Shown here: piece after piece, positions 1 through 64,000 of the stretch
Position numbering within the stretch: the first letter of the stretch is position 1
Layout: the number at the start of each line of letters is the position of its first letter
From: Candidatus Levyibacteriota bacterium
GTDB taxonomy: Bacteria > Patescibacteriota > Microgenomatia > Levybacterales > UBA12049
NCBI GenBank assembly: GCA_963716145.1
Contig: OY970292.1
Span: 268,104-332,103 of the forward strand
DNA: 64,000 bases
Direction of reading: 5' to 3'
Notes under the pieces: model-generated
Database searches by the model: none
What the model saw: only the letters and a program-made list of their open reading frames with translations
Told to the model about the DNA's origin: nothing
Program-made: the position numbers and the translations under genes

Positions 1-1033
1 TCTTGATATTTGTCTGATATCAAACTTCTGAATATCTATCGGTTTTTTTCCTATAGATTCTAAAAAACTTGTGCATTTTTCATCGTATGTAATACCCAGA
101 AAATCAATTCTGTTGCGGTAAGAGAAGATAGCGGCGTGAAGACGCATAGAAATAAAAGAGTCCATAAGCTTAAATGAGGAGAAGAATTTAATAGGAAAAA
201 ATCCTGGGGGTACAATAATCATTGATCTTCTTATGTCTAAGTTTTTTCCAAGTGTTTTATAAATTTTTTGAGCAAATTGTTCATCATTAAAATAGCCATT
301 CTGATAGTCGCAAGCATAAAACCAAAAAGTCGTATCTTTATAATTTTTGTTTAACATTTTTTCTATTTCTGATAGAAGATACTTCTCTTCTTTAACACTG
401 TCAGGCTTAAGTAAAGCAAGTCCCATATTTTTCATTTTGGAATTATATTTTTTCTTAAAAAACTTATCTTTTAGTACTTCCGATTTTGCAGCAAGATTCA
501 TTAAGTAACTATTGTCTTTGTATAACCCTGCATGAAGTTTTTTGCTTTTCAGGTAGACAAACGAATGATAATCTCTGACTGTTACAATCTCAGCAAAACG
601 CAGCAAGTGTGTTGCAATGGATAGTATGATTGGATTTGAATTTTTATATATACCAAGACCCATTGCATATATTTTCTTTTTATAAATCCTAGGTATGATA
701 AAATATAAAAGCAGCATGTATAGCTGGTATATGAATCCAATAATTCCGCGGTCAGCCTTACATATGATTCCTCCACCACCTACAATTACAAAGTTTGACT
801 TTCTAACCTGTCTTATAATTGTCAATAACGAATATAATGAGATTGCTTTTACTTTATGAAGACTTTCTGTATTTTTTGGATTGCGGGAAACTACGCTTAC
901 TTTTAGATTTTTAATTTTACTCAGTTCATATATTTCTCCCGCCAGAATTGCTTCATCTCCTAAGTTCATAGCGCCAAAATTTCCAAAGATTACGCCACTT
1001 CTTTTTCCAGTTGGAAGGCTTTTTTTAATCATG
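1..1033 (-). CDS. polysaccharide pyruvyl transferase family protein (5' partial, runs off window)
   Basis: Hand translation of the minus strand from ATG at 1033 is open to position 1 (the stop lies outside the window, so it is absent from the ORF track). N-terminal GNFGAMNLGDEAILAGE and C-terminal MRLHAAIFS motifs are typical of the CsaB/WcaK pyruvyl transferase family. Confidence 0.55.
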
Positions 1034-1084
1034 TTTGCAAAATGAAATGTTTTTAAGTTTTTGTATTTATCATTTTTCATATAT

Positions 1085-1975
1085 TTATTTTTTCGTAGAA
1101 AGAGCTATGCTCCAGGTAGTCCCAATGTTGCTTTCTTTTCTAAACCTTGATAAAACATTTATAAAAAAATACGCTGAAAAGTTGATAGGGTTTGAAAAAA
1201 AACATTTTATAAAAGTAAAAAAATAAACTGATTTTGGAATATCATATTCCGGTTTTAAATCAAATTTAAAATATTTTTGCATTTCTAATTTAGAATTTTT
1301 AAACCGATTGGATTGTTTTAGGTGATCTGAAAAATTCCTGGGAGTTTTAAAATATATTGTCGCCTGGTCTATAAATTTAGGCTGAAGGCCCTTATCTCTT
1401 GCTGCAAAATAAAGATATGCATCGTTATTAACTATCTCATTTGGCACGTCTATTGATTTTGCAAAAGCTTGTGATAATCCTAAAAAACAACCTTTGAACA
1501 ACAAATAGTTGTTTCCTGTTCTCCATCTCTTACCAATCTCATAAGTTGCCAAAAGACCGGATTTCATAATTTTTCTAAATATACCTGATGACTTATGCGG
1601 CAATCCATTTATTCCAATAAGTCCGGACTTTTTAATACTAACTGAAGCTAAAATTTTTGATATTAATAGATTGTCGGTTATTATAATATCCGCGTCCGTC
1701 AAAAACAGAACTTCGCCTTTGAACATTTTAAATATCTGATCCAGCCTTGCTGATTTACCAATTCGTTCTTTACCAGTTACAAGTTTTATTTTTTTGCTGC
1801 TTATAGCCCCAACTTTATTAATTGTTGCATCAGTTGATCCATCTGAAATAACAATTATTTCAACAATTTTAAAATCATTCTCTGTTTGCGCGAGTATAGA
1901 CAGCAGCAGCTTTTTAATATTTGTTGATTCGTTATATGCTGGAATTCCAATTGAGACAGTAGTAATATTTTTCAT
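1085..1975 (-). CDS. family 2 glycosyltransferase
   Basis: 296 aa. N-terminal SIGIPAYNE...DGSTD motifs of GT-A/GT2. Co-oriented with neighbouring glycosylation genes. Confidence 0.8.
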   Translation of the reverse strand: MKNITTVSIGIPAYNESTNIKKLLLSILAQTENDFKIVEIIVISDGSTDATINKVGAISSKKIKLVTGKERIGKSARLDQIFKMFKGEVLFLTDADIIITDNLLISKILASVSIKKSGLIGINGLPHKSSGIFRKIMKSGLLATYEIGKRWRTGNNYLLFKGCFLGLSQAFAKSIDVPNEIVNNDAYLYFAARDKGLQPKFIDQATIYFKTPRNFSDHLKQSNRFKNSKLEMQKYFKFDLKPEYDIPKSVYFFTFIKCFFSNPINFSAYFFINVLSRFRKESNIGTTWSIALSTKK

Positions 1976-1984
1976 ATCAATAGA

Positions 1985-4957
1985 TTAGCTACCTGATACT
2001 AAAGACGCGTATGCTGGCTGAGTGATAGACACACTCTTAATGTTGTTGTCTATCAGCGCATGAAATTCCGATGCGCTTTTGTCCCAGTTGAAGTTTTTTG
2101 ACCACACTAGAGCATTTTTAGAAAGTAAATCTCTGTACTCATTATCTGTAATTAATTTCTTCATAGCTCTACTTAATTGTTCAATATTTTTTGGGTCAAC
2201 TAGTAAGCCTGTTTCTCCATCAATCACTGAGTCTATTAAACCGTTAACGCGGGATGCAATTACAGGCGTTCCATTTGCGTTGGCTTCTATGACTGTAATG
2301 CCCCATCCTTCAATTTGTGATGGCTGAACAACTACCCAGCTTTCCTTTAGCATAAGATTTTTTTGTTCTTCAGTAGCTTTGCCAACAAATGTGACGTTGT
2401 TCTCAAGCTTTAATTTAGACACCAATTTTTTAAGCTTAAGATAGCTTTCACCGGTCCCGATAATCGAAAGGGTGGCATTTTGATGGTCCGTAAGGACTCT
2501 TGCGAATGCTTTGATTGCAATATCTATGTTTTTATAATTTTTGAGTCTACCCAAATATAGAAAAGAAGGAGTGACTGTTTTTACGACTTGAGCATTGCTA
2601 TAACTATACACACCGTTAGAAACAATCTCTATATTTTCTGCAGCAGTAAATCCTATTTTAATTATCTCACGTTTGGATGATTCTGAAACTGTAATTATTT
2701 TTTTATTTTTGTAAACAATAGGCATAAGTTTTCCCTCTAAATATGCGGCTGTTTGAAGGAAGGGAAAGTGCAAAAACTCCCTAAATATTTCCTGATGCAC
2801 GTGATGAATTAAAAGTATCACAGGAATCCTTGAGTATAGAGGTGAGAAAAAGGGAATTCCATTTTCGCAATCTATAATCAGGTCAACTTTTTTCCTAAAA
2901 ATGAACATATAGTATAAAAAGGCAAAAAGATAAACCGTATATGTTCCGCCTCTTCTTATAATCTCAACCCCGTCCACCTTTTCATTTAATAGACTTTTGT
3001 TGTCATTTCCGCAAAAGACCGTTACCCGGCTTCCGGTTTTAACCCACCTTTTAGCAAGCTCATGTATATAAACCTCAGCACCTCCTGCGTAAATATGTCC
3101 CGTGTCACGCCAATTAAAAATTAAAATATGATTAAGTCTGTTCTGACTCTTTTCAGGGAAGTGCGTAGTAAGTAAATTGTAGATACTTAGAACGTTCATT
3201 TTCATACTTACAACTACTGAATTGAGACCGGTTACAATCAATTGAAGAACAGGATGAAACGTCATCGTTCCATCAAGTGCGTACTTTTTGTATTTGTTTG
3301 CTAAATGGAGGCCATGGGTAGTTTTTTCCCAATAATGAGGTTTTGCTATGAGCTGATATAAAGCAATTACTCCCGCCCAGCTCATCAATGCCCAGTAAAA
3401 GGGTATGAAAAAAACATATTTCATTAAGTCCCATTCTTTTTTTCTACCACAGGCGATCATATAGTAATAAACAAACAAAAAATTTCCAAAAATCCATGAG
3501 AATACAGCAATATAAGAAATAGGCGGGGTGTAAACTGTTTCAAGAAGCGGACCAGCGAAAGCATAGGAAGTAAAATAAAGTATGGTAATTATCCACATTA
3601 ACGGGTTTATCAGTACAAACAAAATTTTTCCACCTACAGTAAGCTGGAAAACTATATAGTGAAGTATGCCTTTTTCGTCAATAAAGTCCTTATAATTTCT
3701 TGTGTGTACCAAGTACGTCTGCATGTATCCTTTTAGCCATCTGGATCGCTGCCGTACCCAATTCTTTATTCCGCTCGTTGCTTCTTCTAACGTTGTTGAT
3801 TCAATAACAGCTGTTCGAAACCCTTTTTGAAAAAGTCTAACTCCTAAGTCAGCGTCTTCTGTAACGTTAAAAGGGTCCCATCCCTGAAGGGATTTTAGTC
3901 TTTCTGTTTTAAAATGATTACTAGTTCCACCGAGCGGGAGACTGGAGCTAAATGACTGTAATCCGGTAAGCATTATGTCAAACCACAGCGCGTACTCTAC
4001 TGTAAAAAAGCGTGTTAAGTAGTTTGCTCTCGAGTTATAATAATTAAGCTTTGCTTGAAGACACTGAACATCTTCAGGCACTGTCTGAAAACCAAGATAA
4101 GCCTTTTTAAGCTGCAAAGGGTCAGGAATATCTTCAGCATCATAAACCACTAAATATTCACCAACAGCCAAGTTTAATCCGTAATTACAGGCTTTTGGCT
4201 TGGTTTTGGGAAGAGAAGGAGGGACTATAATTTTCCTAATGTAGGAAGGTAGTATCAATTTATCAAGTATTTTAATTGTTTCTTTATCATCTTCCTCCAG
4301 AAGAAGCAGAACGTCCAATTTTTCTTTTGGGTAATCAAGATTGTTTATAGCTTCTAAGAATTGAGGAAAAATATGCGCTTCTTTATAAAGTGGGCATAAA
4401 ACCGAATAAATCGGGAGTTTTGATTCGTCAATCGATGCCAAATCAGAATTGCTAAATGCCAATTCTCTAGGGCGCTGCATGCTGCTGTATACAACAGCAA
4501 AATTGAAAATAACATCCGCAAAATAGAGAATGCTAACAATTGCGGCAACAAGCTTCAGCGTCAAAATTGGGGAGACTACTAGGCCCAAAACTATAGTAAT
4601 CGCGATCCCTCCAATTGCAGCTTTTTGGATTAGACTAAATGTTTTGGCAGCAGAAAGTGAAAATGGAAGCGTGGTATGGGTGATATATTGTTGCGTGTTG
4701 TAGACAATTCCAGCTCCTGTCATGGAGGAAGCAAATTCAGGAAGTATTGCAGTCACTTGTGGCTTTGAATCTAATTTACCAAGAATTATTGCTGCATAAT
4801 TGCCATACAACTCTCTTAACTTCTCAATTATTGTTAGAAAGTTTTCAGCAGTATTTGCTATCTCAGATCTTAGTGAAGAAATAACACTTCCTTCTGTTCG
4901 TGAGAAATCAACTATAACAACTGCGTTGTTTAGGTCAAAAGACCGTATTATGCTCAT
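1985..4957 (-). CDS. large membrane glycosyltransferase: processive GT2 (QxxRW) fused to C-terminal GT4 domain
   Basis: 990 aa. N-terminal TM segments followed by a GT2 core (DAEDIPDP, TEDADLG, QRSRW), more TM helices, then a GT4 domain (EGWGITVIEANANGTPVIASRVNGL...GETGLLV). Confidence 0.8.
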   Translation of the reverse strand: MSIIRSFDLNNAVVIVDFSRTEGSVISSLRSEIANTAENFLTIIEKLRELYGNYAAIILGKLDSKPQVTAILPEFASSMTGAGIVYNTQQYITHTTLPFSLSAAKTFSLIQKAAIGGIAITIVLGLVVSPILTLKLVAAIVSILYFADVIFNFAVVYSSMQRPRELAFSNSDLASIDESKLPIYSVLCPLYKEAHIFPQFLEAINNLDYPKEKLDVLLLLEEDDKETIKILDKLILPSYIRKIIVPPSLPKTKPKACNYGLNLAVGEYLVVYDAEDIPDPLQLKKAYLGFQTVPEDVQCLQAKLNYYNSRANYLTRFFTVEYALWFDIMLTGLQSFSSSLPLGGTSNHFKTERLKSLQGWDPFNVTEDADLGVRLFQKGFRTAVIESTTLEEATSGIKNWVRQRSRWLKGYMQTYLVHTRNYKDFIDEKGILHYIVFQLTVGGKILFVLINPLMWIITILYFTSYAFAGPLLETVYTPPISYIAVFSWIFGNFLFVYYYMIACGRKKEWDLMKYVFFIPFYWALMSWAGVIALYQLIAKPHYWEKTTHGLHLANKYKKYALDGTMTFHPVLQLIVTGLNSVVVSMKMNVLSIYNLLTTHFPEKSQNRLNHILIFNWRDTGHIYAGGAEVYIHELAKRWVKTGSRVTVFCGNDNKSLLNEKVDGVEIIRRGGTYTVYLFAFLYYMFIFRKKVDLIIDCENGIPFFSPLYSRIPVILLIHHVHQEIFREFLHFPFLQTAAYLEGKLMPIVYKNKKIITVSESSKREIIKIGFTAAENIEIVSNGVYSYSNAQVVKTVTPSFLYLGRLKNYKNIDIAIKAFARVLTDHQNATLSIIGTGESYLKLKKLVSKLKLENNVTFVGKATEEQKNLMLKESWVVVQPSQIEGWGITVIEANANGTPVIASRVNGLIDSVIDGETGLLVDPKNIEQLSRAMKKLITDNEYRDLLSKNALVWSKNFNWDKSASEFHALIDNNIKSVSITQPAYASLVSGS

Positions 4958-5072
4958 AATTAGACACTTTAGGCAGGGGATTTTAAAACTATTATATCTT
5001 ATAGTATCATTTTTGTCAATTAGGAGCGTTTGAAGACAAATCGGTGGTATTCAAACCTAAAATATAGCAATA

Positions 5073-7160
5073 TTAGAGTAGAATCATCTTCAGAGTTTTA
5101 AGCTTTACAGTTAAGCTGTTAGTGTTTGAAAATAAAAATGAAATTTTTTCTTTCTCTCTTGCGAATCTTAATGCAGTGTAAGCAGTCATAGTAGATAAAA
5201 GTATCCAAATATAGTTAAAATTTCCAGTAGTGCTTGATTTACTTGCTGAGTAGGGCAAGAGATAACTTGCCTTATAAGGATTTAGTTTAATGGTGCTTGC
5301 GCCGGCAATTAGTTGATTGTTTTCTACAAGCGTAGCAGTGACTCCTAATACATTAAAAATACTGTCAGAAACAGCCGATATGCTCTCACCGAGTGGCCCA
5401 ACGCTCCCCGTAGCCGTAGCTCTTGCTGTATATTTACCGTTAACTGTTTGTGACAAAACAAATCCTGTTGAGACATGAAGTGTTTTATTAGCTGGAATAT
5501 CCCCCAGGTTAAATTCCGCGCCGCCGGCATCTTTTCCATCTTGAATAAGACGAAGATTTAGCTTTGCTCCATAAATCTTACCACCTCCCGTATTTTTGAC
5601 ATCCACAAAAAATGTAACTGTGTCTCCTGGATTTACGTGATCAGCTACATTATTTTTTGAATCTATTGCCAATGCTCCGCCACTCTCCAGACTTGAATCG
5701 CTGTTATTTGCTGCATTTACTTTATTTTCAGGTTCAGACTGAGCTAGCTGATTATCTGAGGAGGAGTTTGCAATTTGTTTTTGCCCTCCTATATTTCCAT
5801 GCCAATTACCAAAAATGTTCAAAAATCCAAAAAAACCGGTAGAATTTATAAAATTACTGTTAATAAAGTTAATCAGTGAAACCGCGCTAAAAGCATTTCC
5901 GCTGGTTATTTTACCGGATCCTCCATTTATATTGTTTCCACCAGTATTGGCGTTTGAGACAATTTTATTGTTAACAATTGCAGTATTTAAGATTTCCGTG
6001 TCAGGACATAAATCGCAAGTACTACTGTTTTGGTTTTGATCTGAAAGAGCTAAGCTTTCTCCGCCTGGCTGAGCACCAAATTCATACCAACCCACAAAGC
6101 TGCCATCCCAATCTCCCAAAATATTTATAAATAAAGATTCTATGTTTGAATTAACAAAATTTTGATTAACCAAATTCAAAACATTAACAACACTTTTTGC
6201 GTCTCCTGTATTATTATCCGAGCTAGCTGATGCTGTATTTTCTCCGGAATTTGCGCTTGAGTCTACGGTATTGCCTACAACAGCACTGTTTTGAGAATCT
6301 ATGCCTGAGGGACAATCAATGCAATCTTGGTTTTCTGGATTTTCAGGCAGGATTATGTTTCCATTTAAGCTACCGAAAACATTAATTGTTACGATGTGTA
6401 TTGTTGAATTTATAATCGTGAAGTTTACCTTGTTGAGAAGTGAAACAGTAGAATAAGCATTTCCGGTAGATATACTTGAATTCCCTTCACCCGAATCTAC
6501 AATATTATTGCCTGTGTTGGCTGTTGACACAATTGTATTTGTGACATATGCAAAATTACTAACATTCACAACAGACATATTTATAATAGGATCATTTGGA
6601 TGATCCTGAATTGCCTGAGTTGCCAACTTATAAGGATCTGAGAGATTCAAATCACCATTTTGATCTACATAAATATTTATAGTCTGCATCACAACGCTTG
6701 AGTTAACAGAATTCGAGTTGACATCATTTTCAACGCTGGTTACCGAAACAGCATCTCCTGTCGTACTTGTTGATTCTGAGTTTTGAGAATTAGAATTATT
6801 ATTACTCGCGTTATCAGATTTTGGTGAAGACCCCGATGATACATTATTGCCTCCGGTATTTGAAGTCGTAGTCGCTTCAGTACTGACAACTGCCGTATTA
6901 TCATTTGTAGCAGGTGGCGCCTCTGTCGGCGTCACAGACTCATCAAATAATGCAGGGGTTGGCGTAGGGGATACCGAATCATCTGGAGTTGGACTTGGGG
7001 TGTCAGTTGGTGTATTAGTTGGAGTTACTGCAGGTGTTTCTGTAGGTGTGAGGTCAGAAGCTACTTCCTGAGCGTAGGAAATAACAGGATAGCCGGCAGA
7101 ATAAAACAGCATCAAAACCGTAAGACTAATTGCTAAGTATTTTTTAAATATTTTTTTCAT
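5073..7160 (-). CDS. secreted repeat-containing surface protein with putative C-terminal cell-wall sorting signal
   Basis: 695 aa. Signal peptide followed by a Thr/Pro-rich linker (TPTETPAVTPTNTPTDTPSPTP). Three ~70-aa N/S/T/G-rich repeats (NTGxNN...SGxG...SGNAxSxVSL.N..N). A DUF11/CARDB-like segment. C-terminus is LPYSASKS + hydrophobic stretch + RFAREKEK. Confidence 0.6.
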   Translation of the reverse strand: MKKIFKKYLAISLTVLMLFYSAGYPVISYAQEVASDLTPTETPAVTPTNTPTDTPSPTPDDSVSPTPTPALFDESVTPTEAPPATNDNTAVVSTEATTTSNTGGNNVSSGSSPKSDNASNNNSNSQNSESTSTTGDAVSVTSVENDVNSNSVNSSVVMQTINIYVDQNGDLNLSDPYKLATQAIQDHPNDPIINMSVVNVSNFAYVTNTIVSTANTGNNIVDSGEGNSSISTGNAYSTVSLLNKVNFTIINSTIHIVTINVFGSLNGNIILPENPENQDCIDCPSGIDSQNSAVVGNTVDSSANSGENTASASSDNNTGDAKSVVNVLNLVNQNFVNSNIESLFINILGDWDGSFVGWYEFGAQPGGESLALSDQNQNSSTCDLCPDTEILNTAIVNNKIVSNANTGGNNINGGSGKITSGNAFSAVSLINFINSNFINSTGFFGFLNIFGNWHGNIGGQKQIANSSSDNQLAQSEPENKVNAANNSDSSLESGGALAIDSKNNVADHVNPGDTVTFFVDVKNTGGGKIYGAKLNLRLIQDGKDAGGAEFNLGDIPANKTLHVSTGFVLSQTVNGKYTARATATGSVGPLGESISAVSDSIFNVLGVTATLVENNQLIAGASTIKLNPYKASYLLPYSASKSSTTGNFNYIWILLSTMTAYTALRFAREKEKISFLFSNTNSLTVKLKTLKMILL

Positions 7161-7216
7161 TTTTAAGTTTTAAGTTTTAAGTTTTAAGTTTTAAGTTTTA
7201 AGTTTTAAGTTTTAAG
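7161..7216. repeat. heptanucleotide tandem repeat (TTTTAAG)x8 immediately upstream of surface-protein start codon
   Basis: Eight perfect 7-nt units counted directly. They abut the minus-strand ATG at 7160 (read as CTTAAAA repeats ending at ATG). Confidence 0.9.
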
Positions 7217-7225
7217 TTTTTAAAT

Positions 7226-7277
7226 TCTTCTGTCCCGGGGAGAACGCCCAAAGGGCTTTGTCTCCCCGAAGACAGAA
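7226..7277. promoter_or_regulatory. compound stem-loop (nested 7-bp + 5-bp + 4-bp stems)
   Basis: TTCTGTC...GACAGAA outer arms, CCGGGG/CCCCGA inner arms, GCCC-aaa-GGGC tip. Located between the stop of the 136-aa repeat protein and the heptamer repeat. Likely a terminator or regulatory hairpin. Confidence 0.4.
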
Positions 7278-7300
7278 AACAAATATAACATTAGCTAATA

Positions 7301-7711
7301 TTAGTTAATGTTTGTATTAACTACTGTTGTTACACAAGCTGTAGAGCTTGCATTTCCTGTGCTTGATCTATTGCTGGAAAGTAACCCAGCTCCTCCTGTT
7401 GTTAAATTTAAACCAGTGTTTGAAGCAGTATTAACGTTGTTTCCTACTACTCCTACGTTTGTATTAAAACCAGATCCAGTGTTTGTATTTGCAACCGTTG
7501 TTACTGTTGCGTTTGAGCTTGCATTTCCAGTTCTAGATCTATTGCTGGAAAAAAATCCACCAGTTCCCATTGTTGCGTTTAAACCAGTGTTTGAGCTGGT
7601 GTTAACGTTATTTCCAACTAAGGCAAAGTTGAAATTTGCTGCAAATGATGGAACTGCAGATGCAGCTAGCATTACCGCTGCTGCTCCTGTTGCAATTAAT
7701 TTTTTGATCAT
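7301..7711 (-). CDS. small secreted protein with two ~52-aa N/S/T/G-rich repeats (paralogous to repeats of 5073..7160)
   Basis: 136 aa. Signal peptide (AAAVMLAASAVPSFA). Two internal repeats GNNVNTxSNTGLN..T.G.GG..SSNRSxTGNASS.A.VTTV.NTN. Strong SD (AAAGGAGGTGA) 7 nt upstream. Confidence 0.6.
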   Translation of the reverse strand: MIKKLIATGAAAVMLAASAVPSFAANFNFALVGNNVNTSSNTGLNATMGTGGFFSSNRSRTGNASSNATVTTVANTNTGSGFNTNVGVVGNNVNTASNTGLNLTTGGAGLLSSNRSSTGNASSTACVTTVVNTNIN

Positions 7712-7765
7712 TATATTTCACCTCCTTTCGTTTTGGGATAGTTTCGTTTAAACGAATCTAAACAC

Positions 7766-7801
7766 TAAAAAACCGCTGTCTGATTTCTCATACAACGGTC
7801 C
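7766..7801 (-). terminator. rho-independent terminator downstream of sortase gene
   Basis: Minus-strand hairpin ACCGTTGT...ACAGCGGT followed by TTTTTT, 170 nt after the sortase stop. Confidence 0.5.
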
Positions 7802-7969
7802 GCAAAAAATAATTGTGTTATTCTTTTCTTCATAACCTGCCTGAATTATTAGATTTTAATTAATAGATTTTAAAATGATCCGTTGGGGCAGAATTAGCGA
7901 GCAGCGTGTATATTTTTACACCTAAAACGATTTTCTGTCAATAGCCTATAAAGTTTTATTAATTTTCTC

Positions 7970-8578
7970 TTACAGATGCGGGGCAGCGGTTACAATTAAT
8001 CTTTTTTCGTCATTGTAACCTGTACATGTGTAAAGAGTAAGCGTTTCTTTTTTTGTGGGTTCAATAGCCTCCTTTTGATTAGGATATACTGCCGCTATTT
8101 TATTGACTTTGTAGGAATACCATTTATTTTTGGTAAATACATAAATACTATCTCCATTTTTTATATCTTTTAAATTGTAAAATAGTCCCGCTCGAGCATG
8201 AGCAAAAATTACAGTATTTGAATGTTGACCCGGTGTTCCACTTCCTTCACCATATGAAGCATAAGTTTCTGATGTTTCCCAATAACCGTCAACAATTTTT
8301 GCAGGGATAACTTTAAGGTCAATATCAGACTTAGGGATGATTACTCTGACCGGGATATTTTGACTACTTGCTGAGTTAAGCAATTCAGGACTAATAGTGA
8401 TGGGGTTTTTGCTGACACGCTTTGGTAAAAATGAAGGGATCAACAAAACAGTAAGAGCAAGTAACAACAAGATTACTCCAATTATTTTATTTGCAATCAG
8501 ATAAAAAACATTTCTTTTTGGAGGTAAGACCTTTTTCTGAGTATGTTGCTTGGAGTTTTTAGATTTACTCTTAGGCAT
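7970..8578 (-). CDS. sortase (transpeptidase)
   Basis: 202 aa. N-terminal TM anchor. Catalytic His (VIFAHAR), TLxTC motif (TLTLYTCTG) and downstream Arg (RLIVTA). Confidence 0.85.
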   Translation of the reverse strand: MPKSKSKNSKQHTQKKVLPPKRNVFYLIANKIIGVILLLLALTVLLIPSFLPKRVSKNPITISPELLNSASSQNIPVRVIIPKSDIDLKVIPAKIVDGYWETSETYASYGEGSGTPGQHSNTVIFAHARAGLFYNLKDIKNGDSIYVFTKNKWYSYKVNKIAAVYPNQKEAIEPTKKETLTLYTCTGYNDEKRLIVTAAPHL

Positions 8579-9002
8579 TCTTGATGAGGAACTTGCGAGC
8601 TGCCAAGCTTAATCCAAGCGCCGCAAACAATTGCGCAAATTCAATGTATCCGTTTTGCTTTGAGCTTGTATGAGAAAGCCCCTGGACTGCTTGAATAGCC
8701 GGCTGAGGAGAACTCGACCTTCCATCTGATCTACCATCGGACCTTCCATCTGATCTACCATCTCCCGGACCACCTGTATTATTGTTAGATGGAGGAGATG
8801 TTGGTGTTGGTGTGGGAGCTGAGGTTGGTTGAGCTAAAGTAGGAGTAACACAGTCGCAAGGAGGTATTGTAATCGGAAGTGATGGCAATATTATAGTTGG
8901 GACATTGCAATCATTACACTGTGCAGTAACCGTATTGGATGACAAAACTGGCGCAAGCCATAATGCAGCAAAAATTAAAATAAGAGCGAAAAGTTTTTTC
9001 AT
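8571..9002 (-). CDS. secreted Cys-rich protein with PT linker and (DGRS)4 repeat
   Basis: 143 aa. Signal peptide. Four Cys in CNDC...CDC. PT-rich linker. Four exact DGRS repeats. C-terminal LSHTSSK + hydrophobic stretch + ARKFLIK tail. Overlaps the sortase start by 8 nt (operon). Confidence 0.55.
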   Translation of the reverse strand: MKKLFALILIFAALWLAPVLSSNTVTAQCNDCNVPTIILPSLPITIPPCDCVTPTLAQPTSAPTPTPTSPPSNNNTGGPGDGRSDGRSDGRSDGRSSSPQPAIQAVQGLSHTSSKQNGYIEFAQLFAALGLSLAARKFLIKNA

Positions 9003-9124
9003 AACAAAAAAGTTAATGGGCAGAGTTTGGGGCAGTTAGTTTTTGGAGTATATTATAAAATTTCCTATTTGTCAACATCCAATTTAAGTTATATAATAAA
9101 AAGCATAATTGATTTTTACTCTGT

Positions 9125-9562
9125 ATGAAAAAACTTCTACAAAAATATAATCACAATATTCCATATGTCACACTTGTCTTAACAATTGTATCCACCCTGG
9201 CTAGCCTTTATTTTAGTGAGGTTTTGCACCTTATTCCGTGTGTTCTTTGCTGGTATCAAAGGATCGCGATGTATTCCATGGTTCCCGTTATAACAGTTGG
9301 AATCCTGTTAAAAGATAAAAATCTTCCCCTCTATATTTTACCCCTGAGCATAATTGGGTGGGGGATTGCGCTTTATCACAATCTATTGTATTACCATTTT
9401 CTGCCGGAAAGTATTGCACCATGTACTGCAGGTGTGTCCTGCACAAACCGATTTTTTCAAATCTTTGGATTTATTGATATTCCGCTAGGATCATTTATCG
9501 CCTTTACATTAATTAACATTTGTATGATAATATATCTTAAGAATTTAAAAATTAAAAAATAA
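9125..9562 (+). CDS. bdbC: disulfide bond formation protein B (DsbB/BdbC family)
   Basis: 145 aa with four TM segments. IPCVLCWYQR motif and a second Cys pair (CTAGVSC). Strong similarity to Bacillus BdbC. Confidence 0.7.
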   Translation: MKKLLQKYNHNIPYVTLVLTIVSTLASLYFSEVLHLIPCVLCWYQRIAMYSMVPVITVGILLKDKNLPLYILPLSIIGWGIALYHNLLYYHFLPESIAPCTAGVSCTNRFFQIFGFIDIPLGSFIAFTLINICMIIYLKNLKIKK

Positions 9563-9565
9563 ATT

Positions 9566-10219
9566 ATGAGTCAAGAAGCAAAAGTATTAACAGGTATAGG
9601 AATAGTTACGATTCTAATAATAGGATTTGGTGCTTTTTTCCTTGGGGGTAGTTCTACCCCTGAGAAACCTGCTCCTCCGGCAGATGCCAAAGTCTTAGTC
9701 CGCCCAGACAGCCATAAAGAGACATCGCCGTCCGCTAAAGTGATTCTTGTTGAATTTGGGGATTTCCAATGTCCTGCTTGTGGTGCTTCATATCCGATTG
9801 TAGAGCAGCTTCTTCAAGATTACAAAGGTAAAGTCAATTTTGTGTTCAGAAATTACCCTTTACCTATACATCCGAACGCTATGATTGCCGCCGAGGCCGC
9901 GGAAGCGGCAGGAGCTCAAGGAAAATACTTTGAGATGTACCAGGCGTTATTTTCTAACCAAAAAGAATGGGCGGAAAGCAAAAACCCACTGGAGATTTAT
10001 CTAAAGTATGCAAAAAATATCGGACTTGATACAGATAAATTTAAAAAGGAAGTTGAAGATAAAAAGTACGAATCAAGAATTAAAAAAGACCAGTCTGACG
10101 GCAACGCGCTTGGTGTAAATTCCACGCCCACATTTTTTATAAATGGAATAAAACAAACCGGCGGCCTGCCATATGATCAATTTAAAGTAAAAATAGATGA
10201 CGCACTTAAAAGTAAATAA
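9566..10219 (+). CDS. DsbA-family thiol:disulfide oxidoreductase (thioredoxin fold)
   Basis: 217 aa. N-terminal TM anchor. FGDFQCPACG active-site CxxC motif. Confidence 0.8.
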   Translation: MSQEAKVLTGIGIVTILIIGFGAFFLGGSSTPEKPAPPADAKVLVRPDSHKETSPSAKVILVEFGDFQCPACGASYPIVEQLLQDYKGKVNFVFRNYPLPIHPNAMIAAEAAEAAGAQGKYFEMYQALFSNQKEWAESKNPLEIYLKYAKNIGLDTDKFKKEVEDKKYESRIKKDQSDGNALGVNSTPTFFINGIKQTGGLPYDQFKVKIDDALKSK

Positions 10220-10228
10220 TTTAATAAA

Positions 10229-10747
10229 TTAAGGATTGAACTTGGAGTTTTTCTTAACCAGCTTTACAGTGCTTACAATCTCCATTATTTTTCCGTCTCT
10301 TGTCTCAATTTGAGTTGCGCCGGTTTTTTCCTTGTAATCCGCCACCAGATCTGAAAGAGTTTTATTTTTTTCGCTGATGTCTATTCTCAAATCCTTAACT
10401 TTCTGAGCCAAAAGAGCAACAGAGGGTTGTGAGCCGATTTGTTTTTTAACAGAAAGCTTTGCTTTTACAGCTTCTTTAGCTTTCTCCGAGTTCTCTCTGT
10501 AAATAGGATCATTTTCAAAAGAGTCTTCATACATTTCTCTTTGTGCTTTTAATTCTTCACGTAACTTTGCAATTGATTCAATATGGTTTTGGATCAGTTC
10601 ATCAAGACTAATCACAACAGCCGCTTCATCCGAACCGTTAACAGCAACGTTTGACGCAGCCGAGTTTGACTCGGACGTTGCATCTCCTACTTCATTATCA
10701 ATCGCGTCTGACGCGACTGCTTCGATAACCTTGTCGTCTTGATCCAT
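10229..10747 (-). CDS. hypothetical acidic coiled-coil protein
   Basis: 172 aa, D/E-rich with heptad-like segments. No recognisable catalytic motif. Confidence 0.4.
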   Translation of the reverse strand: MDQDDKVIEAVASDAIDNEVGDATSESNSAASNVAVNGSDEAAVVISLDELIQNHIESIAKLREELKAQREMYEDSFENDPIYRENSEKAKEAVKAKLSVKKQIGSQPSVALLAQKVKDLRIDISEKNKTLSDLVADYKEKTGATQIETRDGKIMEIVSTVKLVKKNSKFNP

Positions 10748-10816
10748 AGATCATTAACTATACTAGAGATTACGTAGCCAAGCAAGCGGCAAAATGTCAT
10801 CTGTTATAATGATTTT

Positions 10817-11446
10817 ATGAGCAAAGAGGAGAAGGTAAAAGAGATAATAAAAAGGTTGTTAAAAGTGTATCCAAATCCAAAAACTGCTTTACAGTTTTCA
10901 ACCCCACACGAATTACTTATCGCGACAATCCTTTCCGCTCAAGCCACTGATAAGCTTGTAAATCTTGTAACTCCAGAGTTATTTAAAAAATATAAATCTA
11001 TCAAGGATTTTGCGGATGCACCGGTTGAAGAAATTGACGCAATGGTTAAGCGTGTAAATTTTCACTTCAACAAATCAAAGTCCATAAAAGGGGCAGCTCA
11101 AATGATTATGCAAAAATTTGGAGGAAAAGTACCTGACAACATGGAAGATTTGGATTCTCTACCCGGAGTTGCTCGCAAAACTGCCAACGTTGTTTTGGGA
11201 AATGCTTTTCATATCGCCGCGGGGGTAGTTGTAGATACTCACGTTATGCGTTTGAGCCGCAAGCTGGGACTGACTGATCAAACTGATCCAGTAAAGATTG
11301 AACTCGATATTATGAAAATTGTCCCAAAAGATAAGTGGATCGATTTTTCTCATTTGTTGATCAACTTCGGCCGTGAATTTTGCCCAGCCCGGCCTCATAC
11401 ATGCGGCGACTGTCCTTTGGGTGATTTATGTCCGGATACGAATTAA
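10817..11446 (+). CDS. nth: endonuclease III
   Basis: 209 aa. HhH-GPD region (GVARKTANVVLGNAF) and C-terminal 4Fe-4S cluster CPARPHTCGDCPLGDLC. Confidence 0.9.
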   Translation: MSKEEKVKEIIKRLLKVYPNPKTALQFSTPHELLIATILSAQATDKLVNLVTPELFKKYKSIKDFADAPVEEIDAMVKRVNFHFNKSKSIKGAAQMIMQKFGGKVPDNMEDLDSLPGVARKTANVVLGNAFHIAAGVVVDTHVMRLSRKLGLTDQTDPVKIELDIMKIVPKDKWIDFSHLLINFGREFCPARPHTCGDCPLGDLCPDTN

Positions 11447-13313
11447 TTGGAGTTTGTTTGCGCCTTCATTCTTCTTGCCTCAACTTCATCTAAGATTGTT
11501 TTTCGCATTCTGACATTTTTTGGTGTAACTTCAACCAGTTCATCATCACTTATGTATTCCAGAGCGTCCTCAAGCGTCATCACACGCGGAGCGTCAAAAT
11601 GATCAGCTTTCCCATCTCCTTTTGAGCGCATATTTGATAATTGCTTGGTTTTACAGACATTGACACTCATATCTTCTGATCGGGAATTCTCACCAATTAC
11701 CTGTCCTTTATAGACTGGCACTGCTGAGCCGATAAATAATGTTCCTCTTTCCTGAGTATTTAGAAGCCCGTATAAATTACTCACGCCTGTTTCGTGTACC
11801 ACAAGAGAACCATGTTCGCGTTTCATTGGCTCACCTGAGTCTTCATCGTATTTATAAAAAGTTGTGTTGATTATTCCCAATCCTCTTGTATCTGTAATAA
11901 ATTCAGATCTATAACCAAAAAATGCGCTTGTTGGAATAATAAATTGAAGATAAACAATATTATTTACATCAGTTGTCATATCTTCCATTATTGCTTTACG
12001 AAGCCCCATTTTTTGCATGACAACCCCTGAATAATCTTGAGGCGTCTCAATAAAAATCCGCTCAAAAGGAGCCATCTTTTTGCCATCAACCACTTTTAGA
12101 ATAACTTGCGGACGTCCTACTTGAAATTCATATCCTTCACGCCTTAATCTTTCAATAAGTATTGCCAGATGCAGCTCTCCGCGGCCCGATACCATCCATG
12201 TTCCATCAGGCTGATCCTCAACTCTTAATGCTGTATCTGTCTCAAGTTCCTTATGCAGCCTTTCGTTGATTTGCCGTGAAGTTTTGAATTCCCCTTCTTT
12301 GCCTGCAAAAGGGGAGTCGTTTACTCTGAAAACCATTCTGACAGTTGGTTCTTCAATTGCCAATAATGGCAACGCGATCGGCTCTTCAACAGAAGCGATG
12401 GTCTCTCCAATAGTTATATCCGGAATTCCTGAAATTGCTATGATATCCCCGGCTGACACCTCTTTTGCGTCAACTCTTTCAAGTCCTTTAAAAGTCATAA
12501 GGGATGTTAAGCGGTATTTTTTCTGAACACCTTGTCTATTTATGTGAATTACATCCTGCCCGGACTTAACTGTTCCGTTATAAACCCTGCCTGTCGCGAT
12601 TCTGCCCTTATAGTCATCTCTTGAGAGAGTGGTAATAAGTATTTGTAGTGGTTTTTCAGCATCCCCGCTTGGTGGCGGCACATTCTTCAGAATTGAGTCA
12701 AAGATTGGGAAAATATCTGTCATTTTTGAAAGATCATCCTCAAGTCCTGCTTTTCCTTCTTTTGCTGAAGCATATACAATGGGAAAATCAGCAGTATCAT
12801 CATCTGCACCAAGTTCTATAAAAAGATCCAAAGTTTTATCGAGAACTTCGTGAATCCTGGCATCGGGCCTGTCAATTTTGTTGACAACTACGATTATTTT
12901 CAATTTTTTCAGCAACGCGTGCTTGAGAACGAACCTCGTCTGCGGCATAGGACCTTCTTTCGCGTCTATTAGAAGTAAGCATCCATCTGCCATGGTAAGA
13001 ACACGCTCAACTTCTCCACCAAAATCTGCATGCCCCGGGGTATCAATAATGTTTATTTTGTAGAATCTTGTCCTGAGCTTGCTGAAGGATTCCAGTCAAC
13101 AGAGGCATTTTTGGAAAAAATTGTAATTCCTCGCTCTTTTTCAAGCTCATTACTATCCATGATCAGATCAGTTCCTGAAACTTCTTTATTGAGATCTGTT
13201 TTTGATTGTCGCAAAAGTGCATCAACCAGAGTGGTCTTTCCGTGGTCAACGTGGGCTATAATTGCGACATTTCTGATATTCATAATAAATAACCTCGCAC
13301 TTCGCGAGGCCAC
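11443..13313 (-). CDS. typA: translational GTPase TypA/BipA, split by a 1-nt frameshift in this assembly
   Basis: N-terminal ORF 13053..13313 carries the G1 motif ([12 protein letters not shown]). C-terminal ORF 11443..12993 continues [15 protein letters not shown]...NKIDRP...C-terminal BipA domains. Adding one A to the A4 run at 13056-13059 restores a continuous BipA frame. Confidence 0.85.
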
Positions 13314-13351
13314 ATAATCTTACCATTTTAAACCCAAAATAGCAATAAAGT

Positions 13352-14377
13352 TTACTCCGGTAGAAAACTGTATTGGTATTTAAGAAAATCCTTTACGTTT
13401 TTTGCTTCAAGCTTATCTGTCTGTAAAAGTTCAGACATTTTTACAAAAGTGAAACCTTTTTTCTTCAATTCTGTGATTATATTCGGAAGCGCGTTGGCTG
13501 TCTCAGGCTCATTGGGAAATCCATTCATATGCAGAACAATTATTGAACCGTTTTTAACATTTTCAATCACATTATTTTCAATAAACTGACGGTCAGTATT
13601 AAAGCCGTCTTGTCCTTCTGCATCCCATTGTATGGGCAAAACTCCTGCTTTGGACGCAATATCAAGATCTTTCTGCGAGTAACAACCACCGGGAAAACGA
13701 AACGATTTATTTTCAACGCCTGTAATTTCTTTTAATAACTCTTGGGTTTTTTCTATTTCTAACTTATCTTGATCATCATTTGAAGGTAGTAGGCCGTAAC
13801 AGTCTCCATCAAAGGACGGATGAGAATATGAGTGATTAGCAAGCTCAAATAAAGAATTATTTGCCAAACTCTTGGATAACTCCCGATAGGCCTCAATCCA
13901 CATGCCTGCTAGGAAAAGAGTTGCCTTTGTATTCGTTTCAGTCAATATGTCGATTATTCGTCTATCATAGTAACTAGCGACAGCTCCTGACTCAAGGTTT
14001 TGTTTCATTTCAGGAGTCATATCCGCGTCAAATGTTAAAGCCAGTTGTTTCATGCCCCGATATCCATGGAAAATAATTCTATTTCTATTTGAAGAAAATA
14101 AAATTGGGCGGTCTTTTTTTACTTTCCCCAAAATCGGGCTCACCTTCTCAAGAAAAGGTGAAGTCTTTGTATAATATGAATTATCATAAAATAGCATTAC
14201 CAATCCTTTGCCAGCTCCAAAAACAACAAGAAAAGTTAAAAGCAAGAAAGCAATTTTTTTGATTAAGTTATATGGAAAAATTAATCTTGGTAATTTCTTT
14301 CTGGCAGGATATGAAAGGCTAATCTTGAGCGTAATTCCCAGGAAGTCAATTTTTTTACTTTTAGTTATTCGCTTCAC
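13352..14377 (-). CDS. polysaccharide deacetylase (NodB homology domain)
   Basis: 341 aa. TM anchor. TFDADM and NHSYSHP motifs of the CE4 family. Confidence 0.8.
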   Translation of the reverse strand: MKRITKSKKIDFLGITLKISLSYPARKKLPRLIFPYNLIKKIAFLLLTFLVVFGAGKGLVMLFYDNSYYTKTSPFLEKVSPILGKVKKDRPILFSSNRNRIIFHGYRGMKQLALTFDADMTPEMKQNLESGAVASYYDRRIIDILTETNTKATLFLAGMWIEAYRELSKSLANNSLFELANHSYSHPSFDGDCYGLLPSNDDQDKLEIEKTQELLKEITGVENKSFRFPGGCYSQKDLDIASKAGVLPIQWDAEGQDGFNTDRQFIENNVIENVKNGSIIVLHMNGFPNEPETANALPNIITELKKKGFTFVKMSELLQTDKLEAKNVKDFLKYQYSFLPE

Positions 14378-14410
14378 AGGAGTGAGTATAGGTTATGGCA
14401 GCAGTCTAAA

Positions 14411-15226
14411 TCAAGAGGCACTTCTCACAATTTCTGCACTCTCCAACAAACCTTTTAAATCTGTCTCTATCTCAAGCGTTAAAAGTCCCTGATAGTTTTC
14501 TTTTTTTAAAGTAGTTATAAATTCAGCAATGGGCAGCTGTCCTTTTCCCAAAGCCATATGCTTATAACGCATCGGGCGAAGCGAGTTATTAAGATAGTGG
14601 GGTTTATAATCGCTAAAATGAATGTTTATTATCCGATCGGCGTTTTCCTTAAAAAAGGAAACAATATTTCCTCCTGCTTGTCCCAAGTGACAAGTGTCTA
14701 GAGTTATATAAAAATCATTCTTTTTTAGAATCTCTGCAAATTTTTGCTCATGCCAAACGCTTGGTTTCATAATTGATCCTGCATGCTTTTCCATATTTTC
14801 AAATCCGATTTTGATGTCATATTTCTTTTGAAGTTCATGAATTTCTTCTATATACTTTTTGTTAAATATTTGTTTTTTTGCGGAATTCATATGCAACACA
14901 ATAACTTTTACAGAAAGATATTTAGCAACCTCAAATAATTTTCTTACTTCAGGCATGCGGGTTTTTGTAACAAAACGCAAATCTTGATGAATACTAAATA
15001 TTTCTATTTTGTTTACAGCTGTGATATTTCTTAAATCTTCAAGATCATGTTCATTTACGAAATTGGGGACTAGAACCTCAACTCCCTCAATCCCTGATTT
15101 TTTCATTTCTGAGAATACTTTTTCCGCTGATAAATTACCGAATATTTTATTTTTTACGACTTTATGGAATAATCTTCTTTTTTCAGGAAGTATGTCTGTT
15201 AAGAACAATAATACTGATGTTTTCAT
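14411..15226 (-). CDS. sugar phosphate isomerase/epimerase (xylose isomerase-like TIM barrel)
   Basis: 271 aa. IGFENM...LDTCHL...IHFSD pattern typical of AP-endonuclease-2 / xylose-isomerase-like TIM barrels. Confidence 0.6.
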   Translation of the reverse strand: MKTSVLLFLTDILPEKRRLFHKVVKNKIFGNLSAEKVFSEMKKSGIEGVEVLVPNFVNEHDLEDLRNITAVNKIEIFSIHQDLRFVTKTRMPEVRKLFEVAKYLSVKVIVLHMNSAKKQIFNKKYIEEIHELQKKYDIKIGFENMEKHAGSIMKPSVWHEQKFAEILKKNDFYITLDTCHLGQAGGNIVSFFKENADRIINIHFSDYKPHYLNNSLRPMRYKHMALGKGQLPIAEFITTLKKENYQGLLTLEIETDLKGLLESAEIVRSAS

Positions 15227-15267
15227 AGCTTAATTATAGCTGATTTTCTATGTCAATTTTTCGAATA

Positions 15268-16797
15268 CTAAGCTTCATATCCCGGGAAGAAGTCGGCTTT
15301 GTATTTTATCTTTCCTTTTCCTATTTCCTGAAGTAGGTCTTCATACGCCATAACCATTGGCTGTGGTCCTGAAATATAGAATAAATTGGATAAAAAGTCA
15401 GGAACGTATTTTTTAATTATATCCATATTCAGCCGTCCTGTTTCGCCTTTCCAGTCTTTAGGCGGATTGTCGCTGACAACATATATCGTCTTCACACCAA
15501 AGGCTTCCGCTTTTTTAAAAAGGTCTTTGTAGGCAAATTCCTTTGTATCTTTGGCAATATAAAATAAAGTAATCGGAAAAGTGAGATTTTTATCAACCAT
15601 ATACTTTATTATGCTTCTAAAAGGTGTAATTCCTATTCCTCCAGCTATGAATGCATATTCAGTCTTCGTGTCTTTATCCAGTATAAACTCTCCCTCAAGA
15701 TTTGTGGCGTAAATTTCACTTCCTTGTTTTAATTTAAGAAGAGCATTCTTAAAACTGCTTGGTTTTTCAGGGATTTTAACGGCAAGTTTTATTCTCTTCT
15801 CACTGGGACTTGAAGCAATTGTAAAGTATCTTCTGTTTCCACGGGAGTCAGTGTGAGAGTGGGGCAAGCTCCACTCCAAGTATTGTCCCGGAACAAAAGA
15901 AACCGGCCTTGTAGATTCAAAGATGAACTCCCAGATCGAGCTTGCTATCTCTTTTTTTTCCTGAAGAACCAGACTATATTTTTCACTAAAACTGACTATC
16001 CGGAAAATTAGATTCGCGCTCAGTAGGGAAAGCTCGAGAGTATAATAAACATTTAAGAATGTTGAGTAAAAAACATAAATAAATCCTGAAAAGATTCCAA
16101 AAAATATTCTCATTTTTCTATTTGCAGGACTGGTTATCGGCTCAGTCAGCATGACGAAGATGAAAAAAAGGAGTGGTGGAGACAAAAAAGCGCTTTGTAA
16201 TAAATCAGGTATCCCTGAAAATCCCGCAGACTTGAAACTAAATGCAGCCAGAAATAGCGCGTAGCTGAGGACAAAACTTGTAACCAGATGAAACCTCCGA
16301 AGTTTGCGAAGCATCAAAAATCCCCCAATAGCTATAAAAGGAAGCATTATCTTGTCCCCAATCCACCAGCTGGCACCTTGCCCAATTGCAATAGCGGTTA
16401 TAACAACTGCAAAAGCCGCGGGATTAAAAATGTGTTGCTTTTTGTAAGCAATAACATATTTTGAAGCCATAGCGATAAATGCAGCCAGTGAAAGGAATAG
16501 TGTGTTTGATAAAAGAGGCAAGGGACCCACAATTAGGGCCAAGATTAGGCCAGTTATTAACTGAGATTCATAGTTTGGTCTTGTCTTGTATATTCGCGAA
16601 AATAGCTGGTTTGTTAAGAAGCAAATCAAAACCAAATATAATCCTGAAGCAAGCAGATCAATGAAGTTATATGGAAGAAATTTGCCAAAACTCAAAACAA
16701 CTGTAAGCGAATATAAAACAGTGAGGTAATAAAGCATCAGGCGATACATCGTCACTTTATTTAGAAGATTATCAATCGGTTTTAGAAGACTTTGCAC
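15268..16797 (-). CDS. membrane-bound FNR-like oxidoreductase (polytopic N-domain + FAD/NAD(P)-binding C-domain)
   Basis: 509 aa. About eight TM helices, then RRYFTIASSP (RxYS FAD motif), IAGGIGITPFRS (NAD-binding GGxGxxP) and YISGPQPM (CGP-like). Confidence 0.6.
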   Translation of the reverse strand: MQSLLKPIDNLLNKVTMYRLMLYYLTVLYSLTVVLSFGKFLPYNFIDLLASGLYLVLICFLTNQLFSRIYKTRPNYESQLITGLILALIVGPLPLLSNTLFLSLAAFIAMASKYVIAYKKQHIFNPAAFAVVITAIAIGQGASWWIGDKIMLPFIAIGGFLMLRKLRRFHLVTSFVLSYALFLAAFSFKSAGFSGIPDLLQSAFLSPPLLFFIFVMLTEPITSPANRKMRIFFGIFSGFIYVFYSTFLNVYYTLELSLLSANLIFRIVSFSEKYSLVLQEKKEIASSIWEFIFESTRPVSFVPGQYLEWSLPHSHTDSRGNRRYFTIASSPSEKRIKLAVKIPEKPSSFKNALLKLKQGSEIYATNLEGEFILDKDTKTEYAFIAGGIGITPFRSIIKYMVDKNLTFPITLFYIAKDTKEFAYKDLFKKAEAFGVKTIYVVSDNPPKDWKGETGRLNMDIIKKYVPDFLSNLFYISGPQPMVMAYEDLLQEIGKGKIKYKADFFPGYEA

Positions 16798-16823
16798 AAA
16801 CTTATTGTAGCAAATAATAGAAG

Positions 16824-18041
16824 TTAATCAACAAATGTTACCGCGGAGCCAACTTTTCCGGCTCGTCCGGTTCTTCCGATTCTATGTACGTAATCTTCAT
16901 AAGTTGCCGGAACATCGTAATTAATAACGTGTGAGACATCATCAATATCCAACCCGCGGGATGCGACATCAGTTGCCAGAAGAACCTGAACTGCGCCTTG
17001 TTTGAAATCTGTTAATGCACGCTGTCTTTGGCCCTGAGACTTGTTGCCGTGAATTGCTGTTGCCCTAAATCCACGCTCAATTAACATTTTTGTCAGTTTT
17101 TCAATTCCGTATTTGGTTCTGCCAAAAATCATTACCTTATCATACCCTTCCATCGCCAAAAGATCGTGCAGCTGGTCAACTTTTTCCCCGGGTTTTACCT
17201 TTATAATGTCCTGATTTATATTTTCAGCTGTTTCAGCTGTTTTGACTGATACGGTAACCGGATCTTTGACAAAAGAGCCAAGTATTTCACGCGTTTGTCG
17301 GTCAACTGTTGCTGAGAAAAATAATGATTGCCTGGGGCTTGGGAGTAAGGCCACCATAAATTTAATATCTTTTATAAAACCAATATCCACCATTCTATCA
17401 ACCTCATCCAGCACCACGTTTCTAAAGTTATATAGATTCAAATTTTTTCGCTGGATAAGATCTTTTAATCTTCCCGGCGTACCGATAACGAATTGCGGAT
17501 TTTGGCGAAGCCTCTGAACTTGGCGGAACATTGAGGAACCACCGATTGAAAGAACACTGGAAATATTCATGCCGCGGGAAAAGGCAATTAGCTCTTCATT
17601 TATTTGAAAAGCTAATTCACGGGTGGGCGTAACTATTAGAAAATGCTCGTTTCTGTTCTGTATAGCTTTTTCGATAAGCGGAATCAGAAATGCTGCTGTT
17701 TTGCCTGTTCCGGTGTTGGCAATTCCGATTACATCACGACCCTCAAGAATAGGCAAGATTGTCTGATCTTGGATTTGAGTAGGAACAATGTAACCTTTAT
17801 CAATTATATTTTTCTTAAGTGATCCTGAAATTTTGAAGTCAACAAATGAATTTACAGCCTTATACGGCTCGACTGTTCCTATTTCAACCGCCTTACTGAC
17901 AAAGCGGTTTATGTCAATTTTTTCGCCGGGATTATTATTTCTACCTCGCGGACTAAACCTGTTTCTGAAACCAGAAGGGTTATTGTTTTGGAATTTTGAA
18001 CGCCCAGAAACGGATCGTGAATTATTATATTTTTTATACAT
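16824..18041 (-). CDS. DEAD-box ATP-dependent RNA helicase
   Basis: 405 aa. RG-rich N-terminus, Q motif, GTGKTAAF (motif I), DEVD box, SAT, HRIGRTGRAG (motif VI). Confidence 0.9.
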   Translation of the reverse strand: MYKKYNNSRSVSGRSKFQNNNPSGFRNRFSPRGRNNNPGEKIDINRFVSKAVEIGTVEPYKAVNSFVDFKISGSLKKNIIDKGYIVPTQIQDQTILPILEGRDVIGIANTGTGKTAAFLIPLIEKAIQNRNEHFLIVTPTRELAFQINEELIAFSRGMNISSVLSIGGSSMFRQVQRLRQNPQFVIGTPGRLKDLIQRKNLNLYNFRNVVLDEVDRMVDIGFIKDIKFMVALLPSPRQSLFFSATVDRQTREILGSFVKDPVTVSVKTAETAENINQDIIKVKPGEKVDQLHDLLAMEGYDKVMIFGRTKYGIEKLTKMLIERGFRATAIHGNKSQGQRQRALTDFKQGAVQVLLATDVASRGLDIDDVSHVINYDVPATYEDYVHRIGRTGRAGKVGSAVTFVD

Positions 18042-18205
18042 ATTTATAAGATGTGAAATGGAAATTATTTGGCAGAGAATGTTTAAGCTTTTCCGTCTCT
18101 TTTAGGAGCGATCAAAAATACTTAAACCTTTTGAGGTAAACGCAGCTGATGCTCTAATCTATTTCAACTTTGTATATTATACCAGATTAAACAAGAAATA
18201 GCAAT

Positions 18206-19348
18206 TTACTTGAGGGATTTTAGGATCTGTTTTGAGGCTCTTTTTACCTCTGCATTGCAGGCAATAACAGCCAGTAAAGTAACAATCGGAACGACAAGAA
18301 CAAGCCCCATTGACCCTGCTAGAGTCCTGACAATCTCATCACTTATATCCTCACTATTTACCATCACCCAGAAAGGTAGTTTTTGTGGATTGAGGATTAT
18401 AAATAGAAAAAGCGCCAGGGAACTACCGGCGTAAGCAAGAACAAGCGTATTCACCATTGAAACAACATGCTCCCGTCCTATTGAAAAACCTTTGGAAAAA
18501 AGTTTTTTAAATGTTAAAGTGGCATCTGTTTTTGCCAATTCAAAAACAGCAGCCGCTTGCGTGGTAGTAATATCATTAAGAGCTCCCAATGTTCCTATAA
18601 TAACCCCTCCAAGAAGAAGACCTTTAAGATTAATCATACTCGTTTGACCAAATTGCAGGGTTGATGATTCTTCATTAAATCCACTCAAATGAGCAAAGTT
18701 TACAAAAAGATAGGACAGAAAAGCAGTCAGCATTAGTGAAATAAATGTGGAAAATAGCGCAATAGTAGTTTGCTTGGAGACTCCGTGTGCCAGATAAGTG
18801 GTAAGTAGAAGTATAGCTAGTGAACCATAAATACTTGTCAAGAGGGGATCAGCTCCATGAAGAATTTGGGGGACAATGTAAAAAAATATTATGCTCAAAC
18901 TTATCGCAAGACCAACCAATGATCCAAGTCCTTTCCAGCCGGCAATTGCTACAACGACCACAAAAAATACCAGAAAAAGATAAAGCAGAGAATTTATGCG
19001 GTATGTGTCATAAACCTGGTAACTAAATTTTTTGTTTTGGTCCTGAACTTGAGTAACCACAATGGTCTGTCCTTCGCTCACAGTCTGCTGTGGCGTAAGA
19101 GTCGTTTGCAATCCGCTTTCAATTTTTATAATTTTACCTTTATCTTTTCCCTCCAAAACTTGCACTGATATTTTCTGATAACGGTTTTTTGCACCATTTG
19201 TTTCTTTTGTCCCCTGACTGTCGATTTTTAGCACTTTGGCTTTTGCAAATTCCTGCTGGGGGAGAGATTGCTTCGACTGAGCAAGAGCGGGGGAAACAAA
19301 TCCAATGGAAAATAAAATAACCAACAATAATGAAATAATTAACTTCAT
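18206..19348 (-). CDS. YibE/F-like integral membrane protein
   Basis: 380 aa. Signal peptide plus extracytoplasmic N-domain followed by about eight TM helices. Organisation matches the YibE/F family. Confidence 0.5.
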   Translation of the reverse strand: MKLIISLLLVILFSIGFVSPALAQSKQSLPQQEFAKAKVLKIDSQGTKETNGAKNRYQKISVQVLEGKDKGKIIKIESGLQTTLTPQQTVSEGQTIVVTQVQDQNKKFSYQVYDTYRINSLLYLFLVFFVVVVAIAGWKGLGSLVGLAISLSIIFFYIVPQILHGADPLLTSIYGSLAILLLTTYLAHGVSKQTTIALFSTFISLMLTAFLSYLFVNFAHLSGFNEESSTLQFGQTSMINLKGLLLGGVIIGTLGALNDITTTQAAAVFELAKTDATLTFKKLFSKGFSIGREHVVSMVNTLVLAYAGSSLALFLFIILNPQKLPFWVMVNSEDISDEIVRTLAGSMGLVLVVPIVTLLAVIACNAEVKRASKQILKSLK

Positions 19349-19395
19349 TTATGTATTTTATTATAACCTATTGAGACTGAGTTTCAAAATACTGC

Positions 19396-19436
19396 TTGAC
19401 AAATGCAAATCAGTTGCATATACTAAATGCAACTGA
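19396..19436 (+). promoter_or_regulatory. sigma70-type promoter (TTGACA-17-TATACT) overlapped by palindromic Fur-family operator
   Basis: TTGACA at 19396-19401 and TATACT at 19419-19424. The inverted repeat ATGCAAatcagTTGCAT lies in the spacer and a second AAATGCAACTGA copy overlaps +1. Directly upstream of the zur-like gene. Confidence 0.5.
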
Positions 19437-19867
19437 ATAACTTTATGAATATAGATCACGACTGTAAAGTTGAATTAAAAAATGCAAATTTGAAGATTAC
19501 TCCGGCCCGCTTGGGGGTACTGAAAGTATTAGAGAACGCGGAAACTCCCCTTGATATAGCAACAATTACCAGTTATCTAAAAAAACAAAAAATAAAAGCT
19601 GATAAGGTTACTGTTTTTAGAATAATTAATGCTTTCACGGAAAAAGGGATTGTTAAATCAATTCACTTTAACGAAGGGAGACTTCGATTTGAGCACGCGG
19701 GAGCCGCTGACCATCACCATTTCATTTGCGAAAAATGCGGTCATATTGAAGACATTTCAGATTGCCATATTGACCAGCTGGAAAAAGAGATAAATAATAA
19801 GAAAGGATTGCTTATCAAAAGACACTCACTTGAGTTTTTTGGAATTTGTAAATCATGTCAACTCTAA
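19427..19867 (+). CDS. zur: Fur-family metalloregulator (likely Zur)
   Basis: 146 aa. Winged helix, HHHF metal-site motif and two CxxC pairs. Forms an operon with a ZIP transporter. Confidence 0.85.
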   Translation: MQLNNFMNIDHDCKVELKNANLKITPARLGVLKVLENAETPLDIATITSYLKKQKIKADKVTVFRIINAFTEKGIVKSIHFNEGRLRFEHAGAADHHHFICEKCGHIEDISDCHIDQLEKEINNKKGLLIKRHSLEFFGICKSCQL

Positions 19868-20622
19868 CTAATATACTACTTTTTACATTTATCGGAAGCC
19901 TGGCAGCACTTGTGGGGGGGTTAATTTTACTAACCAGAGAAAAAATGGCATTAAAAATTTCTCATTTTCTTTCATCATTTGCTGCTGGAATTCTACTGGG
20001 AACCGCTTTTTTTGATTTATTGCCTGAGGCACTACACGAGGCAGAAGAGTTGGGAATAGACATATTTTTTTGGACCCTTTTTGGAATTATATTATTTTTT
20101 CTGATTGAACGAACAATTCACTGGTTTCATCATCACGATGACTATCATGAACACGAAAAAGAATCCAAAACAACTTTACCTCTTATTATTATTGGTGACA
20201 CTATGCATAATTTTATAGACGGAGTGGTGATTGCCGCGACCTTTATGGCAGATCCACGGCTAGGCGTAGTCACCTCGTTGGCAGTTTTTGCACACGAGCT
20301 CCCACAAGAAATAGGGGACTTTGGCTTAATGCTTCACAAGGGTATGAAACGGAAAAAAATAATCTGGGTCAATATCCTAAGCGCTGCGGCCGCATTCGCC
20401 GGTGCTATTATGACCTATCTTTTGGGAAATGTTCTGGAGGGATATATACCGATATTTATCGCAGTTACCGCCGGATTCTTTATATATATTGCGACATCAG
20501 ATATAATTCCTGAAATTCATTACGAAAAAAGATTCAGACACTCTATGTTTGAAAGCGCATTGCTTATCTTGGGAATTGTAGTAATGTGGGCTGCTGTCAC
20601 TTTTCTTGGTCACGGACATTAA
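19855..20622 (+). CDS. zupT: ZIP family zinc transporter
   Basis: 255 aa. HNFIDGVVIAATF and HELPQEIGDFGLM metal-binding TM motifs. Confidence 0.85.
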   Translation: MSTLTNILLFTFIGSLAALVGGLILLTREKMALKISHFLSSFAAGILLGTAFFDLLPEALHEAEELGIDIFFWTLFGIILFFLIERTIHWFHHHDDYHEHEKESKTTLPLIIIGDTMHNFIDGVVIAATFMADPRLGVVTSLAVFAHELPQEIGDFGLMLHKGMKRKKIIWVNILSAAAAFAGAIMTYLLGNVLEGYIPIFIAVTAGFFIYIATSDIIPEIHYEKRFRHSMFESALLILGIVVMWAAVTFLGHGH

Positions 20623-21587
20623 TTTGCTGCCAGAAACTTTTCTATTTCCTTCCTAAGGACTTTCAAGCTCTCATCATCCACAAATGAATAAGCTAAAACT
20701 TTTTTTTCCATTTTCTCAAAAATTTTAGTGTTTTTAGTTACTGCTTTTTGATCCACCAAATCAGTTTTTGTGAGAAGCACTATTTCCGGTTTCTCAAGCA
20801 ACAGGGGATTGAACTTTTCAAATTCCGCTCTGACTGTCTCATATCTTTTTTTCGCGTCTTCCTCAGAAAGTTCGATACAATGTATTATCAATTTTGTTTT
20901 TTCGATATGCTTTAAGAATTTAATTCCAAGCCCGCGTCCGGTTGACGCTCCTTCGATAAGACCGGGAATATCAGCAATGGGACGACTCCCCATCATCCCT
21001 ATGTTTGGTTCAAGCGTAGTGAAAGGATAATCAGCAATCTTAGGATGAGCGTGGGTGAGTACTGCCAGAAGACTGCTTTTTCCGGCATTTGGCAGACCAA
21101 TCAAGCCAATGTCCGCAATCAATTTTAATTCAAGAAAGAGAATCTTTTTCTGGCCTGGTGTACCGCTTTCTGCGTATGTTGGGGCTTGGTCAATAGAATT
21201 TTTAAACTCCACATTACCGCGTCCGCCTTTTCCGCCTTTTGCCAAAAGAATAGGTGTATTGATATCGGTAATTTCATAAGATTTGTCAGTATCAACATCT
21301 GTGATCTTGGTTCCGACAGGAACATAAATAGTCATGTCATCAGCGTTTTTCCCATACAATCTTTTTGATTTACCGGCGATTCCCGATTCGGCAGTCAATT
21401 TCTTTTTAAAACGGAAAAGACGCAAATCATTGATATTACTTGATCCCTGAAAATATATATTCCCACCGTTTCCGCCATTTCCGCCGTCCGGTCCGCCATG
21501 GGAAGTCTGGCCATTTCGCAGAAAAGTTGAAGCACCCGCTCCTCCATCCCCAGCTTTAATCGTGATTGTTACATTGTCAACAAACAT
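20619..21587 (-). CDS. obg: GTPase Obg/CgtA
   Basis: 322 aa. Gly-rich Obg fold (GGNGGNGG) followed by a G domain (GLIGLPNAGKSSLL, DIPG, TKTD). Confidence 0.9.
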   Translation of the reverse strand: MFVDNVTITIKAGDGGAGASTFLRNGQTSHGGPDGGNGGNGGNIYFQGSSNINDLRLFRFKKKLTAESGIAGKSKRLYGKNADDMTIYVPVGTKITDVDTDKSYEITDINTPILLAKGGKGGRGNVEFKNSIDQAPTYAESGTPGQKKILFLELKLIADIGLIGLPNAGKSSLLAVLTHAHPKIADYPFTTLEPNIGMMGSRPIADIPGLIEGASTGRGLGIKFLKHIEKTKLIIHCIELSEEDAKKRYETVRAEFEKFNPLLLEKPEIVLLTKTDLVDQKAVTKNTKIFEKMEKKVLAYSFVDDESLKVLRKEIEKFLAAN

Positions 21588-21621
21588 GCTTGCATTCTAG
21601 CAGGTTTCAGAGAAGAGGGTA

Positions 21622-23412
21622 CTATCTACCAACTTCCGCCGCCTCCGCCTGAGAAGCCGCCGCCTGAGTAACCCCGCCTGAAAAACCTCCGCTTGACGAG
21701 GGTGTTGAGGCAATTGCACTGGACATTGAATTTGAGAAGCTATTCATGCTTGATCCAAAATACGTTGCATTAAACGGATGTGTTCCTGTATACCATGTGG
21801 GTTGAGTGTTTTTAAGTCCCATTTCTTCCATTGCTTTTGCAAATTTACCGGTCAGCCCAAATACAATCGCGTAGGGGAGAACTTCGTTAAATAAGTTCTT
21901 TTTCTCAAAAAACTTTTGTCTGTATTTTTCAGACTTATCAATAAACAGACGGTACCCCTTAATTCTTCTGTAAAGCTCGCGTCCATAAGCAGTTCTTCGT
22001 GGCATGAAACGTGAAAATAATAAAAGAATCAATCCGCTAATCAAAATACCAAAACACAGGTCAGCAAAAAATATAACTCCGCTTGAGATAGAAAAACCGA
22101 TAAAAAATCCACTAAAAAATATCATAAGGATTGCAATGATCAGGTATTTTTGCCTGATTTTTTCCGGATTTGAAGGGAAAAGTCCTTTTGCCACAACATC
22201 TTCATATAGCGCTTCTTTTACTTTCCTTAAATCCTCATAAAAGGTATTTTTGAGGCTTGAAATTGTAACTGACGAACTGCTTCCAAATAACTTATTAAGT
22301 AGCATTTTTTCATAATCCAAAAGTTCATTATCTGTTTTTTCAATCCGCTTAAGACTGTAATCAACTTTCCCAAACAGCCATTTCTTCTCAACCTCTGTTA
22401 TTGTTAGAAAACCGCGGGACGCCAGATCTATAATTGTTGAAGTAACATCCAACGTATCCGCCCTTTCATCCATTAAAACACCAACTTCTGCAGGTCGTAG
22501 CTTTTCAGGTGATGTAAACTCTACGACAGTTGTTTCATGTGATCCGACTGGTTTGGCTGAGCCGCTGTCTTCTTTTTTGCCCGCTTCGCCGCGAGGCGAG
22601 CCAAAAGTTCCATCCCCAAACCAATAGTCCCGGCCATTTTTAAGCCATAAATAAACAACTGTTCCTATCCCAAAAAACAACATAATACCAAGCGTAGTTA
22701 GTGATGGCGCAGATATAAATTTCTCCCAAAAAGACTTTGGCCGCTCAACAGTAATAATGGGAACAAGACCCTTTTTATATGCTACTGCAATTGTCATTCC
22801 CTGTGATTCACCAAGCGCGCCGTCTGATTCAAATTGCGCCAAACTACCAGAGTCAAGTGATGGCTTACATTCTCTTTTTTCTCCTGCATAACCCTGAAAA
22901 CAAGCAAGCTCAATAATTCCACTCTGGGGCAACCTAACTGTTGATGAAGCTTTTGAAATAGTAACCGGCCAGCTATTACCGGTTGTGTTCCAGTACAGCT
23001 CGTCATGATCGGAAAAGCCGCGTAAAACTCCCCGGGCAATATATGAGATTTCATAGTTATTCTTACCGGTAATAGTTCTATCCGGATCCCCAATTTTAAG
23101 TCTGACATAACCGTCAGTACGCGTTGTACTGAACTTTGCCTTATTGCCATTCTGCCTGACAGATTCAACCTCAACTTCAGTATAAGTCTTTTTTCCATCA
23201 GCTTCGTAAACATAAGGAATATCACGGTAAATTCCGTGCTTTGATTGATAACCAAAATCAACATTAAGTGTTTCACTTACTTTAACTTCGCCAGATTTTT
23301 GGATCTCTATTTGGGAATCAAACTTTTCTATTACCCATCCTTCATCCGCAAAAACTGCATGGGGTATAAATAAAAATAATAGAGCTAATAAAAAAAGTAT
23401 CAAACGCCTCAT
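21622..23412 (-). CDS. DUF2207-like membrane protein
   Basis: 596 aa. Signal peptide, large extracytoplasmic domain, TM segments, and a cytoplasmic tail ending in a G/S-rich SSGGFSGG stretch. Confidence 0.55.
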   Translation of the reverse strand: MRRLILFLLALLFLFIPHAVFADEGWVIEKFDSQIEIQKSGEVKVSETLNVDFGYQSKHGIYRDIPYVYEADGKKTYTEVEVESVRQNGNKAKFSTTRTDGYVRLKIGDPDRTITGKNNYEISYIARGVLRGFSDHDELYWNTTGNSWPVTISKASSTVRLPQSGIIELACFQGYAGEKRECKPSLDSGSLAQFESDGALGESQGMTIAVAYKKGLVPIITVERPKSFWEKFISAPSLTTLGIMLFFGIGTVVYLWLKNGRDYWFGDGTFGSPRGEAGKKEDSGSAKPVGSHETTVVEFTSPEKLRPAEVGVLMDERADTLDVTSTIIDLASRGFLTITEVEKKWLFGKVDYSLKRIEKTDNELLDYEKMLLNKLFGSSSSVTISSLKNTFYEDLRKVKEALYEDVVAKGLFPSNPEKIRQKYLIIAILMIFFSGFFIGFSISSGVIFFADLCFGILISGLILLLFSRFMPRRTAYGRELYRRIKGYRLFIDKSEKYRQKFFEKKNLFNEVLPYAIVFGLTGKFAKAMEEMGLKNTQPTWYTGTHPFNATYFGSSMNSFSNSMSSAIASTPSSSGGFSGGVTQAAASQAEAAEVGR

Positions 23413-23431
23413 ATTTATTTTATTATAACCA

Positions 23432-24370
23432 ATGTTGTTATATAATCATAATATGAAAAAGCTCGGATTTCTAGTGGCAACACTTGCCGTATTAATGGCA
23501 GGATATGTCTTCAAATCCCCGATCAGTGCTTTTGCGGATAGTATTTTGTACCACTCGCCTTGTGACACTCCCAGAACCTATCATATCGGCTCAATTGACC
23601 CGAAATACAACTTAACCCAGGAAAAGTTTATCTTCAGCATCAACCAAGCTTCCGATATTTGGAGCAACGCTGAGAAAAAGGAGCTTTTTAGCTATGATCC
23701 CAAAGGCACAATTCAAATTAATCTTGTTTATGACCAGAGGTCATTATTGAATAGCCAAATTAATGACTTGAATTCAAAAGTAAAAGAGCAACAAAATGCA
23801 CTTGACCCGCAAATCGCTGATTATAAAAAACGCTCAGCGGAATTCAGAGCAAAAATCACTCAGCTGAATAACGATATTGAATATTGGAATGGGAAGGGAG
23901 GAGCACCACCGGATGAATATGAGAAATTGATTAACCGTCAAAAAAGCCTTCAAATCGAAGCAGACTCACTCAAAAATGAAGCAGTATCATTGAACCAATC
24001 AACAAACCTATACAACGAACAAGTGGGGCAACTTCATCAGACAGTTGATAGTTTTAATCAGGAATTGTCATTCAAGCCGGAAGAGGGCGAATACATTTAT
24101 GATAATGGGGAAGAAACTATTAATATTTATTTTGACAATTCCCAAAGTGAACTCGAACATACACTTGCGCATGAATTGGGACATGCGCTGGGAATAGGAC
24201 ACAATAACAACGTTTCATCAATCATGTATCCGCGTACTACTGAGGCTATTAGTCTTTCTGCTGATGACAAAGTAGGACTTGAAAAAGCTTGCCAAAAACA
24301 AAGCGTTGTTAAAACAGCAGGGACTAAGCTTGCTTTGATTATTAGAAGTTTGAGAATGAGGACTTTATGA
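23432..24370 (+). CDS. secreted metzincin (matrixin-like) zinc metalloprotease
   Basis: 312 aa. Signal peptide, coiled-coil middle, HELGHALGIGH zinc motif plus Met-turn (SIMYP). Confidence 0.7.
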   Translation: MLLYNHNMKKLGFLVATLAVLMAGYVFKSPISAFADSILYHSPCDTPRTYHIGSIDPKYNLTQEKFIFSINQASDIWSNAEKKELFSYDPKGTIQINLVYDQRSLLNSQINDLNSKVKEQQNALDPQIADYKKRSAEFRAKITQLNNDIEYWNGKGGAPPDEYEKLINRQKSLQIEADSLKNEAVSLNQSTNLYNEQVGQLHQTVDSFNQELSFKPEEGEYIYDNGEETINIYFDNSQSELEHTLAHELGHALGIGHNNNVSSIMYPRTTEAISLSADDKVGLEKACQKQSVVKTAGTKLALIIRSLRMRTL

Positions 24371-25660
24371 TTTCTTCTTTTTTACTTCGGAGACCAATAT
24401 TTTATCCACTCTATTCCCATCCATATCCACAACTTCTATCCTAAAATTCTCTACCACTAATTTATCGCCTGACTTCGGAATACGTCCTATTCTATCCATC
24501 ACAAAACCCCCAATTGTATGAAAATGTCCGGATTTTTCGGCAGGAAGCTTCTTGATATCAAAGTGCTCTTTGAATTCATCAATTGGAACGGTCCCATCAA
24601 CCAGATACGATCCGTCATCTCTTTTTATGATTTCCTTCTCCTCCAGCTGGTTAAGGGTAGGAATATCACCCACAATTGCTTCCAAAACATCGTTCAGCGA
24701 AACTAATCCCTGGACATGCCCGTACTCATCGATAATGAGAGCTACATGAATACCTGATTTCTTAAAAAGCTCAAGAGCCTTAAGGCCCGTTGTTCCCTCT
24801 GGAACAAAAAGCGGTTTGTGAAGATGTTTTCGTAAGTCAATTTCTCCCTCGATTAGGAAATTGGTGAGTATATCTTCAGTTCTTATAACTCCTTGTATAT
24901 TATCAAGGCTATCCTCAACAACCGGATAATAAGAATGGGGCTTTTTAGTTATTCTTTTTCTCAAAGCTGCAACCGTACTCTCAACATCCAGATAAGCAAT
25001 CTCAGCCCTGTGAGTCATAAGCGATTGCACTTTCTTGTCACTCATTCTAAATGTTCTTTCCACAATGTCTTTTTCTGCCATTTGAAATACACCGGCTCTT
25101 GTTCCCTCCCGGATCAGCATTCTCACCTCTTCTTCACTTACCGCAGGATCTTCCTTTGATTTTATCTGGAAAATTCTAAGTACAAAATCTGTTGATTTAC
25201 TAAGAATACCAACGATAGGTGAGGCTACAAATGATATAAAATTCATGGGACGTGCCAAAACCTTGGCATACCTTTCAGGATTATTAAGTGCCAGCCTTTT
25301 GGGAACCAACTCTCCTATGATTACGGAAAGATACGTAATAATAGTAACAACGATAATTAACGCGAGGGTATCGCCATATGGAGCAACAGCCGGGAAGGAC
25401 TTAAGATAACCCGCGACATCTGTTGTAATTGTTTTTTCTCCAAAAGCTCCCGCAAAAATCCCGATAAAAGTTATTCCGATCTGAACTGTTGAAAAAAATC
25501 TGTTTGGGGATTGAGCCAGGTCAAGCGCGGCTTGAGCATTTTTGTTGCCGTCATGAGCAAGCTGCTTGAGACGGGATTTCCGGGCTGAGATTATAGCAAT
25601 CTCGGCCATCGCGAATAAACCATTGAGAAGTATCAGGAAAAGAACAATAAGAATTTCCAC
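24365..25660 (-). CDS. HlyC/CorC (CNNM) family transporter, DUF21 + CBS pair + CorC_HlyC
   Basis: 431 aa. Four N-terminal TM helices, tandem CBS region, C-terminal transporter-associated domain. Confidence 0.85.
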   Translation of the reverse strand: MEILIVLFLILLNGLFAMAEIAIISARKSRLKQLAHDGNKNAQAALDLAQSPNRFFSTVQIGITFIGIFAGAFGEKTITTDVAGYLKSFPAVAPYGDTLALIIVVTIITYLSVIIGELVPKRLALNNPERYAKVLARPMNFISFVASPIVGILSKSTDFVLRIFQIKSKEDPAVSEEEVRMLIREGTRAGVFQMAEKDIVERTFRMSDKKVQSLMTHRAEIAYLDVESTVAALRKRITKKPHSYYPVVEDSLDNIQGVIRTEDILTNFLIEGEIDLRKHLHKPLFVPEGTTGLKALELFKKSGIHVALIIDEYGHVQGLVSLNDVLEAIVGDIPTLNQLEEKEIIKRDDGSYLVDGTVPIDEFKEHFDIKKLPAEKSGHFHTIGGFVMDRIGRIPKSGDKLVVENFRIEVVDMDGNRVDKILVSEVKKKKS

Positions 25661-25694
25661 TTAGTATATTATAGCAAAACTGTATAATATATTT

Positions 25695-26006
25695 GTGATT
25701 GAGCTGAAAGTTAATAAGCTGAGCGGAAAAGACAAAATAATAGGGTTATTAAACGCTAAGAAACCATATGCTATTTTTTTTAAAACACGCTTTGGAATTC
25801 ACACTTTTGGCCTTAAATTCGCAATAGACGCTCTGATTCTTGATAAAAATAATGTTGTGGTTAAAATCTCGGAAAACTTAAAACCCAATCGCATTTTCCT
25901 CTGGCACCCGAAGTTTGATAGAGTTATAGAACTACCTGCTGGGGAGATTGAAAAACGCTGTATCCGACATCAAAGCAAAATTGGCGTAAAATTTCATAGT
26001 CAATAG
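25695..26006 (+). CDS. DUF192 family protein
   Basis: 103 aa. IELPAGE C-terminal motif characteristic of DUF192/COG1430. Confidence 0.5.
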   Translation: MIELKVNKLSGKDKIIGLLNAKKPYAIFFKTRFGIHTFGLKFAIDALILDKNNVVVKISENLKPNRIFLWHPKFDRVIELPAGEIEKRCIRHQSKIGVKFHSQ

Positions 26007-26040
26007 CTTTTTAGCCCTAATTTTAGTAGAATTATCACAT

Positions 26041-26111
26041 TACCGAGTCGTCTAATGGTAGGACAACAGCCTTTGGAGCTGTTTATTCTGGTTCGAGTCC
26101 AGGCTCGGTAG
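26041..26111 (+). tRNA. tRNA-Gln(TTG)
   Basis: Manual cloverleaf. Acceptor TACCGAG/CTCGGTA (U1:A72), D-arm GTCT/GGAC, anticodon stem ACAGC/GCTGT, loop CTTTGGA (anticodon TTG), T-arm TCTGG-TTCGAGT-CCAGG. Confidence 0.7.
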
Positions 26112-26140
26112 CTCAGTGGCCTGACCCGTAAGAAAATAGC

Positions 26141-26560
26141 ATGAAAATTCAGCGTATTGATCATATCGGTCTAGTGGTAAATGACTTAGCGGCAGCCAAG
26201 GAATTCTTCCTGGATTTTGGCTTCACGGTTCAAGGTGAAGCCGAAGAACAGAGCGAGCTGCTGGACAAAGTAACGGGATTCAAAAACGCCAAGTCCCACA
26301 TAGTCTTCCTGCAGGCACCGAACGGCCAGATCACCCTAGAACTCAGCAAATTCCTTAATCCGGCGGATAAGTCGGGATTCCAAGAAAACTTTATCTACTC
26401 GCATGGCATGCAGCATCTGGCCTTCGTCGTTGAGGATATCGAGGACATTGTAGCTACGGTGAAGCAAAAGGGTTGGGACGTATTTGTAGATATATACAAT
26501 TATGAAAACGTTTATAAACTGTGCTACTTCCGGGGCCGGAAGGTATTATTCTTGAGCTAG
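26141..26560 (+). CDS. VOC (glyoxalase/bleomycin-resistance/dioxygenase) family protein
   Basis: 139 aa. IDHIGLVVNDLAAAKEFF motif. Confidence 0.75.
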   Translation: MKIQRIDHIGLVVNDLAAAKEFFLDFGFTVQGEAEEQSELLDKVTGFKNAKSHIVFLQAPNGQITLELSKFLNPADKSGFQENFIYSHGMQHLAFVVEDIEDIVATVKQKGWDVFVDIYNYENVYKLCYFRGRKVLFLS

Positions 26561-26583
26561 CAGAGAAGCTGTAACGTAAAACA

Positions 26584-26964
26584 TTATTTCTCTGGAATTT
26601 GGGGTTTTTGCTGAATTGTTAATTTATTACCATCAGGATCACTAAAGTAAATATGCCAAGCGCCCCACGGCATTTTTTCGACATCTGTCACTTTAACACC
26701 GTTTTCTACAAGCTTATCATGTGCTTTTTTGATATCCTCTACTACCAAAAGAATACTATCAATGGTTCCCGGTGGGGACTTGGTAATATTGTTGCCAATT
26801 ACGATGGAACATCCAGAACCAATTGGCGTCAATTGCATATAGCGTATCCCTCCATCCATTTTCCAATCGCCATCAATATGAAATCCAAGCTTGTCTGCAT
26901 AAAATTCCTTTGCACGATCGACATCAGAAACAGGGACTGTTACTACTTCTAATTTCATTTCCAT
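26584..26964 (-). CDS. VOC family protein
   Basis: 126 aa. VTVPVSDVDRAKEFYADKLGF glyoxalase-fold motif. Confidence 0.75.
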   Translation of the reverse strand: MEMKLEVVTVPVSDVDRAKEFYADKLGFHIDGDWKMDGGIRYMQLTPIGSGCSIVIGNNITKSPPGTIDSILLVVEDIKKAHDKLVENGVKVTDVEKMPWGAWHIYFSDPDGNKLTIQQKPQIPEK

Positions 26965-27082
26965 AATATGAGTATACTAAAGAACGTTTATAAATTCAAT
27001 TAATACCAAAAAAGATATTGAAAACGTATTTATTAAATTTTCATGCTTGCAATGAATTAAAAAAGTTGGTACATATGTATAT

Positions 27083-27676
27083 ATGAGAAAGATTCTTGTT
27101 CTCGAATTTATCACTCTTGATGGCGTCATGCAGGCACCAGGTGGATCTAAAGAAGATACAGCCGAAGGTTTTAAATACGGCGGATGGATGGGTCCGTACT
27201 TTGAAGATAAAGTTGGGGGCAAAGAGATGGGTAAGCAGATGAAAAAAACAGCTGCCCTTCTTCTTGGACGCAAAACGTATGACATCTGGACGGGATTTTG
27301 GCCAACACACCCAGAAACGTGGCCTCAAGTAAACAAAATTACAAAATATGTTGTCTCCAAAAACTTAAAAAACCCAACTTGGGAAAATACTGTTGTTGTA
27401 AACGATATCAAAGAATTAAAGGAGCTTAAGAACTCAGACGGTCCAGACCTACAGGTGTACGGAAGCGCTAATTTGGTTCAGACATTAATGCGGTATGATT
27501 TGGTAGATGAATTTTGGCTTAAAATATTTCCTATTACTTTAGGCCACGGAAAACGGTTATTTGAAAAAGGTACAATTCCTGCTGCTTTTAAACTCGTTTA
27601 TTCTAAAATTTCACCTACTGGTGTAATTTTTGCTTCATACAAACGCGCAGGAGAAGTCAAAACGAGTGAACTATAG
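27083..27676 (+). CDS. dihydrofolate reductase family protein (RibD C-terminal domain-like)
   Basis: 197 aa. MRKILVLEFITLDGVMQAPGG N-terminus typical of YwjB/RibD_C reductases. Confidence 0.8.
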   Translation: MRKILVLEFITLDGVMQAPGGSKEDTAEGFKYGGWMGPYFEDKVGGKEMGKQMKKTAALLLGRKTYDIWTGFWPTHPETWPQVNKITKYVVSKNLKNPTWENTVVVNDIKELKELKNSDGPDLQVYGSANLVQTLMRYDLVDEFWLKIFPITLGHGKRLFEKGTIPAAFKLVYSKISPTGVIFASYKRAGEVKTSEL

Positions 27677-27746
27677 TTAGCAAAATTATTTTTGATAAAA
27701 ATCCTCTAGAGTAAGCCACTGTCTGGATAAACATAAAGTAATACTA

Positions 27747-28205
27747 TCATCTTTCTTGCAATCCAATTAATCGACTATATTGCCAGTTACGTTCATTTTC
27801 TGCTTCTTCCAGTGAGTCCGTTGCTCTGAAAATTGCTTGTTGTGCATAAATTGCGGAACCATAAGCATGCCTCGGAACGTGCGCAGTTGCCACAGCTTGA
27901 CCGCAAGCGCGAGCTGCCGAGCGGGCGGGACTATCTTCACCCACTTCCCGAGCAGATGCATGAGCATCCAGTGAAGCTTTACGAATAACGTTCATCTTAA
28001 ATACACCAGTATCTATCCACGTTTTAAGTGTTTCCAGAGCTCTGCGCGGACGATGATCTTGCGAATATTTTTCCTCAAAGTAGGGAAGTATACGCTCGGC
28101 GCAATCAATTGCCCAAAGAGCTAAGGTTTTTTGATCAGTTTTCTCAACAAGCACGAGCATCTCTTCGTCTTCGTGTGCAATTGAAAACTTTTTAACAACA
28201 GGCAT
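27747..28205 (-). CDS. hypothetical protein (GC- and Arg/Ala-rich, atypical composition)
   Basis: 152 aa. Composition clearly differs from flanking Lys/Ile/Asn-rich host genes. Confidence 0.4.
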   Translation of the reverse strand: MPVVKKFSIAHEDEEMLVLVEKTDQKTLALWAIDCAERILPYFEEKYSQDHRPRRALETLKTWIDTGVFKMNVIRKASLDAHASAREVGEDSPARSAARACGQAVATAHVPRHAYGSAIYAQQAIFRATDSLEEAENERNWQYSRLIGLQER

Positions 28206-28658
28206 TTAGGATTTGGGCGTCATGTCCGGAGAGGGCTGGAGGAGGGTAAAGCGGTTTCCCTCTGTGTCTTCGCATTTGACATAAATTCCGATACCGGGAA
28301 TATCCATCTTTTCACCCAGCACTTTTCCATCAGGAGTTTTGTTATCATCAAAAACTTTACCTCCTGCCGCTTTCACATCAGCGATCGCTTTATCAACATC
28401 ATCAACGCCTATGACACACGAAAAGGCATTCAATTTTTTCTGTTCTTCCTGGTATATTCCGCCATTAATACCAATATCTTTCATGTCACCGGTATTCTCC
28501 CCGGTTTTCACGATAATGTATCCGCCGAAATCCTCGCCTTGCTCTTCCATCTTCCAACCAAAAGCACTGGCGTAGAAGTCTTTAGCGCGCTTTGCATCTT
28601 TTGCTTCTATTTCAAAATGAACAACCCTATTTGCCATACCTATTTTATACTCCTCCAA
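28206..28658 (-). CDS. VOC family protein
   Basis: 150 aa. VVHFEIEAKDAKRAKDFYASAFGW motif. Confidence 0.75.
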   Translation of the reverse strand: MEEYKIGMANRVVHFEIEAKDAKRAKDFYASAFGWKMEEQGEDFGGYIIVKTGENTGDMKDIGINGGIYQEEQKKLNAFSCVIGVDDVDKAIADVKAAGGKVFDDNKTPDGKVLGEKMDIPGIGIYVKCEDTEGNRFTLLQPSPDMTPKS

Positions 28659-28703
28659 TTTAGATTAGTCAATACATTTTTGTAAGAATGTTATAATAAT
28701 TTT

Positions 28704-29318
28704 ATGTCTACATACATTTGCCCCATGCATCCGGAGGTAAAAAGTGATAAAAAGGTGAGATGTCCCAAATGCGGGATGGAATTAGTATTATCCAAAAACG
28801 TAAACAAAACACAAACAGCCGAATCAGGTGATATTCAAAACAGTTACAGACCACTGGTTATAATAATCGGACTAATCATTCTGGTTTCTTTTGTTATCAC
28901 ACTACAACAAACTTCATTAGAAGCTTTTAGCTGGAAAAACTTTCTTTCCAACTTCATGGCTGGGTTTTTCATAGTATTCTCGGGATTTAAATTAATAGAT
29001 CTGAAAGGATTTGCAGAAGGTTACTCAACATACGATCTCCTTGCCAAAAAATGGTTTGCTTATGGCTATATTTATCCATTTATTGAATTGTTCTTTGGTC
29101 TTGCAATGATACTAAATTTTTACACTAAACCAATTCTCTGGGCGGAAGTACTCATCATGGCGTTCAGCGGGTGTGGAGTCGCGATCAAGCTCGCAAAAGG
29201 AGAAAAATTCCAATGTGCTTGTCTGGGAACTTTCCTCAAAGTACCGCTCACCAAAGTGACTTTGATTGAAGATTTTGGTATGAGCTTGCTAGCTCTAATC
29301 CTTCTTTTGAGCGGGTAA
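28704..29318 (+). CDS. membrane protein: N-terminal heavy-metal-binding CPxHPE/CPKCG motif + MauE/DoxX-like TM domain
   Basis: 204 aa. YICPMHPEV...CPKCGMEL metal-binding module followed by four TM helices. The stop overlaps the 3' end of tRNA-Gly on the opposite strand. Confidence 0.55.
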   Translation: MSTYICPMHPEVKSDKKVRCPKCGMELVLSKNVNKTQTAESGDIQNSYRPLVIIIGLIILVSFVITLQQTSLEAFSWKNFLSNFMAGFFIVFSGFKLIDLKGFAEGYSTYDLLAKKWFAYGYIYPFIELFFGLAMILNFYTKPILWAEVLIMAFSGCGVAIKLAKGEKFQCACLGTFLKVPLTKVTLIEDFGMSLLALILLLSG

Positions 29319-29379
29319 GGGGAATCGGACCCTGTAACCTGATTGGCAACCAGGTGTACTACCATTGTACTATACCCGC
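29310..29379 (-). tRNA. tRNA-Gly(GCC)
   Basis: Acceptor GCGGGTA/TACCCGC, D-arm GTAC-AATGGTA-GTAC, anticodon stem CCTGG/TCAGG with loop TTGCCAA. The T-stem is imperfect unless the G3 run is G4 (AGGGG/CCCCT), consistent with the homopolymer under-calling seen elsewhere. Confidence 0.8.
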
Positions 29380-29467
29380 AATTTATGCAGTATAGCAAAA
29401 TTTCGATCTATCCTCAAGGATATTTTTATTAGAGCCCATGGACAAAATGCTTATTGACAACATACTT

Positions 29468-29495
29468 TTGTGTAATATAATATCAAAATATAACA
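29468..29495 (+). promoter_or_regulatory. sigma70-like promoter TTGACA-16-TATAAT
   Basis: TTGACA at 29468-29473, TATAAT at 29490-29495, 33 nt upstream of ORF 29528. Confidence 0.4.
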
Positions 29496-29527
29496 TTGTA
29501 ATAATCCAGTAATAATTAGGTAAAGTT

Positions 29528-30262
29528 ATGAGCGTAAGTATAGAAGCGCCAAGACAAACAGAACCACAAAGAACTGCGCCCCGTCGCGTAAGACATACGA
29601 CCCTGCCTGCAGGCCATGAATCTCTTAAGCCTTTCGTACAAGCTGCATGGAAAGGGGCTGTAGCCAGAAGCGAAGAACCACTCAACGATCATTTGCAAAG
29701 TACTATACCTGACCCAAGCTTAGATACAATGATTGTTGTTGATCGCCTAACCCGAACGCTGCCAACTCGTGGATTAGTAATGCAGTTTCCCAATGATCCT
29801 CTTGCAAGGAGACAGGAATTAATCAGGGTGGCTGAAAACATAGCTGCAAAAATGTCACCCGAAGCAAAAAGAAGAATGGTTAAAAAATTAGGTGTGGCAG
29901 GTGGATTAGAGGGATTGATAGCAGACAATAAAACCACTAGACCAGAACCGGCTGCTCCTTCTGATGAACCGGTATTAACTCCCGCTGAGCAGAATAGGCT
30001 AAACATTAAGAAACTGAAAGCTAGAGTAGGCGTAAACGACGCTGAACGAGAAAAACAAGATGAAATAAGGCGAAGATTGAGTAGTACAGGCAAAATAGAT
30101 GTCAACACTCCGTTTGTTGATAGATTTGCTGCCCAAGTTGCTATCGTTGCTGCATTGACCCCTCCTGGACGATTGCCAAGGCTAAATTGGACTGGAGAAG
30201 GACCATTTCCGGCACCTGGTCCTCGGATTGTGAGCAGACCAAATGTGGAACCCAGGAAGTAG
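29528..30262 (+). CDS. hypothetical protein, compositional outlier (GC/Arg/Pro-rich)
   Basis: 244 aa ORF with its own promoter. No recognisable family. Coding status uncertain. Confidence 0.35.
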   Translation: MSVSIEAPRQTEPQRTAPRRVRHTTLPAGHESLKPFVQAAWKGAVARSEEPLNDHLQSTIPDPSLDTMIVVDRLTRTLPTRGLVMQFPNDPLARRQELIRVAENIAAKMSPEAKRRMVKKLGVAGGLEGLIADNKTTRPEPAAPSDEPVLTPAEQNRLNIKKLKARVGVNDAEREKQDEIRRRLSSTGKIDVNTPFVDRFAAQVAIVAALTPPGRLPRLNWTGEGPFPAPGPRIVSRPNVEPRK

Positions 30263-30444
30263 TGTTTAAGCGCAGAGATGCTAAAGCAGCAGGTAGATTT
30301 CCTGGGTTAGAAGAAAAAGTTGAGACAATATTGCTGGAGAAAGAAAGAGGAGATGCTAAACCTGAGGCAGCAGTAGTTGTTAGATTTCCTGGGTTAGAAG
30401 AAAAAAGAAAACTGCTTGAACTACGAAGAGCAGGCTAATAATCT

Positions 30445-31706
30445 CTATCCCTCACAGCAAGCTTTGCAAACACCCATGAATTTCTTCGCCACAGACTCCC
30501 AGCTTAGATCCTGGACGTTTTCATAGACTTCGCGACTCACCTTTTTATATTCCTTCTCATCCGACAACAACTTATGAATTTTCTGAGAAAGCATCAGAGG
30601 ATTGTTGGAGGAAGTCACCAGATGCTTGTGTTTTTTGTCAATCAGCCCAGAGACACCGGCCGCGTCTGTCGCGATAACCGGCGTGCCGCAGGCCATAGCT
30701 TCAAGCGCCGTCATCCCGAAAGATTCATAATGAGAGGGCATAACTACCATTTCCGCCGCCGCATAATAGCGTTGAAGATCTTTTTGCTCTTTCCTACCGA
30801 CAAATATTACAGAGGTTGAAATATTCAGCAGTTTTCTTAAAGTTTCCAAATTCTGAAGCTCATGAGACCACATCTTTTGCGCGTGAGACACATCTCCGCC
30901 AACAATCCAAAGACAAAGCGACGGATCCGGTATCTCTCAATTAAGATTTTTAACGCGTAAAGCAGTACATCAACACCTTTGAGAGGTTCAATTCTTCCAA
31001 CAAAGAGAATAATTTTGTGCCCCAGATCAGCTCCGATTTTCCTTTTCGCGCTATTTTTGTCCATAGGATGAAAAATCTCTAAATTTATTCCGGGAATCAG
31101 AACTTGAATTTTTTCTCTCGGGCAATCATAAAGAGTTGCAAGATATTCAGCATCATTTTCACTTGTCGCGATTATTCTTTCTGCTTTCCCAACCAAATCC
31201 AGCTCTGTCTCAATTCTCTGAATAGTTTCTTTTTCCTCACTTCCACGGGCAACCAAATTTTTCATGAGGGCTAGAGTATGAAAAGTCATAAGCATTGGGA
31301 GGCTGAATTTTTTTTTAATATCAAGACCGACAATTCCTGATAAGTAATAATGACAGCTCAGTAAGTCGTATTCCCTGTTTTCTTTCTCAACAAATTTATA
31401 AAAGTTTTTTAAGAATTCCGGAATATGATTTAAGAGCATTTTTGGTGGGATATACTTTTGCGGACCTGAAGGCAAATGAATCACTCTCAAATTTTTCATA
31501 ACCTGAACAATTTTGGGACTTTTTTCGCTTTGGGAGCGTGTAAAAATGTCAATTACATAACCATTTCGCGCCAGTTCTTTGGAAAGCTCAAGAACATACA
31601 CGTTCATGCCGCCGACTTCAGAGCCCTCATCAGAAAGGGGACAAGTATGATAGGAGACTACAGCCAATCGCTTATTTTGTTTATCCTGAACTTGCTGAAT
31701 GGACAT
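30445..31706 (-). CDS. GT4 glycosyltransferase (MshA-like), split by frameshift in this assembly
   Basis: N-terminal ORF 30837..31706 has GGMNVYV and GRIEPLKGVDVL. C-terminal ORF 30445..30891 has ESFGMTALEAMACGTPVIAT. Adding 1 nt at about 30928-30936 (minus-strand TACCGG/GAGAGA) gives continuous ...ILIERYPDPSLCLWIVGGDVSHAQ... Confidence 0.8.
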
Positions 31707-32340
31707 AGCGCCATTATACTATATAATTAATTTTAGATTTATGACTACCAATATTTATTTGGTCCGCCACGGCGAAGTCCACAATCCAAAACAAGTTTTG
31801 TATGGACGTTTGCCAAGATTTAGATTAACGGAAAAAGGCAAACAGCAGATTGAGCAAACAGCGAATTTTCTTAATGATAAAAATATCAATGCTATTTATT
31901 CAAGCCCGCTACTGCGCGGCCGGCAAACAGCTGAAATAATTCGAAAAAAATTGAACTTACCCAAGATTTTTTTATTAAACGGACTGCACGAAATAAAAAC
32001 GTCGGCAGAGGGACAACCTGGCAAAAAACTTGATCTGATAAACCATGACTACTATTCTCCGCCAATCTGGAAAATAAACGATGATACAATGGAGCGAATT
32101 GCAAACAGAATGAATAAATCTATTAAACAAATCCTGAAAAAATACCAGAGCAAGTCTGTGGTCGCGGTCTCCCACGGCGATCCTATTTTGATCTTAAAAT
32201 TATTTCTAAACAATTTACCTCTGCATATATCATCAATCAGAAAGGAGAAGTTTGACATAGCTCAAGGAGGAGTAGTAAGACTGCAACAAATAAACGACCA
32301 ACCAATAACTGTTAAAAGCGTTTTTACTCCAAAAATATGA
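31699..32340 (+). CDS. histidine phosphatase family protein (phosphoglycerate mutase-like)
   Basis: 213 aa. LVRHGE catalytic motif and AVSHGD. Confidence 0.8.
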   Translation: MDIAPLYYIINFRFMTTNIYLVRHGEVHNPKQVLYGRLPRFRLTEKGKQQIEQTANFLNDKNINAIYSSPLLRGRQTAEIIRKKLNLPKIFLLNGLHEIKTSAEGQPGKKLDLINHDYYSPPIWKINDDTMERIANRMNKSIKQILKKYQSKSVVAVSHGDPILILKLFLNNLPLHISSIRKEKFDIAQGGVVRLQQINDQPITVKSVFTPKI

Positions 32341-33527
32341 AACTATATAATTCGCTTAGCAAGAAAGCAGAAACTTTTATTCCGCTTGAAGAAAAGCAGG
32401 TTAAAATGTACGTTTGTGGTATAACCCCATACGACACCACTCACCTCGGCCATGCTTTCACCTATATATCTTTTGATGTATTGGTCAGGTATTTAAAATA
32501 CAAAGGCTTTGATGTAGTTTACACGCAAAATGTTACTGATATTAATGACCGGGACAATGATATCTTAAAGCGGGCCCAAGATCAAGGAATATCATGGCAA
32601 AACCTTGCTAAATTCTGGACAGATAAATTCCTTAAAGACATGCAGGATCTGAATTGGATTAAGCCCGATAACTATTTGTGGGCAAGTACGCAAATTCCCG
32701 CCATGACTGAGCTTATTGAACGTTTGATTGGTAGCAAGGCTGCTTACAAAATAAACGGGGGAGTGTACCTTGATATTCAAAAAGTGGATAATTTCGGGAA
32801 GCTTTCAGGACTTGATAAAAATAAAATGCTGACTGTTGCCAAAGAATTTGATGAGGATTTGGACAATCCTGATAAAAGAGACCCGCTTGATATAACTCTG
32901 TGGAGGCCAACTACTGAAAATCAAGCGCAACATATTCCATCCTTTGACAGCCCCTTTGGGCCCGGACGGCCCGGCTGGCATCTAGAATGCTCCGCCATGG
33001 CTATTTCATCACTTGGTGAGCAAATAGATATCCACGGGGGAGGCAGAGATCTTTTATACCCACATCATGAGAGTGAAATAGCCCAATCTGAAGGCGGGAC
33101 AGGGAAAATACCTTTTGCCAAATACTGGCTCCACACGGAAATTGTCAGCTTTGAGGGAAAGAAAATATCCAAGTCTATTGGGAACTTGGTAATGATTTCC
33201 GATCTTTTGAAAAAATATTCTTCCAACGCGATCCGCTATCTATTGCTTTCCCACCACTATAGAAAGCCATGGGAATTTAAGGAGTCTGAACTAATTGAAG
33301 CGGAAGAAAAAGTAAATAAACTAAAGCAGAAACTTAACTCTTCTCCGAGCGGACAAAGCATGCCGGACAGCAATTCAGCAATTCAGCAATTCAGCAATTT
33401 TTTAGACGATGATTTGAATACGCCTAAAGCACTTGAAATTTTGTTAAAATCAGTAGAGGCGGGATTTGTAAAAGAGGTTAAAGAAATGGCAACAATTCTG
33501 GGTTTTGCTATTAGCAATAAGCCATAG
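32337..33527 (+). CDS. cysS: cysteinyl-tRNA synthetase
   Basis: 396 aa. Class I HLGH and KISKS motifs, Cys-binding CGITPYDTTH, C-terminal DALR region (FLDDDLNTPKAL). Contains an 8-mer x4 tandem repeat at 33368-33399. Confidence 0.9.
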   Translation: MKLYNSLSKKAETFIPLEEKQVKMYVCGITPYDTTHLGHAFTYISFDVLVRYLKYKGFDVVYTQNVTDINDRDNDILKRAQDQGISWQNLAKFWTDKFLKDMQDLNWIKPDNYLWASTQIPAMTELIERLIGSKAAYKINGGVYLDIQKVDNFGKLSGLDKNKMLTVAKEFDEDLDNPDKRDPLDITLWRPTTENQAQHIPSFDSPFGPGRPGWHLECSAMAISSLGEQIDIHGGGRDLLYPHHESEIAQSEGGTGKIPFAKYWLHTEIVSFEGKKISKSIGNLVMISDLLKKYSSNAIRYLLLSHHYRKPWEFKESELIEAEEKVNKLKQKLNSSPSGQSMPDSNSAIQQFSNFLDDDLNTPKALEILLKSVEAGFVKEVKEMATILGFAISNKP

Positions 33528-33541
33528 GCTATTTGCCGACT

Positions 33542-34297
33542 TTAGATCACTCCATTGCTTCGCATTTTTTGCGCGCAGCCTGGGAATTGGGTATAGATGC
33601 TGGACCTGGCAACGAGTCTTTGGACTGCTGCTTTCTGAACATCAATTGGCGCAAGATCAGCGCGTTCATAGCCTGTCCCCATGCTATTCCACGTTCCAGC
33701 CGAGAATTGAAATGCACCGTAATATCCGTTTCCTGTATTTTTGGCAGGGTCCATTCCGGCTTCACAACTACCCAAGGCAGTTATTTGCGCGTCAGTTAGC
33801 GACTGGGGGGCACTGGATGCGACAGCTTGGGGAGCAACCGGCTGTTGTACCTGAGTTGGAGCAACATCTGTAGATCCAATTATTGAAACTGACTGCACCA
33901 AACTAGCTCCAGAATTTACATCATAGACATAAGTATCCTCTGCTGCTTCAGGATCTTGAGCCTGCCTTGAAATCAATTCCGGATTTAGAATTTCAGGCAT
34001 TGCAGTTTTATTTTCTCTAACCTTCAAAACCACGCCCTTCTCTAATTGCCAAGCGTCTTTCACTTCAGGATTGTCATTCCAGATATTGGTCCAGTAATCT
34101 TCACTACCATAGTAAGCCTCAGCTATCTTTGAAAGGTAATCACCTTCCTGAACGACATAATTGGAATACTCTGCCTGACTCTGAGTAGGGATAATAGATT
34201 GATAAGCGACTACGTTGGGAGTCGCAGGGAGAGACGATGTTATTAATGATGACGCGAAAACTCCGGCTAATAATGTAATTATCATATTTAAAAACAA
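33542..34297 (-). CDS. LysM domain + Rpf-like transglycosylase domain secreted protein
   Basis: 251 aa. Signal peptide, LysM (YVVQEGDYLSKIAEAYYG), C-terminal CEAG..NTGNGYYGAFQFSAGTW matching the resuscitation-promoting-factor transglycosylase-like domain. Confidence 0.7.
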   Translation of the reverse strand: MFLNMIITLLAGVFASSLITSSLPATPNVVAYQSIIPTQSQAEYSNYVVQEGDYLSKIAEAYYGSEDYWTNIWNDNPEVKDAWQLEKGVVLKVRENKTAMPEILNPELISRQAQDPEAAEDTYVYDVNSGASLVQSVSIIGSTDVAPTQVQQPVAPQAVASSAPQSLTDAQITALGSCEAGMDPAKNTGNGYYGAFQFSAGTWNSMGTGYERADLAPIDVQKAAVQRLVARSSIYTQFPGCAQKMRSNGVI

Positions 34298-34475
34298 AAA
34301 CCAATTCGCTCATAATGAGCAGAAGGTTTAGTTAAGCGGTAATTATATACTATTTTGATCCATTTGTCAAGTAGTATAGTTGTGGAAGTTGAGGCTAATG
34401 AGGAGTTATCTTAATATCCTATAACATTTTAATCTTTTAATCACATTAATTTATAAGAAACCACTAATTATTGGG

Positions 34476-34548
34476 TGCTGAGGGTCAGAGTCGAACTGAC
34501 ATAGCCTGTTCTTCAGACAGGTGCCTTGACCACCTTGGCTACCTCAGC
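34476..34548 (-). tRNA. tRNA-Phe(GAA) (atypical D-arm)
   Basis: Acceptor GCTGAGG/CCTCAGC, anticodon stem CCTGT/ACAGG with loop CTGAAGA, T-arm GTCAG-TTCGACT-CTGAC. D-arm is a 3-bp stem with an 11-nt loop, unusual for Phe. Confidence 0.55.
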
Positions 34549-34576
34549 GCTATATGGTTGAGTCTTATTATACAAT

Positions 34577-35795
34577 TTAAGAACGCTGTAGGCAAGAATC
34601 TGCTTCCTCAATCATTCTCTCTGCAATATTTTCCGCTCCTTTTAGTCCTTCACCTCCATCAAACACTACGTGAGCACGCTCATAATGCGCTCGCGCACTA
34701 TCTTCTCCACCACCAAAGAGAGATCGCAAAGTAAGGCCAAAGTCTTCAATTCCTGAGCTCGGCCCTGAAATCCTATGAAGCTTTGACCAATCCGTATTGT
34801 CCTCCATTTTTCTATTACCCTTAACTGGGTGAAGGGGGATTACCGGCATGGTTCCCGCTCCAGCCAACCCGCTCGCCCAAAGGCGTAACTATCAAATCTG
34901 CGGCATTAGCCATCGCAATAGATGTACTTACTGCTTCGTCAGGATCAGAGTTATAAAAAATTTGTACTCCAGTCGTTAAGTCAGGTCGATATTTTGTGAC
35001 TATTGTGGGATCATAGCCCAAAGCTTTAGCGTGTCTATATACCTCCCCTGACTGCTTCTTTCCATTCCACATATAAATATCGAGCTTCAGTCTACCCTCA
35101 GATATCCATTGTCTGACAATTGGGTCTTCCAAAACATTTCTATGCAATGGCTCCATGTGGGCAATTTGTCCTGTCATCAAGTATGCAATCCTCAAAGGGT
35201 TTTCGGGGTCCGGCCCTGCTTCTGAAAACTTATCCAGCCGTTCCCTTCGACGCTCGGGGTCCAAAAGTGTGTTCGGTACAATAAAACCGGCAACCACAAT
35301 CTCTCCTGTGTCACCCATTTCCGAAAGTGTGCTCTTTGTCTCCTCAAGCGGAACAAAAGCTATGGTCTTCGGATCAGCCGCAAGCACTTCCGGCCAGACA
35401 TCCCCTTCGGCGTAAAAACGGTCTGCTCCTTTTCCCCAAAGCCCATGCAAAGTGAGAAAAGGTTTATCAGAAGGTAAAACCCTTACCAACTCTCTATTGG
35501 CCAAACTGGTCAGCATTTGTCCTCCGCTACCTTTGGTGCCACTTACTCTCTTTCTTCCATACCAGTCTTGGAACCTTCCTTCTCTCCCCGCGTGTTTATA
35601 AATGGAGCCTATTCCTGTCCAAACTCCGCGGGTTAATAAGCCTCCGTCTTCCTGCCCGATAACCTGAACTGCTACTCCGTTGGGATTTGTCTCGGAATTT
35701 GCTAAATGCGGCTCAATACTGTGCCAAAATGTTCTTTTTCCTTGTCCTGCATTGGTCAGCCCAACAACAACTCCAGCTTCAGGATGAATTCTCAT
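34577..35795 (-). CDS. hypothetical protein (GC-rich), split by frameshift near 34821-34867
   Basis: ORFs 34821..35795 (324 aa) and 34577..34867 (96 aa) overlap in adjacent frames (…GWSGNHAG / AGAGTMPVIPL…). No family recognised. Composition atypical for the host. Confidence 0.4.
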
Positions 35796-35851
35796 GAAGG
35801 AATATTATACATCAGGGGAGTAACAAAGAAAACGCTAAGGCAAAATCAGTG

Positions 35852-35924
35852 TGGACGATGCAGGGATCGAACCCGCGACATCTTCAGTGTAAATGAAGCG
35901 CTCTACCAGCTGAGCTAATCGTCC
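35852..35924 (-). tRNA. tRNA-Val(TAC)
   Basis: GGACGAT-TA-GCTC-AGCTGGTA-GAGC-G-CTTCA-TTTACAC-TGAAG-ATGTC-GCGGG-TTCGATC-CCTGC-ATCGTCC-A. Clean 73-nt cloverleaf. Confidence 0.85.
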
Positions 35925-36006
35925 GCCTAAGCTTAATTATAGATGAATTTACCATTTCTATCAAGGTATCTTGTTTTATACTTTCAGCTATTTTAATGAG
36001 TGCGGT

Positions 36007-36561
36007 TTATTGTCTACGTTGTGCTTCTTTTAATTTGGCCAAAGCTTCACTTGTACTGACTGGCGGACGACGATTCAATGATGCAACAATTGGGTGGGTA
36101 GACTCCAGGGTAAATGTAAGTGATCCGTCACGCTCTGCACTTTCTTCAAAACCTACCATGTACCGCTCTCCTATGTATACTGCACCTAGTCCCGGGGTAA
36201 GATGTACAGGTATACTTCTAAATATTCCTTGTTTTCCTTGGAGCTCCCCAGCGGAAAGAGGCTTAGGGAGGACAGTTCCCGCTTGCGCTCTACTTTCCCA
36301 TACTACGGGAACAGTTAACTCCCGGGCAATATCTAAAAAGCCGCTAGCCCCTGGTCGATCATAAGCCAGAATTATATCTCCATCAATTATTACCACCTTA
36401 TCCGGAGGTAGATCAAAACTTTCTAGGTAAGGTCTTGGAATCTCAGCTAAGGGCTTGGACGCTGGGATTTCGCTCGCGAGGGAATCTACTTGATCTGGAT
36501 TATCATCTTCTGGTCGCGGCATAATACCCGCTATAATAACACAACTTTTCTCACAAATCAA
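36007..36561 (-). CDS. hypothetical protein (GC-rich compositional outlier)
   Basis: 184 aa with no recognised motifs. Lies between tRNA-Val and tRNA-Leu. Confidence 0.4.
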   Translation of the reverse strand: MICEKSCVIIAGIMPRPEDDNPDQVDSLASEIPASKPLAEIPRPYLESFDLPPDKVVIIDGDIILAYDRPGASGFLDIARELTVPVVWESRAQAGTVLPKPLSAGELQGKQGIFRSIPVHLTPGLGAVYIGERYMVGFEESAERDGSLTFTLESTHPIVASLNRRPPVSTSEALAKLKEAQRRQ

Positions 36562-36588
36562 CTATAGGATGCATCGTGTGAACATTTG

Positions 36589-36671
36589 TGCGGATGAGAG
36601 GAGTTGAACCTCCACGCCCTTGCGAGCACTACCACCTCAAGGTAGCGTGTATACCATTTCACCACATCCGC
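36589..36671 (-). tRNA. tRNA-Leu(GAG)
   Basis: Type II tRNA. Acceptor GCGGATG/CATCCGC, anticodon stem CTACC/GGTAG with loop TTGAGGT, long variable arm. Confidence 0.8.
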
Positions 36672-36711
36672 GTTTTGCGAAGCAAAACAACTTAAAACTC
36701 TGAACTTAGAA

Positions 36712-37111
36712 CTAAGAATGCGTTAGACTTTTGGAAAAGCCAATTAATTGCTTACCCACCTCTTCTGCCATAACTAATGCCTGATTCATTTCTTTCTGAT
36801 TAATACAACCATCATCCAATGCTAAATCAAGGCCTGCTATCACTTCTTCAAGCGATGTTAACGCCTGATTAAGAAAATGTGCTTTCTTTGTCTGTTGCCC
36901 TATTTGACCCTTCAGCAATATTTAAACACACTGACAATGCTGCTCGATTAATTTGATCAATTAGAACAAATCGTTCTGTCGCTGGTAACTTCTTTAATAA
37001 ATTCTTAACGAGCTTTCTAAATTCCTTTGACTTTTTATATACTGGAAAATCTCTAAATCTAAATAGCATATATTTTGCTGCGCAAAATAACTTTGAACAA
37101 AAAACATTCAA
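36712..37111 (-). CDS. four-helix-bundle protein (23S rRNA intervening-sequence protein family), frameshifted
   Basis: 36869..37111 has FPVYKKSKEFRKLVKNLLKKLPATERFVLIDQINRAALSVCLNIAEGSNR. 36712..36918 continues with FLNQALTSLEEVIAG... Removing one A at about 36893-36900 gives a continuous protein. Confidence 0.6.
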
Positions 37112-37185
37112 CTTAGAACTCCAAGGAATAATTGTTCTCTGTTCCTGGTTCTTAGCTCTGTGTAGTTCAGCTTCGCTGAACTATG

Positions 37186-37269
37186 TGCCGAAGAGGGGAC
37201 TTGAACCCCTACCTCTTTAACAAGACACGAACCTGAATCGTGCGCGTCTACCAATTCCGCCACTTCGGC
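37186..37269 (-). tRNA. tRNA-Leu(CAG)
   Basis: Acceptor GCCGAAG/CTTCGGC, anticodon stem CACGA/TCGTG with loop TTCAGGT, long variable arm. Confidence 0.8.
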
Positions 37270-37384
37270 GATTCGCTAATGCGAAACTAAAAACAATGGA
37301 CTTAAAACTTAGAATCATAAACTATCTAGTTCTTAGTTCCGCGTTCTTAGTTCATTGGTTGTATTTTGATTCTATCAAAAGACA

Positions 37385-37996
37385 GTGGACTTGACAATCT
37401 CAACAAATTTTGCAAATATAAATAGGCCCATGAGAAAGTTTTTTCTAACTGCTGCTTTCTTAGCCTCAACTCCTCTTATCTTAATTTTTGGACTTATTAT
37501 TATGCTTATTATTTATACTCAAAACACACATTCCGTGGCTTCTTCACCAACAGCTGTGTATGCAGCTCTTCCCACTACCCAGAATGTGCTTGCGGCTACT
37601 ATCATGGAAAGCGATGGGGGAAATGCCGAGAAAATTAGGCAATTTCTGGCCAGCTACAATTCACCCCTTGAGCCATATGCAGTTGACATAGTGGACGCTG
37701 CTGATGAGTATGGGCTCGATCACAGGCTAATCGTGGCTATTGCAATGCAAGAATCAGGCCTTTGCAAAACAATTCCTCAAGATTCATATAATTGCTGGGG
37801 ATTTGGAATTTACACAGGGCATGTGACAAGATTTGCGGATTACAAAGAAGGTATATACACCGTAACAAAAGCACTTGCTACAAAATATAAAAATAAAGGG
37901 TTGGTAACGCCAGAGCAAATTATGACCATGTACACTCCCAACAGCAATGGTAGTTGGGCTTTTAGCGTTAACCATTACATGGACAAGCTTCAATAA
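37385..37996 (+). CDS. membrane-anchored peptidoglycan hydrolase, SLT-like lytic transglycosylase motif (AIAMQESG)
   Basis: 203 aa. TM anchor. LIVAIAMQESGLC...YNCWGFGIY resembles the SLT consensus AIAxQES...GAxGLMQ. Paralogous to 38203..38757. Confidence 0.5.
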   Translation: MDLTISTNFANINRPMRKFFLTAAFLASTPLILIFGLIIMLIIYTQNTHSVASSPTAVYAALPTTQNVLAATIMESDGGNAEKIRQFLASYNSPLEPYAVDIVDAADEYGLDHRLIVAIAMQESGLCKTIPQDSYNCWGFGIYTGHVTRFADYKEGIYTVTKALATKYKNKGLVTPEQIMTMYTPNSNGSWAFSVNHYMDKLQ

Positions 37997-38202
37997 TTCT
38001 GCAAGGCAGAATTCTGTGCTATATATACTTCTCTTTGCCAGGAATTAAACCCAAATACTGTTATTTTAATCCTGCTTTACAACACTTGACAAACCTATAG
38101 TTATATGATATAATCCCCAACAGATCCTAAGGCATGTGCCCAAAACACATGCGTTAGGATTTTTCTTTGTCCGCCGAAGCTTTAGCGTAGGCGGATACTA
38201 AA

Positions 38203-38757
38203 ATGAAACTAAAACTGCTCAAAGTTTTTATTATTGTTTTCTTTGGATTCTTGCTGTCTGCTCATAAAGCATCAGCAAGCACTGCAGGAGCTTCCGCAAT
38301 GCTCGCCTCGATTGATATTTCATACCAAGAAACAGACAATCGGGCAGAAGTTTTACGAAGTTTCTTAGAGAAATACGATTCTCCTCTAGCGCTTTATTCC
38401 AGCAACTTCATTGAGGAGGCAGATAAAAATAATATTGACTGGAAGCTTGTTGCCGCTATTGCCGGGAATGAATCGTATTTTGGACAAATGATTCCTCCGT
38501 TTTCCTACAATGGATGGGGTTATGGTGTTTATGGAGATAATGTGCGCAGATTTTCTTCATGGGAAGAGGGTATCGCGGTAGTTTCAAGCGCAATCAGAAC
38601 GGATTATATTGATAAATGGGGAGCAACAAATGTCTATGAAATTGGATCCATCTATGCTGAGGACCCTATGTGGGCAAATAAAGTTACTAACTATATGAGC
38701 AAGATTGAAGATTTTAACAATCAAACATCCAACTCATCTCTTCCCATTTCACTCTAA
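38203..38757 (+). CDS. secreted peptidoglycan hydrolase, paralog of 37385..37996 (SLT-like)
   Basis: 184 aa. Signal peptide. LVAAIAGNESYFGQ...YNGWGYGVY. Same domain order as its paralog. Confidence 0.5.
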   Translation: MKLKLLKVFIIVFFGFLLSAHKASASTAGASAMLASIDISYQETDNRAEVLRSFLEKYDSPLALYSSNFIEEADKNNIDWKLVAAIAGNESYFGQMIPPFSYNGWGYGVYGDNVRRFSSWEEGIAVVSSAIRTDYIDKWGATNVYEIGSIYAEDPMWANKVTNYMSKIEDFNNQTSNSSLPISL

Positions 38758-38794
38758 ATAATTTATAATTGAAAATAACTAACTTGGGCGATGA

Positions 38795-38876
38795 GCGGAC
38801 GTGGTGAAATGGTAGACACGCAAGTTTTAGGAACTTGTGCTCAAAAGGCTTGGAGGTTCAAGTCCTCTCGTCCGCA
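38795..38876 (+). tRNA. tRNA-Leu(TAG)
   Basis: Acceptor GCGGACG/CGTCCGC, anticodon stem CAAGT/ACTTG with loop TTTAGGA, long variable arm, T-loop GTTCAAG. Confidence 0.8.
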
Positions 38877-38891
38877 CTCAACAATAAAACT

Positions 38892-39722
38892 ATGACAAAA
38901 TCATTAATCGAAAAACAGCCAGACGGAACAATCAAATTGACAATTTCAATTCCTAAAGAGCTTATATCCAAGGCTCGTGAGAAAGCTATAATTGATGTGA
39001 GTAAGCACACCAACGTTCCTGGTTTTAGGAAGGGAAAAGCTCCTGAAAAACTGGTTGAGGAAAAATTAAATAAAGAACAAATAGATGAAGACGCTCTTAA
39101 GGAACTTCTTCCTATGCAGTATCAGCAAGCAGTTGTGGAACATCAATTGAGGCCAGTTATGAACCCCAAGATACATATCAACAAGATGGAAGAAGGTAAA
39201 GATTGGACATTTGAAGCGCTAACCTGCGAAGCCCCAGCAGTTGAGGCCGGAGATTACAAAAAAAGTGTTCAAAAAGTAACAGCAAAAAGTAAAATAATCA
39301 TACCTGGAAAAGAACCGCAGAAGCCTTCATTTGAAGATATCGCCAAAGCCCTACTTGAAACTTCAACTGTAAAAGTTCCGACAATTCTACTTGAGCAGGA
39401 AACAGATAGACTTTTGGCACAGCTTCTCAATGATATTAAAAAACTTGGGCTCAACCTTGAACAATATCTGGCGTCAACCAAACGAACACCGGACGATCTG
39501 CGTGCCGAATATTCCAAAAGAGCGGAAGATGATATGAAGCTGGAATTTGTCTTGCAAAAAATTGCAGAACTTGAGAAAATAACAGTTGAGGAGAAAGAGA
39601 TAGAAGAGGCGATTCAAAAAGCAAAATCTGAGGAAGAAAAAAAGCATTTACAGGGCAATAAATACCTTCTCGCGGCGATACTAAGACAACAGAAAACACT
39701 TGATTTTTTGATGAGTTTGTGA
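38892..39722 (+). CDS. tig: trigger factor (short form lacking PPIase domain)
   Basis: Start set at ATG 38892, because the ORF-track start 38835 overlaps the tRNA. Ribosome-binding signature GFRKGKAP. About 277 aa with N- and C-domains only. Confidence 0.75.
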   Translation: MTKSLIEKQPDGTIKLTISIPKELISKAREKAIIDVSKHTNVPGFRKGKAPEKLVEEKLNKEQIDEDALKELLPMQYQQAVVEHQLRPVMNPKIHINKMEEGKDWTFEALTCEAPAVEAGDYKKSVQKVTAKSKIIIPGKEPQKPSFEDIAKALLETSTVKVPTILLEQETDRLLAQLLNDIKKLGLNLEQYLASTKRTPDDLRAEYSKRAEDDMKLEFVLQKIAELEKITVEEKEIEEAIQKAKSEEEKKHLQGNKYLLAAILRQQKTLDFLMSL

Positions 39723-39737
39723 TAGGATTACGCTGCT

Positions 39738-40421
39738 ATGGCAAGCAAAGTTTCAAAAAAGCGAATAATTAGAAATCACCTTGAAGCAGTTACCAATATT
39801 GGTGACTCAACCGGTATTGCAAAAGGTGTGGGAAAGTCTTTAATAGATGACTTGGCGTTGGATGGTGGAAAAGACTTCCTCAGCTTCCTCGGGATGGATA
39901 CCGGATCTGACAAAAAAAATTCTGCACACGAAGCTTCTTCTGAAGATCAAAAACATGACGCAGACGGATCAATTGATATAGTCAATTTCAAAACCAAATC
40001 CTTTGAGAAAAAAGCCAGACATATAGAACAGCGTGTTGAGGCTGCTATTGATTATCACCGTGACATTGTCAGATCTTCCGAAAGAGCATCAAGCCAGGAA
40101 TTGCAAGTAAGACAAAGTCAGATTCAGCAACTTAGAATGGAGATACAATCCCTTGTAAGCTCAACCAAAATGCTGCAAATGGAATTTGCACAGATTACAA
40201 CTGAGCAATCAGTCGCAAGCGTAGGAGCATATCATGAGCACTTCTTTGAATGGATAATAAAACAGGTTAAGGCGGCACGCGAAAACGTAGAAAATTCAAG
40301 TTCGTGCATGAACATACAGAAAAATAAAGCCGGCAAAAAAGGCTATTGGGGAATGTTCAAAAAACACGGCACAAGCTTCGCCATGTCAAACGAGCGCGGT
40401 GTAGCAACCCAGGTCGGATAA
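39738..40421 (+). CDS. hypothetical protein
   Basis: 227 aa, no recognisable family. Confidence 0.4.
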   Translation: MASKVSKKRIIRNHLEAVTNIGDSTGIAKGVGKSLIDDLALDGGKDFLSFLGMDTGSDKKNSAHEASSEDQKHDADGSIDIVNFKTKSFEKKARHIEQRVEAAIDYHRDIVRSSERASSQELQVRQSQIQQLRMEIQSLVSSTKMLQMEFAQITTEQSVASVGAYHEHFFEWIIKQVKAARENVENSSSCMNIQKNKAGKKGYWGMFKKHGTSFAMSNERGVATQVG

Positions 40422-40460
40422 ACGCTTGACTCGTCAACAAAAGTTTGATATTATCAATTT

Positions 40461-40508
40461 ATGAAATCACAAATTGCATTCACATTGGCACTTCTCCTTA
40501 CCCGATAG
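40461..40508 (+). CDS. putative Leu-rich leader peptide MKSQIAFTLALLLTR
   Basis: 15 codons. Four Leu codons within LALLL (TTG GCA CTT CTC CTT). The stop lies inside hairpin 1:2 of the downstream attenuator. Confidence 0.5.
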   Translation: MKSQIAFTLALLLTR

Positions 40509-40559
40509 GGCGGGAGAAGTCGTTGTGTTGAAAATCCCGCCAACTGAGCGGGTTTTTTT
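40490..40559 (+). promoter_or_regulatory. transcription attenuator (alternative 1:2 / 2:3 / 3:4 hairpins + U7 terminator)
   Basis: Segment 1 ACTTCTCC (40490-97) pairs with GGAGAAGT (40513-20). Segment 2 GGCGGGA (40509-15) pairs with TCCCGCC (40535-41). Terminator CCCGC-caactga-GCGGG + TTTTTTT (40536-40559). The three structures are mutually exclusive. Confidence 0.6.
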
Positions 40560-40597
40560 GTGGTTTTAGGATTAAAAATCAAAAGGAGGTAAAAATT

Positions 40598-41377
40598 ATG
40601 GGAGTTAGACAAGAAACAAACGAAAGAGGAGAAAGATTTAGAATCAAGGAAGGAGACCATACATGGCGCAGATTTGCTGCAAAAGCCATAAATGATTTGA
40701 GTCCTGATTCAGTCACTGTTAAGCGAGGAGAAAAAGGACAGCTTAGAATTGCGCACGCAGACAATAATCCTTTTGGAGCCTTTGTGCGTACAGCATATTA
40801 CCTTGATATTTCGTTGGAGGGTATTTATCCGGGTACTGGCGAGGAAGGAAGGGGATTTAACCGTGAGAGAGAGGCAGTAGTTAAAAAAATATTAGCACCA
40901 ATTTTCCGTGAGCATAGGACAAATGCAAATGAGCCTGGTAATCAAAGGGTAACGTGGCCTGATCCACAACACAATACATGGGAAAGTTTTGCAGCAACCG
41001 TAGTGAATGAAAAATATCCAAGATCAGTAACATTAACAGGGGAAAGACAATTTGGTCAATTGGGAGTCTTTGCCGCGCCAGATAGCCCATACAGGCTATT
41101 TGAAAGGACAGCGAGGTATACAGCTTCCTCGCTGGAAGATGTTATTCCAGATGCAGATAAACGTGTTGCCACAACGCAAGCCATATTAAGACCCATTTTT
41201 TCAACTCATATGGAGAAGCAAGAGGCTGAAAAAACAACGGAAATTGGCGGCGTAGTATATAGGAGAGTTACGGTCAGACCAGCAAGAGGCGCGGATTCGA
41301 TTAGGAGGGAATTGAGAATTAAACCAAAAGTGGGTAGAACAAGAGTAGAATATGTAGGAAACGGAAGAATAAGATAA
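40598..41377 (+). CDS. hypothetical Arg/Glu-rich protein with internal ~90-aa duplication
   Basis: 259 aa. Strong SD AAAGGAGGT 8 nt upstream. Repeat units end ILAPIFREH / ILRPIFSTH. GC-rich and compositionally atypical. Confidence 0.5.
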   Translation: MGVRQETNERGERFRIKEGDHTWRRFAAKAINDLSPDSVTVKRGEKGQLRIAHADNNPFGAFVRTAYYLDISLEGIYPGTGEEGRGFNREREAVVKKILAPIFREHRTNANEPGNQRVTWPDPQHNTWESFAATVVNEKYPRSVTLTGERQFGQLGVFAAPDSPYRLFERTARYTASSLEDVIPDADKRVATTQAILRPIFSTHMEKQEAEKTTEIGGVVYRRVTVRPARGADSIRRELRIKPKVGRTRVEYVGNGRIR

Positions 41378-41387
41378 ATCAATTAAT

Positions 41388-41435
41388 ATGAAAAAAGTAA
41401 TTTACAGTTTGGTAGTACTCCTCATAGCCCCTTAA
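41388..41435 (+). CDS. putative branched-chain (Val/Leu/Ile)-rich leader peptide MKKVIYSLVVLLIAP
   Basis: 15 codons, 8 of them Val/Ile/Leu. Followed by nested hairpin TGGATT..CACCC-gccaacag-GGGTG..AATCCA + T6 (41455-41498). Confidence 0.5.
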   Translation: MKKVIYSLVVLLIAP

Positions 41436-41540
41436 CGGCGGGGGTACGACGTAGTGGATTGAATCACCCGCCAACAGGGTGGGAAGAATCCATTTTTTGC
41501 AAATTGACATTCCCTAGGCCGATTTGCTATCATTCAATTA

Positions 41541-41585
41541 ATGGTAGCGCAAAAATTTATTATTGAGATTATTATTGCTCCTTAG
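41541..41585 (+). CDS. putative Ile-rich leader peptide MVAQKFIIEIIIAP
   Basis: 14 codons, five ATT Ile codons in IIEIII. The stop TAG sits in the CTCC-ttag-GGAG hairpin. Promoter-like TTGACA-18-TATCAT at 41504-41533 upstream. Confidence 0.55.
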   Translation: MVAQKFIIEIIIAP

Positions 41586-41610
41586 GGAGGGTTTCTAGGC
41601 ACGCGCTTTG

Positions 41611-41634
41611 AACCTCCCCAACGGGAGTTTTTTT
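41611..41634 (+). terminator. attenuator terminator CCTCCC-caac-GGGAG + T7
   Basis: The 5' arm is complementary to GGGAGGG (41586-41592) immediately after the leader stop, giving an antiterminator alternative. Confidence 0.6.
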
Positions 41635-41747
41635 GTATACAAAAATTATTTATAAATAGTATACAATCCGCCAAGAGTGCTCCTTGAGCCGTGTTCGAAT
41701 AGAACTGAAAAGGCGAAAGGTAAACGACGGCGGATGTGAATTTAAAT

Positions 41748-43015
41748 ATGGACAAAGTAACAGTCAAAACAATAGACGAGGCGGAAAAAGTGCTTGAAAA
41801 TGTGATACGCAAAACGCCGCTTCAGTATAACAAACGGCTTTCCGATTTATATGGGCCAAAATATACTTTAAACGCGAAGATCTGCAAGATGTCCGCTCAT
41901 ACAAAATAAGAGGCGCGTACAACCTGATGAATAGCCTAACGGCAAAAGAAAAATCAAAAGGCGTTGTGACAGCCAGCGCGGGAAACCATGCGCAGGGAGT
42001 AGCGATGAGTGCATATATTCTCAAGATAAAAGCTACAATTTTTATGCCTGTAATCACACCTCTTCAAAAAATTAATAAAGTAAAACATTTTGGAAAAGAA
42101 TGGATAACAGTAAAACTTGTGGGGCAGGTGTATGATGATGCCTCTAATGCTGCGCATCAGTATTGCGAAGAAAACAAACAAACATATGTTCACCCTTTCA
42201 ATGATCCGCGCACCATATCAGGGCAAGGGACAGTCGGAAAAGAGATTTTGGAACAACTGGAAGAAAAAAGCCTGCCAACCAAAGGAAAAGTTGATTTTGT
42301 TTTTTGCCCGATTGGCGGAGGCGGACTCATATCAGGAGCTGGCACTTACATCAAAACAAAATTCCCAGATGCAAAAATCATTGGAGTTGAGCCAAAAGGT
42401 GCTCCCGCAATGCTTGAGGCCTTCAAACAGAAAAAAGTAGTGACCCTCAAAAAGATAGACACTTTTGTCGACGGTGCAGCAATAACGACTGTTGGAGAAT
42501 TGAGCTTCAAGATTGCCTCAAAAGTCACTGACAAAATCGTGGTGAGCGATGAAGGGAAAGTCTGTGTAACTATGGTTGATCTTTACCAAAACGAGGGAAT
42601 AATCGCAGAACCCGCCGGAGCATTATCGATTTCAGCACTGGACGAATTTGCTAAAGAAATTAAAGGAAAAACTATAGTTTGTGTCTTGAGTGGGGGAAAT
42701 AATGATATTCTGCGTTATCCTGAGATAATGGAAAAGAGTCTGGTTTATAAAGGCTTGAAGCACTATTTTCTGATTGAGTTCGCTCAAAAACCCGGACAAT
42801 TAAGACAATTCCTCAATCACGCCCTGGGTCCGAGAGATGATATAGTTTTATTTGAATACATAAAAAGAAACTCCAGAGAAAAAGGACCGGCACTTATCGG
42901 GGTTGAGCTGAGTAAAAAAGAAGATCTTTCTCTTCTTCTTGACAACATGGACAAATTGCAGATACGCTATACAAAGATCACAGCAGACGACCCTCTTTAC
43001 GGGTTTGTGCTCTAA
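41748..43015 (+). CDS. ilvA: threonine dehydratase (threonine ammonia-lyase) with C-terminal regulatory domain, split by a frameshift in this assembly
   Basis: PLP motif SYKIRGAY, ASAGNHAQGVA, GGGGL. The N-terminal 53 codons are in another frame. Adding one A to the A4 run at 41858-41861 gives ...LSDLYGPKIYFKREDLQDVRSYKIRGAY... Confidence 0.85.
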
Positions 43016-43027
43016 TATTACTTCTAT

Positions 43028-43405
43028 ATGAAAATTATAAAAACAGATAATGCCCCAGCAGCAGTTGGCCCATATTCACAAGCAATTATAAGCAATGGTT
43101 TTGTTTTTTGCTCAGGTCAAATAGGACTAGATCCCAAAACAGGAGAGTTAAAGGGAGCGGATATAATTTCTCAGACAACTCAAATAATTTTTAATCTAAA
43201 ATCAGTGCTTGAGCAAGCAGGAAGTTCGCTGCAAAACGTTGTTAAAACTACTTGCTATCTAACTGATATTTCAGATTTCCAGAAATTCAATGATATTTAC
43301 GCAAAGCACTTCATATCCTCTCCTGCGCGGGCAACAGTTGAGGTATCTCATCTCCCAAAAGATGCTATAGTTGAGATCGAAGCGATCGCCGAAATCAATT
43401 CATGA
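43028..43405 (+). CDS. ridA: RidA/YjgF family enamine/imine deaminase
   Basis: 125 aa. DNAPAAVGPYSQAI...VKTTCYL...PARATVEV signature. The classic ilvA-ridA pairing. Confidence 0.9.
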   Translation: MKIIKTDNAPAAVGPYSQAIISNGFVFCSGQIGLDPKTGELKGADIISQTTQIIFNLKSVLEQAGSSLQNVVKTTCYLTDISDFQKFNDIYAKHFISSPARATVEVSHLPKDAIVEIEAIAEINS

Positions 43406-44484
43406 TCAATCAAGATAGACTGGTACAAACCTTCCTCGATCTGGTAAAGATAGACAGCCCCTCAGGTGATGAAAAAGAAATATCAAAATTTGTTGCGAAA
43501 AAATTAAAAAATTTAGGCGGAAAAGTTGTATTTGATAATTATGGAAACCTAATTGCGAAATTTGGAGGAATAGGCGAGTCCTTTATGCTCAACAGTCACT
43601 TGGATACCGTTGAGCCGGGACGCGGAATAAAACCAAAAATTCTAGGAGACAAAATAGTCTCATATGGAACGACAATACTTGGCGGGGACGCGAAAGCTGG
43701 CGTCGCGGTTATACTTGAAACGCTTGAATCGCTAAAAGAAGATCGTAGAAAGCCTGTCCCCATTGAAGTTGTACTTACGCTGGAGGAGGAGATAGGCTTG
43801 AAGGGGGCAGTAAATCTTGATTACTCCAAAATCCATTCAAAAATAGGAGTAACATTTGACGGAGATAAATCAGGCGTTGAAAATATTACTGTCTCAGCTC
43901 CGGGATATAACACAGTTGATGTTGAAATTATCGGTTGGGCTGCGCACGCCGGTTCTGAACCGGAGAAAGGAATTTCCGCAATTAAAATCGCCGCCGAAAT
44001 CATAACCCATCTTGAAGTTGGAAGGATTGATCAAGAAACTACTGCCAATGTCGGGTTGATTGAAGGAGGTAGCGCGCGAAACACAGTCCCTGAGAATGTG
44101 CATTTTAAAGCTGAGATAAGAAGCCGCAGTCTTACAAAACTTGAAAAGCATTCCATACATTTTGAACAGGTTTTCAAAATGGTTTCAGCAAAATATCCTG
44201 CAGCTAAAATTAAGTTGAATATTCAACGGGAATTTGATCCATACTTTTTTGTGGAAACTCAAGACGTGATACAGCAAATTAGCAAAGCGCTTAAAAAGAT
44301 TGGGCTGAAACCAAAACTGGGATCAGCAGGCGGGTCATCTGATGTTAATATCTTTTACGCACACGGAATAGAAGCAGTATGCGTGGGTGGCATGTATTAC
44401 AATCCGCACACAACAAGGGAATATGTTAAAATTTCAGATTTGGTAAATGGAGCCCGATTTTGCGAAGAATTGGTCCTAAATTAG
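43402..44484 (+). CDS. M20 family peptidase (peptidase T-like)
   Basis: 360 aa. HLDTV, GGDAKAG and EEEIGLKGA metal-binding motifs of M20B/PepT. Confidence 0.8.
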   Translation: MINQDRLVQTFLDLVKIDSPSGDEKEISKFVAKKLKNLGGKVVFDNYGNLIAKFGGIGESFMLNSHLDTVEPGRGIKPKILGDKIVSYGTTILGGDAKAGVAVILETLESLKEDRRKPVPIEVVLTLEEEIGLKGAVNLDYSKIHSKIGVTFDGDKSGVENITVSAPGYNTVDVEIIGWAAHAGSEPEKGISAIKIAAEIITHLEVGRIDQETTANVGLIEGGSARNTVPENVHFKAEIRSRSLTKLEKHSIHFEQVFKMVSAKYPAAKIKLNIQREFDPYFFVETQDVIQQISKALKKIGLKPKLGSAGGSSDVNIFYAHGIEAVCVGGMYYNPHTTREYVKISDLVNGARFCEELVLN

Positions 44485-44592
44485 ATTCTGTGGGCCCACG
44501 AGGAGTCGAACCTCGGTCCACCCCTGTCTCGCTTCGCTCGCAGGCGAACTCGACCTAAAGGTCTGCGTTCCTTTGCAATGTCAATGTAATTG

Positions 44593-44666
44593 TGGATCTA
44601 AGTGGATTCGAACCGCTGACCTCTTCAATGTCAATGAAGCGCTCTAACCAACTGAGCTATAGATCC
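44593..44666 (-). tRNA. tRNA-Val(GAC)
   Basis: GGATCTA-TA-GCTC-AGTTGGTTA-GAGC-G-CTTCA-TTGACAT-TGAAG-AGGTC-AGCGG-TTCGAAT-CCACT-TAGATCC-A, with one C:A mismatch in the T-stem. Confidence 0.85.
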
Positions 44667-44861
44667 AATTGCAACAAATAATTAACCAGCTGCCTGCCCC
44701 GTTATTCGCTCTTGCGATGCGAGGATGAAAACCTCGAGAGCAAGTAAGAATTTACGGGGAGCTATGAACCCTCTAATCCTCTCATTCTAACAAAATTTTG
44801 CCTTGAAAACAATCAACTCAGCACGCTTGACAGGCCTTTCTTCACCTCTTATACTATTTCT

Positions 44862-45092
44862 GTGGAGCAGCCTTACGAAAGATCAAGTCTCAAACTGTCC
44901 AAAAAACAAATTATCGTAAATAATTTTATTGGCGGGCTTTTTTGGGCGCTCGGAGCAACTGTGGGACTTGCGTTTATATTTACCCTCCTCAGCCTAATAA
45001 CAAAAAATATAAATCTCGTTCCCTATGTCGGATCATTTGTCTCTCAAATAATTGATTTCGTAATTTCACATAACCCCAATCTTCAAAAGTAA
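44862..45092 (+). CDS. small membrane protein
   Basis: 76 aa with one or two TM helices. Confidence 0.4.
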   Translation: MEQPYERSSLKLSKKQIIVNNFIGGLFWALGATVGLAFIFTLLSLITKNINLVPYVGSFVSQIIDFVISHNPNLQK

Positions 45093-45136
45093 CTCCTATC
45101 TTTATATAAAACAATAATTCGGTTATAATCCAAAGT

Positions 45137-46355
45137 ATGGATAAAAATCAAATTAAAAGCCACCAGCAAATTAGCCAGGAGCAGGATCTGTATGTTATGT
45201 CTGAGCTTGTTGGCTCAGGCCTGCCACTATTGACACCCAAAGGGACTGTCCTTAGAAGAACTCTTCAAGCATACATAGATAATTTGTTGGAAAAACAGGG
45301 ATACCAATTTGTAACGATTCCGCACATCGCGCGAAAAACACTTTACGAAAAATCCGGACATTTAGAAAAATTTTCCGAGGATATGTTTCCGGTTATGAAG
45401 ACAAAGGACCGCGAATATATGCTCAAACCGGCAAACTGCCCCCATCATATAGAAATTTTCGCCAGAAAACCACATTCTTACCGCGAGATGCCTCAGCGTT
45501 ACGCTGAAAGCACCACGCAATACCGATCCGAGCAGTCAGGAGAACTTGAGGGGCTCGCAAGAGTCCTGGCTTTAACACTTGATGATTCCCATGTTTTTGC
45601 CACACTTGATCAAATAAAAGATGAATTTAGAAGAGCGTTGAATATCAATAAGCAAATGCTTGAGGATTTTAAATTGAATTACTGGATTAGACTATCAGCA
45701 TGGGATCCAAAAAAGAAGACAAGGTACCTGGGTGATGAGAAGGTATGGGAGGAGATGCAGAATTTAATGGAACAGATTCTCAAGGATTCTAAAATTAATT
45801 ATAAAAAGGTTGAGGGCGAAGCCGCTTTTTACGACCAAAATGGATCTTATTACAACAGACTCAAACGGAAAAGAATGGCAGGTGTCAACAATTCAGGTGG
45901 ACTTCAATTTACCTGAAAGATTTAACATATCGTATATTGACGCAGACGGAAAAGAAAAAAGGCCTATCATGCTTCACAGGGCAACTTTTGGATCATATGA
46001 GCGTTTCCTGGCAATGATTATTGAACATTTTCAAGGTGCATTTCCCACTTGGCTTGCGCCTGTTCAGATGACGCTTCTACCAATTGCCGATAGACATATT
46101 GAATTTGCTGAGCAAGTGAATAAACAACTACTAGATGCGGGGTTCCGCTCAGAGGTTGATACGCGCTCTGAACGGCTTCAGGCCAAAATCCGAGATGCTG
46201 CTTTACAAAAAGTACCATTTATGGGTATAATAGGGGATAAAGAAATTGATACCAAAGAGGTATCTGTTAGAATGCGCGGGGGAGAAGACTTAGGTTCCCT
46301 TACAAACGAATCCCTAATTAATAAGTTACAAGAAAACATTGATAAGAAAATATAA
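45137..46355 (+). CDS. thrS: threonyl-tRNA synthetase (catalytic core + anticodon-binding domain; no N-terminal TGS/editing domains), split by a frameshift in this assembly
   Basis: Class II motifs (YMLKPANCPHH, FRRALN). The second ORF continues ...QVDFNLPERF...HRATFGSYERF...PTWLAPVQ. Frames join at the T5 run 45826-45830. Confidence 0.85.
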
Positions 46356-46905
46356 GCCAACTCAAAAGAAAATATATAGACTTAATCAGCGTATTTTCGC
46401 GTCGCCCTTGAGAGTACTGGACGCGGAAGGAAAATTGATTGGGGTACTAACAAAGTTTGAAGCACTGAAGCTTGCCCAGGAGCAGGAATTGGATTTGGTC
46501 GAAATTGCGCCAAAGGCACAGCCCCCGGTTGCAAAAATAGTAGATTTTAACAAATTTCTTTACCAACAGGAAAAAAAGAAAAAAGAGGAAAAGAAAAAAG
46601 CAAAAGTGAGTGAGACCAAGGAGCTAAGACTTGGTCCTTTTATGTCTGAGCATGATTTGCAAGTGGTAATTAGAAGAGGACGCGAATTCCTGGAAGAAGG
46701 ACACAAATTAAGATTGGTCTTAAAATTCAGAGGAAGACAAATCGTTCATCCTGAATTTGGACACAAGACAATTGGAAAACTGGTTGAATCATTAAAAGAT
46801 ATATCAAAAATAGATAGGGAGGCACATTTTGAAGGAAAACAATTAGTAGCACTTCTCTCAGCTGAGAAGGGAAAGAAAAAAGATGAAAACAAAACAGAAA
46901 GTTAG
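46339..46905 (+). CDS. infC: translation initiation factor IF-3
   Basis: 188 aa. INQRI...VRVID N-domain and C-domain. Lys-rich linker. Canonical position after thrS. Confidence 0.9.
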   Translation: MIRKYKPTQKKIYRLNQRIFASPLRVLDAEGKLIGVLTKFEALKLAQEQELDLVEIAPKAQPPVAKIVDFNKFLYQQEKKKKEEKKKAKVSETKELRLGPFMSEHDLQVVIRRGREFLEEGHKLRLVLKFRGRQIVHPEFGHKTIGKLVESLKDISKIDREAHFEGKQLVALLSAEKGKKKDENKTES

Positions 46906-47083
46906 AGGATCTGTCAGTAAAAGATTTAAAGTGACCAAAACAGGCAAAGTAAAATTTGCCCATCAATTTGGCAGCCACAAAAAGCTGCATAAGTCCAAGT
47001 CCAGAATTAGGCGTCAAAAAGAACCGGGAACGCTAACAGGCGCATTTGCAAAGAAGGTAAAACAGATGTTGGCAGTAGCCTAG
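46883..47083 (+). CDS. rpmI: 50S ribosomal protein L35
   Basis: 66 aa, basic. [10 protein letters not shown] motif. Confidence 0.9.
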
Positions 47084-47093
47084 AAAGGAAATT

Positions 47094-47444
47094 ATGGCAA
47101 GAATTAAAAGAGGAGTTGTATCAAAAAGAAAACATAATAAATTACTGGATCTGACCAAAGGCTTCAGGGGTACAAAAAGCACCCTGATCCGGGAAGCAAA
47201 AGCAGCCAGTCTTCACGCGGGTCAATACGCGTACAATGGGCGCAAGGAGAGAAAAAGCGACTTCCGCTCCCTTTGGATCATAAGGATAGGCGAGGCTGTC
47301 AAACAATACGGGCTTTCTTACAGTGTTTTTATCAATAAATTGAAAAAAGCCAATATTGAACTTGATAGAAAAATTTTAAGCAGCTTGGTGGTTGAGGATC
47401 CGGAAGCATTCAAACACGTCGTTAACTTAGCCAAAAAAATATAA
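47094..47444 (+). CDS. rplT: 50S ribosomal protein L20
   Basis: 116 aa. [17 protein letters not shown]-terminus. Confidence 0.95.
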
Positions 47445-47445
47445 T

Positions 47446-47541
47446 ATGATTAACTCAGTGAAAAACTTACAATTAAATTGGTATTACTTTTACTTTACTT
47501 CTCGCAAAAGCGGGAGGTTGAGTTATGGTTTAAATAACTAA
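47446..47541 (+). CDS. putative aromatic (Trp/Tyr/Phe)-rich leader peptide MINSVKNLQLNWYYFYFTSRKSGRLSYGLNN
   Basis: 31 codons. TGG TAT TAC TTT TAC TTT run at 47479-47496. Begins 2 nt after the rplT stop. Confidence 0.5.
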   Translation: MINSVKNLQLNWYYFYFTSRKSGRLSYGLNN

Positions 47542-47588
47542 AAAGAAATAAACCAAAACCCAATACCTCCCAAACGGGAGGTTTTTTT
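47501..47588 (+). promoter_or_regulatory. attenuator: hairpin CTCGC-aaaa-GCGGG, antiterminator GGGAGGT/ACCTCCC, terminator ACCTCCC-aaac-GGGAGGT + T7
   Basis: GGGAGG occurs at 47512-17 and 47576-82, and CCTCCC at 47566-71. Terminator U-run at 47582-47588. Confidence 0.55.
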
Positions 47589-47604
47589 ATGGGAAAAATA
47601 AAAT

Positions 47605-47976
47605 ATGAGAACACAAGAACTACAGCGCGACAGAATAGAAATATGGGAAAGAAGAAAATCTGCAAAACCCAGTGGCAAGGATGTTGTTACGGCTATGATA
47701 TTCCCGCTGCCATGGGGCGCTGGTGTTCATCAGTTTGAATCCCCTGCCGGGACAATAACCGTTGATATGAGCTTTGGAAGAATAAATCCGGCAAATGAAA
47801 CTCAACAAGTCGTCGTAAAAGGACCTCGGAGTGGCGGGACGATTGTAATGGATCTTATAAATGGAAAGGGAAGAGCAATGCCTAGCCCTGGTGTTGAAGT
47901 GGTTTTTGACGCGTCCCGGCTTACAAGCGCGTTGGATGCGGACAATATGCGCTCAAAATCTAGGCGAGGCTGGTAG
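47605..47976 (+). CDS. hypothetical 123-aa protein under aromatic-leader control
   Basis: No family recognised (…TITVDMSFGRINPANETQQVVVKGPRSGGTIVMDLINGKGR…). Moderately GC-rich. Confidence 0.45.
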   Translation: MRTQELQRDRIEIWERRKSAKPSGKDVVTAMIFPLPWGAGVHQFESPAGTITVDMSFGRINPANETQQVVVKGPRSGGTIVMDLINGKGRAMPSPGVEVVFDASRLTSALDADNMRSKSRRGW

Positions 47977-47991
47977 TCAAATATATTTTTG

Positions 47992-48020
47992 TTGACTAGC
48001 ATAAAAAAGTCTGATATACT
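47992..48020 (+). promoter_or_regulatory. sigma70 promoter TTGACT-17-TATACT
   Basis: TTGACT at 47992-47997 and TATACT at 48015-48020. The leader ATG is 8 nt downstream. Confidence 0.6.
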
Positions 48021-48027
48021 ATATCCA

Positions 48028-48084
48028 GATGAAGAATCTTATTAAAACAAACGCATTTTACTTTACCTTCGCTAAGCGGGGGTA
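48028..48084 (+). CDS. putative Phe/Tyr-rich leader peptide MKNLIKTNAFYFTFAKRG
   Basis: 18 codons. TTT TAC TTT ACC TTC at 48055-48069. The stop TAG (48082-84) lies inside segment 2 of the attenuator. Confidence 0.6.
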
Positions 48085-48133
48085 GGTTTTTGCGTAAAAA
48101 CAAAAATGCACCTCCGGAAACGGAGGTTTTTTT
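48058..48133 (+). promoter_or_regulatory. Phe attenuator (1:2 TACCTTCG/CGGGGGTA; 2:3 CGGGGGT/ACCTCCG; 3:4 terminator ACCTCCG-gaaa-CGGAGGT + T7)
   Basis: Mutually exclusive pairings verified by hand. U-run at 48127-48133 immediately before ATGGAAAAAATATG. Confidence 0.6.
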
Positions 48134-48144
48134 ATGGAAAAAAT

Positions 48145-49422
48145 ATGGTAAGAATAGATACATTGAGAGGAAAAGACAACCTAAGAGATCCGGAAGTACA
48201 ACCAGTGTCAACAATTGCGTACCTTAGTCCAAATGGGAATTTCACGCACGTTGCTGCTTTGGAACTACAGCGGAAACAAAGCGCATATGAAGGAGCGCTG
48301 CTCATGGGCATACCATCAATAGATGGTATGTTTGAAGCGGTTGTGTCGGGCGGAGCATCATATGCACTAGTTCCAGTTGAAAATTCAACAGATGGAGCTG
48401 TGCCTAAAACGCATAAAAATTTATATGAACGGGAGGGATTACAAATCGTTGGAGAATTCGTATTGCCAATATCGCAAACCCTTTATTATCAAAATATCGA
48501 TATGGTTAGAATTGTAGCATCCAAAGATTCGGCTCTTGGGCAGTGCAGGAAAAACATCAAACGCTTGAACGATGAAATAAATAAAAAAAGAGTAAAAGAA
48601 GGAAAAGAAAAAATTATTCTACGGCTAGAAACCATGGAAAGCACGGGCGCTGCAGTTGCTGAAGCCGCGATAAAACCCTGGATTGCAGCATTGGGAAGTT
48701 CCATTTCCGCTGAGGCACAAAAAATTACAAATCTTCATAAAGAAGATGATTTTAACGATAGGGAATCTAACGCAACTACATTTGCGCTGGTTCAGCTTGC
48801 GAGAGAGCTGCCTCCTCCGACTGGAAATGACAAAACCACATTTACAATGACAATTCCTGACACGCAAGGATCGCTTGTGCATGCTCTTGATGTCCTTGCG
48901 AGAAACAACGTTGATCTGAACAAAATCAAATCAATCGGTAAGGAGAGTGGGACTGTTACATTCTTAATGTCTGCCGACGGCCATTTACAAGATGGTATCA
49001 TGCAGGAAGCACTTATCGCATTGGAAACAGATCCTGAAAGAGACATTAAGGTAAAAAGACTAGGTTCATATGCCAAAGATGATTATACTCCGGAGGAGAG
49101 TGAAGAAACATATGATTTTGAGGCAGCCATTGAAAGAATTGATAAAGAAGCAGGGAATGGTGAAGCAATGGATGAAAATAAAATGATTGCAATCTTCACG
49201 CTAAAAGACCACCCCGGAGCACTAAGAGATGCTTTAAGACCATTTGCTAACGCAGGGGTGAATCTTACGAAAATTGACTCACAGCCAAGCGGCATACATA
49301 ATGAGCACATCTTTTATGTAGCTTTTGATAAAACTACTAAAAACCAAGAAGCTCTATTGGATGAATTAAAGAGACAATCTCATTTTCATAAGGTAATTCC
49401 CGGCGGGGGAAAGAAAAAATAA
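48145..49422 (+). CDS. pheA: prephenate dehydratase with tandem ACT-like regulatory region
   Basis: PDT domain (TIAYLSPNGNFTHVAALE, ESTGAA, NATTFALV) and ACT (PGALRDALRPFANAGVNLTKIDSQPS). Start set at 48145, because the ORF-track start 48106 would translate the terminator hairpin. Confidence 0.8.
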   Translation: MVRIDTLRGKDNLRDPEVQPVSTIAYLSPNGNFTHVAALELQRKQSAYEGALLMGIPSIDGMFEAVVSGGASYALVPVENSTDGAVPKTHKNLYEREGLQIVGEFVLPISQTLYYQNIDMVRIVASKDSALGQCRKNIKRLNDEINKKRVKEGKEKIILRLETMESTGAAVAEAAIKPWIAALGSSISAEAQKITNLHKEDDFNDRESNATTFALVQLARELPPPTGNDKTTFTMTIPDTQGSLVHALDVLARNNVDLNKIKSIGKESGTVTFLMSADGHLQDGIMQEALIALETDPERDIKVKRLGSYAKDDYTPEESEETYDFEAAIERIDKEAGNGEAMDENKMIAIFTLKDHPGALRDALRPFANAGVNLTKIDSQPSGIHNEHIFYVAFDKTTKNQEALLDELKRQSHFHKVIPGGGKKK

Positions 49423-49442
49423 ATATATGCTACAATTTAATT

Positions 49443-50471
49443 ATGGAACATGAATTACTGACAATTAAAAATAACGCGCTTTCTCTCATCTTTGACGCGA
49501 AAGAGAAAAAAGAGCTTGAGGAAATAAAACTGCAATTTCTCGGACGATCTGGAGAACTTACACGAGTTCTTAAAGGGCTTCCCAAATTATCAGAAGATGA
49601 AAAACCAACTATCGGCAAAGTGGCCAATGAGGTAAAAACGATTATTGAAAACGCTATCAAGCAGAAAGAATCGGAACTTGGCAAGAAAAAAGACACAAAC
49701 TTTATACTTGATGTCACGGAACCTGGTATTAAACCGCCTCTGGGACATCTGCATTTAGTTACACAGGCTATCCGTGAAATAACACGGATTTTTGAGAGCA
49801 TAGGATTTACCAGAGTCAGTTATCCTGAAATTGAATGGGATTGGTACGCGTTTGAAGCGCTAAATTTCCCAAAGCACCATCCGGCAAGAGATGATTGGGA
49901 GACATTTTTCATCGACCAAAAACCAGATAGCAAAAAAGGGCCTGTTGTTCTAACTCCTCACACTTCATCCGGTCAAATCCGGGAATATGAAAAAGGTGAG
50001 CTTCCTATTAAGTGCTTAAATATTGCCAAATGCTATCGGAGGCAATCTGATGTCTCACATACTCCGGTGTTTCATCAATTTGAAACAATGGTTGTCGGAG
50101 AAAATATATCAATAGCAGATCTTAAGGGGGTTCTTGATTATTTTGTAAAGTCATACTTTGGACCTGATAGAAAATCAAGAATACGACCATATCATTTTCA
50201 ATTTACTGAGCCCTCATTTGAAACAGATATTTCTTGTGGCGTATGTAATGGAAAAGGCTGCAAGCTTTGCAAGGAGGGCTGGCTTGAGTTGGGAGGAGCA
50301 GGTATGGTTCATCCGAATGTATTAAAAAACACGGGTCTTGATCCGAAAAAATATTCAGGGTTTGCATCGGGCTGGGGCGTGGAGCGCGTTCTCATGATGA
50401 AAGACGGAATTCAAATAGATGATTTAAGGACGCTCTACGCAAATGATCTGGATTTTCTGCAACAATTTTAA
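49443..50471 (+). CDS. pheS: phenylalanyl-tRNA synthetase alpha subunit
   Basis: 342 aa. Class II motifs. FETMVVGE, GLDPKKYSGFASGWGVERVLM. Confidence 0.95.
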   Translation: MEHELLTIKNNALSLIFDAKEKKELEEIKLQFLGRSGELTRVLKGLPKLSEDEKPTIGKVANEVKTIIENAIKQKESELGKKKDTNFILDVTEPGIKPPLGHLHLVTQAIREITRIFESIGFTRVSYPEIEWDWYAFEALNFPKHHPARDDWETFFIDQKPDSKKGPVVLTPHTSSGQIREYEKGELPIKCLNIAKCYRRQSDVSHTPVFHQFETMVVGENISIADLKGVLDYFVKSYFGPDRKSRIRPYHFQFTEPSFETDISCGVCNGKGCKLCKEGWLELGGAGMVHPNVLKNTGLDPKKYSGFASGWGVERVLMMKDGIQIDDLRTLYANDLDFLQQF

Positions 50472-50473
50472 TT

Positions 50474-52425
50474 ATGAATATACAAATTCTGGACAGTTGG
50501 TTAAGAGAAAATTTAAAGACAAAAGCGTCTCCTAAACAAATTGCGGAGAAACTTTCTTTATCAAGTGTTTCTGTTGAGAAACTTGAGAAAAAGGGCGAGG
50601 ACTACCTTTACGATATTGAAGTAACCACCAATCGACCGGATCTTATGTCTGTTGTGGGTTTGGCACGCGAAGCAGCAACTGTCCTATCTCACAATGGCAT
50701 AGCTGCAGAATTCCAAAAACTTACCTTCCCAACTGTAACCACAAAACTAATTAAAGAAGAATTCACTATCGAAAATGATCCAAAACTTGTAAATAGAGTT
50801 TGTGCTGTCGTGATAGAAGTAACAGCAAAACCATCTCCCAAAAAAATAAAAGAAAGGCTTGAAGCAAGTAACATACGAAGTCTTAATAATATTATTGACG
50901 TTACAAATTATGTCATGCGGGCAATCGGTAATCCTATGCACGCGTTTGATTATGACTTGCTTGCGACCAAAAAATTTGTTATCCGCGAGTCCAGACCAGG
51001 CGAGAAATATACAACTCTTGATAATAAAGAATATATACTTCCTGGAGGCGATATTGTTGCAGATTACGGCACAGGAAAGATTGCCGATCTTCTGGGCGTA
51101 ATGGGTCCTAAGCAAAGCGCAGTTAGCGATGCAACGAAAAGAATTTTATTCTTTGTTGACAACAATGAACCGCATCGTATCCGCAAAACCTCAATGTCAC
51201 TTGGTCTTCGGACAGAGGCAGCTATTCTTAATGAAAAAGGAATTGATCCTGAACTCTCTATGGATGCGCTTTTGTATGGAGTAAAACTTTATGAGGAATT
51301 TGCTGATGGAAAAGTGATTTCTGAAATCATTGACATATATCCAAATAAAGTAAAACGCAACGAGATAATAGTGAATGAGGATAAAATAAACTCCGTAATT
51401 GGTATCGCAGTTCCGCTTAAGACTTCATCATCGATTTTGAAGAGTCTTGGATTTGAAGTTGAAATTAAAGATAGATCCCTTTTAGTTAAACCGCCATCTT
51501 TCAGAACCCGTGACGTAGAAATCACGGAAGATGTAATTGAGGAAATTGCAAGAATCTATGGATATGAAAACATTCCCAACCGGATACCTGAACTTACCAA
51601 TCAAAAACCATTTAATTTTTCAAAAAATCAATTCTTTTTTGAAGATAGAACAAAAGACGCCCTTAAGTATTGGGGCTTTACTGAAAGCTATACCTACCCG
51701 ATGGTTTCAGAAGATCTATATGAGGGCCACCAGACTCTTCAGTAAAAATAAAAAATCCCTTGAATGAAGAATTTGTCTATATGAGGATGAGTCTCGTGCC
51801 AAGCCTGTTAAAGGTAGTAAAGGATAATAAAACTCACCCGATTATAAAAATCTTTGAAATTGCAAATGTTTATGAAAAAAACGGCGATGGTCTGCCAAAG
51901 CAAATTCAAAAAATTGCGGGAATCGTTAAAAAACCAGGAGCATCTTTTTATGAGGTAAAAGGAGTAATTGAGCAGCTTTTTTTGGATCTTGGAATAAAAA
52001 ATGCGATCTTTAAACAAACGATGGCCGGTACCGGGGCAACAATTTCTATAGGTAAAGAAGAATTGGGAGATATTGAAGTCTTAGCCCGGGACACAATTGA
52101 TTTTGAGCTGAATTTTGAACAAATCCTCAAACACGCAACTGTCAAAAAAGTATATAAAACAATCAGCAAGTTCCCGCAATTCGTTGAAGATCTGGCAATT
52201 ATCGCGCCGGAGAAAATTCAAACAGGAGAGATAATTGAAACAATCAAAGCTCAAAATGAGCTTGTCATCGACGTATCGCTTCTGGATAAATATGAGGAGA
52301 CAAGAACGTTTCATATTGCTTATCAGAGTGATAGTAGAAATCTTACGGGAAAAGAGGTGGGAGAAATTAGAGAAAAGATTCTAAAAGCTCTAAAAGAAAA
52401 ACATAACGCACTGCTTAAAGAATAA
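50474..52425 (+). CDS. pheT: phenylalanyl-tRNA synthetase beta subunit (short form without N-terminal tRNA-binding domain), split by a frameshift in this assembly
   Basis: B3/B4 (TNRPDLMSVVGLAREAA), B5, and core (NPLNEEFVYMRMSLVPSLL) domains. Making the G3 run at 51724-51726 a G4 run joins ...EDLYEGPPDSSVKIKNPLNEE... Confidence 0.85.
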
Positions 52426-52427
52426 GT

Positions 52428-53150
52428 ATGAAAACTACACAAATTTATCTAGACGATTCTTATCAAACAGAAATGGACGCAAAGATATTAGAAATCCAAC
52501 CGGAAGCTGACGGTAAATGGAGAATAATACTTGACCAAACGGTTTTTTACCCTATGGGTGGAGGGCAGCCTACAGATCAAGGGAAATTATCTTCTGATTC
52601 ATGGAGTGGGGATGTGTATCAAGTGATGATGAAGGATGGGGAGATCTGGCACTACGTAAATGCACAAAATTCTCCGACAGCCGGAGACACCGTACATGGA
52701 ACAATTGACTGGGATAGAAGATACAAAAACATGAGAGTGCATACAGGGGGACATATAGTGGATTTTGCGATGTATCTTCTCGGATATTCACCAAAGCAGC
52801 TTTCACCTCTAAAAGCAGATCACGGAAAAAAAGCTTATATCGTTTATCAAGGGACTGTGCGGGATGAAATAAAACAAAAGCTCGAAGAAAAAGCAAATGA
52901 GTTGGTAGAAAAAGATTTAAAGTTTTCTTGGGATTTCCAACCTTTGGAAGCTTTGCAAAAAGAAGCGATTTATCTTCAACCAAATCTGCCGACAAATAAA
53001 CCTCTCCGAACATTCCGGCTTGAAGGAGTAGGCGCGGTGGCAGATGGGGGAACTCAACTTCACTCGACAAAAGAAGCAGGAAAAATCCTGATTGACGAAA
53101 TAACATCTGACGAAGAGAATACAATAGTGAAATATTCACTCGGTAATTGA
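52428..53150 (+). CDS. AlaX-type alanyl-tRNA editing protein (Ala-tRNA synthetase second additional domain)
   Basis: 240 aa. FYPMGGGQPTDQG, HTGGHIV (HxxxH) and DGGTQLH (CGGTH-like) zinc motifs. Confidence 0.75.
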   Translation: MKTTQIYLDDSYQTEMDAKILEIQPEADGKWRIILDQTVFYPMGGGQPTDQGKLSSDSWSGDVYQVMMKDGEIWHYVNAQNSPTAGDTVHGTIDWDRRYKNMRVHTGGHIVDFAMYLLGYSPKQLSPLKADHGKKAYIVYQGTVRDEIKQKLEEKANELVEKDLKFSWDFQPLEALQKEAIYLQPNLPTNKPLRTFRLEGVGAVADGGTQLHSTKEAGKILIDEITSDEENTIVKYSLGN

Positions 53151-53154
53151 AAAT

Positions 53155-53424
53155 ATGTCAGAAATTGCAGAGTTAAGAAACGAAATTAAAAAATTAAAAG
53201 AGCGAAATAAAAAAGTGGAAACAAATAAAGCTTGGGAATTAAGTTGGACACGAAGATTAATATTAGCTATTCTTACTTATGTAATAGCAGCCATTACTTT
53301 GCAGACATTAAGCAACTCGTCTCCCTGGACGAACGCCGTAATTCCGGCAATCGGCTTTTTCCTATCAACTCTTACTCTTACCCTTGTCAAAAACTTCTGG
53401 AAAACATATATATACGGCAGATAA
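53155..53424 (+). CDS. small membrane protein
   Basis: 89 aa. Coiled N-terminus plus two TM helices. Confidence 0.4.
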   Translation: MSEIAELRNEIKKLKERNKKVETNKAWELSWTRRLILAILTYVIAAITLQTLSNSSPWTNAVIPAIGFFLSTLTLTLVKNFWKTYIYGR

Positions 53425-55792
53425 TTAAGGAGTTGGCGACAGCGTTGGTGTGATTGCGGCTCCGCTGACTGCTGGAACAGGTGTTGGAGTAGGTTCGTCT
53501 TTTTTGTCCTCATGCTTTGGATTTTTTACATCATCCGGCGCATGATACATCTTGTCATCTTTATGGTTTTGCTCAATCCATGCATCAATTCCTTCCTGCC
53601 ATCTATTTTTGCCGTCAGTCGAAACAGGATCATCTTCGTGAAATATCAGATAGTTTTGCCCATCTTTGCTTTTATAGATAGGCGATTCGCTTGTGGGCTC
53701 TGTCCCTTTGACAAAATATTCTGACCTTGTTGGCTGCCCTCCGTGAGGCAAACCTCCGGCCAAAGTATCAATCTGAAGCGCTACCACGCTATCAGGCTTT
53801 TGCGGCTGCTCATCCGCTTTATCCTTAAGTACAAAAGTCATTATCTTATTCCAGATAGGCGAAGCTCCCGTTACACCACTGGCAATAACAGGATTCATTG
53901 GCGCATTGTTATTGTTGCCGACCCATACCCCAACCACATATGATGGAGTATATCCTACCGTCCAGTTATCTCTTTTGTCATCAGTCGTACCTGTTTTGAC
54001 AGATACGGTTTTACCGGGGATATTGAGAGCGGAGCTTGGTCCAAACGCCGCGGATCTTGCATTATTATCCAAAAGCATATGAGAAATTACGAATGCTACT
54101 CCCTCCGACAGTACTTTTTTTCCTTCCGTTTTTTTCTTCTCGTATAACACCTTTCCTTTTGGATCTGTCACTTTAAGTATTGTGACCGATTCTTGCTTCA
54201 CCCCTTTATTTGCAAAAACACTGTAAGCCGTAACTTCATCAAGCAAAGATGCTTCACGTCCTCCCAAAACCAGAGACAATCCAACGCTCGCGCGGTTTTT
54301 TGCTGTGGCTCCCAATTTTGAATCCCCATTTCATAAGCTTTTCGCATCACAGGCTCTATGCCCACCATTGCGAGCATTTTCACAGCGGGGATGTTAAATG
54401 AGTTACCTAAAGCAAACCTGGCCTGCACCGGCCCCTAAATTTTCCATCGTAGTTTGGTGGTGTATAAATAGGGGGTACACCGCTCACTGGAAAATCAGTT
54501 TTGGTATCCATTATCAAGGTAGCAGCTGTATATCCCTTTTCCAAGGCCACAGCGTATATAACAGGCTTCATTGATGATCCTGGTTGTCTGGTATTTTTGA
54601 TTGCGACATTTGGGTCAGGATCAAATACGCAGTCTGCTCCGGAGGTACAACCCTCAGGCGCCGACTTGCCAAAATAATCCTTACTTCCAACCATTGCCAG
54701 AATTTCACCACTTTTAGGATCAGCAACTACTGCTGCTCCATTACCCACCTTGTATGTTTTCAATTTATCTACCTCATCCTGCACGATTTGTTCGGCTTTT
54801 TCTTGAATTTTGTAATCAAGAGAAGTTGTGACCTGAAGACCTCCTGTAGCAACAGCCTGTTCACCAAACTGTTTTGCCAAAATTTCCCTTACATACATTA
54901 CAAAATGGGGAGCTTTGATTGCTTCATCGCGTTCCGAAAATTTATAATTTTTTATCTCATTGAATGCATCGTTTGATTCACTTTGCGAGATATAATTATT
55001 TGCAACCATTTGGCGAAGAACTGCCTGTGTGCGCTCAATATAATATTTTTGACCACTAAAAGGCGCGTAACGCGACGGGCTTTGGGGAAGACCGGCCAGA
55101 AAAGCAGATTCGGCAAGATCCATATCTTTTGATTTTTTTCCAAAATATTGCTGAGAGGCAGCTTCAACTCCTATTGCGGTTCCGCCATAAGGAATGTTAT
55201 TCAAATACATTTCCAATATTTCGTCTTTTTTATACTTTTGATTAACTTGGATGGCCAAAATCAGTTCTTTAATTTTTCTTGGCAAACTCCGCTCGTTGGA
55301 AAGAAGCACGTTCTTTACTAATTGCTGAGTAATTGTCGATCCTCCGGTCAATCCATGACCAAGGAGTGCATCTCTCGCAACTCTAACATAGGCGAGAGGG
55401 GAAAAACCATTATTTTTGTAAAAATCCTTATCCTCAATTGAAATAGTCGCTTCCTGAAGCTTTTTGGGGATTTGATCCAACTTTACATAAGTTCTGTTCT
55501 CATCCTGATAAACTGAGTAAAGAAGATCTCCTTTTCTATCGTAAATCCGTGTTGCGTCTTTGTATTTTGAAGTCACCAGTTTTCCAGGTGTAGGCAGATC
55601 ACGAGAGAACCATAAGAACATTAAGGGGATAGCTACAATTACCCCAATTAATGCATACAATGCGTATTTGAATATCTTGTCATTGGTCAATATTCCGGAA
55701 AGGTCGAATTTAGTCTTTTGCCTATTTAGTCTGCTGCGCCGCCGCCTGGGTCTGTAATCCATAGAACTATCTATATTATAGCAAAAATTCAA
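53425..55792 (-). CDS. class A penicillin-binding protein (GT51 transglycosylase + transpeptidase), split into three ORFs by two frameshifts in this assembly
   Basis: 54407..55792 has GT51 EDKDFYKNNGFSP and the SxxK active-site motif SSMKP. 54198..54428 has ALGNSFNIPAVKML. 53425..54315 has KTGTT and a PT-rich tail. Junctions at about 54407-54428 and about 54198-54315. Confidence 0.85.
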
Positions 55793-55816
55793 AATAAATA
55801 TGTTATACTTTTAGAA

Positions 55817-57022
55817 ATGGAGAAGATTGAAGAATTATTGACAAGAGGAGTTGACAAAATTTACCCAACCAAAGAAGTATTAGAAAAAGTTCTAAGATCC
55901 GGAAAGAAACTTAGGCTTTATCAGGGTTTTGACCCCACAGGAACACAGCTCCACATCGGCCACATGGTGGGCTTTCGCAAACTTAGACAATGGCAAGATT
56001 TAGGACATCACGTTATTTTCTTGATAGGGGACGGCACTGGACAAGCAGGAGATCCGTCTGGCAAGACGAAAGCGAGGGACAAGTTTATGACACAGGAAGA
56101 GCTTCGTAAAAATGCAAATGATTACGTCCTGCAAGCCAAAAACATAGTTAATTTTGAGGGAGAAAATCCTGTTGAAATTCTTTACAATGGAGATTGGCTT
56201 AACAAACTGAGGTTAGTGGACATCTTGGATATTGCCGGTAATTTTTCGCTCCAACAGTTAGCAGAACGGGATCTTTTTCAAGAAAGGATGAAAAAAGGCG
56301 AAACTGTGAATCTTCGCGAATTTCTTTACCCGATTCTACAAGGATATGATTCAGTCGCTATGAAAGTAGATCTTGAAATTGGCGGATCCGACCAAACCTT
56401 CAACATGCTTGCCGGCAGATCTCTTGTCAAAACAATGCAAAACAGAGATAAATTTGTTATGACGACTCCGCTCCTTACGGATTCTGAGGGTCGGAAAATT
56501 GGAAAAACCGAAGGAAACATCATAGGCTTAACAGATCACCCAAATGAACTGTTTGCAAAAATAATGGGCCTATCCGACGATGTAATCGTAAAAGCATTTG
56601 AATATTTGACTGGCATTCCAATGGATTCAATAAGCGAAATTGAAAATAGAATTAAAAAGGGAGATAATCCAATTAAATATAAAAAACAGCTTGCGTATGA
56701 AATCACAAAACAGTTAAACTCCGGAGAAGAAGCTGAAAAGGCTCAAAGACATTTTGAAAAGACCGTTCAGGATAGAGAAATCCCAACCGACATCCCAGTG
56801 GTTGCTGTTAAAACGGGCAGAAATATACTAGATGTTCTTGTTGAAATAGGTCTTGTCCTTAGTAAATCTGATGCGAAAAGATTGATAGAGCAAGGTGGGG
56901 TGGAAATTGACAATGAAAGAATTATGGATGGCAATTTGCCTTTTGAAACTTTAGCAAAAAATGAAGAGACTGTTATTCAAGTTGGCAAAAGAAAATTTGT
57001 TAAGGTAAAAATAGAAAAATAA
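55817..57022 (+). CDS. tyrS: tyrosyl-tRNA synthetase
   Basis: 401 aa. HIGH motif (TQLHIGHMVG), KIGKT (KMSKS-like), C-terminal S4 domain. Confidence 0.9.
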   Translation: MEKIEELLTRGVDKIYPTKEVLEKVLRSGKKLRLYQGFDPTGTQLHIGHMVGFRKLRQWQDLGHHVIFLIGDGTGQAGDPSGKTKARDKFMTQEELRKNANDYVLQAKNIVNFEGENPVEILYNGDWLNKLRLVDILDIAGNFSLQQLAERDLFQERMKKGETVNLREFLYPILQGYDSVAMKVDLEIGGSDQTFNMLAGRSLVKTMQNRDKFVMTTPLLTDSEGRKIGKTEGNIIGLTDHPNELFAKIMGLSDDVIVKAFEYLTGIPMDSISEIENRIKKGDNPIKYKKQLAYEITKQLNSGEEAEKAQRHFEKTVQDREIPTDIPVVAVKTGRNILDVLVEIGLVLSKSDAKRLIEQGGVEIDNERIMDGNLPFETLAKNEETVIQVGKRKFVKVKIEK

Positions 57023-57158
57023 TTTGTTATAATATACCTTATGGAAACTTTTGGAAAACACAAAACTATTTGGAAAGTAATTATGATAGTAGCAAGCCTT
57101 GCCCTAATCGCGGCAACATTCCTCCCGTACATTACACTATTAAATCAATAATAACTTT

Positions 57159-59255
57159 ATGAGTTTGCAATCTCCTATTACCCAGGGAAGCAGGTCTCTT
57201 AAAATGTTTGCCGGAAGACTGGAAAAACTCGGAATTTTCACATACGAAGACTTTCTTTTTCATCTTCCAACTCGTTATGAAGATTACTCAATAATCTCCA
57301 AAATAGGCCAAGTCCAAGCAGGAGAAACAGTGACTATCCAAGGGAAGGTAATAGATATTAAAAATCAATACCTAAAAGGTAGGCGGATTAAAACTATTCA
57401 AAAGGCAATAGTTGCCGATGAGACCGGCAAAATCGAGCTAGTATGGTTTAACCAGCCTTTTCTTATAAAATCCTTGATTGAAGGAAGCGCCGTTTCAGTC
57501 TCCGGCAAAATCGAATCATCCAAAAAAGGATTATCTATCTCTTCACCAATTTATGAAATAATTTATGAGAATCAACCAAATCCTATACACACTGGGCGCT
57601 TAATTCCTGTTTACCCTGAAACAAAAGGAGTATCCTCCAAATGGTTAAGGCGGCAAATTCATAATACAATTGATCAATACGAGGGCGAACTCGATGAATA
57701 CCTGCCTTTAGATTTAATTGAGCAGAATAATTTTTTGGATTTAAAAACTGCGATAAAAGAAATTCACTTCCCCGTATCCTTTGATAAGGCGGAAAAAGCA
57801 CGTATCAGACTTTCATTTGATGAATTACTTCTTGTCCAACTCGCAGCTGACAAAAGAAGATATGCGTGGAAAGAAAAAAATACAATAAAACCATTTAGTG
57901 TTGGGGAATATAAAAAAGAGCTTGATGAGCTCATTGCTTCTTTGCCGTTTCAACTTACCAATTCTCAAACCAAAGCAATAGGGGAAATCCTAAGAGATCT
58001 TGCAAAAAATAAACCCATGAACAGACTTTTGCAGGGTGATGTAGGGTCGGGTAAAACAGTTGTAGCTGCAATCGCGATATATTTATCTTTTTTGAACGGC
58101 TATCAGTCAGTATTCATGGCGCCAACCGAGATACTCGCCAATCAACATTTTGAAACAATTTCCAAACTTTTATCTCCCTTGGGAATTAAGGTTGAGTTAG
58201 CAACTGGTAGCAACAAAAGTATAAAGGATAAAGTATTAAGTATAAAGCAAAATAAAAACGTCGAAAAAAAGCTTAATACTTTATACTTTCCCCTTGATAC
58301 TGACATATTGGTCGGGACACATGCTGTGCTCTCGGAAAAAGTTAAATTTAAAAAGCTCGGCTTTGTTGTAATTGATGAGCAGCAGCGCTTTGGAGTAGCG
58401 CAAAGAGGAGTAATAAGAGGCAAAGGAAAAAATCCACATCTCTTGACCATGACCGCTACTCCGATTCCGCGGACAGTCGCCCTGACAATGTATGGCGACT
58501 TGGATCTTTCCTATTTACATGATATGCCAATGGGGCGAAAAATTATCAAAACATGGCTTGTGCCGCCTGAAAAAAGAGATCCCGGATATGAGTGGATAAA
58601 AAGGCAAATTAAAGAAACCAGCTCGCAGGTATTTATTATCTGTCCTTTCATTGAAGAATCTGAAAGCATGCAGACCATTAAAGCAGCAAAGGGGGAGTTT
58701 GAAAGACTGCAAAATGAGGTTTTTCAAAACTTCAAACTTGGACTACTTCATGGAAGACTAAAATCCAAAGAAAAAGAAGAAGTGCTCAGCAAGTTCAGAA
58801 AAGGTGAATTTGATATTTTAGTGGCAACACCTGTAGTAGAAGTCGGAATTGATATTCCTAACGCGACAATAATCATGATTGAGGCCGCTGAACGGTTTGG
58901 TCTTGCCCAGCTCCACCAATTAAGAGGCCGTGTTGGAAGGGGAGAGAAGCAATCTTATTGTCTTTTGTTTACAGACAGCAAGCAAGCTCAAAATTCACAA
59001 CGACTTAAAGGGATGGAAACTCTCTATTCGGGAGCGGAGCTGGCTGAGCTGGATTTAAAACTCCGTGGACCGGGTAATATGTATGGAACTGCTCAGCATG
59101 GGATCCCCAAATTAAAAGCTGCCTCATTTTCTGATACAGATTTAATTAAAAGAGCCAAGCGCGTTGCTGACCGGATATTTTCTGACTTGGCAAAATATCC
59201 AAAGTTACAAGAAAAAGTAGATATCATAACTGAGCAATTAGTCTCACCTGATTGA
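57159..59255 (+). CDS. recG: ATP-dependent DNA helicase RecG
   Basis: 698 aa. Wedge domain. GDVGSGKT, DEQQRFG, MTATPIPRT, QLRGRVGRG. Confidence 0.9.
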   Translation: MSLQSPITQGSRSLKMFAGRLEKLGIFTYEDFLFHLPTRYEDYSIISKIGQVQAGETVTIQGKVIDIKNQYLKGRRIKTIQKAIVADETGKIELVWFNQPFLIKSLIEGSAVSVSGKIESSKKGLSISSPIYEIIYENQPNPIHTGRLIPVYPETKGVSSKWLRRQIHNTIDQYEGELDEYLPLDLIEQNNFLDLKTAIKEIHFPVSFDKAEKARIRLSFDELLLVQLAADKRRYAWKEKNTIKPFSVGEYKKELDELIASLPFQLTNSQTKAIGEILRDLAKNKPMNRLLQGDVGSGKTVVAAIAIYLSFLNGYQSVFMAPTEILANQHFETISKLLSPLGIKVELATGSNKSIKDKVLSIKQNKNVEKKLNTLYFPLDTDILVGTHAVLSEKVKFKKLGFVVIDEQQRFGVAQRGVIRGKGKNPHLLTMTATPIPRTVALTMYGDLDLSYLHDMPMGRKIIKTWLVPPEKRDPGYEWIKRQIKETSSQVFIICPFIEESESMQTIKAAKGEFERLQNEVFQNFKLGLLHGRLKSKEKEEVLSKFRKGEFDILVATPVVEVGIDIPNATIIMIEAAERFGLAQLHQLRGRVGRGEKQSYCLLFTDSKQAQNSQRLKGMETLYSGAELAELDLKLRGPGNMYGTAQHGIPKLKAASFSDTDLIKRAKRVADRIFSDLAKYPKLQEKVDIITEQLVSPD

Positions 59256-59305
59256 TTCAGGCAAATACTTGACAAATTACCTATAGATCAATTAGGCTTA
59301 AATAG

Positions 59306-60016
59306 ATGAATAAAAAAATATTACTTTTATCCGCACTGCTTTTTGTCTTTTTTACGCCTGTCACCTCAGCTCACGATGAACCTACAAGCTCCTCAGCAAA
59401 ACCTCACGACATAAAACAACCTGTTATGCGGGTAATGGAGCAGAAAGAAAATTTTAAGATAAAAAAAGAAGAATCCAAAGAAAAATATCAAGAGAAAATA
59501 GACGCAATGCGGCTTGAATTTAAGGCAAAACGTGAAGAATTCAAAGCAAAACTGGCAGAATTGAAAGATACTCGCAAAAAAAATATTGTTGAGCACGTTG
59601 ATTTGAAACTTTCCAACATAAATAAGAACAGCACGGCTAGGATGAGTCAATCACTCTCCAAACTCGACACTCTTCTTGAAAAATTTTCATCCCGTGCCGC
59701 CATTCTCAAAACCGAAGGCAAAGACACAACAGAAGTAGACGCAGCAATAGTTACCGCAAAAGCTGCAATAAAAACCGCTACAGAAGCAGTCGCGATACAA
59801 GCAGCCAGAGAATATGCAGCTGAGATCAAAGACGAGCAAACTCTAAAGAATACTGTTGGTGAGGCAGTTAAATCTTTGCGACAAGATCTGAAAGCAACAC
59901 AGGATCAAGTTAAAATTGCCAAAGAAAAAGTAATGGATGTCGCAAGAGCTCTTGCAAAATTGCATTCACCAAAAACCACATCAACACCCAGCGCAGCAGT
60001 TGAGTCGGGTATATAA
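59306..60016 (+). CDS. secreted coiled-coil protein
   Basis: 236 aa. Signal peptide, K/E-rich heptad repeats. Confidence 0.4.
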   Translation: MNKKILLLSALLFVFFTPVTSAHDEPTSSSAKPHDIKQPVMRVMEQKENFKIKKEESKEKYQEKIDAMRLEFKAKREEFKAKLAELKDTRKKNIVEHVDLKLSNINKNSTARMSQSLSKLDTLLEKFSSRAAILKTEGKDTTEVDAAIVTAKAAIKTATEAVAIQAAREYAAEIKDEQTLKNTVGEAVKSLRQDLKATQDQVKIAKEKVMDVARALAKLHSPKTTSTPSAAVESGI

Positions 60017-60021
60017 TAATT

Positions 60022-60348
60022 ATGGAAGAATCACAAATTCAACCAACACCACCTGTAACCTCACAGCAACAGCCTTCAGCTGTACAACAATCCAAAAACA
60101 ATAAAAATCTCTACGTTGTATTTATTGTCGTATTAATTCTGGCAGCTGGAATGGTTTTTTATATAATAACAAATAACCGAAATCCAGTAAGCAATCAGGC
60201 ACAAAACAGCTCTATACCTACTCAACCACCAGTAGTTTCTCCAATTTCAACCGGTTCTGCTGAAGAAAAAGAAGTCGAGCAAGTTGATGTGATTGATACA
60301 GCACCCACAGATTTTCCCGAAGTTGAAAAAGACGTTCAGGGATTATAA
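60022..60348 (+). CDS. hypothetical single-pass membrane protein (Q/P-rich)
   Basis: 108 aa with a central TM helix. Confidence 0.35.
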   Translation: MEESQIQPTPPVTSQQQPSAVQQSKNNKNLYVVFIVVLILAAGMVFYIITNNRNPVSNQAQNSSIPTQPPVVSPISTGSAEEKEVEQVDVIDTAPTDFPEVEKDVQGL

Positions 60349-60417
60349 GTTTTTATCACCCAAACTATCAGCCAGTTCCCCTTGCAACTAAAGCCAAAAT
60401 AAAGTAAAATAGAGTTA

Positions 60418-60621
60418 ATGTCACAAGAACCAAAAAGACGTCATTCAATTGCCCGCAAAGGCAAAAGACGCGCAAGTATCAAACTTACTGTTACCAAATC
60501 AGTTGTTTGCAAAAACTGCCAAAGCCTATATCTTTCCCATACCGTATGCGCAAATTGCGGTTTCTATAACGGAAAACAGGTAGTTGCCACCAAAACAGTC
60601 AAAGCTCAGCCAGCCGAATGA
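60418..60621 (+). CDS. rpmF: 50S ribosomal protein L32
   Basis: 67 aa. KRRHSIARKGKRR and a Cys cluster CKNC...CANCGFYNGKQV. Confidence 0.75.
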   Translation: MSQEPKRRHSIARKGKRRASIKLTVTKSVVCKNCQSLYLSHTVCANCGFYNGKQVVATKTVKAQPAE

Positions 60622-60977
60622 AAACATCGCATGACCCCAGGCATAAAAAAAGACAAAGCATCGTTCAGCAACTATTTGGAGTTGAATTTCACATCCAGTC
60701 AGTAAGCGCTGAAACGGAAAAAGTAATGAAGTATAAAGATACTATTGATAAAAATATAAGGGACGCGGCTCCTGATTTTCCGGTTGAGAAGATTAATAAA
60801 ATTGATTTGGCTGTGCTTAGACTTGCTACGTATGAATTATTGATTGATAAAAAAGAACCGCAAAACGTAGTAATTGATGAAGCGGTTGAGTTGGCTAAAG
60901 AATTTGGAGGGGAGACTAGTCCTGCTTTCGTAAATGGGGTATTAGGCCACATACTTTCCTATGAACACACTACCTAA
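60618..60977 (+). CDS. nusB: transcription antitermination factor NusB
   Basis: 119 aa. IDLAVLRLATYELL...AVELAKEFGGETSPAFVNGVLG. Confidence 0.8.
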   Translation: MKTSHDPRHKKRQSIVQQLFGVEFHIQSVSAETEKVMKYKDTIDKNIRDAAPDFPVEKINKIDLAVLRLATYELLIDKKEPQNVVIDEAVELAKEFGGETSPAFVNGVLGHILSYEHTT

Positions 60978-61626
60978 ATTCAAAAATCCCAAACTACATC
61001 GATTGGCTTTTATTCACCGTTCATATTTAAATGAGTCAAAGTCCGAAACCGAATCCAACGAAAGACTCGAGTTTTTGGGAGATAGTATAATTTCTTTTGT
61101 CATATCCGAGCATTTATACAAAACATATCCAGGTTTTGATGAAGGTATTCTAACCAATCTTCGTTCTTTGGTAGTAAACACAAAAAGTCTTGCAAAAATG
61201 AGCAAGAATCTAAATTTCGGCGACCAGCTACTCCTCTCAAAAGGTGAGGAAGACTCGGGAGGGAGAAATAATCAGTCTCTTCTGGCAAATACATTTGAAG
61301 CATTTACAGGCGCACTGTACATAGATCAGGGGATAGATGCTGTATCTAAATTTTTAAGCGATGTACTCGTTCCAACAATCGCGGAGCATGTTCAGAAAAA
61401 AGTATTCAAAGACCCAAAGAGCCTACTCCAGGAACAAATTCAGGCTAAAAAGCAAAATTCTCCATTATATAAAGTGCTTGAAGAAGTTGGGCCTGCACAT
61501 GCAAAAAGATTTACTATTGGAGTATTTGTTGCAAATGAACTCCTAGGACAGGGGAGTGGCAAATCCAAACAGGAAGCTGAGGAAATAGCAGCAGGAGCAG
61601 CTCTTGAGAAGATAGGTAAACTCTGA
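60961..61626 (+). CDS. rnc: ribonuclease III
   Basis: 221 aa. ERLEFLGDS signature plus C-terminal dsRBD. Confidence 0.9.
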   Translation: MNTLPKFKNPKLHRLAFIHRSYLNESKSETESNERLEFLGDSIISFVISEHLYKTYPGFDEGILTNLRSLVVNTKSLAKMSKNLNFGDQLLLSKGEEDSGGRNNQSLLANTFEAFTGALYIDQGIDAVSKFLSDVLVPTIAEHVQKKVFKDPKSLLQEQIQAKKQNSPLYKVLEEVGPAHAKRFTIGVFVANELLGQGSGKSKQEAEEIAAGAALEKIGKL

Positions 61627-61707
61627 TACAATATAGATCTGCTAATAGCAAATGGCGTATGGCAAATAGTTACCATAAGCTATAAGCACTTAGCCATAAG
61701 CAAAACT

Positions 61708-61935
61708 ATGTCACTCGTAATAAGACTTACAAGAACAGGAAAAAAAGGAGAACGTAAATTCCGCGTAGTTGTCAAAGAAAAGCGTAGTAAGCGTGATGGC
61801 GGCTATATTGATCTCTTGGGCTGGTATAACAAAACAAAAGATATGAAAAATAAGAAAATTGATATGGAAAAATACAATCGCTGGATAGCTCAAGGCGCGC
61901 AGCCTAGCGCGACTGTTCAGGAAATTGTTAAGTAA
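61708..61935 (+). CDS. rpsP: 30S ribosomal protein S16
   Basis: 75 aa. MSLVIRLTRTGKKGERKFRVVV. Confidence 0.9.
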   Translation: MSLVIRLTRTGKKGERKFRVVVKEKRSKRDGGYIDLLGWYNKTKDMKNKKIDMEKYNRWIAQGAQPSATVQEIVK

Positions 61936-61959
61936 TAACTATCCGTTAAAACCAAATTT

Positions 61960-62202
61960 ATGAAAGATACTCTTCAATACATTATTTCCGCAATTGTTGA
62001 TGACCCCGATGCTGTAAAAATTGAAGAGAAAGAAGAAGATGGAATGCTCAACCTTGTTGTAACGGTAGCCAAAGATGATATGGGGAAAATAATCGGAAAA
62101 GAAGGAAAAGTTATAAGAAGCATTCGCAATATCATGAAAATCAAAGCGATGAAGCATGACGTGCGGATCAATATCACCCTCGCCGAAATCCCCCAGGAAT
62201 AA
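61960..62202 (+). CDS. KH domain RNA-binding protein (YlqC/UPF0109)
   Basis: 80 aa. GKIIGKEGKVIRSIR KH motif. Conserved position after rpsP. Confidence 0.8.
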   Translation: MKDTLQYIISAIVDDPDAVKIEEKEEDGMLNLVVTVAKDDMGKIIGKEGKVIRSIRNIMKIKAMKHDVRINITLAEIPQE

Positions 62203-62223
62203 GCCATCTGGTACAATCAAAAT

Positions 62224-62745
62224 GTGTTAACTAATCTTCTTGAACTAAGTATCGTCTTTGTTGTTCTTGCTTTAATACTTTTTCCGCTTGCTTTATCTTT
62301 ATCTTTTTTCTTCGGCGCACCTTTTGTCGCAACGCCTAAAAAAATTATTAAGGAGATGATTACACTTTCTGAAATGAAATCAACCGACACCGTTTTTGAT
62401 CTGGGCTCAGGAGATGGACGGGTACTAATGGAATGTGCAAAAGTTTGTAAAAAAGCAATTGGATATGAAATTAATCTATTTTTAGTTGCCTGGACAATGA
62501 TTAAAATAATGATAGGTCAACAATCAAAAGTAGATGTGAAGTGGCAAGATTATAATAAAGCCAAGTTCAATGATGCTACAATTATTTTTTTGTACAGCAT
62601 TCGCGGATTTATCCCAAAGCTTCAGGAAAAACTCAAAAAAGAATTAAGGCCCGGAACAAAAATCATTTCCTACAAATTTCCTTTATCCGGCCTCAAGCTT
62701 ATTAAAAAAACTAAAACTGATATTTATCTTTATTTGGTTAAATAA
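62224..62745 (+). CDS. class I SAM-dependent methyltransferase (small, N-terminal TM)
   Basis: 173 aa. VFDLGSGDGRVL motif I. Confidence 0.55.
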   Translation: MLTNLLELSIVFVVLALILFPLALSLSFFFGAPFVATPKKIIKEMITLSEMKSTDTVFDLGSGDGRVLMECAKVCKKAIGYEINLFLVAWTMIKIMIGQQSKVDVKWQDYNKAKFNDATIIFLYSIRGFIPKLQEKLKKELRPGTKIISYKFPLSGLKLIKKTKTDIYLYLVK

Positions 62746-62815
62746 TCTTCGAATCTGCTACAATACAGGTATGATTCTTCGACTTTGCTCAGAATCATAT
62801 TGAGTTTATCGAAAT

Positions 62816-63523
62816 ATGAAAATAACGATTTTGACACTTTTTCCCGAAATGTTTGCAGGTCCGTTTGATCATTCAATCATCAAAAATGCCAAGCAAAAAG
62901 GACTTGTGGAGATAGACTTTGTAAATATCCGTGATTTTGGAGTTGGGAGACATAGAATGGTTGATGATACTGAGTACGGCGGGGGAGTGGGAATGGTAAT
63001 GAAAGTTGACGTACTTGATGCCGCAATTAAAGCATCAAAGATCAAAGATCAAAGATCAAAGATCAAAGAAAAGATTGTATTGCTTAGCGCGACGGGCCAA
63101 ACATACAATCAAAAAACAGCAAAAGAATTTTCAAATCTTGACCATCTGATACTAATCTGCGGACATTATGAGGGAGTTGACGAACGAATAAAAAGCTATA
63201 TTGATGATGAAATTTCAATCGGGGACTTTATTCTTACGGGTGGAGAGATTCCTGCGATGCTTATAATAGATAGTGTCGCGAGGTTGATAAGCGGAGTCTT
63301 GCCACCTGGCGCGGTAGAGGACGAATCTTTTTCCAAGATAGACGATCAAACTCTACTTGAATATCCGCACTATACTAAGCCTCAAATATATGAAAACGCT
63401 GAGGTACCTGAAGTCTTGCTTTCCGGAAATCATCCAAAAATAAAAGAGTGGAGGAATAAAAAAGCCCAAGAGTTGACGAAAAAACTCCGCCCCGATCTTC
63501 TAAAAAAGCGGCACAGCGGATGA
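62816..63523 (+). CDS. trmD: tRNA (guanine37-N1)-methyltransferase
   Basis: 235 aa. MKITILTLFPEMF, GGGVGMVMK, LICGHYEGVDERI. Contains a 7-mer x5 tandem repeat at 63033-63067. Confidence 0.9.
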   Translation: MKITILTLFPEMFAGPFDHSIIKNAKQKGLVEIDFVNIRDFGVGRHRMVDDTEYGGGVGMVMKVDVLDAAIKASKIKDQRSKIKEKIVLLSATGQTYNQKTAKEFSNLDHLILICGHYEGVDERIKSYIDDEISIGDFILTGGEIPAMLIIDSVARLISGVLPPGAVEDESFSKIDDQTLLEYPHYTKPQIYENAEVPEVLLSGNHPKIKEWRNKKAQELTKKLRPDLLKKRHSG

Positions 63524-64000
63524 AGTCCCCGCTTGGGAAGTATTTTCTTGAACGATTGAAGTTTCCTGCCAGGCAGACAATTGCCGGATCAGAGCCTGCT
63601 TTGAATCGGAGACAGAAGTAATTAGCTCATCTTCTTTAAAAGCAATTTTGGGTAAAGTTTTGTAATAAAAATGCATATCAATAATTAGAGAATTAGAATC
63701 TCCCTTAACATTTGTGATTTCAACCACAGGAATTTTTTCAGCAATTTCAGCTAGAAATTTTTTCCCTCCATCTGTACTACCTTTAATATCTACAGTAATA
63801 TCTATGGCCACAAGGTCGCTTTTGTGATCACTTTTGACTTGGCCGTTAGTCTGCGCTGGCTTATCAAGCTGAAAACTAAAGTCAGAAACAGAAACACCTG
63901 ACCTAACTGAAGCTTGAGAAATTACATTTAAAATGCCCTCAAAATCTTTGTCTGCCGGAAGAGAACGGGTTACGACCTGCAGCTGAGAGTCAACTACTGA
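63500..64000 (-). CDS. hypothetical protein, possibly PilO-like pilus assembly component (3' part; gene continues beyond window)
   Basis: Minus-strand frame is open from 64000 down to the stop at 63500. C-terminal pattern ...DITVDIKGSTDGGKKFLAEIAEKIPVVEITNV...MHFYYK weakly resembles PilO. Confidence 0.35.
   Translation of the reverse strand, partial: SVVDSQLQVVTRSLPADKDFEGILNVISQASVRSGVSVSDFSFQLDKPAQTNGQVKSDHKSDLVAIDITVDIKGSTDGGKKFLAEIAEKIPVVEITNVKGDSNSLIIDMHFYYKTLPKIAFKEDELITSVSDSKQALIRQLSAWQETSIVQENTSQAGTSSAVPLF

Follow-up and report, generated by a model that had tools for sequence, protein, structure and literature searches.

In the 64,000-nucleotide stretch of DNA analyzed here (the window), a 123-amino-acid orphan protein (X, P0001) is encoded on the forward strand at 47605–47976. 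Its gene is the first cistron after a ribosome-mediated attenuator of transcription, the leader peptide of which contains Trp, Tyr, and Phe codons. The gene is real, conserved, under selection, restricted to one clade, and more than a chance ORF. From the anatomy of the attenuator we infer that X is induced by aromatic starvation, when charged aromatic tRNAs are scarce. The reading of its function that we favor, and to which we give an even chance of being correct, is that X is an orphan induced by aromatic starvation that works as a non-catalytic partner or regulator. Our guess is that it acts either on the Phe branch, through prephenate dehydratase (PDT) or an aminotransferase, or on the supply of Phe-tRNA, with the chance of any specific partner falling far short of even.

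Results

X is a conserved gene that evolves rapidly

The local gene order is thrS, infC, rpmI, rplT, leader 1, X, leader 2, PDT, pheS, and pheT. X is an ATG-to-TAG ORF, and 5′ of its attenuator lies rplT, encoding ribosomal protein L20 (47094–47444, forward strand; Pfam Ribosomal_L20, E = 5.7e-40). A first-pass annotation of this DNA had placed X downstream of a Trp/Tyr/Phe leader and upstream of a Phe leader and pheA, and we confirmed both this arrangement and the ORF with its sequence. It had also raised the concern that a homopolymer frameshift might have altered the reading frame. The assembly of the window does have indels: a one-base deletion splits pheT, and thrS and a PBP gene also appear split. 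X itself is not affected, however. The same ORF is present, with identical sequence, in the independent Logan assembly L001, where the sole difference in 7095 bases is the indel in pheT, and X contains a single homopolymer run of five or more bases, which is five identical bases long. Its approximately 10 homologues are colinear with it and can be aligned from the first residue to the last. Substitutions are biased toward third codon positions; between the X orthologues of L004 and L006, 14, 15, and 46 differences fall at codon positions 1, 2, and 3, indicating purifying selection on the protein. The notion that X is not real, and that the ORF arose either by chance or through sequencing errors in homopolymers, is thus effectively refuted by the independent assembly, the colinear homologues, and the codon-position bias, and we regard the probability that it is correct as negligible.

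X had also been described as compositionally atypical because of its higher GC content. The number itself stands, as the GC content of X is 47.8% compared to 39.0 ± 3.9% for the window (98.5th percentile), but GC3 is an ordinary 39.5%, and the excess is explained by an amino acid composition rich in Gly, Ala, Pro, and Arg. The ordinary GC3 led us to rule out an origin of X in foreign DNA, for which the high GC content had been the argument. We likewise rejected a phage or defense origin, as X has no match in PHROGs or PADLOC, no relative in IMG/VR, and no structural match in BFVD.

The X family comprises approximately 10 proteins of 117 to 126 amino acids, of which the L055 member is truncated. 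A word-indexed search of 5.8 billion clusters returned X itself only. With HMMER run in full against 1.84 billion representatives, we recovered three homologues that are small and full-length (P0002, 59% identical to X; P0003, 37%; P0006, 35%), and a profile search gave a family of eight clusters with lengths of 117 to 126 amino acids. A scan for leaders like that of X (described below) found the X cluster P0011 again, on L025, and added the divergent, truncated member on L055. The HMMER pass also reported three giant repeat proteins (P0004, P0005, and P0007), which we considered as possible adhesin-type repeat relatives. When re-scored, they gave at most about 10 bits per repeat with per-domain E values of 1e4 to 1e6, and we rejected them as summed chance matches. 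In agreement with the first-pass annotation, which could not place X in a recognizable family, no family was matched in Pfam (hmmscan, E up to 1), NCBIfam, PHROGs, or PADLOC, and a sequence-profile search against the PDB gave 0 matches.

The residues that are invariant across the family are D9, E12, L35-P36, G38-A39, P62, L84, G87, G89-R90, L106-T107, L110, and a C-terminal G-W; they are thus mostly Gly, Pro, and Leu, with D9, E12, R90, T107, and the terminal G-W in addition. The predicted pI is 9.3 to 10.3 in six of eight members, 8.1 in one, and an acidic 5.6 in another. X evolves fast, with 37 to 60% identity between genomes whose rplT products are 77 to 88% identical and whose pheS products are up to 80% identical. 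The family occurs in a few lineages of small-genome bacteria, probably within the Patescibacteria/CPR. This placement of the hosts is inferred from contigs of 0.8 to 1.1 Mb and from the source names of the closest AroC relatives, which are Patescibacteria group, Pacebacteria, and Saccharimonadales. The NCBI label of L006 is Limnocylindrales, which is at odds with a CPR placement.

A leader peptide with Trp, Tyr, and Phe codons and a terminator precede X

Leader peptide 1 (47446–47541, forward strand; 31 codons; MINSVKNLQLNWYYFYFTSRKSGRLSYGLNN), which we read from the sequence, starts one base past the stop codon of rplT, and its codons 12 to 17 form the aromatic run W-Y-Y-F-Y-F. Directly 3′ of the aromatic codons is hairpin 1:2 of the attenuator (ACUUCUCGC-AAAA-GCGGGAGGU; 47497–47518, forward strand), followed at 47565–47589 on the same strand by an intrinsic terminator, ACCTCCC-AAAC-GGGAGGT with a run of seven T residues (stem 47565–47582). 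GGGAGGU at 47512–47518 is complementary to ACCUCCC at 47565–47571, and the two segments could therefore form a putative antiterminator. RNA folding of the leader 1 region gave a minimum free energy of −40.9 kcal/mol with a z score of −4.56. The element 5′ of X thus has the parts of a leader-peptide attenuator, namely an ORF with aromatic codons, a terminator, and, as read from the sequence, an alternative pairing. The Rfam Phe_leader model (RF01859) scores leader 1 at 36.3 bits and leader 2, described below, at 28.0 bits, both under the gathering score of 55.

We read the DNA of five X loci (the window, L002, L003, L004, and L006) for a leader and a terminator. Each of the five has a leader ORF and then a common terminator of the form GGGAGG...CCTCCC-loop-GGGAGG-T-run before X. 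The leader peptides end in ...NWYYFYFTS in the window, ...NWFYFYFTS in L002, ...SWSFYYFTS in L003, ...FWNYYYFTS in L004, and ...SWNFYYFTT in L006.

This anatomy suggests the following mechanism. When charged aromatic tRNAs are scarce, a ribosome would stall at the WYYFYF codons and cover segment 1. Segment 2 (GCGGGAGGU) would then be free to pair with segment 3 (ACCUCCC), no terminator would form, and RNA polymerase would continue into X and then into the next unit. With an ample supply of these tRNAs, transcription would be expected to end at 47565–47589.

Candidate regulatory signals precede PDT and pheS

Downstream of X we found a second set of regulatory elements. A sigma-70-type promoter-like site for the PDT unit (TTGACT-17-TATACT with a TG extension; 47992–48020, forward strand), which is also seen in L006, L004, and L025, is followed by leader peptide 2 (48030–48086, forward strand; MKNLIKTNAFYFTFAKRG), rich in Phe codons, and by the intrinsic terminator of attenuator 2 (48110–48134, forward strand; stem 48110–48127). 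The homologues of leader 2 are MKNLTKINAFFFAFA in L006, MKNLVKVNAFFFTS in L004, and MIKQINNAGFFFTS in L025. The PDT gene (pheA; 48145–49422, forward strand) is identified by Pfam PDT (E = 9.6e-29) and by NCBIfam as prephenate dehydratase. The PDT domain spans residues 24 to 217, with only 23 residues before it, and an ACT domain is matched in two stretches (E = 3.1e-14). Pfam found no CM_2 domain in this protein, and the earlier description of pheA as a stand-alone prephenate dehydratase, with PDT and ACT domains and no fused chorismate mutase, is therefore accurate. The claim that X and pheA are co-regulated by an aromatic leader is only partly right: both lie in an aromatic-responsive locus, but under separate attenuators, because X is behind leader 1 with its W/Y/F codons, whereas PDT is behind the promoter-like site and the Phe-only leader 2.

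PDT follows X in four lineages (the window, L004/L005, L006, and L025), and in all four it has its own promoter-like element and Phe-only leader. The order in L025 is X, PDT, a class I/II aminotransferase, and pheS, and the L025 PDT is only 29% identical to that of the window. X is found without PDT in L002 and L003, where it is directly upstream of pheS with a gap of approximately 50 nucleotides. A first contig scan with PDT as the query returned no close relative. Identities between the window and L004 are 85% for PDT, 56% for X, 55% for pheS, and 78% for rplT; between the window and L002 they are 80% for pheS and 40% for X. The locus is therefore a mosaic, as the contrast of PDT (85%) with X (56%) between the window and L004 illustrates, and the linkage of its genes is not one of strict co-inheritance.

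An extended −10-like element (TGCTACAAT; 49428–49436, forward strand) lies 6 nucleotides 5′ of the ATG of pheS (49443–50471, forward strand; Pfam tRNA-synt_2d, E = 2e-77), and in nearly all related loci such an element ends 6 to 8 nucleotides before the pheS ATG. This position suggests that pheS is transcribed from a promoter of its own into a leaderless mRNA. In that case, leader 1 would specifically govern the genes in the slot between rplT and pheS, here X. A one-base indel near 51723 splits the downstream gene pheT (50474–52425, forward strand) in the window; in L001 the gene is intact (650 amino acids). Pfam found no tRNA_bind/B2 domain in PheT of L001 or L002. With or without X in the genome, PheT is 624 to 650 amino acids long, approximately 150 residues fewer than a protein with B2 would need. 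X genomes contain two types of pheST, in which pheS is either 52 to 55% or 76 to 80% identical to that of the window and PheT is 629 or 650 amino acids long.

The slot behind the leader contains aromatic biosynthesis genes in related loci

In the window, L002, L003, L004/L005, L006, and L025, the order is rplT, the W/Y/F leader with its terminator, and X, upstream of pheS-pheT. To survey this slot more widely, we ran a DNA pattern made from leader 1 and its terminator over JGI metagenomes. The scan gave 55 loci, approximately 35 of which have rplT immediately upstream and approximately 40 of which have a leader of 15 to 31 codons with an aromatic run and then T-S. In L040 the slot extends over 9 kb and holds genes for a PfkB kinase, a DAHP-synthase-like protein, aroB, aroA, aroK, aroE, aroD, aroC, AroQ, and TyrA-PDT. 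The aro gene names are those we take from our reading of the sequences; Pfam confirms PfkB, CM_2 (the AroQ, 91 amino acids, E = 3e-19), and the TyrA-PDT fusion, and AroC homologues carry PF01264. The slot of L037/L044 contains DAHP synthase, TyrA-PDT-ACT, a CM_2 protein (in L037, 99 amino acids, E = 1e-18), a class IV aminotransferase, aroA, and further genes to aroC. L061 has two leaders and two aromatic modules, with TyrA-PDT and no CM_2 at the locus. The slots of L010, L015, L027, L029, L036, L039, and L041 show the same beginning of full aromatic clusters; the L010 set is partial, and no chorismate mutase is present at that locus. A partial set is also found in L051 (a PDT-like protein, TyrA, and DAHP synthase).

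Other slots contain small orphan genes. In L050, whose aromatic set is partial, a stand-alone PDT is overlapped at its start by a β-rich orphan ORF of 87 amino acids. L012, L020/L046, L028, L030, and L058 carry an orphan family (Y) that is unrelated to X, and L031, L033, and L049 carry another (Z), although the slot of L033 is also given as almost empty. Pfam gave no match for any of the X, Y, and Z orphans. We rejected a relationship of X to Y and Z because hhalign probabilities were below 1%, and we rejected the idea that X is a frame-shifted remnant of an aromatic gene because four X loci, compared by blastx with the cargo proteins of eight related loci, gave no match with E < 0.75.

Taken together, the W/Y/F leader and the varied content of the slot point to the attenuator of an aromatic "supraoperon" nested in the rplT-pheST locus, with X as one of several cargos. 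The presence of aromatic biosynthesis genes in the slot across the wider clade would make X a member of the regulon with which its hosts answer aromatic starvation. The assignment of X to an aromatic-regulated locus, made from the window alone, thus gains support from sister lineages, in which the slot behind the same leader holds genes of the aromatic pathway. We found no literature on this type of locus.

X is predicted to be an all-β domain with a C-terminal helix

We built an AlphaFold model of X on the eight-sequence alignment. The model had a pLDDT of 81 and a pTM of 0.70; four of the five models had pLDDT values of 72 to 81, and the fifth had a value of 37.5. The model has eight β-strands (residues 10–102), a C-terminal helix (residues 104–120), and a short basic tail with G-W at its end. 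X is accordingly predicted to be a basic, all-β domain of approximately 13.5 kDa with a C-terminal helix and an invariant GW end. A candidate architecture that we considered is the PH-like superfold (EVH1, Dcp1, and Ran-binding domains), in which a β-sandwich of about seven strands carries a C-terminal helix as a cap. A Foldseek search of the model against the PDB gave 342 matches; the best 50 included no AroH or other chorismate mutase, and none had E < 0.38. No OB-fold, Trbp111, or PheRS chain was found among the matches listed. As modeled, the fold would resemble no solved structure and no known chorismate mutase fold. A structural search of this kind had been proposed in the first-pass annotation as a check on function, and it revealed neither a relative of known fold nor homology to an unrelated function.

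Possible functions of X

The first-pass annotation had proposed X as a candidate chorismate mutase analogue, and we asked whether X could form a third structural class of chorismate mutases, all-β in fold, or catalyze another step of the Phe branch, in either case feeding the stand-alone PDT. Such an enzyme would have arisen in Patescibacteria with reduced genomes and would be under the control of the aromatic-codon attenuator. The gene arrangement invites this idea: X is followed by the promoter, the Phe leader, and PDT in the window, L004/L005, L006, and L025, where the series X-PDT-aminotransferase-pheS of L025 would lead from chorismate to Phe with only the mutase missing, and the two types of PDT that follow X are only 29% identical. 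There is no CM_1 or CM_2 at the X loci, nor in the 64-kb window by tblastn, but the absence from these loci is uninformative because the L061 and L010 loci also lack a mutase. That relatives have aromatic biosynthesis genes in the slot, and that the L050 slot pairs a stand-alone PDT with a small, β-rich orphan ORF that overlaps its start, would also fit a catalytic role, although the enzyme in sister lineages is an ordinary AroQ. At a threshold as lenient as E = 1, X still matches neither CM_1 nor CM_2, while the same search detects the CM_2 proteins of L040 and L037. Its predicted eight β-strands and single C-terminal helix are unlike the all-helical AroQ and unlike AroH, R90 is the only invariant basic residue that could serve a dicarboxylate substrate, and X occurs without PDT in L002 and L003. 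Thus, what stands of the proposal is the pairing of X and PDT without a mutase at the loci of four lineages, while sequence and predicted fold speak against it, and we consider a catalytic role quite improbable. Of the best 120 matches listed in a search for AroC (at least 76% identity), none was on an X-genome contig. The constant position of X 5′ of pheS-pheT, with pheS directly adjacent in L002 and L003, would fit a role in translation. X could be an accessory factor of phenylalanyl-tRNA synthetase or tRNA-Phe, for example a tRNA-binding module that replaces the PheT B2 domain in trans, as PheT here has no tRNA_bind/B2 domain and X is mostly basic and about the size of B2. However, PheT is equally short in relatives without X (L037, L031, and L033), so X does not track the loss of B2; X has no match to Pfam tRNA_bind (PF01588) at E = 1 and no OB-fold, Trbp111, or PheRS chain among its listed Foldseek matches; pheS apparently has its own promoter; and the presence of two pheST types in X genomes indicates that X is not co-evolving with PheRS. 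We consider such a factor improbable. The stricter version, that X is a split-off PheT B2 domain, we rejected because PheT of X-less relatives is too short as well and X has no OB-fold signal.

X might instead be a young, fast-evolving, lineage-specific gene that is unrelated to aromatic metabolism and came to occupy a permissive slot after aromatic genes were lost. Control by the attenuator would then be incidental, or would be a general starvation cue that was co-opted, as could be the case if X helped an episymbiont to interact with its host. At least two unrelated orphan families (Y and Z) and several singletons occupy the same slot in sister genomes, and X has an extremely narrow distribution, diverges fast, and has no known fold, all of which would be expected of such a gene. 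Less expected are purifying selection and full-length conservation across lineages whose rplT differs by 12 to 23%, an attenuator that is intact in every X genome, and the lack of similarity, in any frame, to remnants of aromatic genes. We regard this explanation as unlikely, although a serious contender. We favor a non-catalytic partner or regulator because the conserved residues are mostly structural, with a terminal G-W that resembles a docking element, and because X persists without PDT. Several observations temper this preference: no homology ties X to an activity; unrelated small ORFs at the same position in the Y and Z loci indicate that the slot may be open to young genes or to any gene at all; X diverges rapidly and has one acidic member (pI 5.6); the AlphaFold model comes from eight sequences, with one of the models at a pLDDT of 37.5 and no structural neighbor; and the locus is a mosaic in which the X-PDT linkage is not strict.

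Discussion

The regulatory frame in which X is found is classical, that of a leader-peptide attenuator of the pheM/pheL type. What is unusual is its occurrence in genomes like those of the candidate phyla radiation, and that it controls an exchangeable cargo slot within the rplT-pheST locus that can hold a full shikimate pathway or orphan small proteins. Through the attenuator, an orphan gene can be approached from its regulation, which is rarely the case: whatever its activity, X is likely to be needed under a shortage of aromatic aminoacyl-tRNAs. Should X prove to be a catalyst of the Phe branch, a textbook reaction would gain a new enzyme fold. As a partner or regulator, X would illustrate the rewiring of an amino acid starvation circuit in bacteria with reduced genomes that have lost the pathway. 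Under either reading, X is a cheap and well-defined target for functional study.

Several features of the locus can be compared with known systems. With E. coli pheM/pheST it shares the order thrS-infC-rpmI-rplT-leader-...-pheS-pheT. E. coli pheM ends in FFFYFST, and both leaders are short ORFs right after rplT with an F/Y-rich run and then T-S at the end, followed by the same logic of 1:2, 2:3, and 3:4 hairpins, a G+C stem, and a U-run. Unlike the Phe_leader family of RF01859, leader 1 mixes Trp, Tyr, and Phe codons and scores below the gathering threshold (36 versus 55), and unlike in E. coli pheST, X, or up to 9 kb of aromatic genes in relatives, is interposed between the attenuator and pheS, which here appears to have a leaderless promoter of its own. 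The PDT unit resembles E. coli pheL-pheA, in which the leader peptide is …FFFAFFFTFP, in that a Phe leader (AFYFTFA here, AFFFAFA in L006) and a terminator precede prephenate dehydratase; it differs in that the enzyme has no fused chorismate mutase and has two ACT stretches, and in that the unit is nested in the rplT-pheST locus. X itself is comparable to AroQ and AroH in its small size (approximately 90 to 130 amino acids for these enzymes) and in being encoded beside PDT/TyrA, and sister lineages have AroQ in the very slot that X occupies; unlike both, X has no sequence match to either and is predicted to adopt an all-β fold with a C-terminal helix. Finally, the B. subtilis aro-trp-his-tyr supraoperon likewise combines clustered aromatic genes with unrelated neighbors and a regulator that senses aromatic amino acids. 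The locus described here differs from it in that the cluster lies between rplT and pheST, in that control is by a leader-peptide attenuator rather than by TRAP or a T-box, and in that an orphan gene stands in for the biosynthetic cargo in X genomes.

The rplT–pheS interval in related genomes

A leader-peptide attenuator with Trp, Tyr and Phe codons lies 3′ of rplT in the window (47446-47589), and attenuators of this W/Y/F type are common at that position among related small-genome bacteria. In several relatives, we found that the rplT–pheS insertion under this attenuator is a complete shikimate/aromatic pathway of 7-9 kb, as in the related locus L040 (attenuator and cargo, L040:295-9450). A W/Y/F leader was also located on the reverse strand of L037 (13453-13531), and L061 carries two such leaders, with one module per leader. 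The first genes of the relatives' aromatic clusters encode a PfkB-family kinase and then a protein of ~313 aa with an IIAGPCS motif (L040:428-2316; likewise where the cargo begins in L010, L015, L027, L029, L036, and L041). The ~313-aa protein had no Pfam match; it could be a DAHP-synthase-like first enzyme, though a divergent one.

The same slot 5′ of pheS holds two more families of small orphan proteins in sister genomes, family Y with a C-terminal motif resembling VDYxGN and family Z with an APGSE.H motif. Neither family matched Pfam or showed any relation to X, the 123-aa orphan protein of the window. Orphan ORFs in the slot were recorded at L012:8248-8580 and, in coordinates of the reverse-complemented sequences, in L020 (2663-2980), L030 (868-1188), L058 (9601-9882), L028 (1455-1712), L031 (1767-1997), L033 (10984-11166), and L049 (4938-5255). 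Directly 3′ of the aromatic leader in L050, an 87-aa orphan ORF (2904-3167), Cys-containing and β-rich, overlaps the start of a stand-alone prephenate dehydratase gene (PDT; 3164). This makes a second instance in which PDT is paired with an unknown small protein.

Genes flanking the interval

An extended −10-like element (TGnTAnAAT or TGnTATCCT) is conserved before pheS, ending 6-8 nt 5′ of the start codon; it occupies 49428-49436 in the window and recurs at the corresponding site in L002, L003, L004, L010, L012, L020, L031, L033, L040, L050, L051, and L061. The element suggests an internal promoter that would produce a leaderless pheS mRNA. PheT is short throughout the clade (624-650 aa) with or without X, including in L031, L033, and L037, and Pfam detected no B2 domain (tRNA_bind OB-fold) in PheT of L001 (4111-6063) or L002 (7464-9416). 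Directly after pheT, the window encodes a 240-aa protein (52428-53150) whose match to the alanyl-tRNA synthetase core profile is confined to the C-terminal part of that profile. It is AlaX-like, possibly with a trans-editing role.

Apparent single-base indels affect three genes in the window assembly: pheT (50474-52425) is split near 51723, where the window reads GG versus GGG in L001, an independent Logan contig of the locus; thrS (45137-46355) aligns in two frames to a relative's 408-aa ThrRS; and the class A PBP gene (53425-55792) is split into two ORFs. The region 5′ of the thrS operon (41927-44484) encodes a threonine dehydratase with PALP and Thr_dehydrat_C domains as well as a member of the RidA family, and the ORF at 43402-44484 matches by position the syntenic M20 peptidase gene of relatives. 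The contig of the X homologue P0002 has the same arrangement of threonine dehydratase, RidA, and M20.

The PDT module

Between the window (47992-49422) and L004 (6380-7809), PDT is 85% identical, a value for the protein only, whereas the flanking X, pheS, and rplT are 56%, 55%, and 78% identical. The comparison suggests that the PDT module was recently exchanged. L025 has the promoter-plus-leader design of the window, yet its PDT is just 29% identical. The window PDT (48145-49422; 425 aa) contains two ACT-like stretches, compared to the usual single ACT domain.
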